From: an uncultured Alphaproteobacteria bacterium
Lineage (GTDB): Bacteria > Pseudomonadota > Alphaproteobacteria > Rhizobiales > Beijerinckiaceae
Direction: 5' to 3'
Length of the DNA stretch: 64,000 bases
Assembly (NCBI GenBank): GCA_963785995.1
Contig: CAWAXL010000012.1
Span: forward strand, 1,556-65,555
In this document: in pieces, positions 1-64,000 of the stretch
Position numbering within the stretch: position 1 is the first letter of the stretch
Layout of the letters: each line of letters opens with the position of its first letter
Position numbers and translations under genes: made by a program
The notes under the pieces: model-generated
What the model saw: the letters and a program-made list of their open reading frames with translations, nothing else
Told to the model about the DNA's origin: nothing
The model's database searches: none

Positions 1-81
1 AATTTTGCGCGCAAGGTTCGCGATTTCGAGTTGGGGCTTCGCAAGGAACAAAACTAATGGCACACCTGTCCCTGTCGGAAA

Positions 82-210
82 TCAAATCCGAACATAGTGA
101 TGGTGTAATCCGCCGAGAATTGGCGCCGGCAGAATGTGCCCAACAGCCTGAACGGCCCGCGGCGTCGGCGCGTCTTTGTTCAGAGACAGATGTGTGCGAG
201 CACTATTGTA
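82..210 (-). pseudogene. C-terminal remnant of rve/integrase-core transposase, probable element end TGTCCCTGTCGGAAAT at 67-82
   Basis: Manual translation YNSARTHLSLNKDAPTPRAVQAVGHILPAPILGGLHHHYVRI*, the typical C-terminus of this family; preceded by an in-frame TAA. Confidence 0.8.
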
Positions 211-304
211 TTAGCCCGCATCCATCAGTGTGAATACGCGCGCAACTTCGACCCCCACTATAGCTGGCCAGCGCATTGATGTCATTGCGAAAACTTTCAA
301 TGTA

Positions 305-338
305 GCGGGGTCACGTTTCGCGCGAAACGTGACCCCGC
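305..338. repeat. Perfect 34-bp palindrome, REP-like, with GTAG at 302-305
   Basis: GCGGGGTCACGTTTCGC|GCGAAACGTGACCCCGC. Confidence 0.85.
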
Positions 339-506
339 CCAGGAAATGGATTCACCCGAATAAACAACGACATGCGTTCAATGTGGGATGGGGTCATGAT
401 TGGATGTGATTTCACAGAAATCGGTGACATGCGTAGGAGATGGGCTGCATAACCCAGCATAGCGTATTCGATCGCCTGTTGCTCGCTAACGTGTCAATGC
501 CCTCGG

Positions 507-1125
507 GTGTGTGCAATGGTCAAAGCGCCGGCTCCCGAGGAAGAGGACCGCCGCCGACTTTGCCGCGAACGCAAGGTGCTGATCGCCGAGCGGGTCAAGC
601 ACGTAAATCGTATCAAAGGATTGCTGTTCTCCGAGGGCGTGTCGGGATACGAGCCGCTGCGTCGCGATCGGCGGCGACGGCTCGATGAGCTGAGGACGGG
701 CGATGGCGGTCCCTTGCCAAAGCATCTCAAGGCTCAGATCAGCCGTGAGCTCGATCGGCTCGAACTGTTGCTTGAGCAGATCAAGGCGGCGGAGATCGAG
801 CGGGACGCGCTGCTTGCCGCGCAACAAGTCGCCGCGCCTGCGTCAGGGGCGATGTTGCTCGACATCAAGGGCATCGGTCCTGAGTTCGCCGCCATCCTTT
901 GGTCGGAAGGACTGTTCCGACACTTCGACAATCGTCGCCAGATCGCTTCTTACGCAGGGCTGGCGCCGACACCCTGGCAAAGCGGATCGGTCGATCGCGA
1001 ACAGGGCGTGTCTAAAGCAGGCAATCCGCGATTGCGAACAACGCTTATCCAACTCGCCTGGCTATGGCTGCGCCATCAGCCGCAATCGGCGCTGGCCCTG
1101 TGGTTCGAAAACCGAGTCAGACGCT
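507..1125 (+). pseudogene. IS110-family (IS1111 group) transposase, truncated at both ends
   Basis: IKGIGPEFAAILWSE...YAGLAPTPWQSG...SKAGNPRLR (Transposase_20 domain). The N-terminal DEDD domain and last helices are missing, and the ORF reads on into the non-coding end to 1238. Confidence 0.9.
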
Positions 1126-1127
1126 CA

Positions 1128-1424
1128 CTGAATCCTCAAATCTTCCAGGACCTGATCAGTCCTGGCGGATCCAGGTGGACGAACCGCAGCTTCGCATGGC
1201 TTAAAAAGCCGCCTTCAAGAATGGTTTCGTCTTCCTGAGCCCCGCCCGCCGCAAGCGGGATATTGGTGCAGCCGTCGTGAACGGCGACCGAATGTGAGGT
1301 TGATCTGGCGAGGAAACAACCAGGCCGTGCAATCGGGCTGAGACCTTGGATACCGAAAAAGCCGCTGGAGTATTATCGATGCGCGTATGAATCTCATCTC
1401 TTGACCCGAACCTCCCCATGTGAG
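1128..1424 (+). ncRNA. IS1111-type right-end non-coding region (bridge/seek RNA) and element right end
   Basis: Hairpin at 1145-1165 and two internal-loop modules (1178-1231, ~1262-1305) with segments matching the insertion flank and the element end; ends ...CCTCCCCATGTG-AG. Confidence 0.75.
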
Positions 1425-1487
1425 CGAAGCTCTTGATCGGAACAACCCGATGACTGCCCACCAGATCAGTTTGAGCATGTCTCCCAT
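1424..1487 (-). pseudogene. N-terminal remnant of rve/integrase-core transposase, interrupted by the IS1111 element
   Basis: MGDMLKLIWWAVIGLFRSRASL, the characteristic N-terminus of the family whose C-terminus is at 82-210. Confidence 0.75.
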
Positions 1488-1643
1488 GAGCTTTGTCACG
1501 TTCGTGGGTTTTACTTGTCAATAGGGCGGGGCGCTCGAATAGCGAGTGAGAGCCACGGTTGGATGCCGGTTCGCCGTCTTGTGTGCACCTTAGTGTCGCC
1601 GCATTCAACTCTAAGCTAAGGGCACAATTATTTATTTACGGAT

Positions 1644-2345
1644 ATGCAGAACATGGCGCGTGGAATTTCTTCGATCGTGACAACTGCGGTGGTCGCTGGA
1701 GCGATCGGCTTTGGAGCAGGCGTTTATCTCGTACCGAACGAAAAGGCCGACCAATTCCGCGCTATGGCGAACGAAAAGGCGGACCAATTCCGCGCTATGG
1801 TGCAGGGTGGGCTTGGCGCGATCTATCGAGTTGTTTATTCCGACAAGGCTGATCCCGATATTCACCCTTCGGAATCGTCACAAACGAAGCCCCCTGGAGA
1901 GACATCTCGTACAGAGGCGCAACCAGATGTCCCGGCGGGATCGCAGCCTGGCGCCGATGCGCAATGCGATCCTGGCAACTCGACGTGTCGTGGTGGACTC
2001 CCTGTCGATGCCGCAGCTCCACAAGATATCCCTGACCGTGATGTTGCCGCCCCGAGCAGTTCGCCGCCTGAACAAGACGATCAGCCATCACATGCATTGA
2101 ATGCCGATCCTTCTGGAACTGTGCCGCCTGGGATTTCTGACCGTGAGGTTACCGCCCCGAGCAGTTCGCCGCCAGAACAAGACGATCAGCCATCACATGC
2201 GTTGAACACCGATCCTTCTGGAACTTTGCCGCCGAACAGCTCACCAAACATTGAAAGTGATGCCCCTACGCCTGTCGCCCCAGAAACTGCTAAAAAGAAG
2301 CCCCCTGCCAAGAAAGTGAAACCCAAGAGCAGCCCCAGCGAGTAG
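1644..2345 (+). CDS. Membrane-anchored Pro/Ser/Asp-rich hypothetical protein with internal tandem repeats
   Basis: N-terminal hydrophobic helix; 33-bp duplication (1735-1800) and 105-bp duplication (2032-~2233), both in frame; Lys-rich tail. Confidence 0.75.
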   Translation: MQNMARGISSIVTTAVVAGAIGFGAGVYLVPNEKADQFRAMANEKADQFRAMVQGGLGAIYRVVYSDKADPDIHPSESSQTKPPGETSRTEAQPDVPAGSQPGADAQCDPGNSTCRGGLPVDAAAPQDIPDRDVAAPSSSPPEQDDQPSHALNADPSGTVPPGISDREVTAPSSSPPEQDDQPSHALNTDPSGTLPPNSSPNIESDAPTPVAPETAKKKPPAKKVKPKSSPSE

Positions 2346-2544
2346 CTTTTCGCCGATGGGGTCCGGGCCCGCCGAGGTCTTCCTGCAGCCGATGGTCAAG
2401 TGCACGGGCGAGCAGGTTCCTTCGAACAAAGCCGCTGGTGGTTCCTCTCTGGTTTTGACGCCACAGATTGCGAAGCTCACCCACGTTCATCGCCGCGATG
2501 GATTGAGCTTCACATCGGGATCACGTCGCCCTTGACGAAGGCTC

Positions 2545-2835
2545 CTATCGGTCGGCGCTGTCGAGTTGGTGCAGATAGCGTGCAACGCTCTCCTCGATCT
2601 GCGCCATGCGCCGCTGCATCTTGGCGCGCGTGAAGTTCTTGTCCCGATTATTGACCGCCTTGAACTTGCTGCCGTCGATCGCGACGCTGGCCTCAGCGAA
2701 AAGGCCCATCGTGCGGCAGAGCGCTACGAACCGGGTGCAGACCTGACGGATGGCGCGGCCATTGTCCTTGCGGAAGTCGGCGATCGTCTTGTGATCTGGA
2801 ACGAGGCGCCTTGTCAGCCACATCACCTCGATGTT
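2545..2835 (-). pseudogene. IS1182-family transposase internal fragment
   Basis: NIEVMWLTRRLVPDHKTIADFRKDNG...AIDGSKFKAVNNRDKNFT. Confidence 0.9.
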
Positions 2836-3014
2836 CCCCAGAAACTGGACTTCTGGGGACGGGGTCGTGACCTTCTGCATTGCGCCAACAAGAGACATTG
2901 TTGTTGCCGAGATATGCGGTCCGCAAGCAGCTTTATCTCGCCCGAAAATCGTTTCAATATCCTTGTCAGCTGCTGCTCCGGCCGCCCGGCACCAAGAAGA
3001 TGCGAAGGTAACCG

Positions 3015-3590
3015 ATGAACAAGGAACGACTTGCTGCCTTCAGCGACGGCGTTATCGCCGTCATCATCACCATTATGGTGCTAGAGATGAAGGTACCGCG
3101 CGGCTCGGAGCTGGGAGCGCTTTGGCCCTTGGCACCGGTTTTCGGAAGCTATGTGCTGAGCTTCGTGTACGTGGGTATCTACTGGAATAACCACCACCAT
3201 TTGCTGCATGCTGTGCAGTCTATTAACGGCCGCATCCTCTGGGCCAACCTGCATCTGTTATTCTGGCTGTCGCTAATTCCTTTTTGCTCCGGGTGGATGG
3301 GTGAGAACCATTTTGATACTCTGCCGGTCGCACTTTATGGCGTGGTACTCTTAATGTGCGGCATTGCATACTACATTCTCGCGCGGCTCCTGATTGCACA
3401 CCACGGTCATCAGTCAAACCTGGCGATCGCGTTGGGCAGCGACTTCAAGGGGATTGCGTCGGTTCTGCTCTATATCGCGGCCATTCCGCTCGCCTTCTTC
3501 AGCTCGCCAGCTACATTCGCTGTCTATGTGCTCGTTGCGGCTATCTGGTTCATACCAGATCGTCGGATAGAAAGGACGTTTAGGCAATAA
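3015..3590 (+). CDS. TMEM175-family (DUF1211) potassium channel
   Basis: RLAAFSDGVIAVIITIMVLE signature, YWNNHHH, multiple TM helices. Confidence 0.93.
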   Translation: MNKERLAAFSDGVIAVIITIMVLEMKVPRGSELGALWPLAPVFGSYVLSFVYVGIYWNNHHHLLHAVQSINGRILWANLHLLFWLSLIPFCSGWMGENHFDTLPVALYGVVLLMCGIAYYILARLLIAHHGHQSNLAIALGSDFKGIASVLLYIAAIPLAFFSSPATFAVYVLVAAIWFIPDRRIERTFRQ

Positions 3591-4090
3591 AGCGTTCCAT
3601 GTGACCTTGCGAACCGAACGTCCCAGATGATTGTCGACTGAGAAGCCGCAAATGTTGCGTTCACGCTGTGTGAGTTCGAGGCCGACTAACTAAGTACCAA
3701 ATTGTTCCACGAGCGTAGCAGTGGAAAACCTCTCGGTTCTGTAGGAACGTCCGTTCTGGTCAATTCCTGTCATCGAAAACTCTGAGCCGAACTTCCGCAA
3801 AGGGTCGAATGCAGAAGTTCTTCAAATGACTCTGGGACGCCGATAGCATCCGATGATCGTGGAAACACCTCACGCCGAGATGCAGCGAGCGGCAGATCGT
3901 TAATCCGCTCGACAGCCATCGCTCTCATCATGCTCAAGCCGACATCCACCTGATTGGCCCCCCATTGGGTGGTCCGCGCGAATGCTAGTTTAGCCGGGAA
4001 TGACCATTGAAAGCGCTTGAAATCGACGGTATTGGACGCTGCCGAGATTTGACTGTTATCAGTAAGGGAACGGTTAACCAAAACCGTATG

Positions 4091-5128
4091 CTACCGCGCC
4101 AGCGGCCCATTGGCCTTCTTCCAGGCATCGATGCCGCCCTGAATGTGACAGGCGGTCTTGAGGCCGGCGTCCTGCGCGGCTTGTACCGCCATCGCCGAGC
4201 GCTCGCCGAAGGCGCAGTAGAACACAATCCGCTTGCCGGTCGCCGCTGCCAATTCGTGCAGCATGCCGCCTGCGCTGATGTTCTCCTGCAAGTCCGGATA
4301 GGGCGCGTGCAGCGAGCCGGGAATGGTTCCGTGTCTTTCGCGTTCGCTCTTCTCGCGCAGGTCGACGATCGCGACGTCGGGGCGGCCGCGCAACGCCACC
4401 GCCTCGGCCGCCGAGACCGCCCAGCCTTTGCGCGCGATCTCGTCCTGGTGGAGACCGACATGCATGTTGGCCGGCACCGCCACATCCATCATCTTCGGAT
4501 TGGGCAGCTTCAGATTGTTCATGAGGTCGACATATTCGTCGACCGATCCGACCTTGAGCCGCGGGTTGAACTGCTTCTCCTCGCCGATGGTCGAGACCGT
4601 GTCGCCTTTGTAGTCGTGCGCCGGATAGACGAGCGTCTCGTTCGGCAGCTTGAGCAGCTTGCCGAAGATCGAGTCGTATTGCGCGCGTGCATTGCCATTC
4701 TGGAAATCGGTGCGGCCGGTGCCGCGGATGAGCAGCGTGTCGCCGGTGAACACGCGATCGCCCATGAGGAACGAATACGAATCGTCGGTGTGGCCCGGCG
4801 TGTAAAGCACGTCGAGGCTCAATCCCTCGATCTCGATGCAGTCGCCTTCCGTCACGCGCATGGAGACGACGTCGGCGTGCGTTTGCTCGCCCATCACCGT
4901 GATGCAATGGGTGCGGTCGCGCAGCGCACCCAGTCCGGTGACGTGGTCGGCGTGCAGATGCGTGTCGACGGCCTTGACCAGCTTGAGATCGAGCTCGCGC
5001 ACGAGCTGCAGATAGCGGTCGACCTTCTCCAGCACCGGATCGATGATCAGCGCCTCGCCGCCATGCCGGCTGGCGATGAGATAGGTGTAGGTGCTGGAAA
5101 CGCTGTCGAAGAGCTGGCGGAATATCAT
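4091..5128 (-). CDS. Persulfide dioxygenase (ETHE1-like MBL fold) fused to rhodanese
   Basis: THLHADH, TPGHT, GDTLLIRGTGRTDF, PAHDY; C-terminal rhodanese loop FYCAFGERS. Confidence 0.93.
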   Translation of the reverse strand: MIFRQLFDSVSSTYTYLIASRHGGEALIIDPVLEKVDRYLQLVRELDLKLVKAVDTHLHADHVTGLGALRDRTHCITVMGEQTHADVVSMRVTEGDCIEIEGLSLDVLYTPGHTDDSYSFLMGDRVFTGDTLLIRGTGRTDFQNGNARAQYDSIFGKLLKLPNETLVYPAHDYKGDTVSTIGEEKQFNPRLKVGSVDEYVDLMNNLKLPNPKMMDVAVPANMHVGLHQDEIARKGWAVSAAEAVALRGRPDVAIVDLREKSERERHGTIPGSLHAPYPDLQENISAGGMLHELAAATGKRIVFYCAFGERSAMAVQAAQDAGLKTACHIQGGIDAWKKANGPLAR

Positions 5129-5261
5129 CGGCGACTCCGTTCCGCGAATCTTACGCCGGACACCTCGTGAAAGCGTCAGGCGCCGAGCAAGGGTGCGGCG
5201 ATTGTAAGGACGGAAAAATGTTTTGCCCCTGGCCCCGCAGGCCGGAGAGAGGGCATCGCTG

Positions 5262-5926
5262 TTACGCCTTCGGCTGCGGCACGATGCGGATGTAGGGCTT
5301 CGGCGCCTTCCAGCCTTGCGGATATTGCTTCTTGGCGTCCTCGTCGGTCACCGAGCCGGCGATGATCACGTCCTCGCCCTGCTTCCAGTTCACCGGCGTC
5401 GCGACCTTGTGCTTGGCGGTGAGCTGCAGCGAGTTGATCACGCGCAGCACCTCGTCGAAGTTGCGGCCGGTGGTCATCGGATAGACGAGGATCAGCTTGA
5501 TCTTCTTGTCGGGCCCGATGACGAAGACGTTGCGCACGGTCTGGTTGTCGGCCGGCGGTGCGCTTGGCTGGATCGCCGGACACGGCCGCCGGCAGCATGC
5601 CGTAGAGCTTCGAGACGTTGAAGTCGGTGTCGCCGATCATCGGATAGTTGGGCGCAAAGCCCTGCGTCTCCTTGATGTCGTCCGCCCAGCCGGAGTGCTG
5701 CTCGACCGGATCGACGCGAGAGGCCGATGATCTTGACGCCACGCTTGTCGAACTCGGGTTTGATCTTGGCCATGTAGCCTAGCTCGGTGGTGCAGACCGG
5801 CGTGAAATCCTTCGGGTGCGAGAACAGCACGGCCCAGGAATTGCCGATCCAGTCGTGGAAGCGGATTTTGCCTTCGGTCGTTTGCGCCTCGAAATCCGGC
5901 GCGGTGTCGTTGATTGCAAGAGTCAT
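5262..5926 (-). CDS. 1-Cys peroxiredoxin (Prx6), two frameshifts
   Basis: [16 protein letters not shown] and [21 protein letters not shown] split across three frames. Confidence 0.9.
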
Positions 5927-6020
5927 CACATACTCCGTCAGGTGGGTGTAAGGGATGGCCTGGGGGCCGGTATCGCGTCTACGACTTAAGCGCTCAGGCG
6001 ACCGTCTCAGAGAGGGCGGT

Positions 6021-6494
6021 CTAATGGTGGTCGTCCTGTTCCTCGTGATGCGGTCCGGGGGGCTCGGTTTTGACCATATTGGACTGCCCCTCTTCCGAGT
6101 GGTCGATGAACAGGACCTTGGTCGGCGTCGAGCCGGCATTCATGCCGTGATGCCGGGTCCCGATCGCCTCGACGAAGATCGTTCCGGCCGAGAATTCCCG
6201 CCGGGTACCGTTCTCCAGTTCGATCGACAGCGTGCCGTCGATCACATAGACATAGCGAATATTCGGATGCTCGTGCCACCCGACATCGACGCCAGGCGGG
6301 ATCTCCACCATCGTGGCAGTGACTTGTGGATTTTTGCCGGGATATTCCAGCTTCTGGCCGGTGATCGTTGTGGCCGTCTTCAGCAACGGAGTTGCCTTCA
6401 CAGTCGGTTGCTGCTGGGCCCAGGCGGTCGTGGTGGCGAGAAGCAGGACAAGGAACCCGGCAGACAGCTTTTGCATCCTCATGGCGCGCTCCAC
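6021..6494 (-). CDS. Secreted cupin-domain protein with His-rich tail
   Basis: Signal peptide ending AWA, WHEHP...[11 protein letters not shown] cupin motifs, tail HHEEQDDHH. Confidence 0.85.
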
Positions 6495-6654
6495 CCCCGA
6501 TGTTCAAATATTAAAGCCTTAGGGCCTCGTCGCCAAGCCCAGTCGGCTCGAAAAATCGTGTCGAGGTGCAATAGCGTGGGCGTTGCAAAGAGCGCCACAT
6601 CAAGAGGGGACGTCAGCCATGCAGATTCCCACTGCCATATAGCGCCGCACACCG

Positions 6655-6990
6655 CATGACGACATCGCAGGTGTCGTCGATGTCGAGCGTGACGGACGCC
6701 CGTTCGCGCTCGTAGCTGTCCATCCATGCGTCGACCAAGCAATACGTCAGCCGGATCACGTCTTTTAGACGCGGCGCGTTCTCGAGCCGAGATGGGGTGG
6801 GCTGCGAGCAGAGATCATGGCCCGTATCGGGCAGCCGTCCGCATAGGAGCTTGAACGCCGGATCGGAGCGCAGAAAATCAAGGTCGGCGGCGTCCTCATA
6901 GCCGCAAGCGACACATGCGGGCGCGAAACATGTCGGCAAGACTGTGGACGATGCGCGTGGGATTACGCCGGTCCGGGAACCCTCGCGAGA
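6655..6990 (-). pseudogene. IS1380-family transposase fragment
   Basis: ACGYEDAADLDFLRSDPAFKL.CGRLP...SQPT.SRLENAP...VTLDIDDTCDVV. Confidence 0.9.
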
Positions 6991-7086
6991 AAAGCAAGAA
7001 CCGCCGCAACGACCGCGGCGAGAAGCGGAAGCGGCGCGCAGCCGCATGGCTGCGAGAACCCCACCCGCCTCCGCAGCGCTATCCCG

Positions 7087-7203
7087 TTACATCATCCCCA
7101 TAGGGCCCTTCATGATCTCGTTGGCGGTCTTCTTCTGCTCATCGCTCAGAACGGAGTAAAGCGGCTGCACGGCCGCCTCTATCGCGCGCAGAGAGTTGAG
7201 GTG
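7087..7203 (-). pseudogene. C-terminal remnant of Spy/CpxP (LTXXQ)-like protein
   Basis: Manual translation LRAIEAAVQPLYSVLSDEQKKTANEIMKGPMGMM*, cut off by the IS6 remnant. Confidence 0.65.
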
Positions 7204-7309
7204 CATTCCGGGCCTTGGCGATGCAGACGTGGCACGAAGTCGTCGCCGCGGCGTGAGCCTGACGTACCAGGAGATTTGTTACATCTCTATTTGGCAATGT
7301 GACAGAACC
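7203..7309 (+). mobile_element. IS6-family right-end remnant
   Basis: AFRALAMQTWHEVVAAA* then IR ...TTGGCAATGTGACAGAACC; inverted homologue at 14075. Confidence 0.75.
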
Positions 7310-7349
7310 GAGCCTACGCGAATCTGCGACAGTGTTCGTGACTTAATGT

Positions 7350-7502
7350 TCACCGTAAGTGATAACTTACGTAACGAAATACTTGGCGAAACCCGTCGTA
7401 AAAATCCGCCAGAAAAACATTAGCCGCATCGCTCCGCGCAATCATGATGCCGATCGCTGCGGCTGCAGCCACCATGACAAACAACATAGCGGGATGTTTC
7501 AT
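7350..7502 (-). CDS. Small single-TM hypothetical protein
   Basis: MKHPAMLFVMVAAAAAIGIMIA..., AAGGA upstream. Confidence 0.4.
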   Translation of the reverse strand: MKHPAMLFVMVAAAAAIGIMIARSDAANVFLADFYDGFRQVFRYVSYHLR

Positions 7503-7649
7503 GAGCGTTCCTTGCGAAATCGGTTTATTTCCGCGCGCTCTAGGGCCTCTGGCGGCCTCCGTTCCCAGTATTGGCTTTCGGTCCGGAGGAATGACGATCG
7601 CGGCTCTTCCGATCAGCAGCAATTGTTAATGATAACCGTCCGCCGCCAT

Positions 7650-8483
7650 TCATTCTACAAAAACGGTAACAGCTACGCCCTCGATAGTATTACGAAATAA
7701 GCCAGTTCCGCGAGATTCAAGTTTGTAACGCACCGAGTAGGTTTGCGCGTTGGTCGCCAACACCTTTCCCGTGCATATTCTAAGCTGATCATTCGCCAAT
7801 TGTTGCTGCGTGTCCGTGAGACCCACGGCTGTTACCCCTGCATTCCCCGCCGTGGCGGCGGCCTTCCCAAACAGTTCCCTAACTTGGCCTTGCACAACGT
7901 CAGCGTTACACTCAGGAAGTTCAAATCCCATGAAAACGCTCATGAAATTGGAAGCCAGGGCAGCCGTCCACCAACACCAAGACATATAGAAAAGCGCTCC
8001 AAGCATCCAGAGCAGCATTGCCGCGACCGCGTTCCGTTGACCGCTTTTTTTGATCGCGATAACGCCTAGAAGCAGCCATACCGCGCTGGCTAGAAGCATC
8101 ACTGCGACGGGAAGACGGGATAACCATGAAGAGTACGAGATTACGAAATCGTTTCCCGTGGATTGCCTGACAAGAACGTTAATAAGGCCGCAGACAATCG
8201 GGACCCCGAACGCAAACCAAACCCAAAAAGTTTTTACCTGTTTCGGTATACCGAACGTCAGCCACGCCCAAAAGTTGTTGACCTTATCTAGCTGGAGTGG
8301 GGGCGGAGCGCCGGGTCGCTGCAGTTCGTCCACATCTGCATATTGCTTCCATTCGGCTCCGAAGGAACTGGTCCAGACCAAAGTTTCACGTGTTATCTCT
8401 CCAGCGTCGTAAAGAGATCTGAGTTGATCCTTGCTCACTGGCCCCTTAGTTGCTCCATTCCGCTTGTAGCGCCAGCTCTCCAT
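7650..8483 (-). CDS. GYF_2/DUF4339-domain membrane protein
   Basis: WRYKRNGATKGPVS...GEITRETLVW...W N-terminal domain, several TM helices, C-terminal domain with a Cys pair. Confidence 0.8.
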   Translation of the reverse strand: MESWRYKRNGATKGPVSKDQLRSLYDAGEITRETLVWTSSFGAEWKQYADVDELQRPGAPPPLQLDKVNNFWAWLTFGIPKQVKTFWVWFAFGVPIVCGLINVLVRQSTGNDFVISYSSWLSRLPVAVMLLASAVWLLLGVIAIKKSGQRNAVAAMLLWMLGALFYMSWCWWTAALASNFMSVFMGFELPECNADVVQGQVRELFGKAAATAGNAGVTAVGLTDTQQQLANDQLRICTGKVLATNAQTYSVRYKLESRGTGLFRNTIEGVAVTVFVE

Positions 8484-8649
8484 GGGTTTTCTCCACCTCT
8501 TCAACGTTCACACTATACAAATTTAGGGTGAGCGAGCCGTTCTCTCGAGACACTGTCGCTTTTATGAGTGCGTGTGCAATACGGTCGGGTGCAGTGTATG
8601 CATCCGGTGTGAACCGCAGGCGCTTTCCGATTTTTCCTGGCGCAGATGT

Positions 8650-8877
8650 TCACGCGGCGGCGGCAGGCACGAGCTGACGAGCCTTGTTCCAGGTCCACGG
8701 GAGCAATTCGTCGATCTGCTTCACCGGATGGTCCGGCAAGCGGGCAAGGATGTCGGCGAGCCAGGCCTGAGGATCGACGTCATTTAACTTGCATGTCTCG
8801 ATCAGTGTGTAGACCGCAGCGGCGCGACGTCCGCCTTCATCAGAGCCAGCGAATGTCCAATTTTTTCTGCCAACCGC
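8650..8877 (-). pseudogene. tnpC: IS66 TnpC C-terminal part
   Basis: AVGRKNWTFAGSDEGGRRAAAVYTLIETCKLNDVDPQAWLADILARL...LLPW. Confidence 0.92.
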
Positions 8878-9356
8878 CATCACCCGTTCATTCTGCCCAT
8901 GTCGGGCAGGAGTTGGAAGTCCATTACCGGTGGCACCCGTATTTTGGCAGCAAGGTTGCTGTCCGTCGTGTGGAGCAGCGAGCAACTGGGCAATTTCTTC
9001 AGGTGCTGGGGCCAGCCGGCGTTGTGGTCTCGATGGCAGGGTGGATGCTCGATCCCGTCATCTGCGCCGGAATGACTTTTGGCGGCCCGCGCGTCGATCT
9101 CGCCGCACTCGTCGAGTTGGAGCGACTGTTGATAGGTGCGATCAATCCCGCACAGTGCCGGAGCGATGTTGCGATCGTTCCGGAGGAAGGCAATGCAGTC
9201 TCCCAAAGCGTCGGCGGTGGAGCCGGCTCGGCAGCTGACCCTGTTATTCGACAACACCAGGCTGGAAAGGCTGGGCTCTGCGGAGCGGGACAAGATCATT
9301 TCGGCGTTGGCTCAGATCCTCATGCAGGCGGCCGGCCTCAGCGTCGAGGAGCTTGA
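8878..9356 (+). CDS. Accessory ORF1 of the LSR element; its RBS and start lie at the opposite end (11446)
   Basis: SPVHSAHVGQELEVHYRWHPYFG...WMLDPVIC.GM resembles Y4bD/Y4pK-type proteins (from memory); in frame with ATG 11446 after circularisation. Confidence 0.7.
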
Positions 9357-9372
9357 CGATGACAAGCGCTGA
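9193..9372 (+). CDS. Small accessory ORF2 of the LSR element (59 aa)
   Basis: Strong RBS GGAGGAAGG before ATG 9193; MQSPKASAVEPARQLTLLF...; overlaps the LSR start. Confidence 0.7.
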   Translation: MQSPKASAVEPARQLTLLFDNTRLERLGSAERDKIISALAQILMQAAGLSVEELDDDKR

Positions 9373-11431
9373 AATGATTCCGGCGGTCATCCTCAAGAAG
9401 AAGGCTGTCGTCTATGTGCGCCAGTCGACGCAATCCCAGGTGATGACCAACCTGGAGGGCAAGCGGCGCCAATATGATCTGGTCGATGTCGCCCGCCAAC
9501 ACGGTTTCGTGGATGTTGAAATCATCGACGACGATCTCGGCCGGTCGGCGAGCGGAACGGTGGCGCGCCCCGGCTTTGACCGCTTGGTGGCATGGCTGTG
9601 CGCCGGGAAGGTCGGCGCTGTCTTGTGCTTCGATGCTTCCAGGCTCGCGCGAAACGGTCGCGATTGGCATCACCTGCTTGAATTGTGTGGGCTTGTCGAA
9701 GCCCGCGTCATTGATGGCGAGGGTGTCTATAACCCGTGTCGCCCAAATGATCGCCTACTCCTTGGCATGAAAGGCAGCATCAGCGAGTTCGAACTCGGCG
9801 TGCTACGCACCAGGATGTTGGACGCCGCCCGGTCCAAGGCCAGCCGGGGCGAGCTGCGCTTGTCGGTTCCCTTCGGCTACATCTGGCACCGGGAAGCAGG
9901 GCTTGGCCTTGATCCCGATCTACGTCTCCAGGAGGTCATTCGCCTCATCTTCGTCCGCTTCCGTGAACTCGGCAGCGCGCGCCAGGTTCTGCTCTCGATG
10001 AAAGCCGATCATATCCACTTCCCACGTCCCTCTGATGAGGGCCGCATGACGAGCTTCGACTGGACGCCGATCCGCTACCGCAATGTGATCGCCGTTCTCA
10101 AGAATCCCTTCTACGCCGGGGTCTACGTTTACGGGAAAAGCGAGAAACGCACCTCCATTGTCGACGGAAGGGCACGACGGAGCTACGGGCATGGCAAGCC
10201 GATCGGGACATGGGAGGTGATGATCAAGGATCATCACGAAGGCTATATCCGCTGGGCGGAATATGAGCGCAACCAGAAGCAGCTCGCCCTCAACAATTAC
10301 GGCCGTGCCGGAGGCGTGAAGTCCGGCCGGGGCGGCAAGGCGCTTCTGTCAGGCGTCATGACTTGCCGTCGATGCGGACGGCGACTGAGCGTCGCATATA
10401 CGGGCAATCCTCAAAGTCGGCCGGTATATCGCTGCGACAAGCCAAACCTTATGATGGGGCTGCCGCGGTGCATGACCTTCGGCGGCCCGCGAGTCGACGC
10501 GGCGGTCTCCCGAGAGTTGTTGCTGGCGGTGGAGCCAATGGCGATTGACGCGGCTTTCGAGGCGGAGCGGATGCACCGGGAACAACAGGAAGACCAGCAA
10601 CGCATCTTGGACATGGAAATGCAGCAGGCTCGTTATGAGGCAAGTCTGGCCGAGCGCCGTTACGCGGCCTGCGATCCCGACAATCGTCTCATTGCCGCAC
10701 AGTTAGAAAGAAACTGGGAGACGGCGCTGCGGCGTGTCCGGGAACTGGAGATGCGCCAGCCCGCGGAACGGCCGTCAGACATCGAGGTCGACCCGAGCGC
10801 CTTCACGAACCTGGCGGACAATCTGTCGGCAGCATGGCATGCTCCGAACGTTACGATGCGTGCCCGACAGCAACTGCTGCGGACATTGATCGCCGACATC
10901 ATCGTCGATGTCGACGACGACGCGCGTGAGGTCGTGCTCACGATTCATTGGCGTGGCGGTCAGCATTCCGAACTGCGCGTCCGTAAACCACGGGCTGGCG
11001 AGCATGGTTGCGCGACGACAGAGGACGCTTTGGCGGTCATGCGCAGCATGGCCGGTCGCTGGTCGGACGAGCATATCGCCGCGTCGCTCAATCGAATGGG
11101 CATGCCCACAGGCCAAGGCAAAACCTGGACAGCGCATCGCGTTTCTTCGGTTCGACGCGTGCGTGGAATCCATGCCTATCGATCGGCGGAAAAGGACGGC
11201 GAATGGCTCACCATGACGGAGGCGGCAAAGCTGTTGGGCGTCACACACCATACAATTCGGCGCCTGATCAAAACGGGCGTCCTTCCTGCGGTGCAGGTTG
11301 TTGCCGGCGCTCCGCATCAAATACGGGCCGACGACTTGGCGTCGGACCCGGTGAGAACGGCGGTGGCCCGTAAAGGTCGCCCGTGTCGCGCTGTCGACGC
11401 GGACACGCTTCCAATGTTTCCAGATACTTGA
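9359..11431 (+). CDS. Large serine recombinase with C-terminal excisionase-like HTH
   Basis: AVVYVRQS catalytic motif, DASRLARN, recombinase domain, Zn ribbon CRRC...YRC, coiled coil, WLTMTEAAKLLGVTHHTIRRLIKTG; intact; RBS GAGGAG. Confidence 0.95.
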   Translation: MTSAEMIPAVILKKKAVVYVRQSTQSQVMTNLEGKRRQYDLVDVARQHGFVDVEIIDDDLGRSASGTVARPGFDRLVAWLCAGKVGAVLCFDASRLARNGRDWHHLLELCGLVEARVIDGEGVYNPCRPNDRLLLGMKGSISEFELGVLRTRMLDAARSKASRGELRLSVPFGYIWHREAGLGLDPDLRLQEVIRLIFVRFRELGSARQVLLSMKADHIHFPRPSDEGRMTSFDWTPIRYRNVIAVLKNPFYAGVYVYGKSEKRTSIVDGRARRSYGHGKPIGTWEVMIKDHHEGYIRWAEYERNQKQLALNNYGRAGGVKSGRGGKALLSGVMTCRRCGRRLSVAYTGNPQSRPVYRCDKPNLMMGLPRCMTFGGPRVDAAVSRELLLAVEPMAIDAAFEAERMHREQQEDQQRILDMEMQQARYEASLAERRYAACDPDNRLIAAQLERNWETALRRVRELEMRQPAERPSDIEVDPSAFTNLADNLSAAWHAPNVTMRARQQLLRTLIADIIVDVDDDAREVVLTIHWRGGQHSELRVRKPRAGEHGCATTEDALAVMRSMAGRWSDEHIAASLNRMGMPTGQGKTWTAHRVSSVRRVRGIHAYRSAEKDGEWLTMTEAAKLLGVTHHTIRRLIKTGVLPAVQVVAGAPHQIRADDLASDPVRTAVARKGRPCRAVDADTLPMFPDT

Positions 11432-11459
11432 AAAAGGGGCGCACAATGACTCACGCATC

Positions 11460-12903
11460 GCTATACCGCGCACCGCTCGTTCGGCGGCATTGTTGCTAAG
11501 GCAGACTCGCCCATCGTCTAGGAAGCGGGTGAAGGCGGTCCAGCGTTTGAGGACGTAGTCGATCGCCTTGGCGAGGTCGTTCCGCGCGAGAGCTGGCACG
11601 TTGCTCGCGCAGCCAGCTGTCCAGCGCCTCGACGAGTGGCGACTGAGCTCCTGACGGACGCACCCGCGCTCCTCCGGCGCGTTGCCGTTGATCGTCCGCT
11701 CGATCTCGAACAGTGCATCGATGCGTCGCACGGCTTCCATGGCTAGCGGCGAGATCACTCCCGGCGTTTGGCCTTGCGCCTTGCGACGGGCGTTCTCGCC
11801 AGATCAGCCATGGCGAAGAAAGGGCGGCGGGCATGGGCCCAGCATGCTGCTTCCAGGATCGGGCCCGGCTTGCGATCGGGCTCGTATAACTTGTTGTATC
11901 CGCCGTAAGCGTCAGCCTGGAAGATTCCGGCATAGGTGGCCAGATGCGCCTGGGGGTGCTCGCCGGCTCGATCGCGCGAGTAATAGAACATTGCTGCCGG
12001 CGGCGCGGCGCCGCCGAAAGGGCGATCGTCGCGCACATAAACCCAACATCGACCGGTGTCGGTCTTGCCCTTGGCCAGGACCGGCACGGTGGTGTCATCG
12101 CCGTGCAATCGGTCGGCTGCAAAGACATGCGCTTCAAAGCGCTTGAGGATCGGGTCCAGCACCGCGCAGCCGGCCCCCACCTGGTCGGCCAAGGTCGACA
12201 AGCTGAGCGGCACGCCTTCCTTGGCGTAGCGTTCGGCCTGGCGGTTGAGCGGCTGATGCTGCCCGAACTTCTCGAACAGGATCAATGCCAGAAGACTGGG
12301 ACCGGCCCAGCCCCTGGCGATCACATGGAACGGCGCCGGAGCCTGGCTGATCTTCTCGCAGTCCCGGCAGGTGAATTTCTCGCGGACATGCTGGATCACC
12401 TTCCATTGGCGTGGGATTGATTCCAGCGTCTCGGTGATGCTCTCGCCCAATTTGCGCAGCCGCCCGCCGCCGCAGCAAAGGCAAGCGCTCGGTCCCGGCA
12501 CGATAACCCGCTCGCGCGGCAGATGCTCGGGGAACGGCTTGCGCGCGGGGCGCTTGCGGGTGAAGGCCGCCACCGTTGTGGTTTTGGCCACGGCCATCTC
12601 GGCGACGATTTCGTCCTCGGTAGCCGAACTCTCCAGCTCCTCGAACTGCAACTCGATCTGATCCAGAAGCCGGGATGTGCGTTCCGAGCGCGGGCCATAG
12701 AGCTGCCGCGTCAGCTTCTCGATCCGCAGTTGCTGGTGGGCGATCAGGGCCTGATCATCGGAGGCCTTGGCTCTCGCCACTGCGAGTTCCGCTTCAGCGT
12801 ATGCTGCCCTGGCCACTTCGACGATACGCGCATCGCGCGCCGCGACCAGCGCCGCCTTTAGCTCCTCGATGTCATTGGGAAAGGCTTCACGACCCGAATC
12901 CAT
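11460..12903 (-). pseudogene. tnpC: IS66 TnpC N-terminal and catalytic part, with frameshifts near the 3' end
   Basis: LYGPRSER, HLPRERV, CLCCGG, LHGDDTTVPVL, QADAYGGY, CWAHARR, SNNAAERAVRGIA. Confidence 0.93.
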
Positions 12904-12961
12904 ACCCAGATAGAATCATAAATATCGGCGGATAACTCGTAAAAAATGAAGCGTCCGCGAC

Positions 12962-13309
12962 TTATCCTGCACGTTCCGGACGAAAGGTATGACGCGGATT
13001 CCGCCAATCGATTCCGTCGAGCATATAGGCCAACTGCGAGGCCGAGATTCCAACTACGCCGTCCGTCGGCGATGGCCAGATGAAGCGGCCTTTCTCCAGC
13101 CTTTTGGCGTAGAGCGACATGCCGAGACCGTCATGCCAAAGAATCTTAATCAGGTCACCTCTGGCGCCTCTAAAGACGTAAAGATCACCTGCGTGGGGAT
13201 CGCGTCGCAGCGCTTCCTGGACCTGTAGAGCCAGGCCATTCATGCCGCGCCTCATATCCGTTCGTCCGACCGCAAGCCAGACCCGCACACCAGAGGGAAC
13301 CGGGATCAT
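12962..13309 (-). CDS. tnpB: IS66 accessory protein TnpB
   Basis: MIPVPSGVRVWLAVGRTDMRRGMNGL...KILWHDGLG...KRLEKGRFIWP. Confidence 0.95.
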   Translation of the reverse strand: MIPVPSGVRVWLAVGRTDMRRGMNGLALQVQEALRRDPHAGDLYVFRGARGDLIKILWHDGLGMSLYAKRLEKGRFIWPSPTDGVVGISASQLAYMLDGIDWRNPRHTFRPERAG

Positions 13310-13695
13310 CGCCGCTCCAGCACATCGAGTACACGCCGCAGTGCTTGCGCATCGACGCCGCTGCTGACGCGGACACGGTACTTGCCGGAAAGTTCAATCT
13401 CGATCGTCTCCGCGCCGGTCGACGGCTGCGTGGCGACAGCATCCGGTTCCGCTGTAACCGTCACCGGGATCAGTTGAGGAGCCGACCGGAGGGCCGGCGC
13501 ACCCCGGTCGTCGCGATAGCGCCTCCGCCAATTGAATACCTGGTTCGCATTCACGTCGTAATGACGGGCAACCATTGAGACCGACGAGCCAGGCGCAAAC
13601 GACGCCGCCACGATCTCCCGCTTCAGCGCCTCCGGCCACGAGCGGTTACGCGGCCGCCCAGTCGCCATTATGCCCATAAACAACTTTGTGGACAC
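13306..13695 (-). CDS. tnpA: IS66 accessory protein TnpA (HTH); start uncertain
   Basis: RSWPEALKREIVAASFAPGSSVSMVARHYDVNANQVFNWRR. Confidence 0.92.
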   Translation of the reverse strand: MSTKLFMGIMATGRPRNRSWPEALKREIVAASFAPGSSVSMVARHYDVNANQVFNWRRRYRDDRGAPALRSAPQLIPVTVTAEPDAVATQPSTGAETIEIELSGKYRVRVSSGVDAQALRRVLDVLERR

Positions 13696-13778
13696 TTCTC
13701 ACCCTCACAACGCCAACGATCACATCAGACTCGGCGAAATGAAGCGATTCAGGAAGGCGGCTCTCGGCGGAGGGATAC

Positions 13779-14074
13779 TCCGCTCCCAGGTGCAAGCGTC
13801 CTTCTGGCTGCGACGCCGCAGCGCCTGACGCCACAGAACGGTGACATGGTAGCGGAAGGCCACGAGCGCACGGCTATTGGTCGGCACCGCGTGGTAAGCG
13901 AAGCAGCCGGAGACGACTTGGTTCAGCCATCTTCCCTGTTCGGGAACAGGCCGGTGCATCCGCCGTCGCAGCTCCTCCTTGATCTCTTGGAGCTTCACGC
14001 GCATGCGGTCTCGCCGGGATTTCCTCTTGAGGAGGAAACGGCCTTGTCGCGATTGTCCGCAGATGAGAGTGAAG
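13779..14074 (-). pseudogene. Group II intron RT/maturase fragment (domain X region)
   Basis: FTLICGQSRQGRFLLKRKSRRDRMRVKL...EQGRWLNQVVSG.FAYHAVPTN...LRRRSQKD..TWER. Confidence 0.85.
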
Positions 14075-14297
14075 GGCTCTGTCACGTTGCCAAATAGAGC
14101 ACGTAACAAATCTCCTGGGACGTCAGGCTCACGCCGCAGCGACGACTTCGTGCCATGTCTGCATGGCCGATGCCCTGAAGGCTCGGTGCGTTCTTGCTGA
14201 GGTGAGATGGCGTTGGACATTGAAAGTATTATGGGCTGCTGCATGCACTAAAAGAAATCTTTGCGCGGATCCGACGCTCTTGAACCCTTGCATCATG
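14075..14297 (-). mobile_element. IS6-family right-end remnant
   Basis: Manual translation MQGFKSVGSAQRFL.VHAAAHNTFNVQRHL...MQTWHEVVAAA*, IR GGCTCTGTCACGTTGCCAAATAGAG. Confidence 0.8.
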
Positions 14298-14521
14298 ATC
14301 TGCTCCTGCTTTGCGTCAGAAGGTGGCAGGCGGAACCTTTGTAGTTAGGCCCAGTGCTAAGCCAAGGCTTCATCGAAAAAGCCGTGGAATTTATCAGCCG
14401 GAAGTGAGGCCGAAATTGGATACGACTGGCCTCACTCATGCTCGCAGAGGAGTATTGAGCCATGCGCATTTATGCGCTCCAAAGTTGGACAGTCCAAAAG
14501 ACAGCAAAGGGTTGGTTCATC

Positions 14522-14554
14522 CGGTGCGGTCTGAACGCATTCGAGACCGCACCG
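14522..14554 (-). terminator. Strong hairpin downstream of smbP
   Basis: 11-bp stem CGGTGCGGTCT...AGACCGCACCG; no clear U-tract. Confidence 0.5.
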
Positions 14555-14584
14555 AGTGAGATGGTTTGTGTGCGCCGCCCTGAT

Positions 14585-14923
14585 CTACTTAACCTGTTCC
14601 AAATGCGTCAGTGCGGCCTCGACGTAAGTCGTAGCCACGTCGGCATGGCCCTTTTTGCCCTCATCAATTGCTTGATTCAGATGTTTGATCGCTTCTTCAG
14701 TGTGAGGATTAGCCTTGGCCTTCTCACCGGCCTCCGCGTGCGTAAGCGCGGCCTCGGCGTGAGTGGTGAGGACATCAGCATGTCCCTGCTTGCCATGGTC
14801 AATGGCTTGCTTGGTGTGTGTGATGGCTTCGGCGATATGATCTTCCTCAGCCAGCGAAACCTGCGGCATCAGAAACAGAGCGAGGCCGAGGCCCAACATG
14901 GCGACGATGAGTCTACGGGACAT
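14585..14923 (-). CDS. smbP: Small metal-binding protein SmbP
   Basis: Signal peptide, then periodic His heptads HIAEAITHTKQAIDHGKQGHADVLTTHAEAALTHA. Confidence 0.88.
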   Translation of the reverse strand: MSRRLIVAMLGLGLALFLMPQVSLAEEDHIAEAITHTKQAIDHGKQGHADVLTTHAEAALTHAEAGEKAKANPHTEEAIKHLNQAIDEGKKGHADVATTYVEAALTHLEQVK

Positions 14924-15207
14924 GGGCAAATCCTTCCTCCGGTTGACTTATTGCTTCTCGACATCCTCACCTCTTCTCACGGTGAGGTTGACGATTGTAA
15001 ACCACTCCAAACGTCGATGGTTGCGCCAGGCTGAAACGCGACATCAGTTTTCGGCGCCATAGGTGGAACTTTTGGAGCCCGGAAGCGATGTCAAGAACGG
15101 GGGCGCGCCTCTCCAGCCCCACAAAGGCGGCGCCGGTCTTGCCTCCGCAGGTTATTTGCACCCGTTCCGAGTAACAAACTTGGCCCATCTGAAGAAGGGA
15201 CAAGGGA

Positions 15208-15414
15208 ATGCAGACCGAAATTTCTCCCTACAATGCGAGTGGATATAGAGACGAACATGCGCGCCTAGCTCTACAACGCGCGAACATCATGCATCTGGTT
15301 GACCTGAAACGCGGGGGCTACTCCCCGCGTCGCACAGAAATGCGGATCGAACGCCTCACCGATCGTCCGCGGTCAATTTCGATCTTATCGAAAAGTGCAC
15401 TCCCCGTCGCTTGA
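15208..15414 (+). CDS. Small hypothetical protein
   Basis: 68-aa ORF with purine-rich RBS AAGGGA. Confidence 0.35.
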   Translation: MQTEISPYNASGYRDEHARLALQRANIMHLVDLKRGGYSPRRTEMRIERLTDRPRSISILSKSALPVA

Positions 15415-15615
15415 CGTTCCACCGCTTCTCACCGCGCTCACCCCTCCGGCCTCGCCAGCCTCTCGGTCCGCGTCATCAGGTGGCTCCGCAAGGCCTTGCT
15501 GTTCGCGCTTTGCTTCCTCGCGGCCTCTTGTGCGGCCGGCGTCATAAGCCTTCTGCAAAAGTTTTTGAATTTCTTCTGCCTTTGGTATCAGATGCTCCGC
15601 GTTCACAATTCTCAT
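15385..15615 (-). CDS. Small hypothetical protein
   Basis: 76-aa ORF, GAGGT upstream, charged helical composition. Confidence 0.4.
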   Translation of the reverse strand: MRIVNAEHLIPKAEEIQKLLQKAYDAGRTRGREEAKREQQGLAEPPDDADREAGEAGGVSAVRSGGTSSDGECTFR

Positions 15616-16048
15616 AACCCGACCTCAAATCCATCGTCTTTGCCGGAGTGTTATGATAATTGATCCAAATTCACATAACCCATTTGAGCTGAGTTCAATA
15701 TTCATCGTGTTTTTGTCATCGGTCACATGTTCGGGGTGGCGCAGCCTCCCTGGCGTCCATCCACGCGGTGATGTAATCGGCGAACTCGGTTGCCTTGTTG
15801 AAGGCGGCCTTGCTGAGTCCGTTGGTCGTTTTCCGATGGCGACAAGCGCGTGCGCTGTTGAGCATGGCGTGGATTTTCAGTAGCTCAATCATTGTACAAA
15901 TTCCTTTTTGCGGATTTCAGTGCAGCGCTCGCGACGGCGGCGACGATGGCAACCATCACCGCGGCATTGTGGGCGCGCAACGAGCCGTATGCCAACCAGC
16001 GCCTTGGATCGGGCGTGGTTTTTTTACCAAAAGCGGAAATGCCTCGTG

Positions 16049-16793
16049 ATGATTGATCAGGTCGTAAGCGATGTTGCCGCCTGGATCGTCGCGATCATTT
16101 CCGCGGCCGGTTATCTTGGGATCGCCTTCCTCATGGCGGCGGAATCTGCCTGCATCCCGCTTCCCTCCGAGATCATAATGCCTTTCGCCGGTTACCTCGT
16201 CTCGACTGGGCGCTTCAGCCTGGTCTGAGTCGCGACGGGCGGCGCGCTCGGCTGCAACATAGGATCGACCGTTGCTTACCTCATAGGCGCCCGCGGCGGC
16301 AGGCGTCTGGTCGAGAGGTGGGGGCGCTACGTCCTGATGAGCCGGCGGGAACTCGAGTACGTCGAACACTTCTTTCAGCGATATGGCGGAGTCACCGTAT
16401 TTGTGGGGCAACTCCTTCCGATCGTGCGTCGCCGTTCCTGCTGGCCTGGCGCGGATGCCGCAGGTGCGATTCCAGGTTCTCACTTTCCTGGGCTCGTGGC
16501 CTTGGTGCTTCGCGCTCGCCTATGTCGGCTTGGAACTCGGCGAGCGCTGGAGCAGCGACCCTCGTCTTCGCACGATCTTCCATCGTTTTGATGCTCTGAT
16601 CCTCGCCGCCATTGCCGCAGCGCTGATGTGGCACTTCTGGCGGGTTTGGCCTTCCTTGAGCTTTATGAGCCAGAGAGCGACGAAATCGCGAACTGTTTCC
16701 GCGCATCGGCTTGGTGTCAACCGACGCATACCCCCGTTGTTGTGTTGTTGTCTTCATTTAATTCATCGATCACGTCGCCATAATCGGCAGTGA
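16049..16793 (+). pseudogene. dedA: DedA-family membrane protein with in-frame TGA (16226-16228) and a frameshift; 3' end uncertain
   Basis: LMAAESACIPLPSEIIMPFAG, FFQRYGGVTVFVGQLLPIVR, PAGLARMP. Confidence 0.85.
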
Positions 16794-17175
16794 TCGTAAA
16801 GATTAGGTCAGGCTCAAATGCGTTCCGGGGGATATCAATGATATGCCGATAGTCCAAATCGCGTGACCACGAGAACCCTGGCGGAATAACAAGCGTCACA
16901 CTTGCGCCCTGAAATGCTTGCCGGGCTGGAAAAACGACACGCGTCCTGATTGGAGGTCTTCCGCGGGGAATGTGTGCTCCCTGATTTGTGATCGTCACGA
17001 CTAAGCGCTTGATGCCGCCCGTTGTGTCAAGGGAACAGAACTGTGGCGCGGTCATCTTCGGAAGAAGATCCGGCCGCTCAATCGTTTGCTGCTGAGTGCA
17101 CGCTATAACCAACAAGAGAAGGCCCGCGAGAAGTAAGCCTCGCCAAGAGTTGGCCTGCACGACTCGCTTGATCAT
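16717..17175 (-). CDS. Lipoprotein with CARDB-like Ig domain
   Basis: Lipobox LVIAC; PDL...VTITNQG...ITADYGDVIDELNEDNN. Confidence 0.75.
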   Translation of the reverse strand: MIKRVVQANSWRGLLLAGLLLLVIACTQQQTIERPDLLPKMTAPQFCSLDTTGGIKRLVVTITNQGAHIPRGRPPIRTRVVFPARQAFQGASVTLVIPPGFSWSRDLDYRHIIDIPRNAFEPDLIFTITADYGDVIDELNEDNNTTTGVCVG

Positions 17176-17510
17176 TTGCTCGCCCCAGGATCTTATCAGT
17201 TCGATGATCGAAACATTTATAACTGACATTCCCCGGACGCTTGGAATCAGGCGTTCAGATTGGCTCCATTTGGCCTTTTTGGCAAGCCTGAGCACCCGCG
17301 CCCTTACTGCCCCTTCTCACCTTGCCCGCCGCGCCCGCCCGCTGGCGCTCGACCATGCCCGGCATCATCCCGCTATCTTCTTTTCGTCAGTCCGACGGAC
17401 CCCGCCAACCCGTGTAGGCGCTCGGCGTTGCGCTGGCGGCTAGCGGCGGGCGACACGGGGCGCAAGTGCCAGCTTCGTTCTCTCATTCCATATACTCCCA
17501 TCTCATGTGC

Positions 17511-17569
17511 GTCAGGTGCGTGTGTTCCGAGGTCTTCCGCGATCTGACGGCCACGTTCGATCAGTTGGC
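17511..17569 (-). repeat. Exact 59-bp inverted copy of LSR coding sequence 20184-20242
   Basis: Base-by-base reverse-complement identity. Confidence 0.9.
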
Positions 17570-17740
17570 GGGCGCATTGCTTCCTTCGCCGAGATTGCTG
17601 AGCGTGAGGCCTAGGGCGAACGGCACATCCGCCTACTCGCTCCCCTCGCCTTCCTGTCGCCTCGCATCATTGCGGCGATCGTCAATGGCACCGCACCGGC
17701 GGATCTCACCGTCACCGGCCTCGCCAAGGCCCTGCCCTAG
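17570..17740 (+). pseudogene. C-terminal remnant of a second island-type serine recombinase
   Basis: Manual translation GRIASFAEIAEREA*GERHIRLLAPLAFLSPRIIAAIVNGTAPADLTVTGLAKALP*, parallel to the C-terminus of 19025-20767. Confidence 0.75.
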
Positions 17741-17963
17741 TGCGCCCTGCGAACCGGTCTCTATCCGCAATCGAACCAGTCTCAGCCACGGCTAAACGGA
17801 AATTAGAAAATGGCGAGCAGAGACCGGCGCCCGAAAGCCGCCCCGCAAGGGCCGAAATGCCGAAAAAAATGACCAACCAGAGACTGGGATCCACCAGCGT
17901 AACCCGCGGGAATGTCAGCGATTCTCCCGCACCGGGAAATATCACCCCGGAGACCCGACTGGC

Positions 17964-17989
17964 TGGCTGCCCAGAGAGGATTCGAACTC
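17964..17989 (-). other. Degenerate tRNA 3'-end fragment (att relic)
   Basis: TGGCTGcccagaGAGGATTCGAAC versus tRNA-Gln TGGCTGgggcggGAGGATTCGAAC, at a similar distance downstream of an LSR end. Confidence 0.6.
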
Positions 17990-18205
17990 TTGAATCCAGA
18001 GACTTGGCCGCAAACGCTGGGGCGATTGGCGCTGAATTTTCATCGCAGAAGGGAGTGGACTTCTGCGGCGAAGGGAGCGTCACTGTGCCATGCCGAGATA
18101 AGGGCCGGTTGGCCCATCCGGGATCCTGCCCCGCTGGCGATGGTGCCACTGCGGGGCTTCGGTAGTGACGGCGCGTGGTGCCGTCGCAACTGGAAGGATC
18201 CGCAA

Positions 18206-18553
18206 ATGTCGCACAGCAACCCCCTCTCAGAGACCAAGATTGCGCGCGCCAAGAGCCGCACGAAAAGGCCTGCGAAGCCTGGAAACATTCCTTCGGGTTC
18301 GACCCGCAGCGGGACCAAACAGGAGGCCGTCCTTACATTGCTGAGACAGCCCAAGGGGACAACGATCGCCGCCATCATGAAGGCGACGGGCTGGCAGGAG
18401 CACTCGGTCCGCGGCTTCTTTGCCGCTGTGGTGCGCAAGAAGCTCGGCTTGACACTGATATCGGAGAAGCCCGGGGCCGAGCGCGTTTATCGTGTACCTG
18501 CCGGACCTCCGTCCAAATCGAAGCCGAAGATCTCCATATCGCCGGCCGCTTAG
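18206..18553 (+). CDS. DUF3489-domain protein
   Basis: [37 protein letters not shown]...RVYR. Confidence 0.9.
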
Positions 18554-18555
18554 CC

Positions 18556-19032
18556 ATGGCTTCGATGGACTCTCGGGCGATCGAGGGCGAGATTGCTCGC
18601 TTTCGGTCGCTCGGCCTCGAGGACTTGCGGCGTGAATGGCGGCGGCTCCATCACAGTGAACCGCCGAGGATCAGTCGTGACCTGCTTGTCCTTGCCCTCG
18701 GTTACAGAGTTCAGGAAATCGTGCAGGGCGGGCTCAGCAAGGCGACCCGGCGCAATCTGCAAACGATGGCGAAGGCCTTGCAGACAACGGGCCGGGTTGG
18801 CCCCACACCGGGCCTCAGCCTGAAGCCCGGCGCACGTCTGGTTCGGGAATGGCGTGGCCGCACGCACACCGTCACGGTTACGGAAGACGGGTTCGAATAT
18901 GCCGGGACGCGCTATCCGTCCCTGACCAAGATCGCCAAAACAATTACCGGAGCGCAGTGGTCGGGTCCGCGTTTCTTTGGGCTGTTAGCGGCAGGTGCGG
19001 CGCGTCCGAGCCATGGGGGGCGCGATGGGTGA
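18556..19032 (+). CDS. DUF2924-domain protein
   Basis: LRREWRRL...LGYRVQE..QGGLS...PGARLVREWRG...SLTKIAKTITGAQWSGPRFFGL. Confidence 0.92.
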   Translation: MASMDSRAIEGEIARFRSLGLEDLRREWRRLHHSEPPRISRDLLVLALGYRVQEIVQGGLSKATRRNLQTMAKALQTTGRVGPTPGLSLKPGARLVREWRGRTHTVTVTEDGFEYAGTRYPSLTKIAKTITGAQWSGPRFFGLLAAGAARPSHGGRDG

Positions 19033-20767
19033 ATCGGAAAAGATGCCGCGACGGTCCGCCAAAAAGACCCGCTGTGCGATTTACACACGAAAATCGTCGG
19101 AGGAAGGCCTGGAGCAGGCCTTCAACTCGCTCGATGCCCAGCGGGAAGCCTGCGCCGCCTTCATTGCATCCCAAAAGCACGAAGGCTGGACGGTGTTGTC
19201 GACGCTCTATGATGATGGCGGGTTTTCCGGCGGCACGATGCAGCGTCCAGCCCTGAAAAGGCTGATCGCCGACATCGAGGCCGGCCAGATCGACGTGATC
19301 GTCGTTTACAAGGTCGACCGGTTGACACGAGCGCTCTCCGATTTTGCCAAGCTCGTCGAGGTCTTTGACCGCCGCGGCGTCTCGTTCGTATCGATCACCC
19401 AGCAATTCAACACCACCACCAGCATGGGACGGCTGACGCTGAATGTCCTTTTGTCCTTCGCCCAGTTCGAGCGGGAAGTCACCGGCGAACGAATCCGCGA
19501 CAAGGTCGCCGCATCCAAGAAAAAGGGCCTGTGGATGGGCGGCATGCCGCCCCTGGGGTATGACGTGAAAAACCGCAAGCTCGTCGTTAACGACGCCGAG
19601 GCGCGCATCGTTGTCGAGATCTATCGGCGCTATCTCGCGCTCAAGTCGGTTCACGCGCTGCGGGACGAGCTTGCTGACGCCGGGATCAAGAGCAAGCGCC
19701 GACTGCGGCCCGACGGCGCCGAATATGGGGGCCAGAAGTTCTCCCGCGGGGCGCTTTATCTGATCCTCCAGAACCGTCTTTACCGCGGCGAGATATCCCA
19801 CAAGGGCAATATCTATCCCGGCGAGCATCCGGCGATTGTCGACAAGTCTTTGTGGGACGAGGTTCAGGCCGTGCTGGCCGCAAACCGCGTAGAGCGGGCG
19901 GCGGGTGCGCGAGGAAGGCACCCGAGCCTGCTGACCGGCATGGTTTTTGACGAGACCGGCGAGCGCCTGACACCAACTCACGCAGTCAAGAAGGGAACCC
20001 GCTACCGGTACTATGTTTCGACCTCGCTCGTCACCGGCGCGGGAAAGAAACGTTCGATCGGCCGGCGCATCCCGGCCGGCAATTTGGAAGGCCTGGTGAT
20101 CAACAAACTCCGCACCTTTCTCGCTGATCCCGGAGCAATCCTCGATGCGGCTGGCAGTGAATCGTACAGTGGTTCAGAGCAGAGCCAACTGATCGAACGT
20201 GGCCGTCAGATCGCGGAAGACCTCGGAACACACGCACCTGACAAAGTCAAAGCGATGCTCATGGCCCTGCTCTGCCGTGTGGAAATCCGATCCGATCGCA
20301 TCGACATCACGCTCTCTCGATGCCGGCTCATCGAGCTGCTGGCGGGGGCGAATAATCTGAAGATTGAACATCACGGACAGCAGAACGCACTTGGCGATAT
20401 GCTGACACTGACGGTGCCGGTGAGTCTGAAGCGCGTCGGTCGCGAAATGCGGATGCTGGTCGAGAACGCCGATGATCAGACGGCAGCCGATCCCAGCTTG
20501 CTCAGAATCCTGGCTCGCGCTCACCACATCCAGGCGCGCCTGATCCAAAACCCCAAGCTCACCGTGCATGACATTGCTCGTGAGGAGCACGTATCGGCAG
20601 CCTACCTCTACACCCTACTGCGTCTTCCCTGGCTGGCACCCGACATCACCACGGCCATCATCAATGGCCGAAAGCCGCCGCAACTCTCCGCCCAGACATT
20701 GATGCGTCTGACGCCGCGGCTGCCGGCCGGCTGGTCCGAACAGCGGAAGCTCCTCGGCTTCCGCTGA
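19025..20767 (+). CDS. Large serine recombinase (island integrase, SpoIVCA-like)
   Basis: CAIYTRKSSEEGL, YKVDRLTR, SFAQFERE...ERIRDK, GGMPPLGY; intact. Confidence 0.95.
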   Translation: MGESEKMPRRSAKKTRCAIYTRKSSEEGLEQAFNSLDAQREACAAFIASQKHEGWTVLSTLYDDGGFSGGTMQRPALKRLIADIEAGQIDVIVVYKVDRLTRALSDFAKLVEVFDRRGVSFVSITQQFNTTTSMGRLTLNVLLSFAQFEREVTGERIRDKVAASKKKGLWMGGMPPLGYDVKNRKLVVNDAEARIVVEIYRRYLALKSVHALRDELADAGIKSKRRLRPDGAEYGGQKFSRGALYLILQNRLYRGEISHKGNIYPGEHPAIVDKSLWDEVQAVLAANRVERAAGARGRHPSLLTGMVFDETGERLTPTHAVKKGTRYRYYVSTSLVTGAGKKRSIGRRIPAGNLEGLVINKLRTFLADPGAILDAAGSESYSGSEQSQLIERGRQIAEDLGTHAPDKVKAMLMALLCRVEIRSDRIDITLSRCRLIELLAGANNLKIEHHGQQNALGDMLTLTVPVSLKRVGREMRMLVENADDQTAADPSLLRILARAHHIQARLIQNPKLTVHDIAREEHVSAAYLYTLLRLPWLAPDITTAIINGRKPPQLSAQTLMRLTPRLPAGWSEQRKLLGFR

Positions 20768-21045
20768 GAACAAATCGTCCATTCAGCGTTCTGTAAATTT
20801 CCGCGCGCCCATCTTGGCGTCGCGCGCAATTTTTGGCTTCGCCTGACGCCGGCTCCGCCCGCGAAAAAAGTCAACCACGAAATGGCGCCGGAGAGATTTT
20901 CACGACGGCCGCGGCCGAAATCGTCCCTGAAACCGTCTCTGCTGCGAATCGCTATGGAAGTAAGGACCGATAACCCCCGCAAATTCGTGGGAAAATAGGC
21001 TTCCTAGAAAGACAAAAACTAAAGTAATATCAATTAGTTAATAAC

Positions 21046-21120
21046 TGGCTGGGGCGGGAGGATTCGAACCTCCGCATGGCGGAATCAAAATCCGCTGCCT
21101 TACCGCTTGGCGACGCCCCA
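21046..21120 (-). tRNA. tRNA-Gln (anticodon TTG)
   Basis: Reverse complement TGGGGCGTCGCCAAGCGGTAAGGCAGCGGATTTTGATTCCGCCATGCGGAGGTTCGAATCCTCCCGCCCCAGCCA; cloverleaf with encoded CCA. Confidence 0.97.
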
Positions 21121-21256
21121 ATGCCGTTGTCTCAGGCTGTCGCCCACGGCGGTCGGACCATAATGCGCGGCGAAGCAGCCTGCAACCGCTCTTATAGGCT
21201 GTTTTCACCAACCGATTTTCGAGATTCCCAACCGTGGCTGGAACCTCCGAACCCAT

Positions 21257-21751
21257 TCAGTGTTCAGCCGACCTCGGCACATGGCGGCCGGCCAGAAGCC
21301 AATAAGTTGAACCGGACACGACCCCGGACACAAAGAAGACCAGCGCAAACCGCAGCTCCGCGGGGCTGGCATTCGTCGCCCCTTGTAAATGGAGTACTTC
21401 GCGCAGGATCCATGGCGCCGAAGCCGCGATAAATCCGGTCGCGCCAGCGTACCAAAGGATTGAGCGCACTCTGGCGATCTCGCCGATGGCGGCAATGGCA
21501 ATCAAGGGAACGACACAAATCGACATGAGGGCCGTCCAGGCCAAACGCGGAAGAAGAGCCAACTCCTCGGCATTTAAATTTCCGTCGAAATCGGCCTCGG
21601 AGAGCGCCAGCAACCCAAACTGGATCAGAGCAAAACTCGCATCGCGGGTTATCGGATCGATGAGCAAAGCGAGCGGCAAAAAAATGAGCGCCACGCCAAC
21701 CGCGATCACCATCGAAAACAAAATGACGGACGCTCTAAGCAGCCAAGCCAT
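21257..21751 (-). CDS. Hypothetical membrane protein
   Basis: 164 aa, about four hydrophobic segments, ends YWLLAGR. Confidence 0.75.
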   Translation of the reverse strand: MAWLLRASVILFSMVIAVGVALIFLPLALLIDPITRDASFALIQFGLLALSEADFDGNLNAEELALLPRLAWTALMSICVVPLIAIAAIGEIARVRSILWYAGATGFIAASAPWILREVLHLQGATNASPAELRFALVFFVSGVVSGSTYWLLAGRHVPRSAEH

Positions 21752-22062
21752 GCTGAGCTTTCGTTTGATCAGCCATGCCCTCGGGCTGCTTTGATCACGC
21801 TGGGATCCAGCCGTTGATGTAATTGTTTTTCAAAGCAGTGTCCAATGAGGCGGATGCCCTCAGGGGAGGATTTGGACGAATCTGGGCCGCAGAGTGCCGG
21901 TACGGCCCGAGCCACGCTAAGGCAAAGCAAAATGGCAGGTTTGCAGAGATGGAATTTTGTCGAGAATTTTCTTAAATTGAGAGACTATATTTGGCTGCGG
22001 GCGGTCGGTGGCTAAATCTTCGATGGACCCGCCTAGGCCGGGACAAGGTGAAAGCGCCTGGA

Positions 22063-22278
22063 ATGTATATCATCGCCCGCAATATCACCGGCCCCCGCTT
22101 GCGCTGCGAAGCGCTGATGGTCGATAAGAAAAGCTTCACGCCTTGGCCGCCGGTGACCGAGGACGGCTGGCGGCGCGCCTATAAATTCCGTGACCGGCTT
22201 ATGGCCGAGGTCGTACGCCTTGAAATCGATCCTTTGGGCGAACAGCTCAAGGTCATCGAGGCGGTTTATATCCGCTGA
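22063..22278 (+). CDS. Small hypothetical protein
   Basis: [19 protein letters not shown]..., protein-like composition in an otherwise empty gap. Confidence 0.55.
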
Positions 22279-22290
22279 TCAACGCGCCAG

Positions 22291-22693
22291 CTATTCCGGC
22301 ACAAACTTCATCGCGACGCCATTGATACAATAGCGCAGATGGGTTGGCGGCGGTCCATCCGGAAACACGTGACCTAAATGGCTGCCGCAGCGGCTGCAAT
22401 GAACCTCCGTCCGCACCATTCCGTAGCTGCGGTCCGAGGAGCTCTCCACAGCGCCTTCGAGCGGGCTCATTGAAGCTCGGCCAGCCGGTGCCGCTGTCAA
22501 ATTTTTTGTGCGATACGAATAAGTTCTGGCCGCATCCGGCACAGAGGAAGATGCCTTGACGTTTTTCATGATTGAGGGCGCAGCTGCCTGGCGCTTCCGT
22601 TCCATGCTTGCGCATGACGTCATATTGTTCCGGCGTGAGGAGGCGCCGCCATTCCTCGTCCGTGTGGGTCACTTCGAATGTCTTGGTTTGCAT
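22291..22693 (-). CDS. msrB: Methionine-R-sulfoxide reductase (one frameshift)
   Basis: [49 protein letters not shown]. Confidence 0.95.
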
Positions 22694-22752
22694 GACCCCT
22701 TCGCTCCTCAACCGGATAAAAACAAGACCTTCGGCGCTGGACAAAGCTCGAA

Positions 22753-25226
<2,474 letters not shown>

Positions 25227-25578
25227 GGAGATGTGAACTTTCTGATTCTGGGCAAGAGCTGAATTGCTGCAAATTCGACTATAGCCCAAAACGCGCCTGA
25301 AGGTCATGTTTTTTAATATGATTTTCGAGACCTTTTCGGGCCTGCGTGAAAGGCTGTCCACACTAGGTTTTGACGGGCTGCATAAGCCGCGGCCGAAATC
25401 ATGAGGCAGCCTCGGGGTCAAATCGGCGGCTCGGCGCGCCGCCGCGGTTACGATGCATGGGTCCGCCAAAGCAGCGATCGGCAGCAGGGATCAATCGAAA
25501 ACAGCTAATACTCGGGCACAGTCCCGGGCACGGCGCCCATGGAGCCAACGGGGCCGAGCGGACCCCGCGTCATCTGCG

Positions 25579-28245
25579 TCAGCCACGGTCCATGGCTCTG
25601 AACGGGATCATGCTCGCCACCGTTGTTGATCTCTCGGCAGCCACGCCGGCTACGGCTCTTCCGCCGATCAGAAGGCCGTTGGCGCGTCAGCGCCAATGAC
25701 CACCTTCTCGCCGTCGTGAATTTCTCCGGCGAGGATCAATTCGGCCAACGGGATCTTGCACGTTCTTTTGGATCACCCGCTTCAAAGGCCGCGCGCCATA
25801 GGCCGGATCATAGCCCTTCTCGGCGAGCCACGCGCGGGCCTCGGGCCGGAGTTCCAGCGTAATCTTGCGATCCTCCAGGAGCTTTGCCAGCCGCGCGAAT
25901 TGAATATCGACGATCGCCCCCATGTCCTCGCGGCGCAGCCGGTGGAACAGGATGATTTCGTCGATGCGATTGAGGAATTCCGGCCGGAAATGGCGCCCGC
26001 ACAACCTGCATCACTTCGGAATGGACGGCGGAGGAATCCTCACCCTCTTTCTGCAGGACGAGAAATTCGGCGCCGAGATTGGAGGTCATGACGATCGAGA
26101 ACATTGCGGAAATCGACCGTGCGGCCCTGCCCGTCGGTCAGGCGGCCGTCGTCAAGCACTTGCAGCAGGACGTTGAAGACATCCGGATGCGCTTTCTCGA
26201 TCTCGTCGAAGAGGACGACCTGATAGGGCCTGCGGCGCACCGCTTCGGTCAAGGCGCCGCCTTCCTCGTAGCCGACATAGCCTGGCGGCGCGCCAATCAG
26301 GCGGGCCACCGAATGTTTCTCCATATATTCCGACATGTCGATGCGCACGAGCGCGGTTTCGTCGTCGAAAAGAAACGCGGCGAGCGCCTTGGTGAGCTCG
26401 GTCTTGCCGACCCCGGTCGGCCCGAGGAACATGAAGGAGCCGATCGGGCGATTGGGGTCCTGCAGGCCCGCCCGGGCGCGCCGCACCGCGGTCGAGACCG
26501 CCTTCACCGCCTCCGCCTGGCCGACGACGCGGCGCGCCGAGCGCTTCCTCCATCTTCAAGAGCTTGTCGCGCTCGCCCTCGAGCATCTTATCGACCGGGA
26601 TGCCCGTCCAGCGCGAGACGACCTGCGCGACATGGTTGGCGGTTACCGCTTCGTCGACAAGAACGCCACCGCGTTCGGCCTCGGTCGCGGCGAGCTTTCT
26701 TTCGAGTTCGGGAATGACCCCATAGGCGAGCTCGCCCGCGCGTTGATATTCGCCGCGACGTTGCGCTTGGACGAGTTCGTTGCGGGCCGCCTCGAGCTGC
26801 TCCTTGAGCTTTTGCTCCGCGCCAAGCTTGTCCTTCTCGGCGTGCCAGCGCGCCGTCAGCGAAGCGGATTTTTCTTCAAGCTCGGCGAGCTCGCCGTTGA
26901 GCCTTTCCAAGACGCTCCTTCGAGGCGGAATCGGTTTCCTTTTTCAGAGCCTCCTGCTCGATCTTGAGCTGAATGATCCGGCGGTCGAATTCATCGAGCT
27001 CCTCCGGCTTTGAATCGACCTGCATGCGCAGACGCGAGCGCAGCTTCGTCGATCGAGATCGATCGCTTTGTCGGGAAGAAACCGGTCGGCGATATAACGG
27101 TGCGACAGGGTCGCGGCGGCGACGATCGCGGCATCGGTGATGCGCACGCCATGATGCAATTCGTATTTTTCCTTGAGACCGCGCAGAATCGAGATCGTAT
27201 CTTCGACGGTCGGCTCCGAGACGAACACCGGCTGGAAGCGTCGCGCGAGCGCGGCATCTTTTTCGACATGCTTACGATATTCATCGAGCGTCGTCGCACC
27301 GACGCAATGCAAGTTCGCCGCGCGCGAGAGCCGGTTTCAAGAGATTCGACGCATCCATCGCGCCATCCGCCTTGCCGGCGCCCACGAGCGTATGCATTTC
27401 GTCGATGAACAGAATAATCCCGCCCGCCGCGGCGGTGACTTCGTTCAGGACCGCCTTCAGCCTCTCCTCGAATTCGCCGCGATATTTCGCACCCGCGATG
27501 AGCGATCCCATGTCGAGCGCAAGAAGTTTCTTGTCGCGCAGGCTTTCCGGCACGTCACCATTGACGATGCGCAGGGCGAGGCCCTTCGACGATCGCGGTC
27601 TTGCCGACGCCGGGCTCGCCGATCAGGACCGGGATTGTTCTTCGTGCGCCGCGACAGAACTTGAATGGTTCGCCGGATCTCTTCGTCGCGGCCGATCACC
27701 GGATCGAGTTTTCCCGGAGCGGGCGGCCTCGGTGAGATCGCGCGCATATTTCTTCAACGCATCATAAGCGTTTTCAGCCGTCGGCGTTATCGGCGGTGCG
27801 GCCCTTGCGGAGATCCTCGATCGCCGCGTTGAGCAGTCTGCGGCGTGACACCGGCGCGCTCGAGAATTTTGCCGGCCTCGGTATTTTTTTCCATCGCGAG
27901 GGCGAGCAGAAGCCGCTCGACCGTGACATAGGAATCGCCCGCCTTTTGCGCGATCTTTTCGGCATTGTCGAAAATGCGCGCCGTCGCGGGCGCGAGATAG
28001 AGTTGCCCGGCGCCGGCGCCTTGGACTTTCGGCAATTTGGCAAGCGCGAGTTCGGTGTCGCGCAGCGCTTCGCGCGAGCGTCCCCCTGCCCTGTCGATGA
28101 GGCCGGCCGACAGCCCCTCCTCGTCGTCGAGTAGAACTTTCAAAATATGTTCGGGTGTGAATTGCTGATGCCCTTCGCGGATGGCAAGCGATTGGGCACT
28201 TTGGATGAAACCGCGCGCCCGTTCGGTGTATTTTTCAATATTCAT
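25579..28245 (-). CDS. clpB: Disaggregase ClpB (multiple frameshifts)
   Basis: [59 protein letters not shown]; long coiled-coil M domain. Confidence 0.96.
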
Positions 28246-28457
28246 GTCTTAGATCTCCCCGTCCGCAAAATTACCCCTAAGCAGCAAATCCTGCGGCCCT
28301 GCGAATGTGGCCCTTGTGGCGGCCCGTCAAATGAAATGTAGGGGGAAAACGCGGTCGCGGTAGGGGCGATGGCCGCGAAAGCTTATCCGATTGCGCCCTG
28401 ACGACCAATTGTCACGCTCCCTCCGGAACAATGGTCAAGGCAATACGGTCGAGGTTT

Positions 28458-28577
28458 CTAGAGCGGGATGAGGAAAAGTGGAAACCGGTTTTCCGCCAGC
28501 AGTCCCGCTCTGAACTTTTGGAATCGATCACGTTCACGATTTTGGATTGCAGTCAATCCAAAATCACCGTGATCTAA
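28458..28577. repeat. ~120-bp bipartite palindromic intergenic repeat (RIME/MITE-like), copy 1
   Basis: CTAGAGCGGGATGAGGAAAAGTGGAAACCGGTTTTCCGC...GATTTTGGATTG.....CAATCCAAAATC; near-identical inverted copy at 60729-60846. Confidence 0.9.
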
Positions 28578-28753
28578 GTCCGGGCGGGTTTTGGATGCGC
28601 CGCAGCGATCAATCTAAGCCTGCGATTTTTCGGGGCTGTTTCCAGGCCCGTGCGAACGGCCGATCGCGAAACGGGCGAAGAGGCGCACGCTTTTATAAAG
28701 CGCGTGCGCCGTGAGTATAAAGCCCTGCTGATCGGCCTTCAAAGCCAGGCCAA

Positions 28754-28999
28754 TCACCAGCGGCAAAACCGCCGGGGGCCCCAAGGTGTTGGCCGGAAAA
28801 AGCAGCGACGCCATGCACCCCAATTGCGCCGGCAGCCGCCCCAAGGGCCGCGATGCCAGCCAAATCCGCAGCCGCCCGCCACCTGCGTAATGTACGACTG
28901 CTGCTCCAACGGAAACAGCGCGGCAGGGGCAGCCCCTACATCAAACGAAACCAAGGCAATCATACAACCGGCAGCGAGAGCTGATGATTTTGGAAGCAT
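28754..28999 (-). CDS. Small secreted GCG_CRPN-type Cys/Trp/Arg-rich protein
   Basis: Signal-like N-terminus, VAGGCGFGWHRGPWGGCRRN motif, RBS GAGGT. Confidence 0.75.
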   Translation of the reverse strand: MLPKSSALAAGCMIALVSFDVGAAPAALFPLEQQSYITQVAGGCGFGWHRGPWGGCRRNWGAWRRCFFRPTPWGPRRFCRW

Positions 29000-29155
29000 G
29001 AAGGTCACCTCAATTGGCAGCATGCAGCCCAATCATTATCTGCTGTCGCGCGCAAATCAAGGTCCAAGAACCCAGGAGCGAAGACTGTCCTGCCTTACTC
29101 TTGAATGCGAATCATCGGGACCCAATTCATTGGCGCTCCCCGCTCAACCGTGCGG

Positions 29156-30087
29156 TCACTGCCATTTCTGCTTTGCCGCGGCGGCGCCGTCGCGGGCGCG
29201 GATGAAAGCCATTTCCGGCATGTTCCGCTTCCGCCGGATCGGCGAGCAAGGGAGGTCAGGGGTTCATCGGCGGGCCCCGCGTCATGAACTTCGGCCGGCA
29301 CGCGAACCGGAGCGGTGATGAAGGCCGGCAAGACCGTTGCCTGATCGATGCCAGCATCCGCCATTCTGCGCTTCGTCGCGCTGATCGACTCGGATCGAAG
29401 TTTCATTGCGATAATCGCGCGGCCCCGGCTGCGGCCGTGACTGCGGCCATCCGATCACGGCCGCGGCCATTGCGGTCTTGATAGGGCCGCGTCCTGATAG
29501 GATTTTTCCGGTAGGTTCTGGTATTCGCGGTCCCGGAAAGTCCGGTCCTGAAACGGCCGCTCCGGACGCGGGCCGCGTTCCGGACGGGGAAGTCTGGTCG
29601 ACGCCTTGTCTTTCGCCCGCGTCTGTATAGTCAGGGACGGTCGGGCCATGCCTGGGCTGAGCGGAATGAGGCTGCGGCTGCAAGGCGAGGCTTGCGGCGG
29701 CGGCAGGAGCAAAACGCTCGGCGGGCGATGCAAATCGGTCGGGGATACCGCCGAAAGTCGCTGTCGTCCTCGGCCTCTTCCGATGAGGGCTTCCGCCGGG
29801 CTGGCGCTGATAGGTGCCGGGCCCTTGTTGCTGAGCTTGCTGAGCCGCAGCGATCAGCCGGAAATAATGTTCGGCGTGCTGGAGATAGCTCTCCGCCATG
29901 ACCGGGTCACCCGAGACTTGCGCGTCGCGCGCCAACTGGAGGTATTTCTCGCCGATGTGGTGGGCGGTGCCACGAATTTTCACGTCGGGGCCACTCGATT
30001 CATAGGACCTCGTCAGAGGGTTTGGCCCCTTTCGCGGTTGTTGTTTGGGCGGCCACGCATACGTTTGTTGTTTTGTGCTGGTCTCAT
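29156..30087 (-). CDS. DUF4167-domain protein (frameshifts; 3' end approximate)
   Basis: KRMRGR...SGPDVKIRGTAHHIGEKYLQLARDA...AESYLQHAEHYFR. Confidence 0.88.
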
Positions 30088-30569
30088 CGATGATCCTTGA
30101 GGTGGCATCGTATTTCGCGACGGGTCATACCCAAATCGCAGATTTGCACATCGCCGGCCGGGCGAGCGTTCACCGTCCTTGTCGAACCCCTTTTTCAAAA
30201 TACGAAGGCGCGAGCGAATACTCGGCTCTCCAGCCAGTGACAAAGGTGCTCACGGAACCGCCGTGGCAACCGATCCTCGACCCATGAATTGATAGAGTCT
30301 CAGAGTCTGGGGATATTGACCCGGCCCCGCCGGGTTTCGCAGTACACCCCGAACCGGAGATCATCTGAAATATCCGCACCTCGCGCTTTGACTGGCTACA
30401 GCTCGGCATTTCGTCAGCATTTGCGTGGACAGCGGATCTCAACGTCAATCGGAACTGTGCACCATCAGCGAAAAAACAATTCTTAACGATCGGAACTTAG
30501 TCGCTTTCACGCCAAACGCCAAGAGCTTTTGGAAAAATATATCTCCTATTCCAGGCGAGCGTGACCAAT

Positions 30570-31489
30570 TTGTCACGCCCCGCTCTCCTGCCACGCGCGC
30601 CAGAACCACGCGCTTATGCTCCGTGGAAGGTCAAGCCGAACTTCGACAGGCACGCCGAAGGCATTGACGAGGAACGATTCGACGGCTGACTTTGACCCGC
30701 CCCGAGTTCCAGCGCGATCAAGCCGCCGGGCGCCACGAGATTCGGCAACGCCGGAATGATTTCGCGATAGGCCGCCAAACCGTCTTCGCCTCCATCGAGG
30801 GCCAGACGCGGGTCATGATCGCGAACCTCCGGTCGACAGCGCGGCAATATCGCACCGCTCGCGATATAGGGCGGATTGGAAACGATCACATCGAAACGGC
30901 CCCCGCAGGGCGCTCGGTCCAATCACCGCAGACAATGAGCCCGCGCGCGAGCAAGCCCGAAAGCGGCGAGATTGTCCCGCGCGATCGCGCAGGCGGCGGC
31001 CGAAATATCGACGCCCGACACCCGACGAATTCGGCAGAGCTCTGCAGAAGCGAGCAAAGAATGGCTCCAGAGCCGGTCCCAAGGTCGAGAATCCGCCAGT
31101 TTGTCGCGAGGAAAGCGCGCCGCATGGTCGAGCACAGCCTCGATCAAGCGTCTCGGTTTCGGCCGCGGGTCAAGAACACGCTCGGACCAATCTTGAACCG
31201 CGCTTGCCAAAACTCCCGGTGGCCGAGGATTCGCGACACCGGCTCGCGCCGCAGCCGGCGGGCCGCGAAGGACGGCCAGGGTTGCGGCGGCCGAGCCAAG
31301 CGGATCGATCGGGATCGCGAACGAGATGTCGCGTGGTCCATACCGAGCGCCGCACAAAGCAGCACGCGGCCATCGATGGTGCGCGGATTTGATCCCGCCG
31401 TCGCTCAAAACGCGAATGAGCTACGCTGAGCGCCGCTCCCGCGTCATGCGCCGGGCCGAACTCCAGGCGGATCGGCGCAATTCTGCCAT
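30570..31489 (-). CDS. prmC: Release factor glutamine methyltransferase PrmC/HemK (frameshifts; 3' end approximate)
   Basis: REPVSRILGHREFW, ILDLGTGSGAI, VSNPPYI, ALDGGEDGL. Confidence 0.93.
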
Positions 31490-31497
31490 TTCCGCGC

Positions 31498-33449
31498 TCA
31501 CGGCGCGGGCTGGCCCATGGCATCGAGCAGAACCCGGGTCAGCCGCGCGGCAAAATGGGGGGCATCGGCCGGCTTTTCGCCTTCCATCACCCGTGCCTCG
31601 TCGAAAAGGAGCCAGATGACATCCTCGAATCTGTTCCTTGTCCGGCGCGCCAATGTTCGCGGCCAGGGCGCGAATCAGCGGATGACCGGGATTGATTTCG
31701 AGCACCGGCTTCGATGCCGCGCCGAGCCGGCCGCTCGCGGCCAGCATCCGTTCGAGCCGCCGGTCAGGCCCGCGATCGGATGCGACAAGGCAGGCGGGAC
31801 TTGCAGGACAGCGCTCGGACGCGCGGACGTCCTCGACGGAATTGCCCAAGACTTGCTTCATAAGGGCGTAGAGCGTCGCAAGACCGGCCGCCGGAGGCTC
31901 GGCCCCGGCCGCGTCCTCTTCCGGCTTCTCCTTAAGCGGAATCGATTTAATATCGGCCGCGCCCTGGGTCACCGATTTGAAAGGCTTGCCGTCAAAGCCA
32001 ACCGCCGTCGCCACCCAAAAGGCATCTACCGCGATCCGGCAGAAGCAAAACCTCGATCCCTCTGGCCCGGAACCCTTCAATCTGCGGACTGGCTGACAGC
32101 CGCGCCAAATCCTCGCCCAGAAGATAATAGATCGCCGTCTGGTTCGGTCTGCAGATCGGCAAGATAGTCCTTGAGGCTCCGGCCGCCGTCCGGATAAGGC
32201 GAGGTCGCAAACGGCGCCAGACCGAACAAAGCATCGCGCCTTTCGGGATCCTCGTAAAGTCCTTCCTTAAGAACGGCGCCGAAGTGCCCCCAGATCTTTG
32301 GCAAATTTTTCCTTGTCGCTTTCGGCGAGCTTGACCAATTCCTGAAGGACACGGTTCGTCACCGCTTTCTTGAATGGCCGCGAAAACCGGGCTTTCCTGA
32401 ATGGTTTCGCGGGAGACATTCAGCGGAAGATCGGCCGAATTGACGACAAGACGAACGAAGCGCAGCCATCTCGGCAAAATCTCGGCGTCGTCGGTGATCA
32501 GCACATGGCGGACATAAAGCTTTGCCCGGCCCGGCCGCGCGGGATCGAACAGATCGAACGGCCGCGACCCGGGCACAAAGGCCAGAACCGTGTATTCGTG
32601 GCGGCCCTTCCACATGCCAGTGCATTGTTAATGCAGGTTCATCAAAAACGCCCGCCAAGGCTTTGATAAAACTCCTTATAATCATGTTCAGTGATCGCAG
32701 CCTTCGGCTTGGTCCAGAGCGCCGCGCCATCGGTAAATCGGCGCGGCTCGCCGCCCTTTTTCTTCGACAAGTTCGATCGGCACCGCAAGCGCGCTCGAAT
32801 GCTCGCGCACGATTGCGCTCGATCCGGCCCTGTTTCGAGATAGTCCTTGGAGGCTTCGTTGAGGTGCAAGAACGACCCGCGTCCCTCGAACCGGAGCTTC
32901 CTCTTGCGCGAGCGGCTCGATCGAGAAACGTCCCCTTGCCGTCCGAGCTCCAATGCAACGCCTCGTTCGAGCCCGCCCGCCGGTGAAGACATCGACGCGG
33001 TCCGCCACCATGAAGGCCGAATAAAATCCAATCCCGAACTGGCCGATCAGATCGAGTTTTTCGGGTGTCTTCGCGCCGCTTCTCGGCCTTACCGCCGCCT
33101 CGCCACCTAAGTTCAGCCGATCGAGAAAAGCGCGGGTTCCCGAGCGCGCAATGGTGCCGAGATGATCGGTGAGGTCTTGATGCGACATGCCAATCCCATT
33201 GTCCTCGATCGTGAGGGTCTGGGCCTCCTTGTCGAGCAGAGATCCTGATTGCGAAAGGGGCCGGGGCCAGCGCCGGATCGGCGAGCGCTTCATAGCGCAA
33301 TTTTTCGCAGGCATCGGCGGCATTGGACAAGCAGCTCGCGCAAGAAAAATGTCTCGGTCGGAATAGACCGAATGCACCATCAGATGCAGCAATCTGGCGA
33401 CATCCGCTTGAAAAGCTTGACTGTGAACCGCGGTGTCCGGCATTTCCAT
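31498..33449 (-). CDS. htpG: Chaperone HtpG/Hsp90 (frameshifts)
   Basis: FQADVARLLHLMVHSVYS, SNAADA, DNGIGM, IGQFGIGFYSAFMV, DLPLNVSRE, LEINPGH. Confidence 0.95.
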
Positions 33450-33753
33450 GCGCCCCTACCCTTTAGGCAATTGAATTTCATGAGCTGACAGCGGCTGCGG
33501 CCGAATGGCAGCGGTCAGCGGGCTATTCGCGGCAAAATACGCAGCGCGGCTCTCGCTGCCCGGATATTGCGTCTGCCGCGCTGCGATGCAAGGCCTTTGG
33601 GAGGCTTTTTCAAGCAGATTTGGGCATTCCGAACCGATTTGCGCTCCAGTCTTGGCTCAACGGTGATGCGTCGCAAAATCGTCAAAAGAATGCTTGCCGT
33701 CTTCCCCTCTTCACGCGACGATAAAACTGCAGATAAAGCTGGAGGCGACAGCC

Positions 33754-34169
33754 ATGAGCGACACGGAGCCAGCCGAGGATAATCGAGCGAGGGGCCTCGC
33801 TGGAAAGCTGAAGGATGTCCTTGGACCTCCGCCGCCATGACAGTCGGGGGCATCTCAGGGCAGTGGGGAGAGATTATTTCCTTCGATCGAGAGGAGTTGC
33901 GCGCGATCTTCGACCTCTATGGCCGCAAGGTCAGCGACGGTGAATGGCGCGACTATGCGATCGACTTTTCCCCCCAAAAAGCGGTTTTTTCAATTTACCG
34001 GCGCGCTTGCGAATATGCTTTGTACCGAATCGAGAAGAACCCCCGCCTGGCCCGCAAACAGGGCACCTATTCTGTCGTCACTGCGACCGGCCTTATTCTT
34101 AAACGCGGCCAGGATCTCGGCCGGGTCATCGCAGCGCTCGACAAAAAGCTCAAGCTGGTATCGGGTTAA
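33754..34169 (+). CDS. DUF2794-family protein (probable frameshift near the start)
   Basis: FDREELRAIFDLYGRKVSDGEWRDYAIDF...YRIEK. Confidence 0.88.
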
Positions 34170-34276
34170 TGAGCTTTCTGAAAATTTCAGTACAAAGTAC
34201 TGTCTTTACGCGTAAAGCGCCAAGAATCTTCGGAATCCAGAACCGCCCCCCGAGGATCATTCAATAATCCGAAGCC

Positions 34277-35364
<1,088 letters not shown>

Positions 35365-35439
35365 ATTCGGGTCATTCATGCGAGTATTTGATCGGCTTTT
35401 GGCACGTGCGCGAACCGATGTCGAGGCGATACCGCCGCC

Positions 35440-35769
35440 TTAGCTCTTCTCACCCCTTGTGCATGCCGCAATCCAGTCAAGATAGGCCGGCGCACCATTT
35501 TCAATCGCGATTTCGATAATCTCGGGATTTTCGTAATTATGCGCCGCGCGAATGAGCGCTTCGACCTCGGTGTAGTCGACGGATTTGATTTTGCAAAACA
35601 ACATCAATTCCTGGGCGTTTTGGACCGCGCCATCCCACCGGAAAACGCTTTCGATCGCAAACATCTGGACACAGGCGGCAAGACGCTTTTCAACGAGGCT
35701 CTTGGCGACCAGCTGGGCGTTCGCTTTGTCGCCGCATGTGGTCATGACGAGGGCAAACGGGGTTGGCAT
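35440..35769 (-). CDS. cutA: Divalent-cation tolerance protein CutA
   Basis: LVEKRLAACVQ...SVFRWDG...HNYENPEII. Confidence 0.93.
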   Translation of the reverse strand: MPTPFALVMTTCGDKANAQLVAKSLVEKRLAACVQMFAIESVFRWDGAVQNAQELMLFCKIKSVDYTEVEALIRAAHNYENPEIIEIAIENGAPAYLDWIAACTRGEKS

Positions 35770-35817
35770 AAAGCAGAAGTCTCCCTCGCCGATACGCCGG
35801 GCCCGCAAGATTTGCGG

Positions 35818-37653
35818 CTATCGCGCGATCCTGGCCGTCGCAAAATATAACCAGGCGCGGACATCGGGGTCCACCAGCGGCGAAATTTCCCGACGCACCC
35901 GTGCGTGATAGGCGTTGAGCCAGGCAATTTCCTCATTGCCGAGGAGCTTTGGATCGACCAGCGCAAGATCGATCGGCGCCAGCGTGATCGTGTCGAAGCC
36001 CAACATCTCACGTTCGGCACCCGCGATCTCGCGCGGTTCAACGACGACCAGATTTTCGATTCTGATGCCCCAAAGCCCGGCATGATAATAGCCAGGTTCG
36101 TTAGAGAGGATCATGCCGGGTTCGAGCGTGGCGGACCCGAGCTTCGAAATCCGTTGCGGCCCTTCGTGGACCGACAGATAAGAGCCGACGCCATGGCCCG
36201 TGCCATGATCGAAATCGAGGCCAGCCTGCCAGAGCGCGACCCGCGCCAGGCAATCGATTTGCGCGCCCGACGTGCCCTTCGGAAAGACCGCGCGCGCGAT
36301 CGCGATATGTCCCTTGAGAACCCGTGTGAATCTGTCGCGCATCGCGGCCGTCGGCTTGCCGACCGCAATGGTGCGCGTGATATCGGTCGTGCCGTCTTCA
36401 TATTGGCCGCCGGAGTCGATCAGAAATATGCCTTTGCGGATTCTCGCGTTGCGTTTTGACGGTTACACGGTAATGCGGAATGGCGGCATTGGCGCCGGCA
36501 GCCGCAATCGAAGGAAACGAGACGTCCTTCAGCTTGCGGGTGTCGCGCCGGAAGGCTTCGAGCGCTTGCGCGGCATCGATTTCGGTAAGTTTGCCGGCCG
36601 GTGCATGAACCGAAAACCAGTGCAGAAAACCGGCCATCGCGACGCCGTCGCGCAGTTGCGCCTTGCGGGCACCTTTGAGTTCGGTCGCGTTCTTGCGCGC
36701 CTTCATCAAGGCGATCGGATCGGACCCGATGTCGGGGACACCCCCCGCCTCCTTCAAGACCGGAACGAGTTTGGCTGGCGCCGTCGCGGAATTGAATAGG
36801 ACCTTCCGTTTTTGCTTGGCCGAGCGCTTGGAGATCGCCCGACGAGACGTTCCGGCGTTTCGATATCGGCAAGAGCGCCGCAGAGCTTCCCTTACGGAAT
36901 TGTCGAGCTTACGCGCATCGATGTAGAGACGCGGCTTGCGTTTTCTTCGAGATCAAGGCGTAAGCCAGTGGCAGCGGCGTATGCGCCACATCCTGGCCGC
37001 GTATGTTGAAGACCCAGGCGACCGCATGCGGATCGCTGACCAGCAAGCGCATCGTTGGCCGCCAGCGCGGCGGTGACACGGGTGAGCTTTCTTGGCCGTA
37101 TCTTCGCCGGCGAATTTGCGTGGATGCAAACTGATCTTGCCGAGCGGCGGCGCCGGGCGGTCCGTCCAGATCGCATCGATGGGGTTTGGTTCGACGGCTA
37201 CGAGTTCGGCCCCGGCGGCGTCCGCAGACTTGGCAAGCCGCTCAATTTGGCGCGGTGTATGCAGCCACGGATCGTAACCGAGTTTCGCGCCCGAGGTGAG
37301 ATTGGCTTCGAGCCATCGCTCAGGGCTACCGTCCGGCCGAGCCTCGAGGGGTTCGAAGATGCGCAAGATCGACTTGCTCCCTGACAGCCAAGCTATAGCG
37401 GCCGTCGACGAAGATGGCTGCGCGATTCTTAAGTACGATCGCGAGCCCCGGCCGAACCGGTGAAGCCCGAAAGCCACGCGAGCCGTTCCTCGCAGGGGGC
37501 GACATATTCGCTCTGGTGTTGATCCGCGCGGGGAACGACAAAACCATCGAGCCCGAGGCGCGCGAGTTCGCCGCCGCAACGCCGCAATTCGCGGTTCACC
37601 TTGCGAGGGATCTGGCGTGATCTTCGAACGATTGATAGATGGCTTTCGAACAT
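35818..37653 (-). CDS. Xaa-Pro aminopeptidase (M24B; frameshifts)
   Basis: PRADQHQSEYV, SGFTGSAG, FVDGRY, HGTGHGVGSYLSVHEGPQ, SNEPGYY. Confidence 0.93.
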
Positions 37654-37662
37654 TTTGGCAGA

Positions 37663-37700
37663 CTAGAACAGGATCCGCCAAAGTGGAAACCGGTTTCGCG
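37663..37700. repeat. Partial, degenerate copy of the RIME-like repeat
   Basis: CTAGAACAGGATCCGCCAAAGTGGAAACCGGTTT resembles the start of 28458-28577. Confidence 0.6.
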
Positions 37701-37769
37701 AAATAAAGTTTTCGACCGCGCTGCCAAGCGCAACGGGCCAAAGCGGCACCAAATCCTGGCAAGCTTCGT

Positions 37770-38240
37770 TTATCCCGGAGCGTTTTCCTGACCATCGTCG
37801 AGACGATGGTTGGGCGCCGACCTCGCAGTCCAACGCGGCCCGAGATCGCGGATTTCGGCCTCCAGGCATTCAACCTCGAGCCTGATTGCGCGGCCGGCGG
37901 AAAAAATAAATTCCACCACGCCCGCTGGCGGGTCGGCTGGGGTGAACCGAATGCTCAAGAGATTGAGGATAAGCGCCTTGTCCCCATGATGGAACCCACG
38001 GCACGAGACTTTGAGAACCCGTCCGAAATGCAGGCCGGTGTGGCAACGCTCGCAGGAGGGCAACCCCGGCGTTTTCTGTGCCGCCCTCACCCAATCGAAC
38101 CTCGCCGCGATCAAAGCGAATTTTTTCAAGTTCGGCAGATAGGCGATGTCGCCGACACGCACCAACGCATCCTGAAGATTGGCCGAGATCACCGCGAGAT
38201 CCTCGGCATCGAAAGCAATCAATGGAGGAAGGTCCGGCAT
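37770..38240 (-). CDS. DUF2948-family protein
   Basis: LIAFDAEDLAVISANLQDA...RFDW...IRLEVECLE...DLGPRW. Confidence 0.9.
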   Translation of the reverse strand: MPDLPPLIAFDAEDLAVISANLQDALVRVGDIAYLPNLKKFALIAARFDWVRAAQKTPGLPSCERCHTGLHFGRVLKVSCRGFHHGDKALILNLLSIRFTPADPPAGVVEFIFSAGRAIRLEVECLEAEIRDLGPRWTARSAPNHRLDDGQENAPG

Positions 38241-38616
38241 CGTAACCTCTTGCACGTTCGACGATCCTAAAAAGGCGACACAAATATCCATATAGTGTCG
38301 GAGCATCTAACATGTCATGGCACAACAGATAAGCTAAAGGTAGGTTTATCTTCTCCGCCTATGCCGTACGCCGTCCGGCATCCGCGAGCCGGGCAATTTG
38401 CCGGCTGTTCGTCGCCTCTCGCCCTCCTCCGATCGATGAGCGGCGGCTTCAGGAACAGGCTCGCCGGTCACTGTGCGCATGCAAAAAATTGTCGCAATGC
38501 GGGGATTACGCCATAAATACATGGCAAACTCCCCCTCAAGCCCGCTAATTGTAGGCAGCTTGCGTCCGAAAAACGGGCCTCAAGGCGCCGTGAAACACCC
38601 AATTCAGATTGGATCA

Positions 38617-41592
38617 ATGAAGACACCAAAGCCGTCCGCAGGCGCCGCGTCGCGCGGAAAATCGCGGAAAACTCTGCCGCCCGAGAAGCCTTCCGAAAAG
38701 CTGTTCGAAGGGCGCGCAATCGTGATTCGGGGCGCGCGCGAGCATAATCTGAAAAATATCGATCTGACCATTCCGCGCGACAAGCTCGTCGTCTTCACCG
38801 GCCTCTCCGGCTCCGGCAAGTCCTCGCTCGCCTTCGACACGATCTACGCCGAAGGCCAGCGCCGCTATGTCGAATTGCTGTCGGCCTATGCGCGCCAATT
38901 CCTCGAAATGATGCAAAAGCCGGATGTCGATCAGATCGATGGCCTGTCGCCGGCGATCTCGATCGAGCAAAAGACGACCTCCAAGAATCCGCGCTCGACG
39001 GTCGGCACCGTCACCGAGATTTATGATTACATGCGGCTTCTGTTCGCCCGCGTCGGGATCCCCTATTCGCCTGCAACGGGCTTGCCGATCGAAAGCCAGA
39101 CCGTGAGCCAGATGGTCGACCGTGTGATCGCCTTGCCGGAGCGCACACGGCTCTATTTGATCGCGCCGGTCATTCGCGGCCGCAAGGGGGAATATCGCAA
39201 GGAAATCGCCGACTTCATGAAGCGCGGCTTTCAGCGCCTGAAAATCGACGGCGCAGTTTTATGAAATCGCCGACGCGCCGGTCCTCGACAAAAAGCTCAA
39301 GCACGACATCGACGTCGTCGTCGACCGGATCGCCGTGCGGTCCGACATTGAGGCGAGGCTGTCGGAAAGTTTCGAGACCGCGCTTGAACTCGCCGATGGC
39401 ATCGCGATCGTCGAATACGCCGACGAGACGGATGAACAACGGCGCGCCCAAGCGGATTGTCTTTTCGTCGAAATTCGCTTGCCCGGTCTCCGGCTTCACG
39501 ATTCCGGAAATCGAACCGCGCCTGTTTTCCTTCAACAATCCATTCGGCGCCTGCCCGCATTGCGGCGGGCTCGGCGTCGAGCAGACGGTCGATCCGGAAC
39601 TGATTGTCCCAGATCCCGAAGCTCACCTTGCGCAAAGGCGCGATCGCGCCCTGGGCCCGCTCAAGTTCGCCCTATTATCTGCAGACGCTCGAAGCGCTCG
39701 CCAAGCATTTCAAATTCCGGCTCGACACGCGTTTCGACACGCCTGCCGCAAAAAGCCCGCGACATGATCCTTTATGGCTCGGGCGAGGAGGCCGTACGCT
39801 TTTCCTACGACGACGGTTTGCGCTCTTACGATGTCGTGAAGCCCTTTGAAGGCGTCATCTCCAATCTCGAACGGCGATTTCGCGAGACCGAAAGCGAATG
39901 GGCGCGCGAGGACATCGCCCGCTATATGACGGCGACGCCTTGCAGCGTCTGCGACGGCACATCGGCTGCGTCCCGAGGCCCTCGCGGTCAAGATCGAGGG
40001 GTGCCATATCAGTCAATTGACCGCGCTTTCGGTGCGCGCCGCGCAAGACTGGTTCGACGCGCTGCCAGCAAAGCTCGATCCGAAACGAAACGAGATCGCC
40101 AAGCGCATCTTGAAGGAGATTTCCGAAAGGCTGTCGTTTCTTGTCGATGTCGGCCTTGACTATCTCACGCTTGCCCGCGCTTCGGGCACGCTGTCCGGCG
40201 GCGAGAGCCAGCGCATCCGGCTCGCCTCGCAGATCGGATCCGGCCTGACCGGGGTGCTCTATGTGCTGGACGAACCCTCGATCGGCCTGCATCAGCGCGA
40301 CAATGCACGGCTTCTCGAGACTTTGCGGCGGCTGCGCGATCTCGGCAATACGGTGATTGTCGTCGAGCATGATGAAGACGCGATCCTCGCGGCCGATTAT
40401 GTCGTCGATGTCGGCCCAGGCGCTGGCATTCACGGCGGCGAAATCGTCGCGCAAGGCACGCCGGCCGAAATCATGGCGGACAAGAATTCGCTCACCGGCC
40501 AGTATCTGACCGGCGCACGCGAGGTCGCGAGCTTCGGCCGGCGCCGCACGCCGGACCCGGCCGCAAGCTCGAAGTCGTCAACGCGCAGGGCAACAATCTC
40601 AAAAATATCTCGGCCACCATCCCGCTCGGGCTTTTCACTTGCGTCACCGGCGTGTCCGGGCGGCGGCAAATCGACTCTCATCATCGATACGCTCTACAAA
40701 GCGGCGGCGCGGCGGCTCAATGGCGCGCTCGAACATCCGGCGCCGCACACGCGTGTCGATGGCCTCGAACATCTCGACAAGGTGATCGACATCGACCAAT
40801 CGCCGATCGGCCGCACGCCGCGCTCGAATCCGGCGACCTACACCGGCGCTTTCACGCCGATCCGCGAATGGTTTGCGGGCCTACCGGAAGCCAAAGCGCG
40901 CGGCTATCAGCCGGGACGGTTCTCCTTCAACGTCAAGGGCGGACGCTGTGAGGCCTGCCAGGGCGACGGCGTGATCAAGATCGAGATGCACTTTCTGCCG
41001 GACGTCTATGTCACCTGCGACGTCTGCAAGGGCAAGCGCTATGACCGCGAAACCTTGGAGGTGAAATATCGCGGCAAATCGATCGCCGATGTGCTCGACA
41101 TGACGGTCGAGGAAGCAGCCAGTCTCTTCAAGGCGGTGCCCTCCATCCGCGAAAAAATGGAGACGCTCGCGCGCGTCGGTCTCGGTTATGTCAAGGTCGG
41201 CCAGCAGGCCAATACGCTGTCGGGCGGCGAGGCGCAGCGGGTCAAGCTCGCCAAGGAGCTTTCCAGGCGCTCGACCGGCCGCACGCTCTATATTCTCGAC
41301 GAGCCGACCACGGGATTGCATTTCCACGATGTCGCAAAACTCCTCGAGGTGCTGCATCGAGCTGGTCGATCAGGGCAATACGGTCATTGTGATCGAGCAC
41401 AATCTCGAAGTCGTCAAAACGGCCGATTGGATCATCGACCTTGGTCCCGAAGGCGGTGATGGCGGCGGCGAGATCGTCGCAGCGGGCCCCCCCGAGGACA
41501 TCGCCAAGGATAAGAAAAGCTACACGGGCCACTATTTACGCGCGGTTCTAGAGCGCCGCCCGACAGGCAAGGCCAAGGCGGCCGCGGAGTGA
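38617..41592 (+). CDS. uvrA: Excinuclease ABC subunit A (frameshifts)
   Basis: [54 protein letters not shown]. Confidence 0.97.
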
Positions 41593-42060
41593 GCCTTGCG
41601 CGGCAATCCTGAATGCACCGCCTATGCTGCGGCGCGTCACACTCCTAATGCGGGTTTTAGCCATGCATAAAATGCATATCAGCCCCGGTATTTCTGGGCT
41701 TGAACCCGGTTCCTAATTAGGTATCTTTTGCATTGCAACATGAGTGATAGCTCAGACCTGCCAGTTGGGTTGCTTGGTTTCGGCGGGAGCCAGCAAATGG
41801 GGTGCGGCAATATTGTTGCCAAACCTATGGCGGATCAAACGAGGACCACTCGTTATATCAGTCGAACCTAGAAGACGGTTGGGTTCTTCTGAAGACAAGC
41901 TCGGTCATGGTCACAGTTACGTTAATGCTCGGTCACAGTTAAGACTTTGTTAGAGGCAAGATTTGGCTGCAGGCAGGACTTGGTTAAAGTTCTCAGCCAG
42001 TCTTTGAAAGTCGAATGCGCCGTTGAGGCTCTGGCCGCACTTAAGCCCCCTCTTCGGTCA

Positions 42061-42100
42061 GAAGCGCCCGCCGATCCTCCCCGGCGGGCGCTTTCTTTTT
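42061..42100 (+). terminator. Rho-independent terminator with anti-SD-like loop, upstream of trmFO
   Basis: AAGCGCCCGCCG-ATCCTCCC-CGGCGGGCGCTT-TCTTTTT. Confidence 0.75.
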
Positions 42101-42177
42101 GAGCCTCCCCCAGCGCGGACTTGCATTCTGGGGCGACTCTTTTCCCCACGAAGCGAAATTGCCTTAAACTCGGGGAC

Positions 42178-43617
42178 ATGACCCAACCAGAGCGTTGTTC
42201 ATCTCCCTTGCAGCCGATCCATGTGGTCGGCGGCGGCCTTGCGGGCAGCGAGGCTGCTTGGCAAATCGCGCGGCAAGGGGTTCCCGTGCTGCTGCACGAA
42301 ATGCGCCCGACACGAAAAACCGCCGCGCATCATACGGAGGACCTCGCCGAACTCGTCTGTTCCAATTCTTTCCGCGCCGATGACCCCCAAACCAGCGCCA
42401 TCGGCATTCTGCATCGGGAAATGCGCTGCCTCGATTCCCTAATTCTGACCGCCGCCGACCTCCACAAATTGCCCGCAGGCGGAGCACTCGCCGTCGACCG
42501 AAGCCAATTTGCCGCGCATGTCACGCGCATGATCTGCAGCCATCCCCTCGTTACAGTGGTCCGTGAAGAGATCTCGGGTTTGCCGCCGGAGGACTGGGAC
42601 AATGTGATCATCGCGACGGGTCCCCTGACGTCGCCTTCCCTGGCGGCCGGACTGGGTGCACTGACCGGTGAGCGCGATCTCGCCTTTTTCGATGCGATCG
42701 CGCCAGTCGTGCATCGCTGGTCGATCGACATGGAGAAAGCCTGGTTTCAGTCGCGTTACGACAAAACGGGTCCGGCCGGAACCGGCGCCGATTACATCAA
42801 TTGCCCGCTGACGAGGGACGAATATTACATCTTCGTGGACAGGCTCCTGGAAGCGGAGAAGGCCACGGCTCACGAGCTTCCTCAAGAGGCGAAGGACACC
42901 CCTTACTTCAATGGGTGTCTGCCTATTGAAATTATGGCGGAGCGCGGCCGTGAAACTCTGCGGCATGGCCCAATGAAGCCTTTCGGTCTGACCAATCCGC
43001 ATGCGGGCACGACAAAACCCTATGCGGTCGTGCAGCTCCGCCAGGATAATATGCTCGGCACGCTCTATAATATCGTGGGCTTCCAGACCAAGATGAAACA
43101 TCACGCGCAGGTTGAAATTTTCCGCGCAATCCCAGGTCTGGAAAAGGCAAGTTTCGCCCGCCTCGGCGGGATGCATCGAAACACTTTTTTGAACTCGCCC
43201 AAATTGCTTGATCCCGCCTTGCGGCTCAAGGCCGATCCGAGACTCCGCTTCGCCGGCCAGATCACCGGCTGCGAGGGCTATGTCGAGAGTGCCGCGATCG
43301 GCCTCGCGGCGGGCCGCATGGCCGCCGCGGAGCGAAAAGGAGAAGCATTCCTCCCTCTGCCGTCGTCCACGGCTTTAGGCGCGCTGATCAACCACATTAC
43401 CGGCGGACATGTTGAATCCATCGACGCCGGACCGCCCTCTTTTCAGCCCATGAACATCAATTTCGGGCTGTTTCCACCGCTGGACGAGTCCCCTTCGGTC
43501 GGCAAGAAACTGCGGGGCGCGGAAAAAGGCAACGCCCGCAAGGCGGCGATCAGCTTGCGGGCGCAACACGACTTGGAGGACTGGCTCGGGACGCGTGCGA
43601 AACACGCGGCCGAATGA
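42178..43617 (+). CDS. trmFO: tRNA (uracil-54) methyltransferase TrmFO
   Basis: [54 protein letters not shown]. Confidence 0.97.
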
Positions 43618-43650
43618 GGTTTGGGCAGTCCTCTTTGACAACCGGCACGC

Positions 43651-43824
43651 CTAAAGGATCGCCTCGCCGGCCATGAGGCCGAGCACAAGAAAGATGATAA
43701 ACACGACGACGAAAATGAAAAACAGAATGCGAGCAATGCCGCCCGCCGCCGCTGAAATGCCGGTGAATCGAAAAAGCCCAGCAACAACGGAAATGATAAA
43801 GAAGATAAGCGCCCATTTCAGCAT
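43651..43824 (-). CDS. DUF1328-family small membrane protein (one frameshift)
   Basis: Manual translation [41 protein letters not shown]. Confidence 0.8.
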
Positions 43825-43909
43825 TGATCTGTCCCCGTAAATTCGTGGGCCGTGCGACCCAATGCATAGAATTCAAAACGGGCGCGAATGTTCCATCGGC
43901 TGATCTTTA

Positions 43910-44935
43910 TCATAATCCCGCTTGAAAAACCGACCCGAGGAAATGCTGCGCCGCAAGACCCGCGAACAGAAGAAGCCCGGCGTCGCGGTTCGAACGAAAC
44001 AGACGCAGCGCGCTTATCTCGTCCGCGGCATCGATCCGGCTCACCTGCCAGGCGAGATGCAAGGCAAACAGCAATAGACCCGCCTGCGCGAATATACCCG
44101 CACCAACGGCGAGGAACGCTGCTTCGACACATAAAACCGAAAGCACATAGAGGACCGCTACCCCGCCGCGGACCCGGTTTCCGAAAAACAGCGCGGTCGA
44201 GCCGATCCCTACGACAGCGTCATCCTCGACATCCTGCACCGCGTAGATCGTGTCGTAGCCAATCGTCCAGAACACTGCGCCAAGATAGAGCGCGATGGGA
44301 GCAGGCGCGAGGGAACCCAAAGCGGCCGCCCATCCAACCAGGCCGCCCCAGGCAAAGGCCGCGCCGAGGACCGCCTGCGGCCAGGAACTGAACCGCTTCA
44401 CGAAAGGATAGAGGCAAACGATCCCGAGCGAAGCAAATCCCAGCCAGATCGTGAAGCCGTTGAAACTCAGAAGGACGCAAAGTCCCACAAGACATTGCGC
44501 GGCAAGAAACAGGAGCGCCGCCCTGACGCCGATACGTCCAGACGGGATCGGACGCGATTTTGTCCGCTCGACCTGCTCATCGATTTTCCGATCGACAATG
44601 TCATTATAGGTCGAGCCCGCGCCCCGCATGGCGACCGCTCCGACAAAAAAAAGCAGAAGATCGCGACCATGCAACGGTTGGCCATAGGCGATGCTGGCGA
44701 GCGCGCTCGACCACCAGCACGGCAACAGCAACAGCCACCAACCGATCGGCCGATCGAGGCGCGCGAGCTGAAGCAACGGATGCCAGGATTTTGGGGCGAT
44801 CTTGAAGAGAATCTGATTGCCGACGGAATCCGGAAGACCCTGCGCCGGCGGACTTGCCGACAAATCAGCCGAGCCTGCCGCTATGGATCGAACGCCTGGG
44901 TCCGGTGCCGGAGATCCGGACCGGTTTTCGCTCAC
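43910..44935 (-). CDS. ubiA: 4-hydroxybenzoate polyprenyltransferase
   Basis: RLDRPIGWWLL, NDIVDRKIDEQVERTKSRP, YDTIYAVQD. Confidence 0.95.
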   Translation of the reverse strand: MSENRSGSPAPDPGVRSIAAGSADLSASPPAQGLPDSVGNQILFKIAPKSWHPLLQLARLDRPIGWWLLLLPCWWSSALASIAYGQPLHGRDLLLFFVGAVAMRGAGSTYNDIVDRKIDEQVERTKSRPIPSGRIGVRAALLFLAAQCLVGLCVLLSFNGFTIWLGFASLGIVCLYPFVKRFSSWPQAVLGAAFAWGGLVGWAAALGSLAPAPIALYLGAVFWTIGYDTIYAVQDVEDDAVVGIGSTALFFGNRVRGGVAVLYVLSVLCVEAAFLAVGAGIFAQAGLLLFALHLAWQVSRIDAADEISALRLFRSNRDAGLLLFAGLAAQHFLGSVFQAGL

Positions 44936-45375
44936 AGGGGGCCGGCGGGCAGCTTTGTTTGCGGCGCGTTTAGCGCTCCAGCCTGCTGCTGCTGGGCTTT
45001 TTTCATCTGCGCCGCGACCGTGCAGGCCTGGTTGGCGACCTGACCTGATTTGCTGGTGCTGGACGAGATGTTTTGGAAGACTTCATCGGGAACCGCGCAC
45101 CAATCCTTGTTCTTGGTGAGATAGGCGATCAGTTCATGCTCGGCCGCAACAAGCGAGCGTAGCTTGGGACAGGAAGCGATCGGATCGAGCTGGCCTTTGC
45201 CATTCTTGGCGAGCTGGTTGAGCTGATCGATAATGCTCTGGCGCTTCTTGGTCAGAGTTCCGATATCCTGATTGCAATCGAGCGCAAATGCCGCGCCGCC
45301 AACCACCAAAGGGGACAAGGCCGCGAAAGCAACCATGGCTTTACGCGCGTCGTGGATGAGCCTATGTGCCATCAT
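44932..45375 (-). CDS. Secreted hypothetical protein with four Cys
   Basis: Signal peptide ending AFA; 4-bp overlap with the ubiA start. Confidence 0.75.
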   Translation of the reverse strand: MMAHRLIHDARKAMVAFAALSPLVVGGAAFALDCNQDIGTLTKKRQSIIDQLNQLAKNGKGQLDPIASCPKLRSLVAAEHELIAYLTKNKDWCAVPDEVFQNISSSTSKSGQVANQACTVAAQMKKAQQQQAGALNAPQTKLPAGPL

Positions 45376-45522
45376 GATGCGAGCCTTTCATTGGCGTTTC
45401 GATGTTCCATTTCGGTTTTCTTAACCAACACAACATGTTTCGCGCCGAAAACTTTCGGGCGGAGGCGAGCATAACTCGCGCGAGCGAACTCAAGAATTTC
45501 CCTGCCCGTTTTTGGTGGCCGT

Positions 45523-46278
45523 ATGTCGCGTTATGATTTCACCGCGCACCGGCTTTATGTCAACGTTCCCCTCGCTCAGGCGGCGCGGTTCGATCTCGAC
45601 CACACACAAGCAAATTATGTCCGCAATGTGTTGCGCCTGACCGAAGGCGCCGCAATTCGCGTCTTCAACGGGCGGGACGGCGAATGGGAAACGACCATTG
45701 CTGCTTCCAATCGGAAGGCCGTCACGCTCGTCGCCCGCCAGATGACGCGGCCGCAAGAGAGACATCCGGATCTTCATTATCTTTTCGCGCCGCTGAAACA
45801 GGCGCGCCAGGATTACATGATCCAGAAAGCTGTCGAAATGGGGGCAGGCCTCCTGCGCCCCGTGTTCACCCACCAAACCCAGGTCCAGCGGGTTAATCTC
45901 GACCGCATGCGGGCCAATGCGATCGAAGCCGCCGAACAATGTGGAATCCTCGTAATTCCCGAAATTGCACCGGCGATCCGGCTGGACGCGCTCCTGCGAG
46001 ACTGGAACAACGAGCGCCTGCTTATCTTCTGCGACGAGGATGCGCCAGTGCAAGATCCTTGCGTCGGTTTACGCCCGTTTGCCGACCCTGAGCGTCCCCG
46101 ACCCGTCGCCCTTCTGGTCGGCCCGGAAGGCGGCTTCGACCGCCAGGAACGCGACGCGCTCCTCGCCTTGCCGAGCATCGTGCGGGTGTCTCTCGGTCCC
46201 CGCATTTTGCGGGCCGATACGGCCGCCGTCGCCGCGCTTGCTTTGGTTCAGGCTGTGCTCGGCGATTGGGCCGGATAA
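45523..46278 (+). CDS. rsmE: 16S rRNA m3U1498 methyltransferase
   Basis: QKAVEMG, EAAEQC, VGPEGGF, LGPRILRADTA. Confidence 0.96.
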   Translation: MSRYDFTAHRLYVNVPLAQAARFDLDHTQANYVRNVLRLTEGAAIRVFNGRDGEWETTIAASNRKAVTLVARQMTRPQERHPDLHYLFAPLKQARQDYMIQKAVEMGAGLLRPVFTHQTQVQRVNLDRMRANAIEAAEQCGILVIPEIAPAIRLDALLRDWNNERLLIFCDEDAPVQDPCVGLRPFADPERPRPVALLVGPEGGFDRQERDALLALPSIVRVSLGPRILRADTAAVAALALVQAVLGDWAG

Positions 46279-46359
46279 ATATTAACGCATCATTATATCG
46301 CCTCATTGTAGGGTCAAAAAATTCCACGACAAAAGTTAAACGATTCTTTTGGGCATCGA

Positions 46360-46695
46360 ATGATTTTCCGAGATACTTTGGCCTTGATAGGCTGTTGCGC
46401 CGCCGCGGTTTGCTTCACCTTCGGCAAGCCCGCGCGGGCCAATGATGTCCAGTCCGGACAGGGCACGCTTTCGCGATCGAGTGAGTCATGCGTCACCTCC
46501 GGCGCTGGCACTGTGAGCTGCGAGCGTATCGGCGGCCACGTCCGGGTCGACCTCAACACGCGGATCGTGAGCGCGCCGACCTACGGTCGGCCAGGAGCGT
46601 CACCGGTTGCGGTTCGTATCGACGAGGGCGATCAGCCGCGCAGACATCTTCGTTTGCCGGCCGAGCAAATCGGCATCAATCCCTTCGGTCGTTGA
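46360..46695 (+). CDS. Small secreted hypothetical protein
   Basis: Signal peptide; C...GTVSCERIGGHVRV resembles N-termini of rhizobial porin-type proteins (from memory). Confidence 0.6.
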   Translation: MIFRDTLALIGCCAAAVCFTFGKPARANDVQSGQGTLSRSSESCVTSGAGTVSCERIGGHVRVDLNTRIVSAPTYGRPGASPVAVRIDEGDQPRRHLRLPAEQIGINPFGR

Positions 46696-46746
46696 ATTGC
46701 ATTGGCTGCTCTCAGCAGTCAAACGGGCTGACTACGAGGTCACGGA

Positions 46747-47244
46747 TTATTTTACGCCGCCGAGTTTTTTCAAGGCAGCGAAGGGATCCTTCGTAGCGTA
46801 ACCGCACGCGTTCGCCGCCAGCGGACGCGTCTTACCCTCGGACAGCCAAAGATCCTGGACCTTGCCCGATTGGTCGTCCGTTTCACGCCAGCATATCTGC
46901 GCGGACCCAGTCGAGGTGTCGAAGAACACCGTCATTTGGTTGCCGCCGCAATCGTGAGACTTGCACGACCAAACCGCGAAGTGCCCCGTTCCGTCGCTGG
47001 CAACCGGCCCATCGGCTCCATGCATTTCCTTCTCCGAAATTGCAAAATAGCGGTCGCCCATGCCGACGCGCATCGCCGCCAGAACGCCGGGCTGTTCCCA
47101 AAACGACTTTCCATTGACGAGTATGTCGGAAGGATATTTGCCGTTCCATTGCCCGAGCATCGAAAGATCGGCGGCCTTTGCAGGACCAAAATAAACGCCC
47201 GCAAGAAACACGGTCGATAAAATACCAAGGGCAAACTTCTTCAT
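46747..47244 (-). CDS. Ivy-like (lysozyme inhibitor) periplasmic protein
   Basis: Signal peptide ending AKA; CKSHDC versus the Ivy loop CKPHDC. Confidence 0.7.
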   Translation of the reverse strand: MKKFALGILSTVFLAGVYFGPAKAADLSMLGQWNGKYPSDILVNGKSFWEQPGVLAAMRVGMGDRYFAISEKEMHGADGPVASDGTGHFAVWSCKSHDCGGNQMTVFFDTSTGSAQICWRETDDQSGKVQDLWLSEGKTRPLAANACGYATKDPFAALKKLGGVK

Positions 47245-47291
47245 CCGGATTCCTCCCACTGCCCTCGCATTACCGCGTCGCGGGCGCGCCT

Positions 47292-48675
47292 TCAATAGAC
47301 GCATTCTTCGAAGGCCGGTTCGATGCTGCCCGCCCATTGGGTCTTGAATTTTTTGATCAGCCGTTCGGCTTCGCTATCTCCCGCAGCGACCGCATCAAGG
47401 GGATCGAGGAAACAGGTTTCATCAGTGCCCTGCGCGTCGCACCGGTTGCGTTTAGCGAGCCCCGCGCGCGCAAGACCGAGAATTTCGCGCGCAACCTCCC
47501 GCAGCGGCCGCCCTGAGACCGTCGCCTCGAGCCCCAAGCGCGGGACATCGGCGCGCAATTTTTCACGTGTCTCGGCACTCCAAAGCTTCACGACGTCCCA
47601 CGCCGCGTCGAGCACGGAGGGTTCGTAAAGCAGTCCGGCGAACAAAGCCGGCAGCGCTAAAAGGAATGGCCGGGGGCCGGCGTCGGCACCGCGCATTTCA
47701 AGATAACGTTTGAGCCTGACTTCCGGGAAAATCGTCGAAAGATGATTTGCCCAGTCGGCGATCGTTGCGCGCTCTCCCGGAAGCTCAGACAGTCTGCCTG
47801 CGAGCAGATCACTAAAATGAGCGCCCGCCACATCGTGGTAGATCTCGCCACGCTTGACAAAATACATCGGCACGGACAGCGCATAATCGACATAGCGCTC
47901 GAATGACATTCCCTCTTCGAACGCGAAAGGCAAAAGTCCCGTCCGGGCAGAATCCGTGTGGCGCCAAATCTCCGAGCGCGCCGAGAGAAATCCGTTGAGC
48001 CTGCCTTCCGTGAAAGGCGAATTGGCGAACAGTGCCGTTGTGAGGGGCTGCAAGGCCAATGAGACGCGCAGCTTTTTCACCATGTCGGCTTCGCTCGAAA
48101 AATCGAGATTGGCCTGCACCGTCGCGGTCCGAAGCATCATTTCAAGGCCTCGCGATCCGACCTTCGGCATATATTTTATCATGATCGCGTAACGCTGCTT
48201 CGGCATCAGCGGCGTTTCGTCGAGGCGCCATTTCGGGCTCATGCCGAGCGCGAGAAAACCGATTCCATGCGGCGCGGCAATGGCCGCGAGCGAGGACAAA
48301 TGCTCATCGAGTTCGATTTTTGTTTGGTGCAGGGAATTCGAAGGGCGCGCCGGAAAGTTCGAACTGCCCGCCGGGTTCAAGCGAGATCGCGGCGCCTCCT
48401 TTTTCGTCGTAAAGCCCGATGATTCGCGCCCCGTCATTGACGGGCGCCCAGCCGAGCTTTGTTCGCATTCCCTCCAGAAGTGCGCGGATACCGCCCTGTC
48501 CACGCTCCGGCAAGCCGTCATAGGGGACCGGAGAATGATCCCCGCGATAGAACGGAATTTTCTCATACTCCGTGCCGATCCGAAATTGCTCGGCAGGCTT
48601 GGCTCCGACTTCGATCCAAGCGACCAGTTCATCGCGCGACGTGATAGGGGTCGTATCGGAAACGTCGCGAGCCAT
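47292..48675 (-). CDS. gshA: Glutamate-cysteine ligase (one frameshift)
   Basis: IGTEYEK, SLEPGGQFELSGAP, TVQANLDF, FANSPF, FPEVRLKRYLEMRGAD. Confidence 0.95.
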
Positions 48676-48970
48676 TGCCACACTTTCGTTTGCGCCGTCA
48701 TCATAAGGTTTGCCGCACCTTGGCGCGGCCGGCGGCGTCGCCAAGCTACATAAGCGGGCGCGCGCCAAGGCGCAATGCGAGTGCTGGGCCAGATGGGGGA
48801 TGCCTAGGAGGGACGGTCACCGAATTGCTTACCAAGGAAACCGCTAGTTCGATCGACAAAGTCTCGTATAAAAGACAACAGTTACAGCAGCTTTTGTCGA
48901 AAAACTTTGTCAACTTTGTCGCAGCCCGCTACGAGATGGGCTTTTTGCCGTCCTGTCTTCGCGGTCGGCG

Positions 48971-50323
48971 TTACATAACTTTGACGCCTTTCGCGAGCCG
49001 GTCCGTGATTAAATAGGCCGCCACAACCGCGCCCACGCCAAACAGAGCAGAGCCGACGATCAACCCGGCATAGCCACCCTCGGGTCCAAAACGTGCGGCG
49101 CCGATTGTCACAAAAAGCATCGTACCTAGCGTCGCACGGCCCCAGTTGAAAAGCATCGAGAGAAGCGGATAGCCCAAATTGTTGAAAGCGGCGTTGGCAA
49201 CGAAGATAGCGCCCAGGAACAACCAGAGCGCGCCGGCATAGGCGCACGCGAAAGTCACAAGCTCTGCAGTGTCGCCCGTTACATCAAAAAGCTTGACGAT
49301 CAAAGGCGCGCAGAAACGCAGGATGATGGAAACGACGATCACATAAAGCGCCGAGAAGGCGAAGCAATCGGTCAGCACTTTGCGGACCCGCGGGATCAGT
49401 TTTGCGCCCAGATTCTGGCCCATGATCGGCCCCACCGAACCGGACAAAGCAAAGAGCACTCCAAAGGCCATCGGATTGATGCGGTCGATAATGGCAAAGG
49501 CGGCAACGATCCCTTCGCCGAAATGCGAAAAAACCCGCATCGAATAGGCATTCGCGAATGGCGTTGCCAAATTGGTCAGAATTGCTGGAACGGCGATTCC
49601 CATCATTGCCGGCCAATCGCGAATCACAGGGGCGCGATCCGGACGCGCAACAAGATTGTGCTTGAGGACGGCTCCGTGCAGTCCGACCGCGACAAGCACA
49701 AACCGCGATATAAGCGTGACGATGGCGGCGCCATAGACGCCAAGGCCGAGACCAAAAATAAATATTGGATCGAGCGCGGCTGTAACGATGGCGCCCGAAA
49801 GAGTCACGAACATCGAGCGCCGCGCGTCGCCAGCCGCCCGCAATATGCTGGCGAGCGCCATGCCGAGACCTAGAAAAACTGTTGCCGGAAGGGTGATTGC
49901 AAGAAAGCTCGAAGCAACGTCGAGGGTTTCGCTGGTCGCCCCAATGAGAGTAAGAATCTCCCGCCGCAAGGGCCATGCCACGCAACTGACCGCGCCTGCG
50001 ATGAGCACGACATGCACCAGTCCAGATGCCGCAAGTCTTCTGGCGTCGCCGCCATCGCCGGCACCGATCGCGCGCGAGACCAAAGCGCCGATCGCAATCG
50101 AAAGCCCGATGTTGATCGACACCGAGAAAAACAAGACCTGGGTCGCGAAGCCGACAGCAGCGGTGAGTTTCGGATCGCCGAGCCGCGACACATAAAGGAG
50201 CGACAAGAGATCGACCGCAAAAATCGCCATGAGCCCGACCGACGTGGCCGCCGTCATGACAAGGACGTGCCGCATGGTAGAGCCTTCGGTGAAGACCGCC
50301 CTTGGGATGGCTCCGGAACTCAA
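48971..50323 (-). CDS. MATE-family efflux transporter
   Basis: About 12 TM; LRAAGDARRSM, LDPIFIFGLGLG, GQNLGA. Confidence 0.92.
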   Translation of the reverse strand: MSSGAIPRAVFTEGSTMRHVLVMTAATSVGLMAIFAVDLLSLLYVSRLGDPKLTAAVGFATQVLFFSVSINIGLSIAIGALVSRAIGAGDGGDARRLAASGLVHVVLIAGAVSCVAWPLRREILTLIGATSETLDVASSFLAITLPATVFLGLGMALASILRAAGDARRSMFVTLSGAIVTAALDPIFIFGLGLGVYGAAIVTLISRFVLVAVGLHGAVLKHNLVARPDRAPVIRDWPAMMGIAVPAILTNLATPFANAYSMRVFSHFGEGIVAAFAIIDRINPMAFGVLFALSGSVGPIMGQNLGAKLIPRVRKVLTDCFAFSALYVIVVSIILRFCAPLIVKLFDVTGDTAELVTFACAYAGALWLFLGAIFVANAAFNNLGYPLLSMLFNWGRATLGTMLFVTIGAARFGPEGGYAGLIVGSALFGVGAVVAAYLITDRLAKGVKVM

Positions 50324-50503
50324 ATAATAGGTTTCCTTATTTTCTGAGCTTGGCTCTGCTGGATGATTGCCCGGATGCGCGCCGCAAGCTGCTCCGCAAC
50401 GCAGACCCTATGTCGGCGGAGCGGCGGGTCATAGCAGAGGCAGATGGTTTGGTCGATACTGGGCCGGTCAACGCTCGGCCGTATGCACGGCCCTTTCAAC
50501 CCA

Positions 50504-51115
50504 TCAAATTTTTGTGGCGGTCCAACTGACCATATCGTGCATGACTCCCCCGAGCGCCGCATCGAGCGCTGCGGCAACATCCGCCGGGGTGTCGGAGGGC
50601 ACGGCGATACGAGCGGAGAAATCCTTCGCGGCACGGCTTCGCCCGCTCGGTTCGATTAGTTGCGCTGAAATTTCGACCACGGCCTCGGATTGCGCAACAT
50701 CCAGTTCAAAACGGCGAATGATCGTATGGAGGCTGTAATCCGCGAGCATGCCAGGGCGGCCAACCGCGCGCAGCAACCGGGCATTTTGAAAGCTTTCGAT
50801 CAACCGCGCTTGAACAAGCGCCGGCAATCGATCCGCCCAACGTGCACCGGTCAGATAGGCGACCGCCTCTGAGCTTGTGCGCACGACGATCCGGTCGGAG
50901 TCGGCCGGCAGAATGGCGTTGGGTTCCCAAATGGCGAGTTGGCTGCGGCCGGCGCGAATGGCATTGTCGCCGCCCGCGGGATTGAGATCAAAGGTGGCTT
51001 TTGGCGGGGTAGAACATGCGGCCAATCCGATGGTCAGGACGATGACCCAAAGCCGACGACACTGCGCCAAAATGGGTTTCCCGGCGAATTCAAGGGCAGG
51101 ATAACCCGGCTCCAT
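50504..51115 (-). CDS. ABC transport auxiliary lipoprotein (PqiC-like)
   Basis: Lipobox LAAC; WADRLPALVQARLIESF. Confidence 0.88.
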   Translation of the reverse strand: MEPGYPALEFAGKPILAQCRRLWVIVLTIGLAACSTPPKATFDLNPAGGDNAIRAGRSQLAIWEPNAILPADSDRIVVRTSSEAVAYLTGARWADRLPALVQARLIESFQNARLLRAVGRPGMLADYSLHTIIRRFELDVAQSEAVVEISAQLIEPSGRSRAAKDFSARIAVPSDTPADVAAALDAALGGVMHDMVSWTATKI

Positions 51116-51280
51116 CTTAACGGACCATTCCCAACTCAACACACACAACCGATGCCGAACGCCAACCTCTCATCGGACGATTATAAGCCACCCGCCTTTT
51201 CAGGGACTGAACGAGCTATTCCGTTGCGGCAAGCAACAGTCCGGCAATTCAAGAAAGCCATGCAAATGGGTCAAGATTCG

Positions 51281-52205
51281 TTAACGCCTGCCCGAATATT
51301 CTGGAATTTGCGGCGATTTGCCGAACAGGAATTGTTGCGGGTTGTTCTCGATGGAGCGAACGGCCTGATTGATCTGTTCAAGCGTCTTGCGGCCATCCAC
51401 CGCCAAGGCTTCATACTGACGCAAGCCGGTGCCGGTAAAATGGTTAATATTGGCGGCGATCTCTTTGGTTCGCGAATCCAGATTGTCGGCGGCCTTTTTG
51501 ATCGATCTCGCCGCGGCGGCAATATCGCCCAAGGGGCCGCCATTATTCCCGTCCGACGGCCCTAAAGCGCCGCTAAGGCTCGTCAGAACCTCATTGACCT
51601 TATCGGCCGCCTTGTCGAGCTTTGCCGCCAGCGAGGCGACATCCTTGACAATCGTCCTGACATCATCCGGGTTGATCGCCTTCATGACGTCATTTGTTTC
51701 GCCCGCCAGCCCATCCACTTTGCCCAAAACGTCGGAGGCTTGACCGGAAATCCGGCGGGCCGAACTCGATCAGATCCTGGAAGTCCGACCGTTCGGCGAT
51801 GATCACACCGGGCCCCTTATCGGGGCCCGCTCCAAGCGGCGGCGATTTCTCGGTACCGCCGAGGAGCGCGATTGAGGCCACGCCCGTCAGGCCGGTCGAT
51901 TCGAGACGCGCCCTAGTGTCGACGCGAACCGGCACCCGCGCATCGATCTCGACAAGAGCATAGACATGGGATGGATCTTGCGGTTCGAAGTCGAGACTGG
52001 TCACGTCGCCGACGCGCACGCCATTGAACAGAACCGGGGCGCCGCGCAGCAATCCGGTCACCGATCCGGTAAAGACAATTTTATAAGTATGCTGGCCATA
52101 GGATTTGTCGCCGCTGCCCGAAAACCACATCACGAAGGCGAACGCCGAGGCAATGACGGCCAAGGTGAAGACGCCGATCAAGGCATAATTCGCGCGGGTT
52201 TCCAT
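51281..52205 (-). CDS. MlaD/MCE-family protein (one frameshift)
   Basis: METRANYALIGVF, SVTGL..GAPVLFNGVRVGDV, NPQQFLFG. Confidence 0.92.
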
Positions 52206-52246
52206 GTGTCGAGGAGTCCTGCTTTACTTTTCTGCGCTGGCGGCGA

Positions 52247-53131
52247 TCACGAAGGATCGTTCGAAATGGCGAGGACATCACCTGCCATGGCGGTGTCGTC
52301 CATAGTTTTTGCTGCCGTCTGAACAAACTGGCGGGCCCTTTTGCCATGGAAATAGGCGCGCAACCAGGGGTGTTGCGAGGCCAGCATGCTCGCAATCGTT
52401 CCAGCGGCGATCACCTTTCCCTCGGCCAGCGCGGCAACCCGGTCGCAAATGGAGTAAAGACTATCCAAATCATGCGTGACCATAAAGACGGTGAGACCCA
52501 GCGTATGCTGCAAGGTGGCGATCAACTCGTCGAATTCGGCGGCGCCGATCGGGTCGAGGCCGGATGTCGGCTCATCAAGAAACAACAGCTCCGGATCCAG
52601 CGCCAGAGCCCGCGCGAGAGCCGCCCGCTTGATCATGCCGCCGGACAGTTCGGAAGGGTATTTGTTCGCCGCGTCGAGATCAAGACCGACAAGCTGGATC
52701 TTAAGCATAGCAAGTTCATCGGCGAAGCGCGGCGATAAATTCAAATGTTCGCGCAGGGGCACTTCGACGTTCTGCTTCACCGTGAGGCCGGAAAACAGGG
52801 CGCCCTGCTGAAACATCACGCCGATGCGCCGCTCGATTTTGTCATATTCGCGGCGCGATATGCGATTGAGATCAGCGCCGAAAAGCTCGATCAGGCCGCT
52901 TTGCTTGCGGATAAGCCCCAAAATGGCCCGGGTCAGGACCGATTTGCCGGTGCCGGAACCGCCGACAAAGCCGAGCACCTCGCCGCGGAAAACGTCGAGA
53001 TCGAGGCCCTGCATGACCAGATTGCCGTCGAAACCGACGACGAGATCGCGCACGCGGATAACGATTTCCCGGCCGGCCTCGTCGCCCGAGATCGGTTCAG
53101 GAGCCTCCTGCGAGAGATGCTCGTCGGTCAA
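52247..53131 (-). CDS. MlaF-like ABC ATPase
   Basis: GGSGTGKS, ELSGGMIKR, FLDEPTSGLDP. Confidence 0.95.
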   Translation of the reverse strand: MTDEHLSQEAPEPISGDEAGREIVIRVRDLVVGFDGNLVMQGLDLDVFRGEVLGFVGGSGTGKSVLTRAILGLIRKQSGLIELFGADLNRISRREYDKIERRIGVMFQQGALFSGLTVKQNVEVPLREHLNLSPRFADELAMLKIQLVGLDLDAANKYPSELSGGMIKRAALARALALDPELLFLDEPTSGLDPIGAAEFDELIATLQHTLGLTVFMVTHDLDSLYSICDRVAALAEGKVIAAGTIASMLASQHPWLRAYFHGKRARQFVQTAAKTMDDTAMAGDVLAISNDPS

Positions 53132-54267
53132 AACTTAATCCCTGCGAAAAATACCGCGAAAAGTCCATCAACCACGATAACCATGAAGATTGATTTGACG
53201 ACCGACGCCGTAACCTGCCGACCCAGCAATTCAGCCGAGCCCGAAACGGCCAAGCCTTCGACGGAGGCGATCAGGCCGATCACCAGCCCCATGAACGGGG
53301 CCTTGATCAGACCGCTCAAAAAAGTATGCACGGCAATCGCCGACGGCAGCAAGGCGACAAAACTTCTGGGCGTTATTCCGGCATAGATCCAGCTGACCAG
53401 AATGCCGCCCCCGATTGCCGACATATCCGCGACGAAGGTCAAGAGCGGCAGTGAGATCACCAGCGCGAGCAGCCTCGGCACGATGAGGACTTCGACCGGT
53501 CGAAGTCCCATGACCGCGAGGGCGTCAATTTCCTCGCGCATTTTCATCGAGCCGATTTCCGCCGTGATGGCCGACCCCGAACGGCCGGCGATCATGATGG
53601 CGGTCAAAAGAACACCGAGTTCGCGCAGAATCAGAATGCCGATGAGGTCAACCACCAAAATCGTGGCGCCGAACCGCCGCAGCTGGAAGATGCCCTGCTG
53701 CGCGACAATGGCGCCGACCAGAAAATTGATCAATACGATGATCGGGACGCTCCGGAACGCAATGGTTTCGAGGTGGGATACCAGCGACGTTCCACGAAAA
53801 TGGGAGGGCTGAACCAGGCTTTTCGCCATCGAAGCCACGACTTCGCCGAGAAAGCTGACGGCTCTGAAAAGGTCGCGTCCCGCCGCGACCACGCTTTCGC
53901 CGACATCGGCGCACAGCTCGATGACGAAGGCTCCACGCCGCCGCTGCGAAAGGTCAAAACTCCGATAATGGGCCTCTTCAAGAAGAATTTTATACTCGGG
54001 CCTGATCGACTCTAACTTCGCATCGACGCCTTTCGCATCCAGCGTCTGCCGGGCCCGGTCAATGAGCCAAGCGCCGGCAGTATCGAGCCGTGCGACACCG
54101 CCAAGGTCGAAAATGACGTGTCTTGCGCCATCGCCCTCCGCGAGAAGGGCGTCGGAAGCGGCTTCTATCGCGGCCGATGCGTCGACCGTCCAGCGCCCGG
54201 CAAGGTTCAGCCTCAGCGCATCACCCGATCGCGCGCTGGAAATCTTTGGGCCGTCCGGCAAGTCCAT
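53128..54267 (-). CDS. MlaE-like ABC permease with STAS domain
   Basis: RLDTAGAW, RELGVLLTAIMIAGRSGS, EEIDAL. Confidence 0.95.
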   Translation of the reverse strand: MDLPDGPKISSARSGDALRLNLAGRWTVDASAAIEAASDALLAEGDGARHVIFDLGGVARLDTAGAWLIDRARQTLDAKGVDAKLESIRPEYKILLEEAHYRSFDLSQRRRGAFVIELCADVGESVVAAGRDLFRAVSFLGEVVASMAKSLVQPSHFRGTSLVSHLETIAFRSVPIIVLINFLVGAIVAQQGIFQLRRFGATILVVDLIGILILRELGVLLTAIMIAGRSGSAITAEIGSMKMREEIDALAVMGLRPVEVLIVPRLLALVISLPLLTFVADMSAIGGGILVSWIYAGITPRSFVALLPSAIAVHTFLSGLIKAPFMGLVIGLIASVEGLAVSGSAELLGRQVTASVVKSIFMVIVVDGLFAVFFAGIKF

Positions 54268-54548
54268 CCTTCGAATCCGTTTGAATGACGCCACGTACGC
54301 GCCTGCAGAAGCGATGCTGTTTCACGGTTTGGTCTGGCAGGCGCTTGCGGCGAAGTCGAGGCAAACCGATCAACGTGCCACCTTTAGGCCAGAATCCGCG
54401 ACGCCTAGCAATCGGTCGTTATTGACATTTGTTGACACTGCATCGTTGCGCGAAAGTCACGTCTGGCGACAATACTCGGCCCAACCTGCGCCGTTAACGA
54501 ATCCGGCTTGACTCTCTGCTGGGAACGCTCGCACGTTCGCAAATATAG

Positions 54549-54980
54549 TTGCTAACCATCGTAGCAAAGGCGCAGCAAGTGCGGGCGGTTGGCCTTACCC
54601 TTCCCAAATATCGAGGCTGGACGCGAGCGTCCCGGTATGGGCTCGCTCTTATCGTTTGCCTTGTCCAATTGTGGATGCCCGCACACCACCACAGATTGGA
54701 CACGGCGGCCGCCAACGCGGAAACGTCGGACGTTCGTTGCTCGCAATTTGGCGTCCATCCGGCCTCGGATCGCAACGGCGACCCCGCACCATGTGATCAC
54801 GACGATTGTGCTTGTTGCCCTCCCGTCATCGACACGATCGCCCTTTTACCAGAGGAGCCTGTCGGCGTTGCCTATCTGCCGCGCCTTGCAACGGTCATCG
54901 CGCCGCTTGCTCTTTTTGCCCCGCTTGCCAACTCCGAACACATTCCCGGACAACCGCGAGCGCCTCCGACCCTGATCTGA
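54549..54980 (+). CDS. DUF2946 (CruR/CutF-like) leader protein; start uncertain
   Basis: Hydrophobic N-terminus, HHH, CACC (CxxC), C-terminal PRAPP. Confidence 0.8.
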   Translation: MLTIVAKAQQVRAVGLTLPKYRGWTRASRYGLALIVCLVQLWMPAHHHRLDTAAANAETSDVRCSQFGVHPASDRNGDPAPCDHDDCACCPPVIDTIALLPEEPVGVAYLPRLATVIAPLALFAPLANSEHIPGQPRAPPTLI

Positions 54981-55049
54981 CCGACGCACAACCGCCCGGC
55001 ACCGCAGGCTTCCTTCGGTGCCTGCAGCTTCCCCGTTTCAGATCGAGGT
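54969..55049 (+). promoter_or_regulatory. Predicted SD-sequestering stem-loop between DUF2946 and the next gene
   Basis: 54969-54980 pairs with 55038-55049 (11 of 12, one G-U) including GAGG; inner hairpin GGCACCG/CGGTGCC. Confidence 0.65.
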
Positions 55050-55054
55050 TCATC

Positions 55055-56065
55055 ATGTCCTTTAAAGCTTCCTCGGCTGGCGTCGGCCTATTCGCCGCCG
55101 CAGCCATTCTCGTCGGCATCGGCCCGGCGTTCTCCCACACGATCGTCGGCAACCGGCTGTTCCCCGCCACGCTTGGCATCGACGATCCTGGTGTCAACGA
55201 CGAACTAGCACTTCCCGCTTTCGCCTATGTGCCAAATCCGGATGGCTCGCTCCAGTACGACTTTGCTCTCGAATGGCAAAAGACGATTACCCCGGATCTC
55301 TCATTTTCAGTCGGGAGTACTTTTACCCATCTCGTTAACACGTTGAAATCGGATGGGAATTTCGGCACGCTGAACGGATGGCAGAACTTGGAAACGGCAT
55401 TAAAATACCAGCTCTTCGTCAGTCCGGAGCATGAATTCATTATTTCGATCGGGGGCAGTGTCGAGTGGGGCCGCACCGGCAACGCAAGCGTCGGCGCCGA
55501 ACCCTTTTCCGCCCTTTCGGCAAGCCTCTTCGTCGGCAAAGGCTTTGGCGATTTGGATGTCGAGTGGCTGCGTCCTTTCGCGGTTACCGGCCAAATAGAC
55601 TATACTCGGTCGACCCACCCGCTCGTTTTTGGTTTCGATCCGGTTGAGGGTGTCACGATGGACCGGTCGCCCTCGGTTGTGACCTATGGCGCGACGCTGC
55701 AATATAGTTTGCTTTATATGAATTCCTTTGTGCACGAGGTCCCGGAATTCTTCCGGCAGCTCATTCCTACAGTCGAAGCCGTCTTCCAGACCCCGGTTTC
55801 GAATATCGGCCCCTCGGTCATTGGGGATATCCCTGGAACGCATGAAACCACCGGTACGGTGCAGCCTGGGATATTTTATATCGGCAGACTGGGGCCGTTG
55901 TCGTTTGAACTCGGCGCAGAGGCGTTAATCCCAATTAACCGGGCAAGCGGCAGACATGTCGGCGCCGTCGCCATCTTGGATTTCTTCCTCGACGACATGT
56001 TCCCAGACACGCTCGGGAAGCCGATTTTCGGCGCTCGCCCACCCCGTGCCCCCGGGGTCTATTGA
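55055..56065 (+). CDS. Putative copper-associated outer-membrane beta-barrel protein
   Basis: Signal peptide ending AFS with His at +1; GNRLFPATLGIDDPGVNDEL; alternating aromatic strands; directly upstream of copCD. Confidence 0.75.
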   Translation: MSFKASSAGVGLFAAAAILVGIGPAFSHTIVGNRLFPATLGIDDPGVNDELALPAFAYVPNPDGSLQYDFALEWQKTITPDLSFSVGSTFTHLVNTLKSDGNFGTLNGWQNLETALKYQLFVSPEHEFIISIGGSVEWGRTGNASVGAEPFSALSASLFVGKGFGDLDVEWLRPFAVTGQIDYTRSTHPLVFGFDPVEGVTMDRSPSVVTYGATLQYSLLYMNSFVHEVPEFFRQLIPTVEAVFQTPVSNIGPSVIGDIPGTHETTGTVQPGIFYIGRLGPLSFELGAEALIPINRASGRHVGAVAILDFFLDDMFPDTLGKPIFGARPPRAPGVY

Positions 56066-56075
56066 GGAGGACGTC

Positions 56076-56445
56076 ATGCATCGTTTCATAAAAATCCTCG
56101 TCGCGTCTGCCACCCTGTCCTCGGTGGCCGCAACTGATGCTTTTGCGCATGCCTTCCTGGACCACGCAGTTCCAGGAGTCGGGATGACCGTCTCCGGTTC
56201 GCCCCACGAACTCAGGCTCTATTTTACGCAGGGCGTGGTGACCGCTTTCTCCGGCGTACAAGTTGCCAGCGACACGGGAGCCCCGGTGCCGGCGGGAAAG
56301 CCGGTGAACGACCCTTCCAATCAGAGCGGTCTTGATCGTCCGGCTTGGACATGCGCTCAAGCCAGGCACTTATATGGTGACCTGGCATGTGGTCTCGGTA
56401 GATACCCATACAACCTCTGGCTCGTTCAGATTTACAGTCTCCTGA
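56076..56445 (+). CDS. copC: Copper chaperone CopC (one frameshift)
   Basis: AFA|HAFLDHAVP...WHVVSVDTH...GSFRFTV; His1 and DxH present. Confidence 0.92.
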
Positions 56446-56561
56446 TCTGGCTGGACGCCTTCGCATTCGCAGCCGGGCTTACCACGCAATCTGCGCGGCA
56501 AGTCCGGCCCTGCCATTCTGCGAGAACGTCGCCCACCGGCAGTTGATAAGGCCGCTCAGCA

Positions 56562-57501
56562 ATGGTGTTGGTTTTCTGGCCGCTTGTCATAGCACGTTGG
56601 ATCCATTTCGCTTCAGTGTTCGTGCTGTTTGGGTCCTCGTTCTTTTGGTTTTACGTGGGACACGAGCGATCATCCGCTGGCGGCAGTGGATTGCCGCGAA
56701 CCCTTCGCGCGACAACCAATTTGCTGCGCATTGCCGCCCCCTTGGCGGCGATTTCCGGCATCGCCTGGCTTGCGTTCATCTTGATCAATATCGCGCGTGA
56801 CTTTGGCAGCGTCGTCGACCCCGAGGATCTCCGCCTTTTCTTTTTTGAAACGCCATTCGGCACGGTGTCTTTCCTTCGTCTCGCGCTCCTCGCGATTGCG
56901 ATCGCGATCGCCTTCCTGCCTCGGCACGGCCGTTGGTCGTTCGCCGCTCTCCTTCCAGTCAGCGCGGTGCTTTTGGTGACCCAAGCCTGGTTCGGCCATT
57001 CAGCCGATGGCGTTGGGTATTATCGAGCCGCCATGATCACGGTTTACGGCATCCATGCGATCGCCGCGGCCGCCTGGGTCGGCGGGCTCGTGCCGCTTCT
57101 TTTCGCAATTATGGAACAACGTCGCTGCGGGCCTTCGGAAGAAGCATGCAACCGCACTTTCGATATTTTGTCCCACTTCTCGCTGATGGCGATCGTAGCG
57201 GTCACCCTAATCGTGTTGAGCGGTGCCACCAACGCGGGCTTTCGCGTTGTTGGATTGTTCGGCAAGCTTTTGGACAGCGATTATGGCGATGTGCTTCTCA
57301 AAAAGATTGCGCTCGTGACCGTCATGCTCGCCTTTGCTTGTCTCAACCGGTTCGTCTTGATGCCAGGGTTGCGCGCCGCGTCGTTGAAGGGCGAACGTCA
57401 AATGGTTAAGCTACGCTACAGCGTGACTTTCGAACTGGCGATCGGGATTCTTTGTTCTCGGCGCGTCGGCCATCCTCGGTATCACGATGCCGCCGCAGTG
57501 A
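56562..57501 (+). CDS. copD: Copper uptake membrane protein CopD (frameshift near the 3' end)
   Basis: RWIHF, ETPFG, GHS, HAIAAAAWVGGL, NRF. Confidence 0.9.
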
Positions 57502-57590
57502 CCGAGCCATCAGCGGCCGGCTCTGCTAAATTGCAACCTGATACTCGCCGAGATTTCATTTCGAGGCCCTAGCCTTAAGGATGGAAATCC

Positions 57591-57971
57591 ATGGACCGTC
57601 GTAAATTCATCGTCGCCGTTGGAAGTGCCGCCATGATGGCTTCGACCGCTCCGGCTTTCGCACGGCTGAGGGGTGGCGCGTTCCTCGATCACGCCGTCCC
57701 CGGCGTCGGATTGACCGTGACGGGTCCGGTGCGCGAACTCCGGCTATATTTTACCCGAGAGGTGCTCACGGCCTATTCCAGGGTTCAGGTCACAAGTTCC
57801 ACCGGAGCCGTTATTGGGACCAGCAAGCCCATCAATGATCCTTCCGACCAAAGCGTTGTGAGCGTTCGTTTTGGCCATGCGCTCAAGCCCGGCACCTATT
57901 TGGTGAGCTGGTATGTCGTCTCGATCTACGAACGTCCGACTTCCGGTACATTTCGATTTACGGTCTCTTGA
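57591..57971 (+). CDS. CopC paralogue with Tat signal, lacking canonical Cu(II) ligands
   Basis: MDRRKFI twin-arginine motif; AFA|RLRGGAFLDHAVP; WYVVSIYER replaces WHVVSVDTH. Confidence 0.85.
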   Translation: MDRRKFIVAVGSAAMMASTAPAFARLRGGAFLDHAVPGVGLTVTGPVRELRLYFTREVLTAYSRVQVTSSTGAVIGTSKPINDPSDQSVVSVRFGHALKPGTYLVSWYVVSIYERPTSGTFRFTVS

Positions 57972-58108
57972 ACCATTATTGTTCATGACCGCTTCCGTCA
58001 TGATTCTGCCGCAGTGAACGTCCCTCCCCCTTAGGTATTCTCCCTGAGTTGGCATGGCGATGCCGTCAAATAGAATGGGCGGACGTTGAACCTGATAGGG
58101 GAAGACCA

Positions 58109-58651
58109 ATGCCACAGGTCTCGCCAACGATTTTGCGTTACGATGGTCTGACAATCTGGTTCCATTGGACAGTGGCGTTGCTCGTCATGGTCCTATGGTT
58201 GGTGGCGCAGGTGATCGACTGGTTTCCGAAAGGCATGCCCCGGATCGAAGTGCGATCGATCCATATTGGCCTTGGGTTATTGCTCGGTGTCCTGCTGGTG
58301 GCGCGCGGAGTGTGGCGGGCAACGCGCGGGCGGGTCCTGCCCCCTGGCGATCGCGGGACGCTGCACGTCCTGGCGAAATCGATGCACTATACGCTTTATG
58401 TCCTTTTGTTCGCTATGGTTCTGGTAGGGATCTTCCTTGTCTGGGTCCGCGGCGACAGTTTTTTTGGCCTGTTCACCGTGCCTGCCTTCGATCCTGGAAA
58501 TAAAGCGTTGCGCGACAATGTTGAGGAATTGCATGGCACGATCGCGACCGTCATTCTTGTTCTTGCCGGCCTGCATGCCTTGGCGAGCCTCATCCACCAT
58601 TATTTATGGCATGATAACATCTTGCAGCGTATGTTTCCGGGTAGAAGCTAA
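58109..58651 (+). CDS. Cytochrome b561 (CybB/YceJ family)
   Basis: FHW, SIHIGLG, MHY, LHG, LHALASLIHH. Confidence 0.9.
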   Translation: MPQVSPTILRYDGLTIWFHWTVALLVMVLWLVAQVIDWFPKGMPRIEVRSIHIGLGLLLGVLLVARGVWRATRGRVLPPGDRGTLHVLAKSMHYTLYVLLFAMVLVGIFLVWVRGDSFFGLFTVPAFDPGNKALRDNVEELHGTIATVILVLAGLHALASLIHHYLWHDNILQRMFPGRS

Positions 58652-58673
58652 GCTAGCGGAAATACGTTCTTAG

Positions 58674-59372
58674 ATGCCCGTCACGCCGCACGTTGAAAAG
58701 CACTTTCTCGCGTCCGCACTCGTCCGCGACGTCGTCATCGGAATGGCGGACGGACTCACGGTTCCTTTTGCGCTCGCGGCGGGTCTCTCGGGGGCTGTAT
58801 CCTCAACACAGATCATTATTACCGCCGGTCTCGCCGAGGTGGCGGCGGGCGGCTTGGCGATGGGTCTTGGCGGATATCTGGCGGCGCGCACGGATCTCGA
58901 ACATTATCGGTCCGAACTGCAACGGGAAAAGAACGAGGTCAAACAAGTCCCGGAAAGCGAGCGCGCCGAAGTCCGGCAGATTTTGCGCGGCCAGGGTCTC
59001 GATCCCGCCTTGGCTGAAACGGTGACCGCCGCGCTCACCCGCGATTCGGAACGCTGGATCCGTTTCATGATGCGCTTCGAACTCGGCCTGGAAGAACCTG
59101 AAGCCGGTCGGGAACTCAAGAGCGCCCTGACGATTGGCGCCGCCTATGTCGTCGGTGGGCTCATTCCGCTGTCGCCCTATTTCCTGCTGCCGACGGTTTC
59201 CCGCGCATTGCCGATCTCGATTCTCGTGACCTTGGCGGCTCTCTTGATCTTTGGCGGCGTCAAGGGCCAAATGACCGGAGTTTCGCCGGTCAGGAGCGCT
59301 CTGCAGACCGCGATTGTCGGTTCTCTTGCGGCGGCCGCCGCTTTTGCCATCGCCCGGGCAGTTGGCGCGTGA
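58674..59372 (+). CDS. VIT1/CCC1-family Fe/Mn transporter
   Basis: RDVVIGMADGLTVPFAL, AMGLGGYL, MMRFELGL. Confidence 0.93.
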   Translation: MPVTPHVEKHFLASALVRDVVIGMADGLTVPFALAAGLSGAVSSTQIIITAGLAEVAAGGLAMGLGGYLAARTDLEHYRSELQREKNEVKQVPESERAEVRQILRGQGLDPALAETVTAALTRDSERWIRFMMRFELGLEEPEAGRELKSALTIGAAYVVGGLIPLSPYFLLPTVSRALPISILVTLAALLIFGGVKGQMTGVSPVRSALQTAIVGSLAAAAAFAIARAVGA

Positions 59373-59454
59373 TCGCCCGCATGCGCGGGCAATTCTTGCC
59401 AATTTCGATTTGCAATTCGCACCGTGATCGAAAACCGCGCAACCGGGTGGACTG

Positions 59455-60732
59455 ATGTTCAATCTTGATCCCGTGATCCTCAGTCTGGCCGTCGCTCTTG
59501 GTATCGGCCTCCTCATTGGCACGGAGCGCGAGCGCCGAAAGGGAGAAGGAGTAGACCGCTCGCCCGCCGGTCTTCGGACATTTGCGCTCGCTTCCATCAC
59601 CGGGGCGATCAGCCTCATCGGCGGCGGAATCCCTCTTCTCGCCGTTACGCTCGGCGGAATTTTTGCGCTTTCCGCGCTCGCCCATTGGCGCGAGCATGAC
59701 GACGATCCGGGTCTCACCACGGAAATCGCCCTGAGCGCGGCAACGCTTCTCGGCGGCCTTGCAATAACGCAACCGGGGCTTGCGGCCGGCATTGCGGTCG
59801 CGGTGACGATTCTGTTGAGCGCCAGATCGGCTCTCCACCGCTTTGTCCGCTCCGTGCTCAGCGAGATTGAAGTCAAAGACGCTTTGATCTTCGCCGCCGC
59901 CACGCTGATCGTATTGCCGATATTGCCAAATCAAAACATGGGGCCGTTCGACGCCCTCAATCCTCACACGATCTGGATCATCGTCATTCTTGTCATGGCG
60001 GTCGGCGCGCTTGGCCATATCGCGGTCCGGCTTGTGGGAGCCCGCTATGGACTTCCCGTCGCAGGCTTGGCTTCCGGGTTCATTTCCGGCACGGCAACCG
60101 TTGCGGCCATGGGCGCGCGCGCCGCAAAGACGCCAGCCGAGCTTTGGCCCGTGGCGGCGGGCGCGGTCCTGTCGACGGTCGGAACCCTCATTCAATTGGG
60201 TTTGGTGCTCGCTGCGACGAATATCGAGGTGCTGAAAGCCGTCGCCCTTCCCCTTGCGTTGGGTGGCGCCGCCGCGGTTTTATATGGCCTAGCGTTCTCG
60301 CTTGTCGCCTTCAGCGAGGGTGCGGAAGCCGTGGAGGAGCACGGACAAGCGTTCAGCCCGTGGACGGCCATCATCTTCGCGGCGATGCTCACGGCGGTTT
60401 TGCTCATTTCAAGAGCCATGAACGAATGGTTTGGCGCAACCGGCGTCGTGGCCACCGCGGCTTTCGCAGGTTTGGCGAGTATCGATCCGGCGGCCATTTC
60501 GGTTGCCGTCCTAACCAGCGCCGGAAAGATGGCGGCAAGCGATGCTGTGCTTCCCATCTTGATCGCTCTATCGGTGAACACGCTGACCAAAATCGTCCTG
60601 GCCATAACCACCGGCGGTCTTGGCTTCAGTTTGCGCGTCGTGCCTGGTTTGGCCTTTGTCGTCCTGGCCGCCTGGGCAGGATGGTGGTTGCCGGTGTCGA
60701 AACTTGACTTTATCGGTATCCTTCCCGGCTAG
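59455..60732 (+). CDS. MgtC/SapB-DUF4010 membrane protein
   Basis: IGTERE, AGLRTF, GLTTE, GFISGTA. Confidence 0.88.
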   Translation: MFNLDPVILSLAVALGIGLLIGTERERRKGEGVDRSPAGLRTFALASITGAISLIGGGIPLLAVTLGGIFALSALAHWREHDDDPGLTTEIALSAATLLGGLAITQPGLAAGIAVAVTILLSARSALHRFVRSVLSEIEVKDALIFAAATLIVLPILPNQNMGPFDALNPHTIWIIVILVMAVGALGHIAVRLVGARYGLPVAGLASGFISGTATVAAMGARAAKTPAELWPVAAGAVLSTVGTLIQLGLVLAATNIEVLKAVALPLALGGAAAVLYGLAFSLVAFSEGAEAVEEHGQAFSPWTAIIFAAMLTAVLLISRAMNEWFGATGVVATAAFAGLASIDPAAISVAVLTSAGKMAASDAVLPILIALSVNTLTKIVLAITTGGLGFSLRVVPGLAFVVLAAWAGWWLPVSKLDFIGILPG

Positions 60733-60846
60733 ATCACGATGATTTTGGATTGACTCAATCCAAAATCATGAAGGTGATCGATTACAAAAGTTTAGAGCGG
60801 GATGCGGGCGGAAAACCGGTTTCCACTTTTCCTCATCCCGCTCTAG
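60729..60846. repeat. RIME/MITE-like repeat, copy 2 (inverted); its terminal CTAG includes the upstream stop codon
   Basis: Reverse complement closely matches 28458-28577. Confidence 0.9.
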
Positions 60847-60897
60847 AGGCTTGTTGCCTCATCTGTCCCGTGTCCACAATCTTTCGATTGCAAGCTC

Positions 60898-61879
60898 ATG
60901 CCCCGTCTTTCCATTTCCGTTGAGCGTTTCCCGATCCTCGGCAAATTCGTGATTGCGCGCGGCGCGAAAACAGAAGCTGTCGTGGTCGTCGCAACTATCG
61001 AGGACAAGGATTTTCGCGGGCGTGGCGAGGCCGTGCCCTATGCCCGCTACGGCGAGAGCGTCGAGAGCGTCCTCCGGCAGGTTGAACTCTGTGCGTTCGG
61101 CAATCGAGGTAGGCGCGGATCGCGCGGAACTTCAATCGCTCCTTCCTCCGGGTGCGGCCCGCAATGCACTCGATTGCGCGCTGTGGGATTTTGCCGCGAA
61201 GCAAAGCGGTATGCCCGTGCATGAACTCGCTTCCCTGCCCCCTCCGGAACCCATCACCACAGCCTACACAATCTCGGTCGGCAGCGCCTCGGAAATGGCG
61301 CAGGCGGCAGCCAATGCGAGCCTGCGTCCGCTGCTGAAAATTAAGCTTGCCGGTGAAGGCGACTCGGACCGTCTGTCCGCGGTCCGCTCCGCTGCACCGA
61401 ATGCGACCCTCATCGTCGATGCCAATGAAGCTTGGTCGATGGACAATCTCGAACGCAATCTCGCCGATTGTGCCAAGTTTGGTGTCGCTTTGATTGAGCA
61501 GCCGCTCCCGGCCAGCCAGGATGCGCAACTCGCCAACATCAAACATATCGTGCCGATTTACGCCGATGAGAGCGTTCACGACAGAACCGGCCTCGAAACC
61601 CTGCGAGACCGTTACGACGGCATCAATGTCAAACTCGACAAGACCGGCGGACTTACGGAAGCATTGGCTCTCGTGAGGCGAGCCGAAGCCCTTGGCTTCG
61701 AACTCATGATTGGCTGCATGGTTGCAAGCTCGCTGGCAATGGCACCCGCTCTATTGCTCGGCTCTCGCGCTCGCTTCGTCGATCTCGACGGTCCCCTTCT
61801 TCTCTCCGCCGATCGGCCGGAAGGGCTTCGCTATGAGGGCTCGCTGATTTACCCGCCCTCGCGGGATTTATGGGGATAG
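60898..61879 (+). CDS. dgcA: Dipeptide epimerase / N-acetyl-D-Glu racemase DgcA-like (one frameshift)
   Basis: GRGEAVPYARYGE, KIKL, VDANE, IEQP, ADES, KLDKTGG, DLDGP. Confidence 0.88.
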
Positions 61880-61998
61880 CGTCAAACTGAACGAGAGCAT
61901 CACCGCAAGGCTGGCGCGTCTTTTTTTTGGTAGGAAATGCGGTAAGGTAATAGAGATCTTCCGCCTGTCGTACCGCGCGGCCATGCCTAGGGGGGCCC

Positions 61999-62819
61999 AT
62001 GCCGAAAAAAACAGATTTTGACTCGCTCATAGAGGAATCCCTTCCTGCCGCCCCGCGACATCATCGATCCCGTGGCGATGGTCAGTCGTGAGCTCAAAAA
62101 ACCGCTGCCCAAGCGATTCTACAAGGAGGCGACGGTACAATCACGGGACGGTCAGTTCCTTTTGCTTCTCGACGGCCGCATCGCCAAGACCCCCGGCAAA
62201 AAGCCCTTGGCGTTGCCGACTTTGGCGGCAGCACAAGCGCTCGCCGCCGAATGGTCGAGCCAAGGCGAATTCATCGATCCGGCGACCATGCCGCTGACCC
62301 GCATCGTCAATTCCGCGATCGACGGCGTTGCGCAACGGATGGATGCCACGGTCGAAGAAATTGCCAAATATGCGGACTCAGATCTCACCTGCTATCGCGC
62401 CAGCCAGCCGGATTCGCTCGTGCGCGCGCAAGCGGCGGCGTTCGATCCGGTCCTTGCGTTTGCCCGCGATAGCCTCGGTGCGAGTTTCATTTGCACCGAA
62501 GGCCTAATGCATGTGGAACAGCCCCTGGCGGCCCGCATGGCGGTGCTGGAGGCGATCAAGGCCATGCAACGCGAACCGGCCGCGGCTTTCGTGCTAGCCG
62601 CGCTCCATGTGATGACAAGCCTGACCGGCTCGGTCCTCATCGCGCTCGCCGTTGCGAAGGGGATCTCTGACGCCCGCGGCCGGTTGGGCTGCCGCCCATG
62701 TGGACGAAGATTTTGAAATGCGTGCTTGGGGTCAGGATGCGGAGGCGCTGCACCGCCGGGAATGGCGATGGCTTGAAATGGACGCGGCGGCGCGACTTCT
62801 TCAGGCAGTATCGGATTAG
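61999..62819 (+). CDS. ATP12-family chaperone (frameshifts)
   Basis: PKRFYKE, LDGR..KTP, AAEW, MPLT, DLTCYRA. Confidence 0.9.
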
Positions 62820-62828
62820 CGGCCACAC

Positions 62829-63221
62829 CTAGGCAAGACGGCCGGTGCGGCCGAGGTGCGTCGAATTGAAAGCCTCCTGATATTTGAGCCCGAAACCCAG
62901 TGCGCGGTCGATACCGATATGGGCGCCCCAGATGAGAGCGATCGAGATCCCGGCCGGGGCTGCCAAGGCCGCACTTGCACCGAGCAGGGCGACAGGCCCG
63001 AGATAGGCGTGAAGTGCATTGTAGGCTATGGCTCCGCCACGCGGACCCACAAGATAGAAACACATCGAAAGGTCCGGGACGAGGATCAATGCCGCAAAGA
63101 GCCACCAGGATGCGCCGCTCTGGCTGAAAATGACGATGCAAAGGATCGCGACGGCGAGCCCTTCCGCCCGCAGCAAGACAAGCGGTGCACCGTTGACGAA
63201 ACCGGGTGGCTTAGCGATCAT
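62829..63221 (-). CDS. DUF4260-family membrane protein
   Basis: LLRAEG, PDLSM, YNALH, HIGIDRALGFGLKY, THLG. Confidence 0.9.
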   Translation of the reverse strand: MIAKPPGFVNGAPLVLLRAEGLAVAILCIVIFSQSGASWWLFAALILVPDLSMCFYLVGPRGGAIAYNALHAYLGPVALLGASAALAAPAGISIALIWGAHIGIDRALGFGLKYQEAFNSTHLGRTGRLA

Positions 63222-63416
63222 ATCCTGGTCCCTTTGCCTTTGCGTTCACATCACGGGCTCGACCCTAGTCCACGATCCTCCACGGCGGAAGCCGGTTTCG
63301 TGTTAAGATGCGCAAAAGCAAAGGTCCGGCGCGCACTCCGTTTCCTTTGGCCAATCGATTTTTCCTAACGATATTTCAATGAGCACGCCCACGATCAAAG
63401 AGCTTAAGTAAGAGCG

Positions 63417-64000
63417 ATGAAATCCATTCTCGAGCGACTTGCCGAGCGCCGCGCCCAGGCCCTGCGCGGAGGCGGACAGCAGCGCGTCGCCGCGCAACAC
63501 GAATCCGGCAAACTCACCGCGCGGGAACGAATCGAGCTTTTGGCCGATGAGGGCTCGTTCGAGGAGTTCGGCATGTTCGTCGAACATCGGGCGACCGACT
63601 TCGGCATGGATAAGCGCCACGCGCCCGGCGACGGAGTCGTCACCGGATCCGGCACTATCAATGGCCGCACCGTTTTTGTCTTCGCCAAGGATTTCACCGT
63701 TTTCGGCGGGTCGCTCTCTGAAACCCATGCACAGAAAATCGCCAAACTCCAAGATATGGCGCTTAGAAATCGCGCTCCCATCATCGGTCTTTTCGACTCA
63801 GGGGGCGCCCGCATTCAGGAAGGCGTCGCAGCGCTCGCCGGCTATGGCGAGGTCTTTCAACGCAATGTCTTGGCCTCCGGCGTCATTCCGCAGATTTCCG
63901 TGATCATGGGTCCTTGCGCCGGGGGCGACGTCTATTCCCCGGCGATGACCGATTTCGTTTTCATGGTCAAGGACACGAGCTATATGTTCGTGACCGGACC
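63417..64000 (+). CDS. pccB: Acyl/propionyl-CoA carboxylase beta subunit (5' part; frameshift)
   Basis: Manual translation [47 protein letters not shown]. Confidence 0.9.

Follow-up and report, generated by a model that had tools for sequence, protein, structure and literature searches.

The element at positions 497-1424 of the window, by which we mean the whole 64,000-nt stretch of DNA analysed here, is a truncated member of the IS1111 group of the IS110 family. With a probability of roughly 0.9, we consider it best explained as the dead remnant of an IS1111-group element with a bridge RNA, which was once guided by that RNA into an rve-type transposase gene and later suffered deletions. All testable defining features fit the IS1111 group and the bridge/seekRNA mechanism, and on this sequence evidence the RNA is a predicted one and the element a decayed member of a known system. 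An IS1111-group element would have inserted into the rve-type transposase gene of a different IS, at codon ~26, by RNA-guided site-specific recombination. A post-insertion deletion would have removed the left ~40% of the element together with rve codons 27-300, and a second deletion of ~130 nt would have taken the end of the element's transposase gene. The features concerned are, in order along the window:

67-213, minus strand: C-terminal remnant of the rve-type transposase of the target IS, residues 301-342 (tblastn 81%; blastn 82% over 147 nt).
497-1118, plus strand: remnant of an IS110/IS1111-family transposase, approximately residues 142-352 of 390 (Pfam Transposase_20, 3.7e-19).
1118-1119, plus strand: junction of an internal deletion of ~130 nt, with loss of the transposase C-terminus and stop codon.
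1119-1424, plus strand: right non-coding end, which encodes the predicted bridge/seekRNA (94-98% identical to full-length copies, by segment).
1145-1165, plus strand: upstream hairpin CCAGGAC..GTCCTGG (helix 1; 4 pairs with compensatory changes).
1169-1173, plus strand: AUCCA, the 5' strand of a long-range helix that encloses both loops, pairing with UGGAU at 1347-1351 (helix 2; 97.9% paired).
1177-1185, plus strand: 5' strand of the target-loop basal stem, pairing with 1223-1232 (helices 3 and 4; 3 compensatory pairs).
1186-1197, plus strand: target-loop 5' arm GCAGCUUCGCAU, with the guide AGCUUCGC (1188-1195) against top-strand core G plus CGAAGCT.
1198-1210, plus strand: target-loop apical hairpin GGCTT-AAA-AAGCC (helix 5).
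1211-1222, plus strand: target-loop 3' arm, composed of GCCUUCA (left-flank guide), AG (core) and AAU.
1235-1241, plus strand: 5' strand of the donor-domain closing stem, pairing with 1336-1342 (helix 6; G1237 opposite G1340 broken).
1257-1263, plus strand: GGGAU-AU, candidate left-end guide (reverse complement of ATCCC; invariant, left ends being all ATCC(C/T)).
1264-1290, plus strand: donor-loop apical stem, UGGU/ACCG and GCCGU/ACGGC (helix 8 invariant; helix 9 compensatory at 4/5 pairs).
1291-1298, plus strand: donor-loop 3' arm AAUGUGAG, with the same sequence as the right end and its AG core (arm and right end covary in the family).
1411-1424, plus strand: right-hand copy of the sub-terminal inverted repeat, CCTCCCCATGTG, and then the AG core (covaries with the left repeat in relatives).
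1425-1536, minus strand: N-terminal 26 rve-type codons (1422-1490) and a 47-bp repeat (1490-1536).

The transposase remnant matches the NCBIfam model NF033542 ('IS110 family RNA-guided transposase') at 7.5e-42, the open reading frame at 507-1238 matching both this model and Transposase_20, and it is 88% identical to residues 142-352 of our 390-aa reference, L050. Full-length relatives, 74-100% identical to L050, carry PF01548 (DEDD_Tnp_IS110), PF02371 (Transposase_20) and NF033542. The window copy retains the PF02371 part alone, its N-terminal domain having been deleted, and lacks the DEDD/RuvC domain as well as the final ~38 residues. Similarity to full copies starts at about position 497, and the deletion at 1118/1119 was located by alignment with a second copy in the same genome (contig C9) and with L145, L151 and L040. 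Some 306 nt (1119-1424) separate the position of the transposase stop from the right end, which corresponds to the long 3' non-coding region of IS1111 elements; the left end of full copies measures ~70 nt. Transposase production is no longer possible in the window element and its RNA gene is structurally almost intact. Because the left end is lost the element is unusable as a donor, only the right copy of the sub-terminal repeat (1412-1420) having been kept, and because the left flank was deleted its own left junction is unreadable. No full-length or intact copy of the window type was found in its own genome or in the genus, where just three copies occur, all of them truncated. The further copy on contig C9, the only other one in this genome, is more decayed, with deletions of 5 nt and 17 nt inside the two loops.

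Remnants of the rve gene flank the element on both sides in the window. On the minus strand, positions 1422-1490 encode rve-type residues 4-26 (..LFRSRASL), 95.7% identical in tblastn to an intact 342-aa homologue (L019:1493-2521) that matches Pfam rve_3. With the same homologue as query, window 85-210 was found to encode residues 301-342, and uninterrupted homologues align from window position 1422/1423 on. The remnants on both sides therefore indicate that an rve-type IS was split by the IS110-family element and then underwent deletion. An earlier interpretation made from the letters and reading frames of this DNA (the sequence-only reading) had already described the insertion flank as coding sequence of an rve-integrase gene, and the tblastn match over residues 4-26 agrees. 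In relatives, uninterrupted rve genes read ..CCTCG-AG-CGAAGCTC or ..CCTCA-AG-CGAAGC. The 47-bp repeat at 1490-1536 is taken to be the left end or terminal repeat of the rve-type IS; solitary copies of it lie at C9:8980-9026 and at C20:146069-146115, and it is also found in many genomes of the genus. In another genome (G027, L019:2430-3068), a different IS110-family transposase (MKIAVLGVDLGKNVCS..) begins directly downstream of the intact rve-type IS. The ~280 bp between the C-terminal rve remnant and the truncated element (window 214-496) are unique in the genome, a perfect 32-nt palindrome lies at 307-338, and a fragment of a DUF772-type (IS5-like) transposase gene occupies 2545-2898 on the minus strand. 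The window is littered with the remains of mobile elements at that end.

The ends of the element were defined from relatives. A protein-based scan recovered 80 more full-length relatives from Methylocystis, Mesorhizobium, Sinorhizobium/Ensifer, Roseiarcus and many soil MAGs, and rhizobial plasmids widely carry the family, under the annotation 'IS110 family transposase'. Within the genus of the window, one genome (G005) carries two types in full length, one at 96% and the other at 81%. Approximately 60 full copies share the boundaries flank-AG|ATCC(C/T)ATGGGGAG ... CTCCCCATGTG-AG|flank, with AG on either side in nearly all of them, and the uninterrupted rve target contains a single AG. Insertion is sequence-specific, with a short core common to donor junction and target and no further duplication. 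The AG that borders the full-length relatives therefore identifies the core as AG (CT on the other strand), bearing out the AG/CT core proposed in the sequence-only reading. The left end predicted there, AG-CTGCACC, proved wrong: the ~60 full-length relatives begin AG-ATCC(C/T)ATG..., their left end being AG-ATCCCATGGGG (also written ATCCCATGG), and GGTGCAGC, which had been read as the guide arm for the left end, is part of the capping stem of loop 2. In relatives, ATCC-CATGGGGAG at the left end covaries with CTCCCCATG-TG(AG) at the right end, these being the sub-terminal inverted repeats that in the IS1111 group are 7-17 bp long and set in from the ends; the paired forms are GGGGAG with CTCCCC, GAGGAG with CTCCTC, GACGTG with CGTC and GGGCGT with GCCC. 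Three of the genomes used are flagged as unpublished (G019, G009 and G014), among which G019 gave L012/L051 (one 81%-type row) and L037 (one uninterrupted target); our conclusions are independent of all three.

Two further observations concern the right end. In L083 it is tandemly duplicated at ~1668-1692, reading CCCCATGTGAG-CT-CCCCATGTGAG. A TTGAC box at window 1396-1401 (columns 298-303 of alignment A1), ~23 nt from the right end, is kept in most relatives and may represent the -35 half of a promoter that arises when the circle junction forms.

The right non-coding end contains two loops whose arms match the flank and the element end. In loop 1, the outer stem pairs GACGAACC (1178-1185) with GGTTTCGTC (1223-1231) around the inner hairpin at 1198-1210, the 5' arm AGCTTCGC (1188-1195) is the exact reverse complement of the flank GCGAAGCT (1424-1431), and CTTCAAG lies at 1213-1219 on the 3' side. 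In loop 2, ATGTGAG at 1292-1298 recurs at 1418-1424. All of these had been recorded in the sequence-only reading and were confirmed. In 20,000 dinucleotide-preserving shuffles of the 299-nt non-coding region, the 8-mer match arose by chance in 0.6%, the 7-mer match in 2.1%, and both together in 0.015%.

Both loop-1 arms and both flanks were extracted for each copy, yielding 36 distinct guide pairs from relatives. The reverse complement of the 5' arm matched its cognate right flank over a mean of 5.14 contiguous nt, compared with 1.14 +/- 0.21 for permuted pairs, and the 3' arm plus AG matched the cognate left flank over 6.47 nt, compared with 2.67 +/- 0.21 (0/5000 permutations in both cases). 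To the right of the core, therefore, the 5' arm pairs with the top strand, and to its left the 3' arm pairs with the bottom strand, core included. Thus, the two arms of the target loop read opposite strands of the target halves and change with the target, and the covariation of guides with flanks that had been proposed as a check of the sequence-only reading was borne out in each arm. The window's 5' arm matches core G plus CGAAGCT over 8 contiguous bases, as good as typical cognate pairs. Subfamilies vary by one base in the register of this pairing against the core. In 17 pairs, the window included, the first guide base lies opposite the core G; in ~9 the guide begins one base later, and all of these have G as their first flank base; a few pairs are shifted the opposite way. 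In L042, L092, L044/L065 and L109 the left flank alone matches the 3' arm, or neither flank does; on this analysis they are natural candidates for half-match off-target insertion, a behaviour described for IS621 (bioRxiv 10.64898/2026.08.31.748434).

Copies with the window's own guide occupy the rve site. The exact 5' arm of the window occurs in 15 stretches of metagenome contigs, five of which are full-length copies with a recognisable left end. In three of these (L145, L146 and L151) there is an rve junction on each side, the left one reading ..(G)CCTCG-AG|ATCCCATGG and the right one CATGTG-AG|CGAAGCTCGTGATCGG. A fourth (L152) has the rve left flank ..CCTCG-AG and a right flank that diverges past CGAAG, and the fifth (L143) has the rve right flank CGAAGCTCGTGATCGG with a different left flank (..GGTCAAG). 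Eight metagenome copies combine the exact 5' arm with a readable right junction, and each has an rve-type flank (CGAAGCTC in six, a diverged form in two). The search for full-length copies suggested in the sequence-only reading hence recovered the same 5' arm and the predicted rve codon, but with CCTCG-AG as left flank and ATCC as left end in place of those it had foreseen.

The left half of the target is where the window copy departs from its relatives. Full-length rve-targeting copies have the 3' arm GCCCTCG-AG, from which GCCTTCA-AG in the window is two transitions away, and TGAAG is therefore not the family's target. Against known rve left flanks the window arm matches over 2-5 nt only, compared with 7 nt in cognate relatives. 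Of the target proposed from the window alone, AGCTTCG-CT-TGAAG, the right half stands and the left half does not, since uninterrupted rve genes read CT-CGAGG or CT-TGAGG. The corresponding 15-mer CCTTCAAGCGAAGCT had no exact match in 58 genomes of the genus, its one-mismatch matches were at background level with a similar result for a reversed-pattern control, and none of the six inspected lay in rve genes. Matches to CCTTCGAG and CCGTCAAG were considered as rve variants fitting the arms of the C9 copy and the window, and were ruled out on inspection. It is the evidence from relatives, namely guides that track flanks and copies at the same codon, that supports the bridge RNA, the AG/CT core and the rve target.

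The structure of the predicted RNA was derived from an alignment of 38 sequences (A1), in which a consensus of 43 pairs is paired in 97.9% of cells and shows compensatory changes at 15 pairs. None of 500 shuffles was as good (0/500), and slid controls paired in 25-47%. The consensus comprises an upstream hairpin, a long-range helix enclosing everything, the target-loop stem, and a closing helix round a multi-branched donor domain. The window RNA keeps 42/43 pairs; its sole broken pair, G1237 opposite G1340, is unique among the 38 sequences. Single-sequence folding recovered the stems named in the sequence-only reading with energies no better than those of shuffles (z -0.78 and -0.38), and the structure is therefore argued from covariation among relatives. 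An Rfam scan of window 1-4000 at permissive E-values gave no match, and the RNA region contains just one weak promoter-like site.

In the donor loop, the 3' arm changes together with the right end of the element: ATGTGAG accompanies the right end CATGTGAG, and ATATAAG accompanies CATATAAG in the Mesorhizobium/Sinorhizobium clade, a two-base covariation. Covariation of guides with flanks, of the donor arm with the right end, and of the structure itself agree on an IS1111-type bridge/seekRNA in the right non-coding end, as had been suggested from the window sequence. The left end ATCCC is likely to be paired by GGGAU-AU, a pairing inferred from sequence complementarity; this segment occupies the position, with respect to the stem that follows, that the 5' arm has in loop 1, its GGG overlaps a possible CCCGC/GCGGG hairpin (1245-1259), and both it and the left ends are invariant, so that there is no covariation for this guide. 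Following the published work on IS621 and IS1111 elements, the circular junction (..CATGTG-AG-ATCCC..) and the target (..CCTCG-AG-CGAAGCT..) would be brought into alignment by a DEDD transposase tetramer carrying the RNA, with strand exchange at AG.

The departing 3' arm could instead mean that the window copy is a natural hybrid or intermediate, joining an rve-type 5' arm to the 3' arm of a sister subfamily that homes into IS3-like orfA genes; we regard this as possible but doubtful. The arms are GCAGCTTCGCAT with GCCCTCG-AG in the rve type, GCCTTCGA in the C9 copy, and GCACCTTCGCAT with GCCTTCA-AG in L040/L041, where both match the flanks over 9 nt, the IS3-like orfA target of the L040 type being GCCTTCA-AG-GCGAAGGTG. 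The rve and L040 guide types are three single-base changes apart, two of which the window has, and a tree built without guide columns nests L040/L042 inside the rve-targeting clade (support 0.999). The same tree, however, resolves ((L040,L042),(window,(L145,L151))) among rve-targeting copies and puts the window with L145/L151 (support 0.96) rather than with L040, so that the 3' arm in common with L040 requires homoplasy or recombination. Since the guide-free tree separates the window from L040, we rejected a strict evolutionary intermediate as the best explanation. Moreover, both changes are transitions and could reflect post-insertion decay of a dead copy, and the window-type copies known in the genus are the three truncated ones. 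As for the sister subfamily itself, the 96% copies L040:1277-2827 and L041, both from G005, lie in IS3-like orfA at MTKRPRRNHSSAFK|AKVALAAIKGEKT. The transposase genes of L040, L041 and L042 are all frameshifted; G005, possibly a long-read MAG, may contain indel errors.

The 81% subfamily, also from G005 (L045, L047, L050, L053, L055 and L112), has the arms AAACCAATCCGT and GTTATCA-AG and occupies one codon (..PEPIK|DWSLTSLKEKLIK..; ..PEPIK|DWSLTSL..) of at least six DDE_Tnp_1_4 (IS1380-like) transposase genes. Insertions in rve, IS3-orfA-like and DDE_Tnp_1_4 genes indicate that homing into other ISs recurs in the family. We tentatively entertain a broader proposal, which we think improbable as a whole: that the subfamily chiefly parasitises other ISs and switches host IS by single-base guide steps, that window-like copies record a path from rve to IS3 orfA, and that, as the one-base register differences would then imply, the geometry of RNA and DNA at the core is less strict than in IS621.

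Considerably less probable is that the surviving RNA is an orphan guide still working in trans with another transposase in the cell, as the sequence-only reading had envisaged. Its fold is intact at 42/43 pairs, solo ssr9 genes (small RNA of the IS110-family element ISPpu9) exist in Pseudomonas putida (PMC12288879), and diverged IS1111 transposases (46% identical) have similarly folded seekRNAs (PMC11187229). Against this, the 69%-complete assembly contains no close intact transposase, its best open frame, on contig C28, being just 43% identical, and the window element has lost its left end; action in trans thus found no support. The C28 element has a different right end, CCCCATACAAG, so the window donor arm AUGUGAG would not match it as a donor, and its transposase has its own RNA with a different stem sequence. 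Identity to L145 is 94-98% in the RNA region and 94-96% in the dead transposase remnant, and such similar conservation gives no clear sign of selective retention. The helix-breaking change is unique to the window RNA, and the loop deletions of the C9 copy fall in both of its loops. The C28 element (L157, C28:3206-4303 on the minus strand plus ~400 nt downstream) is itself of IS1111 type and apparently intact, with an open frame of 408 aa; its loop has the 5' arm GCTGAATCGCAT, which matches the right flank CGATTCAGG over 8 nt, and the 3' arm GTCATGA-AG, and its right end is ..CCCCATACA-AG.

Coincidental matches within a mere structured 3' UTR or terminator of the transposase gene, a view to which the unremarkable single-sequence folds and the lack of an Rfam match might lend themselves, are already refuted by the guide-flank permutations and the same-arm metagenome copies. 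The two matches have a joint chance of 1.5e-4, throughout the family the two guide arms change with the two flanks and the donor arm with the right end, and the same rve site is occupied by independent copies that share the arm.

Our preferred reading, a decayed IS1111-group element with its bridge RNA, agrees with what has been described for this group. As in the IS1111 seekRNA elements ISEc11, ISPa11 and ISKpn4/ISPst6 (Siddiquee et al. 2024, PMC11187229), the family has a DEDD transposase with a PF02371 C-terminal domain, a long non-coding region 3' of the transposase gene and sub-terminal inverted repeats, and its RNA has a 5' segment against the top strand and a 3' segment against the bottom strand that overlap at the crossover. 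The arrangement of the top-strand match 5' of the bottom-strand match, in an RNA encoded downstream of the transposase gene, is the IS1111 pattern (PMC11187229, PMC11208160). The subfamily transposase, at 390 aa, is longer than the 330-350 aa quoted for IS1111 transposases, and the targets here are transposase genes of other ISs in place of REP sites, attC sites or Tn21 inverted repeats. Also unlike those elements, the window copy is truncated and known here from sequence alone.

Similarly, the RNA resembles the bridge RNA of IS621 and the IS110 group (Durrant et al. 2024, PMC11208160; Hiraizumi et al. 2024, PMC11208158) in its predicted bispecificity, with target and donor loops, and in having two arms per loop, which in the target loop and probably also in the donor loop read the opposite strands flanking a 2-nt core. 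On the complementary strand this core is CT, as the sequence-only reading had proposed. Unlike in IS621, the RNA lies in the right end and not the left, long sub-terminal repeats are present, and the donor-binding bases belong to a domain with several branches, not to a simple internal loop; multi-loop donor domains have been noted for many IS1111 elements (Durrant et al., PMC11208160).

Homing into conserved sequence of mobile elements has precedents in IS4321/IS5075 (Partridge & Hall 2003) and the IS1111-attC group (Post & Hall 2009), which, as far as the account in PMC11208160 goes, target transposon terminal repeats or integron attC sites. The hits in the present family differ in being coding sequences of rve_3, IS3-orfA-like and DDE_Tnp_1_4 transposase genes. 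Small RNA gene copies that lack an adjoining functional transposase gene are likewise known from ISPpu9 and solo ssr9 of Pseudomonas putida (PMC12288879). The ssr9 modules, however, move as their own minicircles with both ends, whereas the window copy is a deletion remnant without a left end.

As a discovery the window element matters little, since right-end bridge/seekRNAs of IS1111 elements were described in 2024 and have been predicted for 93% of catalogued IS1111 elements. More useful is the clean set of natural data obtained along the way from this family, which is widespread among Rhizobiales and their relatives. It contains 36 guide variants for which the left and right flanks are both available, a donor-loop arm whose sequence changes with that of the right end, insertions in which only one target half is matched, and close subfamilies whose targets differ through one to three guide bases. 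Such a data set could help to define the guide rules and mismatch tolerance of IS1111-type recombinases, which are less studied than IS621.

What the first reader, a model, noticed from the sequence alone, without database searches (positions are those of the whole stretch)
8850..11490. Minimal serine-recombinase element that targets the catalytic region of IS66 tnpC
Seen: tnpC breaks at ...SNNAAERAVRGIA| and resumes at |AVGRKNWTFAGSD, with CGC at both junctions. Excision restores GIAVGRK exactly. Predicted attP is GCACAATGA-N10-GC-N10-TCATTCTGC, an 8/9 inverted repeat symmetric about a 2-bp GC core. Established: LSRs cross over at a central dinucleotide, and NNxAER carries the DDE glutamate of IS66. 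Inference: a cargo-free parasite of insertion sequences that lands in a conserved multicopy motif and reversibly inactivates its host IS. It provides a ready attB/attP pair for an intact integrase.
Basis: partly seen in the sequence, partly recalled or inferred. Interest (0 to 1): 0.8.

Follow-up and report, generated by a model that had tools for sequence, protein, structure and literature searches.

The report
Mini serine-recombinase element homing into IS66
A 2.6-kb selfish DNA element, driven by a large serine recombinase, sits at one conserved codon of the transposase gene of another mobile element (IS66). Its relatives sit at that same codon in many bacteria, so it is a widespread and apparently undescribed parasite of a parasite.

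Summary
IS66 tnpC (minus strand) is split after ...NNAAERAVRGI-A by a 2,584-bp element (8878-11461). The GC crossover dinucleotide is present at both junctions (CGC in this copy).

- **Boundaries.** The same genome holds an empty tnpC site (contig C28). Two metagenome runs hold contigs that skip exactly these 2,584 bp.
- **Target specificity.** Of 72 homologous elements with readable flanks, 70 lie at the same tnpC codon. Their host TnpC proteins are only 28-91% identical to the reference TnpC.
- **Mobility.** Elements 100% identical to each other occur in IS66 copies that are about 65% identical within one genome, so the element moves on its own.
- **attP.** GCAcAATGA-N10-GC-N10-TCATTCTGC is conserved in 54 distinct elements.

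orfY (59 aa) is conserved. orfX is DUF5372-like; its ribosome-binding site and ATG lie at the right end and its body at the left end, so it is whole only in the excised circle. A model places orfX on the zinc-domain/coiled-coil junction of the recombinase, where directionality factors bind.

This copy's tnpC also carries a frameshift, so excision here would not revive the IS. The scan found this family before on other DNA. I found no publication describing it; NGRIS-4 and Tn4451 are the closest known elements.

The parts
8596..13778 (-). Host IS66-family element (tnpA, tnpB, tnpC), a mosaic of two IS66 lineages. It has no matching 8-bp target duplication (GGTGCAGT against TCCGCTCC).
13306..13695 (-). 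IS66 tnpA (HTH_Tnp_1)
12962..13309 (-). IS66 tnpB (TnpB_IS66)
11462..12903 (-). tnpC 5' part (TnpC residues 1 to about 484). It ends ...NNAAERAVRGI plus the first two bases of the Ala codon. It carries 1-bp deletions near 11798, 11644, 11595 and 11582 relative to the C7 copy, giving a stop at residue 382.
8650..8875 (-). tnpC 3' part (...VGRKNWTFAGSD... and the IS66 C-terminal domain), from a diverged IS66 lineage.
8876..8877 (.). GC crossover dinucleotide, left junction.
11460..11461 (.). GC crossover dinucleotide, right junction.
8878..11461 (+). The mobile element, 2,584 bp counting one core copy.
8888..8896 (+). Left attP arm TCATTCTGC, 11-19 bp from the core. It also encodes H-S-A of orfX.
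11441..11449 (+). Right attP arm GCACAATGA. It contains the ATG of orfX (11446-11448) and is preceded by a conserved GGAG-type ribosome-binding site.
11446..11461 (+). orfX first exon-like piece: start codon and codons 1-5 (MTHAS) plus the first base of codon 6. It joins the body only in the circular form.
8878..9356 (+). orfX body, 164 aa in all. Residues up to about 95 are conserved (DUF5372-like beta-barrel plus helix). The tail overlaps orfY and is not conserved, but it stays open and stops 2 nt before the recombinase ATG.
9193..9372 (+). orfY, 59 aa, with its own ribosome-binding site. It is conserved across the family and belongs to no known family.
9359..11431 (+). Large serine recombinase, 690 aa: Resolvase, Recombinase and zinc-ribbon domains, coiled coil, and a C-terminal excisionase-type HTH_17 domain. 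The gene is intact.

Best explanation
Bases 8878-11461 are one copy of an autonomous, site-specific mobile element of 2,584 bp.

Mechanism of movement. Its 690-aa large serine recombinase (LSR) recombines the element's attP with an attB formed by a conserved stretch of IS66 tnpC. attP has two 9-bp arms, 10 bp either side of a 2-bp core. attB encodes N-x-x-E-R-x-x-R-x-I | A-x-G-R-K-N-W-L-F. The crossover falls on the first two bases (GC) of the Ala codon. Insertion splits the transposase after residue 484 of 556. Precise excision as a circle would rejoin it. This step is inferred from the sequence; no recombination was observed.

Accessory genes. The element carries orfY (59 aa) just upstream of the LSR, and orfX, a DUF5372-like protein. 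The ribosome-binding site and ATG of orfX lie at the right end and its body at the left end, so orfX is complete only in the circle.

Proposed role of orfX (probability about 0.4-0.5). Circularisation switches on orfX. Its translation runs to within 2 nt of the LSR start, so it couples into LSR synthesis. Its product docks on the junction between the zinc domain (DBD2) and the coiled coil of the LSR and biases the enzyme towards re-integration.

This particular copy. The element looks intact. Its host IS66 is a recombinant pseudogene: mosaic, without a target duplication, and with a frameshifted tnpC.
For: Shown directly
- LSR domains are present and the ORF is intact.
- An empty tnpC site exists in the same genome, and the shared core is GC.
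- Metagenome contigs from 2 studies skip exactly 2,584 bp.
- Among 80 loci with LSRs 68-98% identical, 46 have tnpC on both flanks at the same codon, 20 on one flank, and 8 are contigs of the element alone, 2,440-2,596 bp or a truncated 2,199 bp.
- Host TnpC proteins are 28-91% identical to the reference.
- Elements 100% identical sit in IS66 copies 61-73% identical within single genomes: L019/L020, L083/L084, L068/L069.
- attP is conserved in 54 distinct elements.
- The core co-varies with the host codon: GC for Ala, GG for Gly, GT for Val, the same at both junctions.
- dN/dS is 0.06 for the LSR and 0.12-0.21 for the orfX domain.
- A ribosome-binding site plus ATG at the right end reads in frame into orfX in nearly all elements.
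- Only 12 of 62 integrated contexts offer an in-frame ATG in the flank.
- The orfX frame is open across the orfY overlap in 57 of 57 distinct elements, against 12.2 expected under synonymous recoding.
- Removing the element restores a 556-aa TnpC in copy C7.

Model-based
- Complex prediction gave score 0.65, against 0.00 for the best of 3 controls. That mark was reached by 58 of 80 solved complexes and 2 of 110 mismatched pairs. The runs agree in at least 78% of contacts, and the partner pLDDT is at least 70.
- The interface covers LSR residues 335-342, 386-403, 475-515 and 528-538.
- Verified directionality factors bind the DBD2/coiled-coil junction (PMC12286644).
Against: - No recombination, circle or excision event was observed. 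The empty sites may never have been occupied.
- Orientation is strongly biased: about 66 usual against 3-4 reversed. With a palindromic GC core the enzyme alone should give both orientations, so something else (selection, or asymmetry of the sites) is unexplained.
- attB is poorly conserved at the DNA level and has no dyad symmetry. How one enzyme accepts such varied sites is unclear.
- The complex prediction used three chains and my own alignments, unlike its calibration. In PMC12286644, 4 of 11 such virtual hits were false positives.
- A factor that binds where directionality factors bind, yet is made only after excision, runs against the usual logic for such factors. Its direction of action is a guess.
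- No sigma-70-like promoter was found.
- The frameshifts in this tnpC could be assembly errors.
Confidence: 0.87

Rival explanations
1. The recombinase module is not independently mobile. It is a fixed passenger of one IS66 sublineage, inherited and spread only when the composite IS66 transposes or is duplicated.
For: - The C7 composite has a normal 8-bp IS66 target duplication.
- Three Bradyrhizobium copies are identical over 10 kb, flanks included.
- Orientation is almost always the same.
Against: - Identical elements sit in IS66 copies only 61-73% identical in the same genome.
- Host TnpC proteins range from 28 to 91% identity to the reference.
- An empty site of the same IS type exists in this genome, and contigs elsewhere show precise 2,584-bp skips.
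- Eight assemblies give the element as a contig of its own, bounded at the GC cores.
Confidence: 0.03
2. orfX is a conventional recombination directionality factor that drives excision (attL x attR), not integration. In the integrated state it is expressed from some other start or from read-through.
For: - The model places it at the DBD2/coiled-coil junction, the site used by all verified directionality factors.
- In this window the frame happens to be open into the flank, with upstream ATGs.
Against: - The only conserved ribosome-binding site and ATG lie at the other end of the element.
- Only 12 of 62 contexts have any in-frame ATG in the flank, and several have a stop 1-2 codons upstream.
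- No conserved internal start exists.
Confidence: 0.25
3. The element has been domesticated as an on/off switch for IS66 transposition. It would resemble the developmentally excised elements cut out by XisF or SpoIVCA, rather than being a selfish parasite.
For: - The best NCBIfam match of the LSR is XisF, far below the cut-off.
- Insertion is precise and in principle reversible.
Against: - It is spread across Alpha-, Beta- and Gammaproteobacteria in unrelated IS66 lineages.
- Many hosts are decayed, and several elements have stop codons in the LSR.
- Cousins sit in other IS families.
- No host benefit is evident.
Confidence: 0.05
4. This particular copy is a fossil. The element looks intact but no longer moves, and the window only records an old insertion that was later reshuffled by homologous recombination.
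For: - The host IS66 is mosaic, lacks a target duplication and has frameshifts.
- The two copies in the genome differ by 2.5%.
- No circle junction was seen in contigs.
Against: - All three ORFs are intact.
- Differences between the two copies are mostly synonymous: 40 synonymous against 8 non-synonymous in the LSR, dN/dS 0.06.
- Both attP arms and both cores are intact.
Confidence: 0.2

Closest known systems
Tn4451/Tn4453 (TnpX) and Tn5397 (TndX), clostridial transposons moved by large serine recombinases
   Same: - A large serine recombinase excises the element as a circle and re-inserts it at a 2-bp crossover.
- In Tn4451 the circle junction creates the promoter for tnpX (Lyras and Rood 2000, title cited in PMC13023037). 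That is the same logic as a gene completed only in the circle.
   Different: - Those elements carry resistance or conjugation cargo and insert at loosely defined sites (my own knowledge).
- This one carries no cargo and aims at one codon of another mobile element.
- The state-dependent feature here is a split coding sequence with translational coupling, not a split promoter.
- Sequence relation is remote.
NGRIS-4 of Sinorhizobium fredii NGR234 (pNGR234a about 33.9-37.3 kb)
   Same: - It is a repeated IS-like unit whose large gene is an LSR of the same architecture, including the C-terminal extension (37% identity over 646 aa).
- A DUF5372 gene stands first.
   Different: - It is 3.3 kb and has two extra HTH or 'transposase' ORFs in place of orfY.
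- I did not determine its target.
- No full-text paper in the library mentions it.
Phage and prophage large serine integrases with directionality factors (phiC31, Bxb1, SPbeta SprA/SprB)
   Same: - Same domain set.
- attP has outer motifs for the zinc domain.
- The crossover is a 2-bp core.
- A small partner protein is predicted at the DBD2/coiled-coil junction.
   Different: - No phage or large cargo.
- attB lies in a multicopy mobile gene.
- The core is palindromic.
- The partner gene is interrupted by integration, the reverse of what a factor needed for excision would require.
Group II introns that home into insertion sequences (for example RmInt1 in ISRm2011-2), recalled from my own knowledge
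   Same: A mobile element whose natural target is a conserved site inside another mobile element's gene, so that it rides a multicopy, horizontally spreading target.
   Different: Retrohoming through RNA, against DNA site-specific recombination. Introns splice out of the mRNA and so spare the host gene, whereas this element truncates the protein.
IS607 family (small serine recombinase transposases)
   Same: A minimal element mobilised by a serine recombinase.
   Different: The IS607 model matches only weakly (E 0.003, 17 bits against a cut-off of 110). Those enzymes are small, have an N-terminal MerR-type HTH domain and little target specificity (my own knowledge).

Membership tests
Large serine recombinase (integrase/transposase type) | N-terminal resolvase catalytic domain with the nucleophilic serine and the arginines of the active site | tested here: met
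   PF00239 matches at E 4.8e-20. S23 in YVRQST is invariant, R95, R98 are invariant and R21 is conserved in at least 90% of 26 homologues.
Large serine recombinase (integrase/transposase type) | Recombinase domain (DBD1) plus zinc-ribbon domain (DBD2) with an inserted coiled coil | tested here: met
   PF07508 matches at E 5.4e-16 and PF13408 at E 8.6e-07. C336, C359 and C371 are invariant and C339 is at or above 90%. The coiled coil is inferred from the sequence and the model.
Large serine recombinase (integrase/transposase type) | att sites with a 2-bp crossover and an imperfect inverted repeat in attP | tested here: met
   The GC core is shared by both junctions and the empty site. The arms are symmetric at 8 of 9 positions in 54 elements.
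Large serine recombinase (integrase/transposase type) | Catalyses attP x attB recombination | not testable with these tools
   Only the products (attL, attR) and empty sites are seen.
DUF5372 (PF17342), for orfX | Match to the Pfam model at the gathering score | tested here: not met
   No hit even at E <= 10.
DUF5372 (PF17342), for orfX | Remote homology, fold and gene position like bona fide members | tested here: inconclusive
   hhalign against the NGRIS-4 DUF5372 protein gives E 7e-4, probability 27%, colinear over 74 columns. Language-model features: 63 of the top 100 clusters are DUF5372, score 0.93. Fold match to a DUF5372 cluster: TM 0.54/0.48, rmsd 1.8 over 61 residues. The gene has the same position upstream of a related LSR.
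IS66 family (the host element) | tnpA, tnpB and tnpC in order, with the IS66 DDE domain | tested here: met
   Matches to HTH_Tnp_1, TnpB_IS66, LZ_Tnp_IS66, zf-IS66, DDE_Tnp_IS66 and DDE_Tnp_IS66_C.
IS66 family (the host element) | 8-bp target-site duplication and an intact transposase | tested here: not met
   The window flanks are GGTGCAGT and TCCGCTCC. With the element removed, tnpC stops at residue 382. The C7 copy meets both criteria.
Tn4451-type serine transposon | Excised circular intermediate whose junction switches on recombinase expression | not testable with these tools
   The split orfX with conserved start, and the frame kept open up to the LSR start, fit this logic. No circle junction was seen in contigs.
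Recombination directionality factor (functional class), for orfX | Binds the DBD2/coiled-coil junction of its cognate integrase and changes reaction direction | tested here: inconclusive
   Binding is supported only by the model: score 0.65 against best control 0.00. The mark was reached by 58 of 80 solved complexes and 2 of 110 mismatched pairs, contact agreement is at least 78%, and partner pLDDT is at least 70. The effect on direction was not tested.

The most novel reading that the evidence does not exclude
The element is one branch of a large, undescribed clade of serine-recombinase hyperparasites. Each branch homes into a conserved motif of a different mobile-element gene. Seen here: IS66 tnpC, IS21 istB at the Walker A motif, and IS3-type orfB at its C-terminal DYN motif. 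Direction is controlled by a topological switch: a DUF5372 protein can be made only from the excised circle, docks on the DBD2/coiled-coil junction, and sets the enzyme to integrate. This would be a directionality factor with the opposite logic to phage factors.
Probability: 0.3. Interest if true: 0.88.

Novelty: new variant of a known kind. Interest (0 to 1): 0.75.

Why it matters
- **A second layer of parasitism in bacterial mobile DNA.** The element's habitat is another transposon's catalytic gene. It disables copies of IS66 while riding on them between genomes, which may affect IS load and genome stability in rhizobia, methanotrophs and Burkholderiaceae.
- **A natural experiment in target recognition.** One enzyme family follows a protein-coding motif through heavy synonymous variation, and the crossover dinucleotide changes with the host codon.
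- **A compact toolkit.** It offers a 690-aa integrase with many natural attP/attB pairs and a candidate partner protein that may set direction. These are useful leads for recombinase engineering, with the caveat that a GC core does not fix orientation.
- **An annotation problem.** Pipelines currently label the pieces 'recombinase family protein', 'hypothetical protein' and a broken or over-extended 'IS66 family transposase'.

Tried and rejected
- **Circle junction.** Laying contigs of four runs showed no go-back joint, that is, no attP junction. Contigs cannot show absence.
- **Transcription.** RNA-library contigs cover 8880-11134 at 90-99% identity. The tool warns this does not show transcription, so I did not use it.
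- **Promoters.** A sigma-70 scan of 8500-11700 gave 0 sites. This is uninformative for this organism.
- **Family searches for orfX and orfY.** Pfam, NCBIfam and PHROGs gave nothing significant. orfY against the positional NGRIS-4 ORF gave no alignment. PDB Foldseek for orfX gave only weak KOW, Tudor or SH3-like rows with E >= 0.009.
- **IS66 catalytic glutamate.** A PDB sequence search with TnpC, meant to map the catalytic glutamate, found no structure. One search was a mistyped reference. An open-text search for the IS66 DDE motif found no paper.
- **Literature.** Searches for IS66 with serine recombinase or tnpC, NGRIS-4, DUF5372, and nested or hyperparasitic elements found no description of this element. 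The library lacks most subscription journals, so absence is not proven.
- **Composite transposition.** The three Bradyrhizobium copies were meant to test whether the composite transposes as a unit. They are identical over the whole 10 kb fetched, so they are uninformative.
- **Programmed frameshift joining orfX to orfY.** I considered this and rejected it. orfY has its own ribosome-binding site and ATG, the shift would have to be +1, and only L012 shows a fusion.
- **orfX expressed as a fusion with the flank.** I considered this and rejected it as a general mechanism.

Full report
**What is there**

The minus strand of 8596-13778 carries an IS66-family element. Pfam finds tnpA (13306-13695), tnpB (12962-13309) and a tnpC whose domains are split between 11755-12903, 10775-11758 and 8650-8985. 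Between the tnpC pieces, on the plus strand, lies a 690-aa large serine recombinase (LSR, 9359-11431). It has Resolvase, Recombinase and zinc-ribbon domains and a C-terminal excisionase-type HTH.

**The observation**

- tnpC reads ...SNNAAERAVRGIA and then runs into foreign sequence at 11460. It resumes at 8877 with AVGRKNWTFAGSD.
- CGC stands at 8875-8877 and at 11459-11461.

**Boundaries and empty sites**

The genome (3.5 Mb, 41 contigs) holds three IS66 tnpC copies.
- Contig C28 is uninterrupted (...NNAAERALRGIALGRKSWLF...).
- Contig C7 carries a second copy of the element at the same codon.
- The third copy is this window.

Comparing C7 with C28 leaves only GC common to both junctions and the empty site. 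That fits the 2-bp staggered cut of serine recombinases. The element is therefore 8878-11461, 2,584 bp with one core.

Independent support comes from two DNA metagenome runs of two studies. Their contigs match the window's own flanks and join 8874 to 11459, skipping exactly 2,584 bp. Deleting the element in silico restores a full 556-aa TnpC in C7.

**Recurrence**

A scan of one genome per prokaryotic species returned the best 80 of 151 loci whose LSRs are 68-98% identical. They come from Alpha-, Beta- and Gammaproteobacteria, including many isolates. About 160 plasmid records carry LSRs at 60% identity or more.

I searched the 80 loci with the intact C28 TnpC as query.

| Flank situation | Loci |
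|---|---|
| tnpC on both flanks, N-part ending at residue ~483-484 and C-part starting at ~480 | 46 |
| tnpC on one flank only (other side off the contig or too diverged) | 20 |
| Reversed or odd | 4 |
| Contig of the element alone (2,440-2,596 bp or truncated at 2,199 bp), those complete at an end starting/ending at the GC core | 8 |
| Unclear | 2 |

Host TnpC proteins are only 28-91% identical to the query. The reconstructed target is N-x-x-E-(R/N)-x-(I/L/M)-R-x-(I/V/F/L) | (A/G/V)-x-(G/N)-R-(K/R)-N-x-L-F. The crossover falls on codon positions 1-2 of the residue after the cut.

Of 68 elements with both ends located, the cores were as follows.

| Core at both junctions | Elements |
|---|---|
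| GC/GC | 46 |
| AC/AC on the LSR strand (GT, Val, in tnpC sense) | 5 |
| CC/CC (GG, Gly) | 3 |
| GT/GT | 1 |

The remaining 13 had different dinucleotides called at the two junctions; at least six of these are cases where the motif search misplaced the right end. The core tracks the host codon.

**Independent mobility**

Elements that are 100% identical over about 2.6 kb sit in IS66 copies only 61-73% identical within single genomes. Examples are L019/L020, L083/L084 in a complete Paraburkholderia chromosome, and L068/L069. This excludes simple co-inheritance with one IS66 lineage.

The two copies in this genome are 97.5% identical. In the LSR they differ at 40 synonymous and 8 non-synonymous sites (dN/dS 0.06), so the recombinase is under purifying selection.

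**The att sites**

Across 54 distinct elements, attP is GCAcAATGA-N10-gC-N10-TCATTCTGC. The 9-mers are complementary at 8 of 9 positions in 91-100% of elements at each position. Motifs 11-19 bp from the centre fit the outer zinc-domain contacts described for LSR half-sites (PMC12286644).

attB has almost no dyad symmetry, and only codon-level conservation.

GC is its own complement. From my knowledge of Bxb1 and phiC31, the central dinucleotide alone sets polarity, so both orientations should be possible. Opposite-orientation insertions at the same codon do exist (L046/L048, L054; L011 is odd). They are rare, and I cannot explain the bias.

*orfY.* orfY (9193-9372, 59 aa) has its own ribosome-binding site. 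It is conserved across the family (R-Q-x-x-L-x-F ... E-R-x-K ... L-A-x-x-L-x-x-A-A-G) and is annotated 'hypothetical protein' in GenBank records.

*orfX.* The right-end arm contains an ATG (11446-11448) preceded by a conserved GGAG-type site. Read across the core into the left end, it opens a 164-179-aa ORF in nearly all elements.
- Its first ~95 residues are conserved (dN/dS 0.12-0.21). Its tail overlaps orfY in another frame. There orfY is the selected frame (0.36-0.77, against 1.2-1.85 for the orfX frame).
- The orfX frame nevertheless stays open to a stop 2 nt before the LSR ATG in 57 of 57 distinct elements. Synonymous recoding of orfY predicts 12.2.
- In the integrated state only 12 of 62 contexts offer an in-frame ATG in the flank. 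orfX is therefore whole only in the circle.
- An earlier first-stage note on this same stretch (e1-5521907) proposed exactly this. I tested it and it holds.

**What orfX may be**

- It misses the Pfam DUF5372 model.
- A profile comparison with the DUF5372 protein of NGRIS-4 is colinear but weak (E 7e-4).
- Language-model features point to DUF5372 clusters (0.93).
- The AlphaFold model (pLDDT 80.6) is a small beta-barrel plus helices. It matches a DUF5372 cluster and KOW or SH3-like domains.

A complex prediction (LSR, orfY, and orfX as partner) supports binding.
- Score 0.65, best of 3 controls 0.00.
- The mark was reached by 58 of 80 solved complexes and 2 of 110 mismatched pairs.
- The runs agree in at least 78% of contacts, and partner pLDDT is at least 70.
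- These counts hold only roughly, because I used my own alignments and three chains.

The interface covers LSR residues 335-342, 386-403, 475-515 and 528-538. That is the junction of the zinc domain (DBD2) and the coiled coil, where all verified directionality factors are predicted or seen to bind (PMC12286644). That paper also reports 4 false positives among 11 tested.

On the orfX side, residues 64-88 contribute. This stretch is 12/16 identical to LSR residues 372-387.

**Proposed mechanism**

Shown: the anatomy, the target, recurrence, selection on all three genes, and the split ORF.

Inferred:
1. The LSR excises the element as a circle and re-inserts it at the GC of the Ala codon.
2. Circularisation completes orfX, and its translation couples into the LSR. 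This parallels the circle-junction promoter of Tn4451 (Lyras and Rood 2000, cited in PMC13023037).
3. The orfX protein docks on the LSR and biases direction, most sensibly towards integration.

Step 3 could equally be a conventional excision factor. I rate that at 0.25.

**This copy**

The host IS66 is a recombinant.
- Bases 11700-13778 are about 99.5% identical to the C7/C28 type.
- Bases 11462-11700 and 8596-8877 are 15-30% diverged.
- The 8-bp flanks do not match, whereas C7 has the duplication CGTTGAGG.

tnpC also has 1-bp deletions near 11798, 11644, 11595 and 11582 relative to C7, and indels relative to the empty metagenome allele. Without the element it still stops at residue 382. Excision here would not revive the IS, unless these are assembly errors.

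**Context and novelty**

More distant LSRs (40-45% identity), with an orfX-like gene and a similar right end, split other IS genes.
- L088 splits an IS21 istB at the Walker A motif.
- L089 splits an IS3-type orfB in rve_3.

NGRIS-4 of pNGR234a is a described IS-like relative: DUF5372, two HTH ORFs, and an LSR 37% identical.

The scan has met this IS66-targeting family several times on other DNA. Those follow-ups, like me, found no publication describing it.

I class it as a new variant of a known kind. Transposons driven by serine recombinases, and elements that home into insertion sequences, are both known. This combination, and the circle-only gene, are not.

Noticed in passing
L088 (NZ_CP050299.1, Mesorhizobium huakuii p_1) 2132-5847; L089 (NC_009468.1, Acidiphilium cryptum pACRY02) 2804-6421: LSRs 40-45% identical to the window's have an orfX-like 'YRWHP' gene upstream and split other IS genes. 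One splits an IS21 istB at the Walker A motif (..ITGPT | GLGKSW.., IstB_IS21 profile 42-101 and 104-150). The other splits an IS3-type orfB at ..WRHDY | NHHRPHSSLG (rve_3 profile 2-54 and 48-67).
   Followed up: partly
window 8596-8877, 11462-11700 against 11700-13778: The host IS66 is a mosaic of two lineages: near-identical to the C7/C28 type on the tnpA side, 15-30% diverged next to the element. It lacks a matching target duplication, so it is probably a product of homologous recombination between two IS66 copies.
   Followed up: partly
window 9072-9119 (orfX residues 65-80) and 10472-10519 (LSR residues 372-387): orfX and the LSR share a 16-residue stretch (MTFGGPRVD.A...EL, 12/16 identical, E 5e-6). 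It lies at the predicted interface on both proteins. This may be mimicry or an ancient duplication of the zinc-domain/coiled-coil junction.
   Followed up: partly
L046, L048 (Rhizobium croatiense, R. redzepovicii), L054, L011: Rare insertions lie at the same tnpC codon in the opposite orientation, as a palindromic GC core allows. L011 has the tnpC C-part on both sides. The overall orientation bias (about 66 to 4) is unexplained.
   Followed up: partly
L019 and L020 right flanks: Two identical elements in one genome share 30 of 30 bases of flank immediately next to the right junction, although their host tnpC genes are otherwise about 66-70% identical. This may reflect gene conversion spreading from the element into the conserved motif.
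   Followed up: no
L043, L072, L015, L034/L035/L078, L060: These homologous elements have a stop codon inside the LSR, so they are decayed copies. L034 and L060 also have broken orfX.
   Followed up: no
G000:C14:400944-402405 (outside the window): A decayed relative of the LSR, 26-30% identical, with TGA and TAA stops inside. I did not examine its flanks.
   Followed up: no
window about 19034-19609 (G000:C12:20589-21164): A 592-aa open frame whose N-terminus weakly matches the resolvase domain (25% identity, E 8e-9). This is a different serine recombinase in the same window.
   Followed up: no
window 1128-1440: Another first-stage note on this window proposes an IS1111-type bridge RNA here. 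I did not examine it.
   Followed up: no

What the first reader, a model, noticed from the sequence alone, without database searches (positions are those of the whole stretch)
8878..11461. A gene split across attP that would be completed only when the recombinase element circularises
Seen: 14 nt after the LSR stop there is AAAGGGG followed by ATG at 11446. In the integrated state this reads only a 17-aa peptide, MTHASLYRAPLVRRHCC*. Joining 11461 to 8878 gives ATG ACT CAC GCA TCG CCA TCA CCC GTT CAT..., that is MTHASPSPVHSAHVGQELEVHYRWHPYFG..., a 164-aa ORF ending at 9356. The 2,584-bp circle is then coding on one strand except for 14 nt (ORF1, ORF2, LSR, back to ORF1), with no room for a separate promoter region. 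Inference: recombination acts as a genetic switch so that ORF1 is made only from the excised form, perhaps as a directionality, targeting or maintenance factor. I recall similar small genes beside the y4bA-type recombinase of Rhizobium NGR234, but I know of no description of this att-split design.
Basis: partly seen in the sequence, partly recalled or inferred. Interest (0 to 1): 0.9.

Follow-up and report, generated by a model that had tools for sequence, protein, structure and literature searches.

The report
Recombinase cofactor gene split across attP
A 2.6-kb mobile element that inserts into IS66 transposase genes keeps the ribosome-binding site and start codon of one gene at its right end and the rest of that gene at its left end, so the protein, a predicted partner of the element's recombinase, can be made only when the two ends are joined.

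Summary
Window 8878-11461 is a 2,584-bp large-serine-recombinase (LSR) element inserted antisense in IS66 tnpC. Its ends are fixed by a second copy, by an empty copy of the same site in this genome, and by a metagenome contig that skips exactly 2,584 nt.

The right end carries a Shine-Dalgarno sequence and an ATG 16 nt from the end. The left end carries a conserved ORF with no start codon. Joining the ends gives ORF1 (164 aa).

The same in-frame design holds in 14/14 close relatives and in 9/9 distant subfamilies. It also holds in the three pNGR234a copies of a different, four-gene LSR element. The joined sequence exists in public data, at least as a head-to-tail tandem; a free circle was not shown.

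The ORF1 N-domain is under purifying selection. It is a divergent DUF5372 domain, a family found directly upstream of an LSR in 6/6 genomes sampled. It is predicted to bind the LSR at the zinc-ribbon/coiled-coil junction, where directionality factors bind.

Most likely this is a state-coupled directionality cofactor. Its translation and function remain untested. Att-split genes are already known, so this is a new variant, not a new principle. The scan had noted similar start-less modules in other genomes.

The parts
8878..11461 (+). 2,584-bp LSR element (ORF1 body, ORF2, LSR, ORF1 start module), inserted antisense in IS66 tnpC
   Evidence: Excising it restores tnpC. Also supported by a second copy, the empty site in C28, a contig skipping 2,584 nt, and 91 plasmid records with full-length relatives.
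8876..8877 (.). Crossover dinucleotide GC, attL copy (repeated at 11460-11461)
   Evidence: It is the only sequence shared by the left flank end and the element's right end in both genomic copies, and it is present once in the empty site.
11460..11461 (.). Crossover dinucleotide GC, attR copy
11433..11439 (+). Shine-Dalgarno-like AAAGGGG for ORF1 (GAAGGAG in most relatives)
   Evidence: A purine-rich SD lies 5-8 nt before the ATG in the relatives aligned. It is not mirrored in the other attP arm.
11446..11461 (+). ORF1 5' module: ATG plus 5 codons (MTHAS) and the first base of codon 6
   Evidence: The ATG is exactly 16 nt from the right end in 14/14 close relatives. The same N-termini occur in natural junction contigs.
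8878..9356 (+). ORF1 body, with no start codon in the integrated state. The frame continues from 11461. The stop TGA is at 9354-9356, 2 nt before the LSR ATG.
   Evidence: pN/pS is 0.16-0.41 over codons 1-80. The tail is open in 12/12 although the chance is 4-13% each.
8919..9143 (+). DUF5372-like domain of ORF1 (small beta-barrel plus helix)
   Evidence: hhalign against bona fide DUF5372 gives probability 94.5%, E 8e-8. Atlas features score 0.93. AF2 model.
8878..8905 (.). attP right arm, conserved at the nucleotide level (CCCGTTCATTCTGCCCATGTCGG). It contains TCATTnTGC, which mirrors the GCAnAATGA of the left arm.
9193..9372 (+). ORF2, 59 aa, nested in another frame inside the ORF1 tail. It overlaps the LSR start by 14 nt.
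   Evidence: Annotated by PGAP in relatives. Its frame has pN/pS 0.42-0.70 where the ORF1 frame has 1.7-1.8. The motif LAQ(I/L)LMQAAG is kept in distant subfamilies.
9359..11431 (+). Large serine recombinase, 690 aa, with a C-terminal HTH_17 domain
   Evidence: Pfam PF00239, PF07508, PF13408 and PF12728. 40 synonymous versus 8 non-synonymous differences between the two genomic copies.
11409..11429 (+). Block at the LSR 3' end conserved at the nucleotide level, including synonymous positions (function unknown)
8650..8877 (-). C-terminal part of the interrupted IS66 tnpC (attB left half in element orientation)
11462..12903 (-). N-terminal part of the interrupted IS66 tnpC (carries a further frameshift near 11755)

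Best explanation
Window 8878-11461 is an intact member of a very abundant, apparently undescribed family of about 2.6-kb cut-and-paste elements. A large serine recombinase moves them, and they insert at a conserved motif of IS66 tnpC through a 2-bp (GC) crossover.

The element's attP lies inside the 5' end of its own gene ORF1. The SD, the ATG and five codons sit to the left of the crossover, at the element's right end. The rest of the gene sits to the right of the crossover, at the element's left end. Integration therefore detaches ORF1 from its translation start. Joining the ends, in an excised circle or in a head-to-tail tandem, rebuilds a 164-aa gene.

The ORF1 N-terminal domain is a divergent DUF5372 domain. 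It is predicted to bind the recombinase at the zinc-ribbon/coiled-coil junction, the site used by recombination directionality factors.

The ORF1 tail is unconstrained in sequence. It is nevertheless kept open across the nested gene ORF2 and stops 2 nt before the recombinase ATG. Ribosomes that start at the junction ATG would therefore run over the ORF2 start and deliver themselves to the recombinase start.

Inferred mechanism: the element reads its own topological state. In the joined state it makes the cofactor, and probably more recombinase and less ORF2, and this biases the reaction toward integration. Once integrated, the cofactor gene is decapitated.

Shown: the anatomy, its conservation, purifying selection, and the existence of the joined sequence in nature.

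Inferred: translation from the junction ATG, binding to the recombinase, and the direction in which the cofactor pushes the reaction.
For: Boundaries and core.

Conservation:
- SD+ATG sits 16 nt from the end and reads in frame in 14/14 close relatives. These are 74-82% identical in DNA, from Rhizobium, Sinorhizobium, Bradyrhizobium, Methylocystis, Novosphingobium and others.
- It is in frame in 9/9 distant subfamilies with ORF1 at about 30-55% identity. These target IS66 tnpC, IS66 tnpB in either orientation, or IS3-family orfB.
- In L056 the mirrored attP arm has changed but the ATG is kept.

A second family: the three pNGR234a copies of a DUF5372-HTH-LSR element have ends defined by three different flanks. 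Joined, they give a 106-aa ORF that starts at a right-end ATG. In copy 3 the internal GTG that PGAP uses is replaced by GCC. A third, more distant DUF5372-LSR locus looks the same.

Coding:
- pN/pS is 0.16-0.41 for ORF1 codons 1-80.
- The first in-frame ATG inside ORF1 is codon 58. No start is conserved in the integrated state.
- The ORF1 tail is open in 12/12, although the expectation is 4-13% each given the ORF2 protein.

The joined form in nature: L058, L258, L168, L096 and the tandem L260, plus two contigs known only from gene calls.

Partner prediction: ipSAE 0.68 (runs 0.65-0.69) against a best control of 0.00. That mark was reached by 58 of 80 solved complexes and 2 of 110 mismatched pairs. 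The runs agree in at least 84% of contacts and the partner pLDDT is at least 74. Contacts are on LSR 335-342, 386-403, 475-515 and 528-538. Verified RDFs are predicted at the DBD2-CC junction (PMC12286644).

Family: DUF5372 lies directly upstream of an LSR in 6/6 genomes. hhalign gives 94.5%.
Against: - There are no expression data. No junction-spanning RNA was seen, and no peptide.
- The ATG-to-domain spacing is identical (27 nt) in all IS-targeting subfamilies. The ATG lies within an inverted repeat of attP (GCAnAATGA / TCATTnTGC). Frame and ATG conservation could therefore partly reflect recombinase binding-site constraints.
- A free circle was not distinguished from tandem copies.
- No promoter was identified.
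- The window copy has a weaker SD (AAAGGGG) than most relatives.
- In about a third of IS66 contexts the flank supplies an in-frame ATG 6 codons upstream, without an SD.
- A cofactor bound at the RDF site would, by analogy with phage RDFs, be expected to favour excision. That fits poorly with synthesis only after excision.
- The complex is a model, not a measurement.
Confidence: 0.7

Rival explanations
1. The SD-like sequence and ATG at the right end are conserved only because they are part of the recombinase's attP half-site. ORF1 is translated in the integrated state from flank-derived, internal or non-canonical starts, so there is no switch.
For: The ATG sits inside an inverted repeat shared by both attP arms, and the spacing never varies. 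Some IS66 contexts supply an in-frame ATG 6 codons upstream, and gene callers use it.
Against: - The purine-rich SD is not mirrored in the other arm.
- In L056 the mirrored arm differs but the ATG and SD remain.
- The same arrangement occurs with unrelated end sequences in the pNGR234a and G559 elements.
- Flank starts are absent in 5/14 contexts, and a stop lies one codon upstream in two of them.
- Purifying selection starts at the junction.
- The internal GTG of pNGR234a copy 1 is lost in copy 3.
Confidence: 0.1
2. The split is real, but ORF1 is a classical recombination directionality factor that promotes excision. It is made from tandem arrays or leaky read-through. Splitting it simply locks single insertions in place.
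For: The predicted contact site equals the RDF site. Tandem arrays with a complete ORF1 exist. Integration would then be irreversible without any regulator.
Against: A non-replicating circle that makes an RDF would block its own integration, and lingering RDF would re-excise new insertions. ORF2, which is co-expressed with the recombinase in both states, is a free candidate for the excision factor. Nothing tested here decides the direction.
Confidence: 0.15
3. The main role of the junction ORF is translational, not protein function. A circle-specific upstream ORF couples ribosomes to the recombinase start and occludes ORF2. This is a translational analogue of the junction promoters of IS circles and Tn4451.
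For: The ORF1 tail has no sequence constraint (pN/pS 1.7-1.8) yet is open in 12/12. It always ends within a few nt of, or overlapping, the LSR ATG.
Against: The N-terminal 80-100 codons are under clear purifying selection. They form a conserved DUF5372 domain predicted to bind the recombinase. In the pNGR234a family the DUF5372 ORF ends about 900 nt before the LSR. This mechanism may act alongside a protein function rather than instead of it.
Confidence: 0.05

Closest known systems
Integration-dependent immunity of mycobacteriophage BPs and relatives (attP inside repressor gene 33; PMC4557955)
   Same: attP lies within an ORF of the element itself. The integrated and the excised forms therefore encode different products, and recombination acts as a genetic switch.
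   Different: In BPs the 3' end, a degradation tag, is removed and the shortened prophage product is the active one. Here the 5' end (SD, ATG, 5 codons) is removed, so the integrated form has no start at all. The gene encodes a predicted recombinase cofactor, not a repressor. The element is a 2.6-kb non-phage unit with a serine, not a tyrosine, integrase.
[quoted passage not shown] Junction promoters of IS circles such as IS911 and IS110/IS1111 are cited from my own knowledge.
   Same: An LSR-driven element whose joined ends create an expression signal that exists only in the excised form.
   Different: There a promoter is assembled. Here a translation start is joined to a coding body. No sigma-70-like junction promoter was found.
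Recombination directionality factors of large serine integrases (phiC31 gp3, PMC5814800; SPbeta SprB and predicted RDFs, PMC12286644)
   Same: A small accessory protein predicted to sit at the DBD2 (zinc ribbon)/coiled-coil junction of its cognate LSR.
   Different: There is no sequence or fold relation to known RDFs. Activity is untested. Its state-specific synthesis suggests the opposite timing to phage RDFs. No DUF5372 was found in the phage collection with one query.
pNGR234a repeated DUF5372 - HTH - small ORF - recombinase modules (NC_000914.2 about 33.9-37.3 kb, and two more copies)
   Same: Homologous cofactor family (DUF5372) upstream of an LSR. The same att-split start occurs (right-end ATG, in frame, 106-aa joined ORF), and the elements insert antisense into transposase genes.
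   Different: A 3.3-kb, four-gene unit. The overlap is CCTT. The targets are IS21-like and other DDE transposase motifs. There is no nested ORF2, and the ORF ends far from the LSR start.
gin element of Bacillus cereus (minimal LSR gene-intervening element in gerE; PMC5595907, abstract only)
   Same: A very small non-phage element moved by an LSR and inserted inside a gene that precise excision restores.
   Different: gin restores a host sporulation gene in a developmental programme. The element here rebuilds its own gene and targets other mobile elements.

Membership tests
Large serine recombinase (LSR) mobile element | Resolvase catalytic domain, recombinase domain (DBD1) and zinc-ribbon domain (DBD2) in one protein | tested here: met
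   PF00239 E 4.8e-20, PF07508 E 5.4e-16, PF13408 E 8.6e-7. The VYVRQS motif is read directly.
Large serine recombinase (LSR) mobile element | Conservative insertion through a 2-bp crossover with no target duplication beyond the core; precise empty site | tested here: met
   Occupied (C7) and empty (C28) copies of one IS66 type differ by the element plus one GC. A contig skips exactly 2,584 nt.
Large serine recombinase (LSR) mobile element | Catalysis of attP x attB recombination | not testable with these tools
   Needs an in vivo or in vitro recombination assay.
DUF5372 (PF17342) | Match to the Pfam model above the gathering score | tested here: not met
   The window protein has no hit. One of 32 relatives hits at E 0.034. 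The own genome gives no match in a six-frame search.
DUF5372 (PF17342) | Homology to bona fide members by profile comparison | tested here: met
   hhalign gives probability 94.5%, E 7.9e-8 over 75 columns. tblastn gives 26-28% identity, E 4e-6 to 8e-5. Atlas features score 0.93, with 63 of 100 hits in this family.
DUF5372 (PF17342) | Genomic association with a serine recombinase gene | tested here: met
   6/6 hits in 401 Pseudomonadota genomes lie directly upstream of an LSR gene. pNGR234a shows the same.
Recombination directionality factor (functional class) | Binds the cognate LSR at the DBD2/coiled-coil junction | tested here: inconclusive
   Model only: ipSAE 0.68 against a best control of 0.00. 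Contacts are on LSR 335-342, 386-403, 475-515 and 528-538. The criterion comes from PMC12286644.
Recombination directionality factor (functional class) | Switches the LSR between attP x attB and attL x attR | not testable with these tools
   Requires recombination assays with and without ORF1 and ORF2.
Att-split (integration-dependent) gene switch | attP crossover lies inside an ORF of the element, so integrated and joined forms encode different products | tested here: met
   The crossover GC falls within codons 5-6 of ORF1. This is conserved in all relatives.
Att-split (integration-dependent) gene switch | The two forms differ in expressed protein in cells | not testable with these tools
   No raw reads, Ribo-seq or proteome were available. 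Only contigs could be laid.
Junction-promoter elements (Tn4451, IS circles) | -35 in one end and -10 in the other form a promoter on joining | tested here: inconclusive
   No sigma-70 consensus site was found in 8500-11800. That scan ran on the integrated sequence, not on the joined ends. By eye, TTTACA...CATAAT in relatives is spaced 19 nt and lies wholly in the right end.

The most novel reading that the evidence does not exclude
DUF5372 proteins are a general class of state-coupled directionality cofactors for non-phage serine-recombinase elements. Their gene straddles attP, so the cofactor is made only by the joined form. The recombinase is thereby automatically set to 'integrate' when excised and to 'excise' when integrated. 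This would be a self-contained two-state switch with no regulator, used by hyperparasitic elements that live inside transposase genes.
Probability: 0.35. Interest if true: 0.85.

Novelty: new variant of a known kind. Interest (0 to 1): 0.75.

Why it matters
- It would give a function and a mode of regulation to a Pfam domain of unknown function (DUF5372).
- It would explain why this gene has been annotated so inconsistently. Automated annotation either skipped it or gave it many different starts, because its start lies 2.6 kb away at the other end of the element.
- It describes a very abundant family of elements that parasitise other transposable elements. The search reached its ceiling of 8,000 recombinase clusters, and ORF1 has 1,568 representatives.
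- It points to a regulator-free way of coupling recombination direction to integration state.
- If ORF1 or ORF2 proves to be a compact directionality cofactor, LSR/cofactor pairs of this kind could be useful for reversible genome integration.
- A practical note for annotation: genes of circularising elements can be split across the element's ends.

Tried and rejected
- **Reads.** Only assembled contigs were available. No contig joined 11461 back to 8878 in four runs. This says nothing about circles.
- **Junction pattern scans.** The 16-base pattern was too loose. 157 of 159 loci returned from genomes and metagenomes were chance matches.
- **2.58-kb contigs carrying the LSR.** I suspected circles. 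They are linear collapsed repeat units, and one runs into flank.
- **A 6-nt shorter spacing in L045/L050/L051.** This would have been independent evidence for frame conservation. I withdrew it after re-deriving the junctions with the usual length of the tnpC motif. All spacings are 27 nt.
- **Natural ORF1-LSR fusions as 'Rosetta stone' evidence.** The few long proteins found are deletion or frameshift derivatives. The L056 fusion may be the same, so it is not used.
- **Family and fold searches.** Pfam hmmscan of ORF1 and ORF2 found nothing significant. Foldseek against PDB gave only weak Tudor/SH3-like barrels, E at least 0.12, on a model of mean pLDDT 53.
- **Promoter scan.** Nothing found.
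- **Phage collection.** No DUF5372 with one query.
- **Literature.** No paper was found on DUF5372, on y4bA, or on a serine-recombinase element in IS66. The library is open-access only.
- **My first script join of the pNGR234a ends.** It was off by one base and was corrected.


Full report
**1. The observation**

A 690-aa large serine recombinase (LSR; ATG 9359, stop 11429-11431) is followed by 14 nt that contain AAAGGGG, and then by ATG at 11446. In the integrated sequence this ATG opens only a 17-codon frame. Joining 11461 to 8878 gives a 164-codon ORF (ORF1) that ends at 9356, 2 nt before the LSR ATG.

On the minus strand the flanks are the two halves of an IS66 tnpC gene. Deleting 8878-11461 restores ...NNAAERAVRGIA|VGRKNWTFAGS... 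in one frame.

**2. The element and its ends**

The same genome holds a second copy (contig C7, 98% identical, 64 differences). It sits at the same position of a different, about 75% identical IS66 copy. The only bases shared by the left flank end and the element's right end in both copies are GC.

A third IS66 copy in the genome (C28) is uninterrupted. It has exactly the flanks of the C7 copy joined through a single GC. This gives an occupied/empty pair, an attB, and a 2-bp crossover with no other duplication.

Further support comes from public data.
- A peat-metagenome DNA contig skips exactly 2,584 nt at 8874/11459, with 3 ambiguous bases.
- Collapsed-repeat contigs of 2,583-2,586 nt from other assemblies begin and end at the same bases.

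The LSR has the three defining domains plus a C-terminal HTH_17 domain. Between the two genomic copies it shows 40 synonymous against 8 non-synonymous differences. Both copies look intact.

**3. How widespread it is**

- blastn finds 256 plasmid records, 91 with full-length relatives at 74-82% identity. They come from Rhizobium, Sinorhizobium, Bradyrhizobium, Mesorhizobium, Microvirga, Methylocystis, Novosphingobium, Croceicoccus and others.
- The protein search for the LSR hit its ceiling of 8,000 clusters.
- A profile of the ORF1 N-domain finds 1,568 representatives at 50% identity.
- In RefSeq-derived tables the nested 59-aa ORF2 and the LSR are annotated, but ORF1 almost never is.

I found no paper describing such an element, within the limits of an open-access library. 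Earlier first-stage notes of this scan had seen LSR copies inside IS66 tnpC, and a module 'lacking any start codon for gene 1', in other genomes. These were unchecked leads that agree with what I find.

**4. Is the split design conserved?**

*Close relatives.* In 14/14 close relatives (two own copies and twelve plasmid copies) an SD, mostly GAAGGAG, and an ATG lie exactly 16 nt from the right end. Joining the ends gives ORFs of 163-166 aa in 12 of them. The other two have frameshifts further downstream.

*Distant subfamilies.* tblastn with the ORF1 domain reaches relatives at about 30-55% identity. For nine of them I located the junctions by restoring the interrupted target gene.
- The targets are IS66 tnpC, IS66 tnpB in either orientation, and the C-terminus of an IS3-family transposase.
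- The crossover overlaps differ.
- In all nine the LSR stop is followed by an SD and an ATG that reads in frame into the start-less left-end ORF. This gives 167-172 aa.

*A different element family.* ORF1 turned out to be a divergent DUF5372 domain (see section 7). The bona fide DUF5372-HTH-LSR element of pNGR234a is present in three copies, so its ends are defined by three different flanks. It shows the same thing.
- The right end carries AAGGTG, 7 nt, then ATG.
- The joined form is a 106-aa ORF, MSAPSFKSRTAVRTDTQ(V/A)RIEFEVTHPFHP...
- The internal GTG that PGAP uses in copy 1 is GCC in copy 3.

*A fourth case.* Another DUF5372-HTH-LSR locus (G559) also joins in frame (MKQTFTITLPFHPL). There the ends rest only on an 8-nt repeat, which alone could be chance.

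**5. The integrated state offers no consistent start**

- Five of 14 contexts have no ATG/GTG/TTG in the open frame upstream. Two of these have a stop one codon before the junction.
- Four contexts have an SD-less ATG six codons upstream. It arises from the antisense of an xCA-TGG pair in tnpC.
- The first in-frame ATG inside ORF1 is codon 58, past the conserved barrel.
- Public gene calls for this protein start at dozens of different positions. This is what one expects for a gene whose true start is elsewhere.

**6. Is ORF1 a gene, and what about the overlap?**

Over 12 relatives, pN/pS in the ORF1 frame is 0.16-0.41 for codons 1-80 and about 0.75 for codons 81-120. It is 1.7-1.8 for codons 121-160, where the ORF2 frame has 0.42-0.70. 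So the N-terminal domain of ORF1 and ORF2 are both under selection, while the sequence of the ORF1 tail is not.

Yet the tail is open in 12/12 and always stops just before the LSR ATG. It overlaps the ATG as ATGA in another subfamily. Recoding ORF2 synonymously leaves the ORF1 frame open only 4-13% of the time. Selection therefore seems to keep translation from the junction ATG running across the ORF2 start to the LSR start. This suggests translational coupling to the LSR and occlusion of ORF2. That reading is an inference.

The low synonymous rate in codons 1-20 fits an overlapping attP.

**7. What ORF1 may be**

- Pfam gives nothing at threshold.
- The AF2 model is modest (pLDDT 53). It shows a four-stranded small barrel (residues 12-53), a helix (74-87) and a disordered tail, with only weak Tudor/SH3-like fold matches.
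- Language-model features point to DUF5372 (0.93).
- Six of 401 Pseudomonadota genomes have DUF5372 genes above Pfam's cut-off. All six lie directly upstream of an LSR.
- hhalign between my ORF1 alignment and these gives 94.5% probability, E 8e-8.

A complex prediction of the LSR with the ORF1 domain passed its controls.
- The score was 0.68 (runs 0.65-0.69) against a best control of 0.00.
- That mark was reached by 58 of 80 solved complexes and 2 of 110 mismatched pairs.
- The runs agreed in at least 84% of contacts, and the partner pLDDT was at least 74.
- My own alignments were used, so these counts hold only roughly.

The contacts fall on the zinc ribbon, on both feet of the coiled coil, and on the last strands of DBD2. 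According to PMC12286644, all verified RDFs are predicted to bind this DBD2-CC junction (see also PMC5814800). This supports binding but does not show it.

**8. Does the joined form exist?**

Yes, as sequence.
- A JGI contig (L058, 1,351 nt) reads LSR 3' end, stop, SD, ATG, junction, ORF1, ORF2, LSR 5' end, exactly as predicted.
- An ENA contig (L258) does the same for another subfamily.
- Two decayed examples sit in longer contigs (L168, L096).
- Two more are known only from gene calls.
- A 42-kb long-read contig (L260) carries two diverged copies, 84% and 91% identical to the window element. They lie head to tail inside one tnpC, with an attP-like junction between them.

The joined state therefore certainly occurs as a tandem. 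Whether the short contigs are circles cannot be told. The runs I could lay were contigs only and showed no back-joint, which carries no weight.

**9. The main caveat**

The two attP arms share an inverted repeat: GCAnAATGA on the left and TCATTnTGC on the right, at equal distance from the core. The ATG-to-domain spacing is 27 nt in every IS-targeting subfamily. Part of the conservation of the ATG and of the frame could therefore come from recombinase binding.

Four points argue against that being the whole story.
- The SD is not mirrored in the other arm.
- L056 keeps the ATG while the mirrored arm differs.
- The pNGR234a and G559 elements have unrelated end sequences and different spacings, but the same logic.
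- ORF1 has no other usable start.

**10. Mechanism, with odds**

*Core claim, about 0.7.* ORF1 is translated from the right-end start only when the ends are joined, so recombination switches the gene on and off.

*Function.* That its product is an LSR-binding directionality cofactor I put at about 0.55.

*Direction.* The direction is open. I favour a pro-integration or anti-excision role (about 0.4). A non-replicating circle that made an excision factor would block its own integration, and lingering protein would re-excise new insertions. ORF2 is made in both states and is a free candidate for the excision factor. A classical RDF role (about 0.15) and a purely translational role are the rivals.

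**11. Comparison with what is known**

- Placing attP inside a gene so that integration changes its product is known from integration-dependent immunity in BPs-like mycobacteriophages (PMC4557955).
- Expression signals assembled only in the circle are known from Tn4451/TnpX (Lyras & Rood 2000, cited in PMC13023037). They are also known from IS circles (my own knowledge).

What I did not find described:
- removal of the translation start rather than the 3' end;
- the identity of the split gene as a DUF5372 partner of the recombinase;
- the nested ORF2 arrangement;
- the element family itself, which lives inside transposase genes.

I rate it a new variant of a known kind, of fairly high interest, resting on comparative sequence evidence and one structural prediction. 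No expression or activity data support it yet.

Noticed in passing
window 11750-11760 (minus strand): After the element is removed in silico, the host IS66 tnpC still changes frame near 11755 (...AKRRE* then ...VISPLAMEAV in another frame). This IS66 copy is therefore probably a pseudogene regardless of the insertion.
   Followed up: no
window 11409-11429: A 21-nt block at the LSR 3' end (TTCCAATGTTTaCAGAyACTT) is invariant, including synonymous positions, across elements only 74-82% identical overall. It lies too far from the core for a usual attP arm. It may be a site for the extra HTH_17 domain or a promoter element.
   Followed up: partly
window 11210-11345 (LSR residues 618-662): The recombinase carries a C-terminal excisionase/MerR-type HTH_17 domain that classical phage LSRs lack. 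JGI names the protein 'excisionase family DNA binding protein'.
   Followed up: no
L260:1424-6609: Two diverged copies of the element (84% and 91% identical to the window copy) lie head to tail inside one IS66 tnpC. Because the copies differ, the tandem did not arise by duplication. It implies insertion of a second element next to a resident one, formally attP x attR or attP x attL.
   Followed up: partly
window 11450 (run X16, RNA contig loose end): A metatranscriptome contig matches up to 11450 and then runs into sense-oriented tnpC (...ALGRKSW). This is what an insertion in the opposite orientation would look like, and a palindromic GC core would allow it.
   Followed up: no
L049, L054, L055, L056, L272-L275: Related subfamilies insert into other transposase genes at conserved motifs: IS66 tnpB (RG|DR(V/L)K, both orientations), the C-terminus of an IS3-family transposase, and the DKAKVE-type motif of IS21-like and other DDE transposases. 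The whole DUF5372-LSR group seems to specialise in parasitising transposable elements.
   Followed up: partly
G000 contig C28:6515-6946: An uninterrupted IS66 tnpC carries a vacant attB identical to the site occupied by the second copy on C7. A free target therefore exists in this 69%-complete genome.
   Followed up: yes
window 9193-9372: ORF2 (59 aa; the motif LAQ(I/L)LMQAAG followed by an acidic tail) is conserved in all 2.6-kb subfamilies. It is nested out of frame in the ORF1 tail and overlaps the LSR start by 14 nt. Its function is unknown, and it is a candidate second cofactor.
   Followed up: partly
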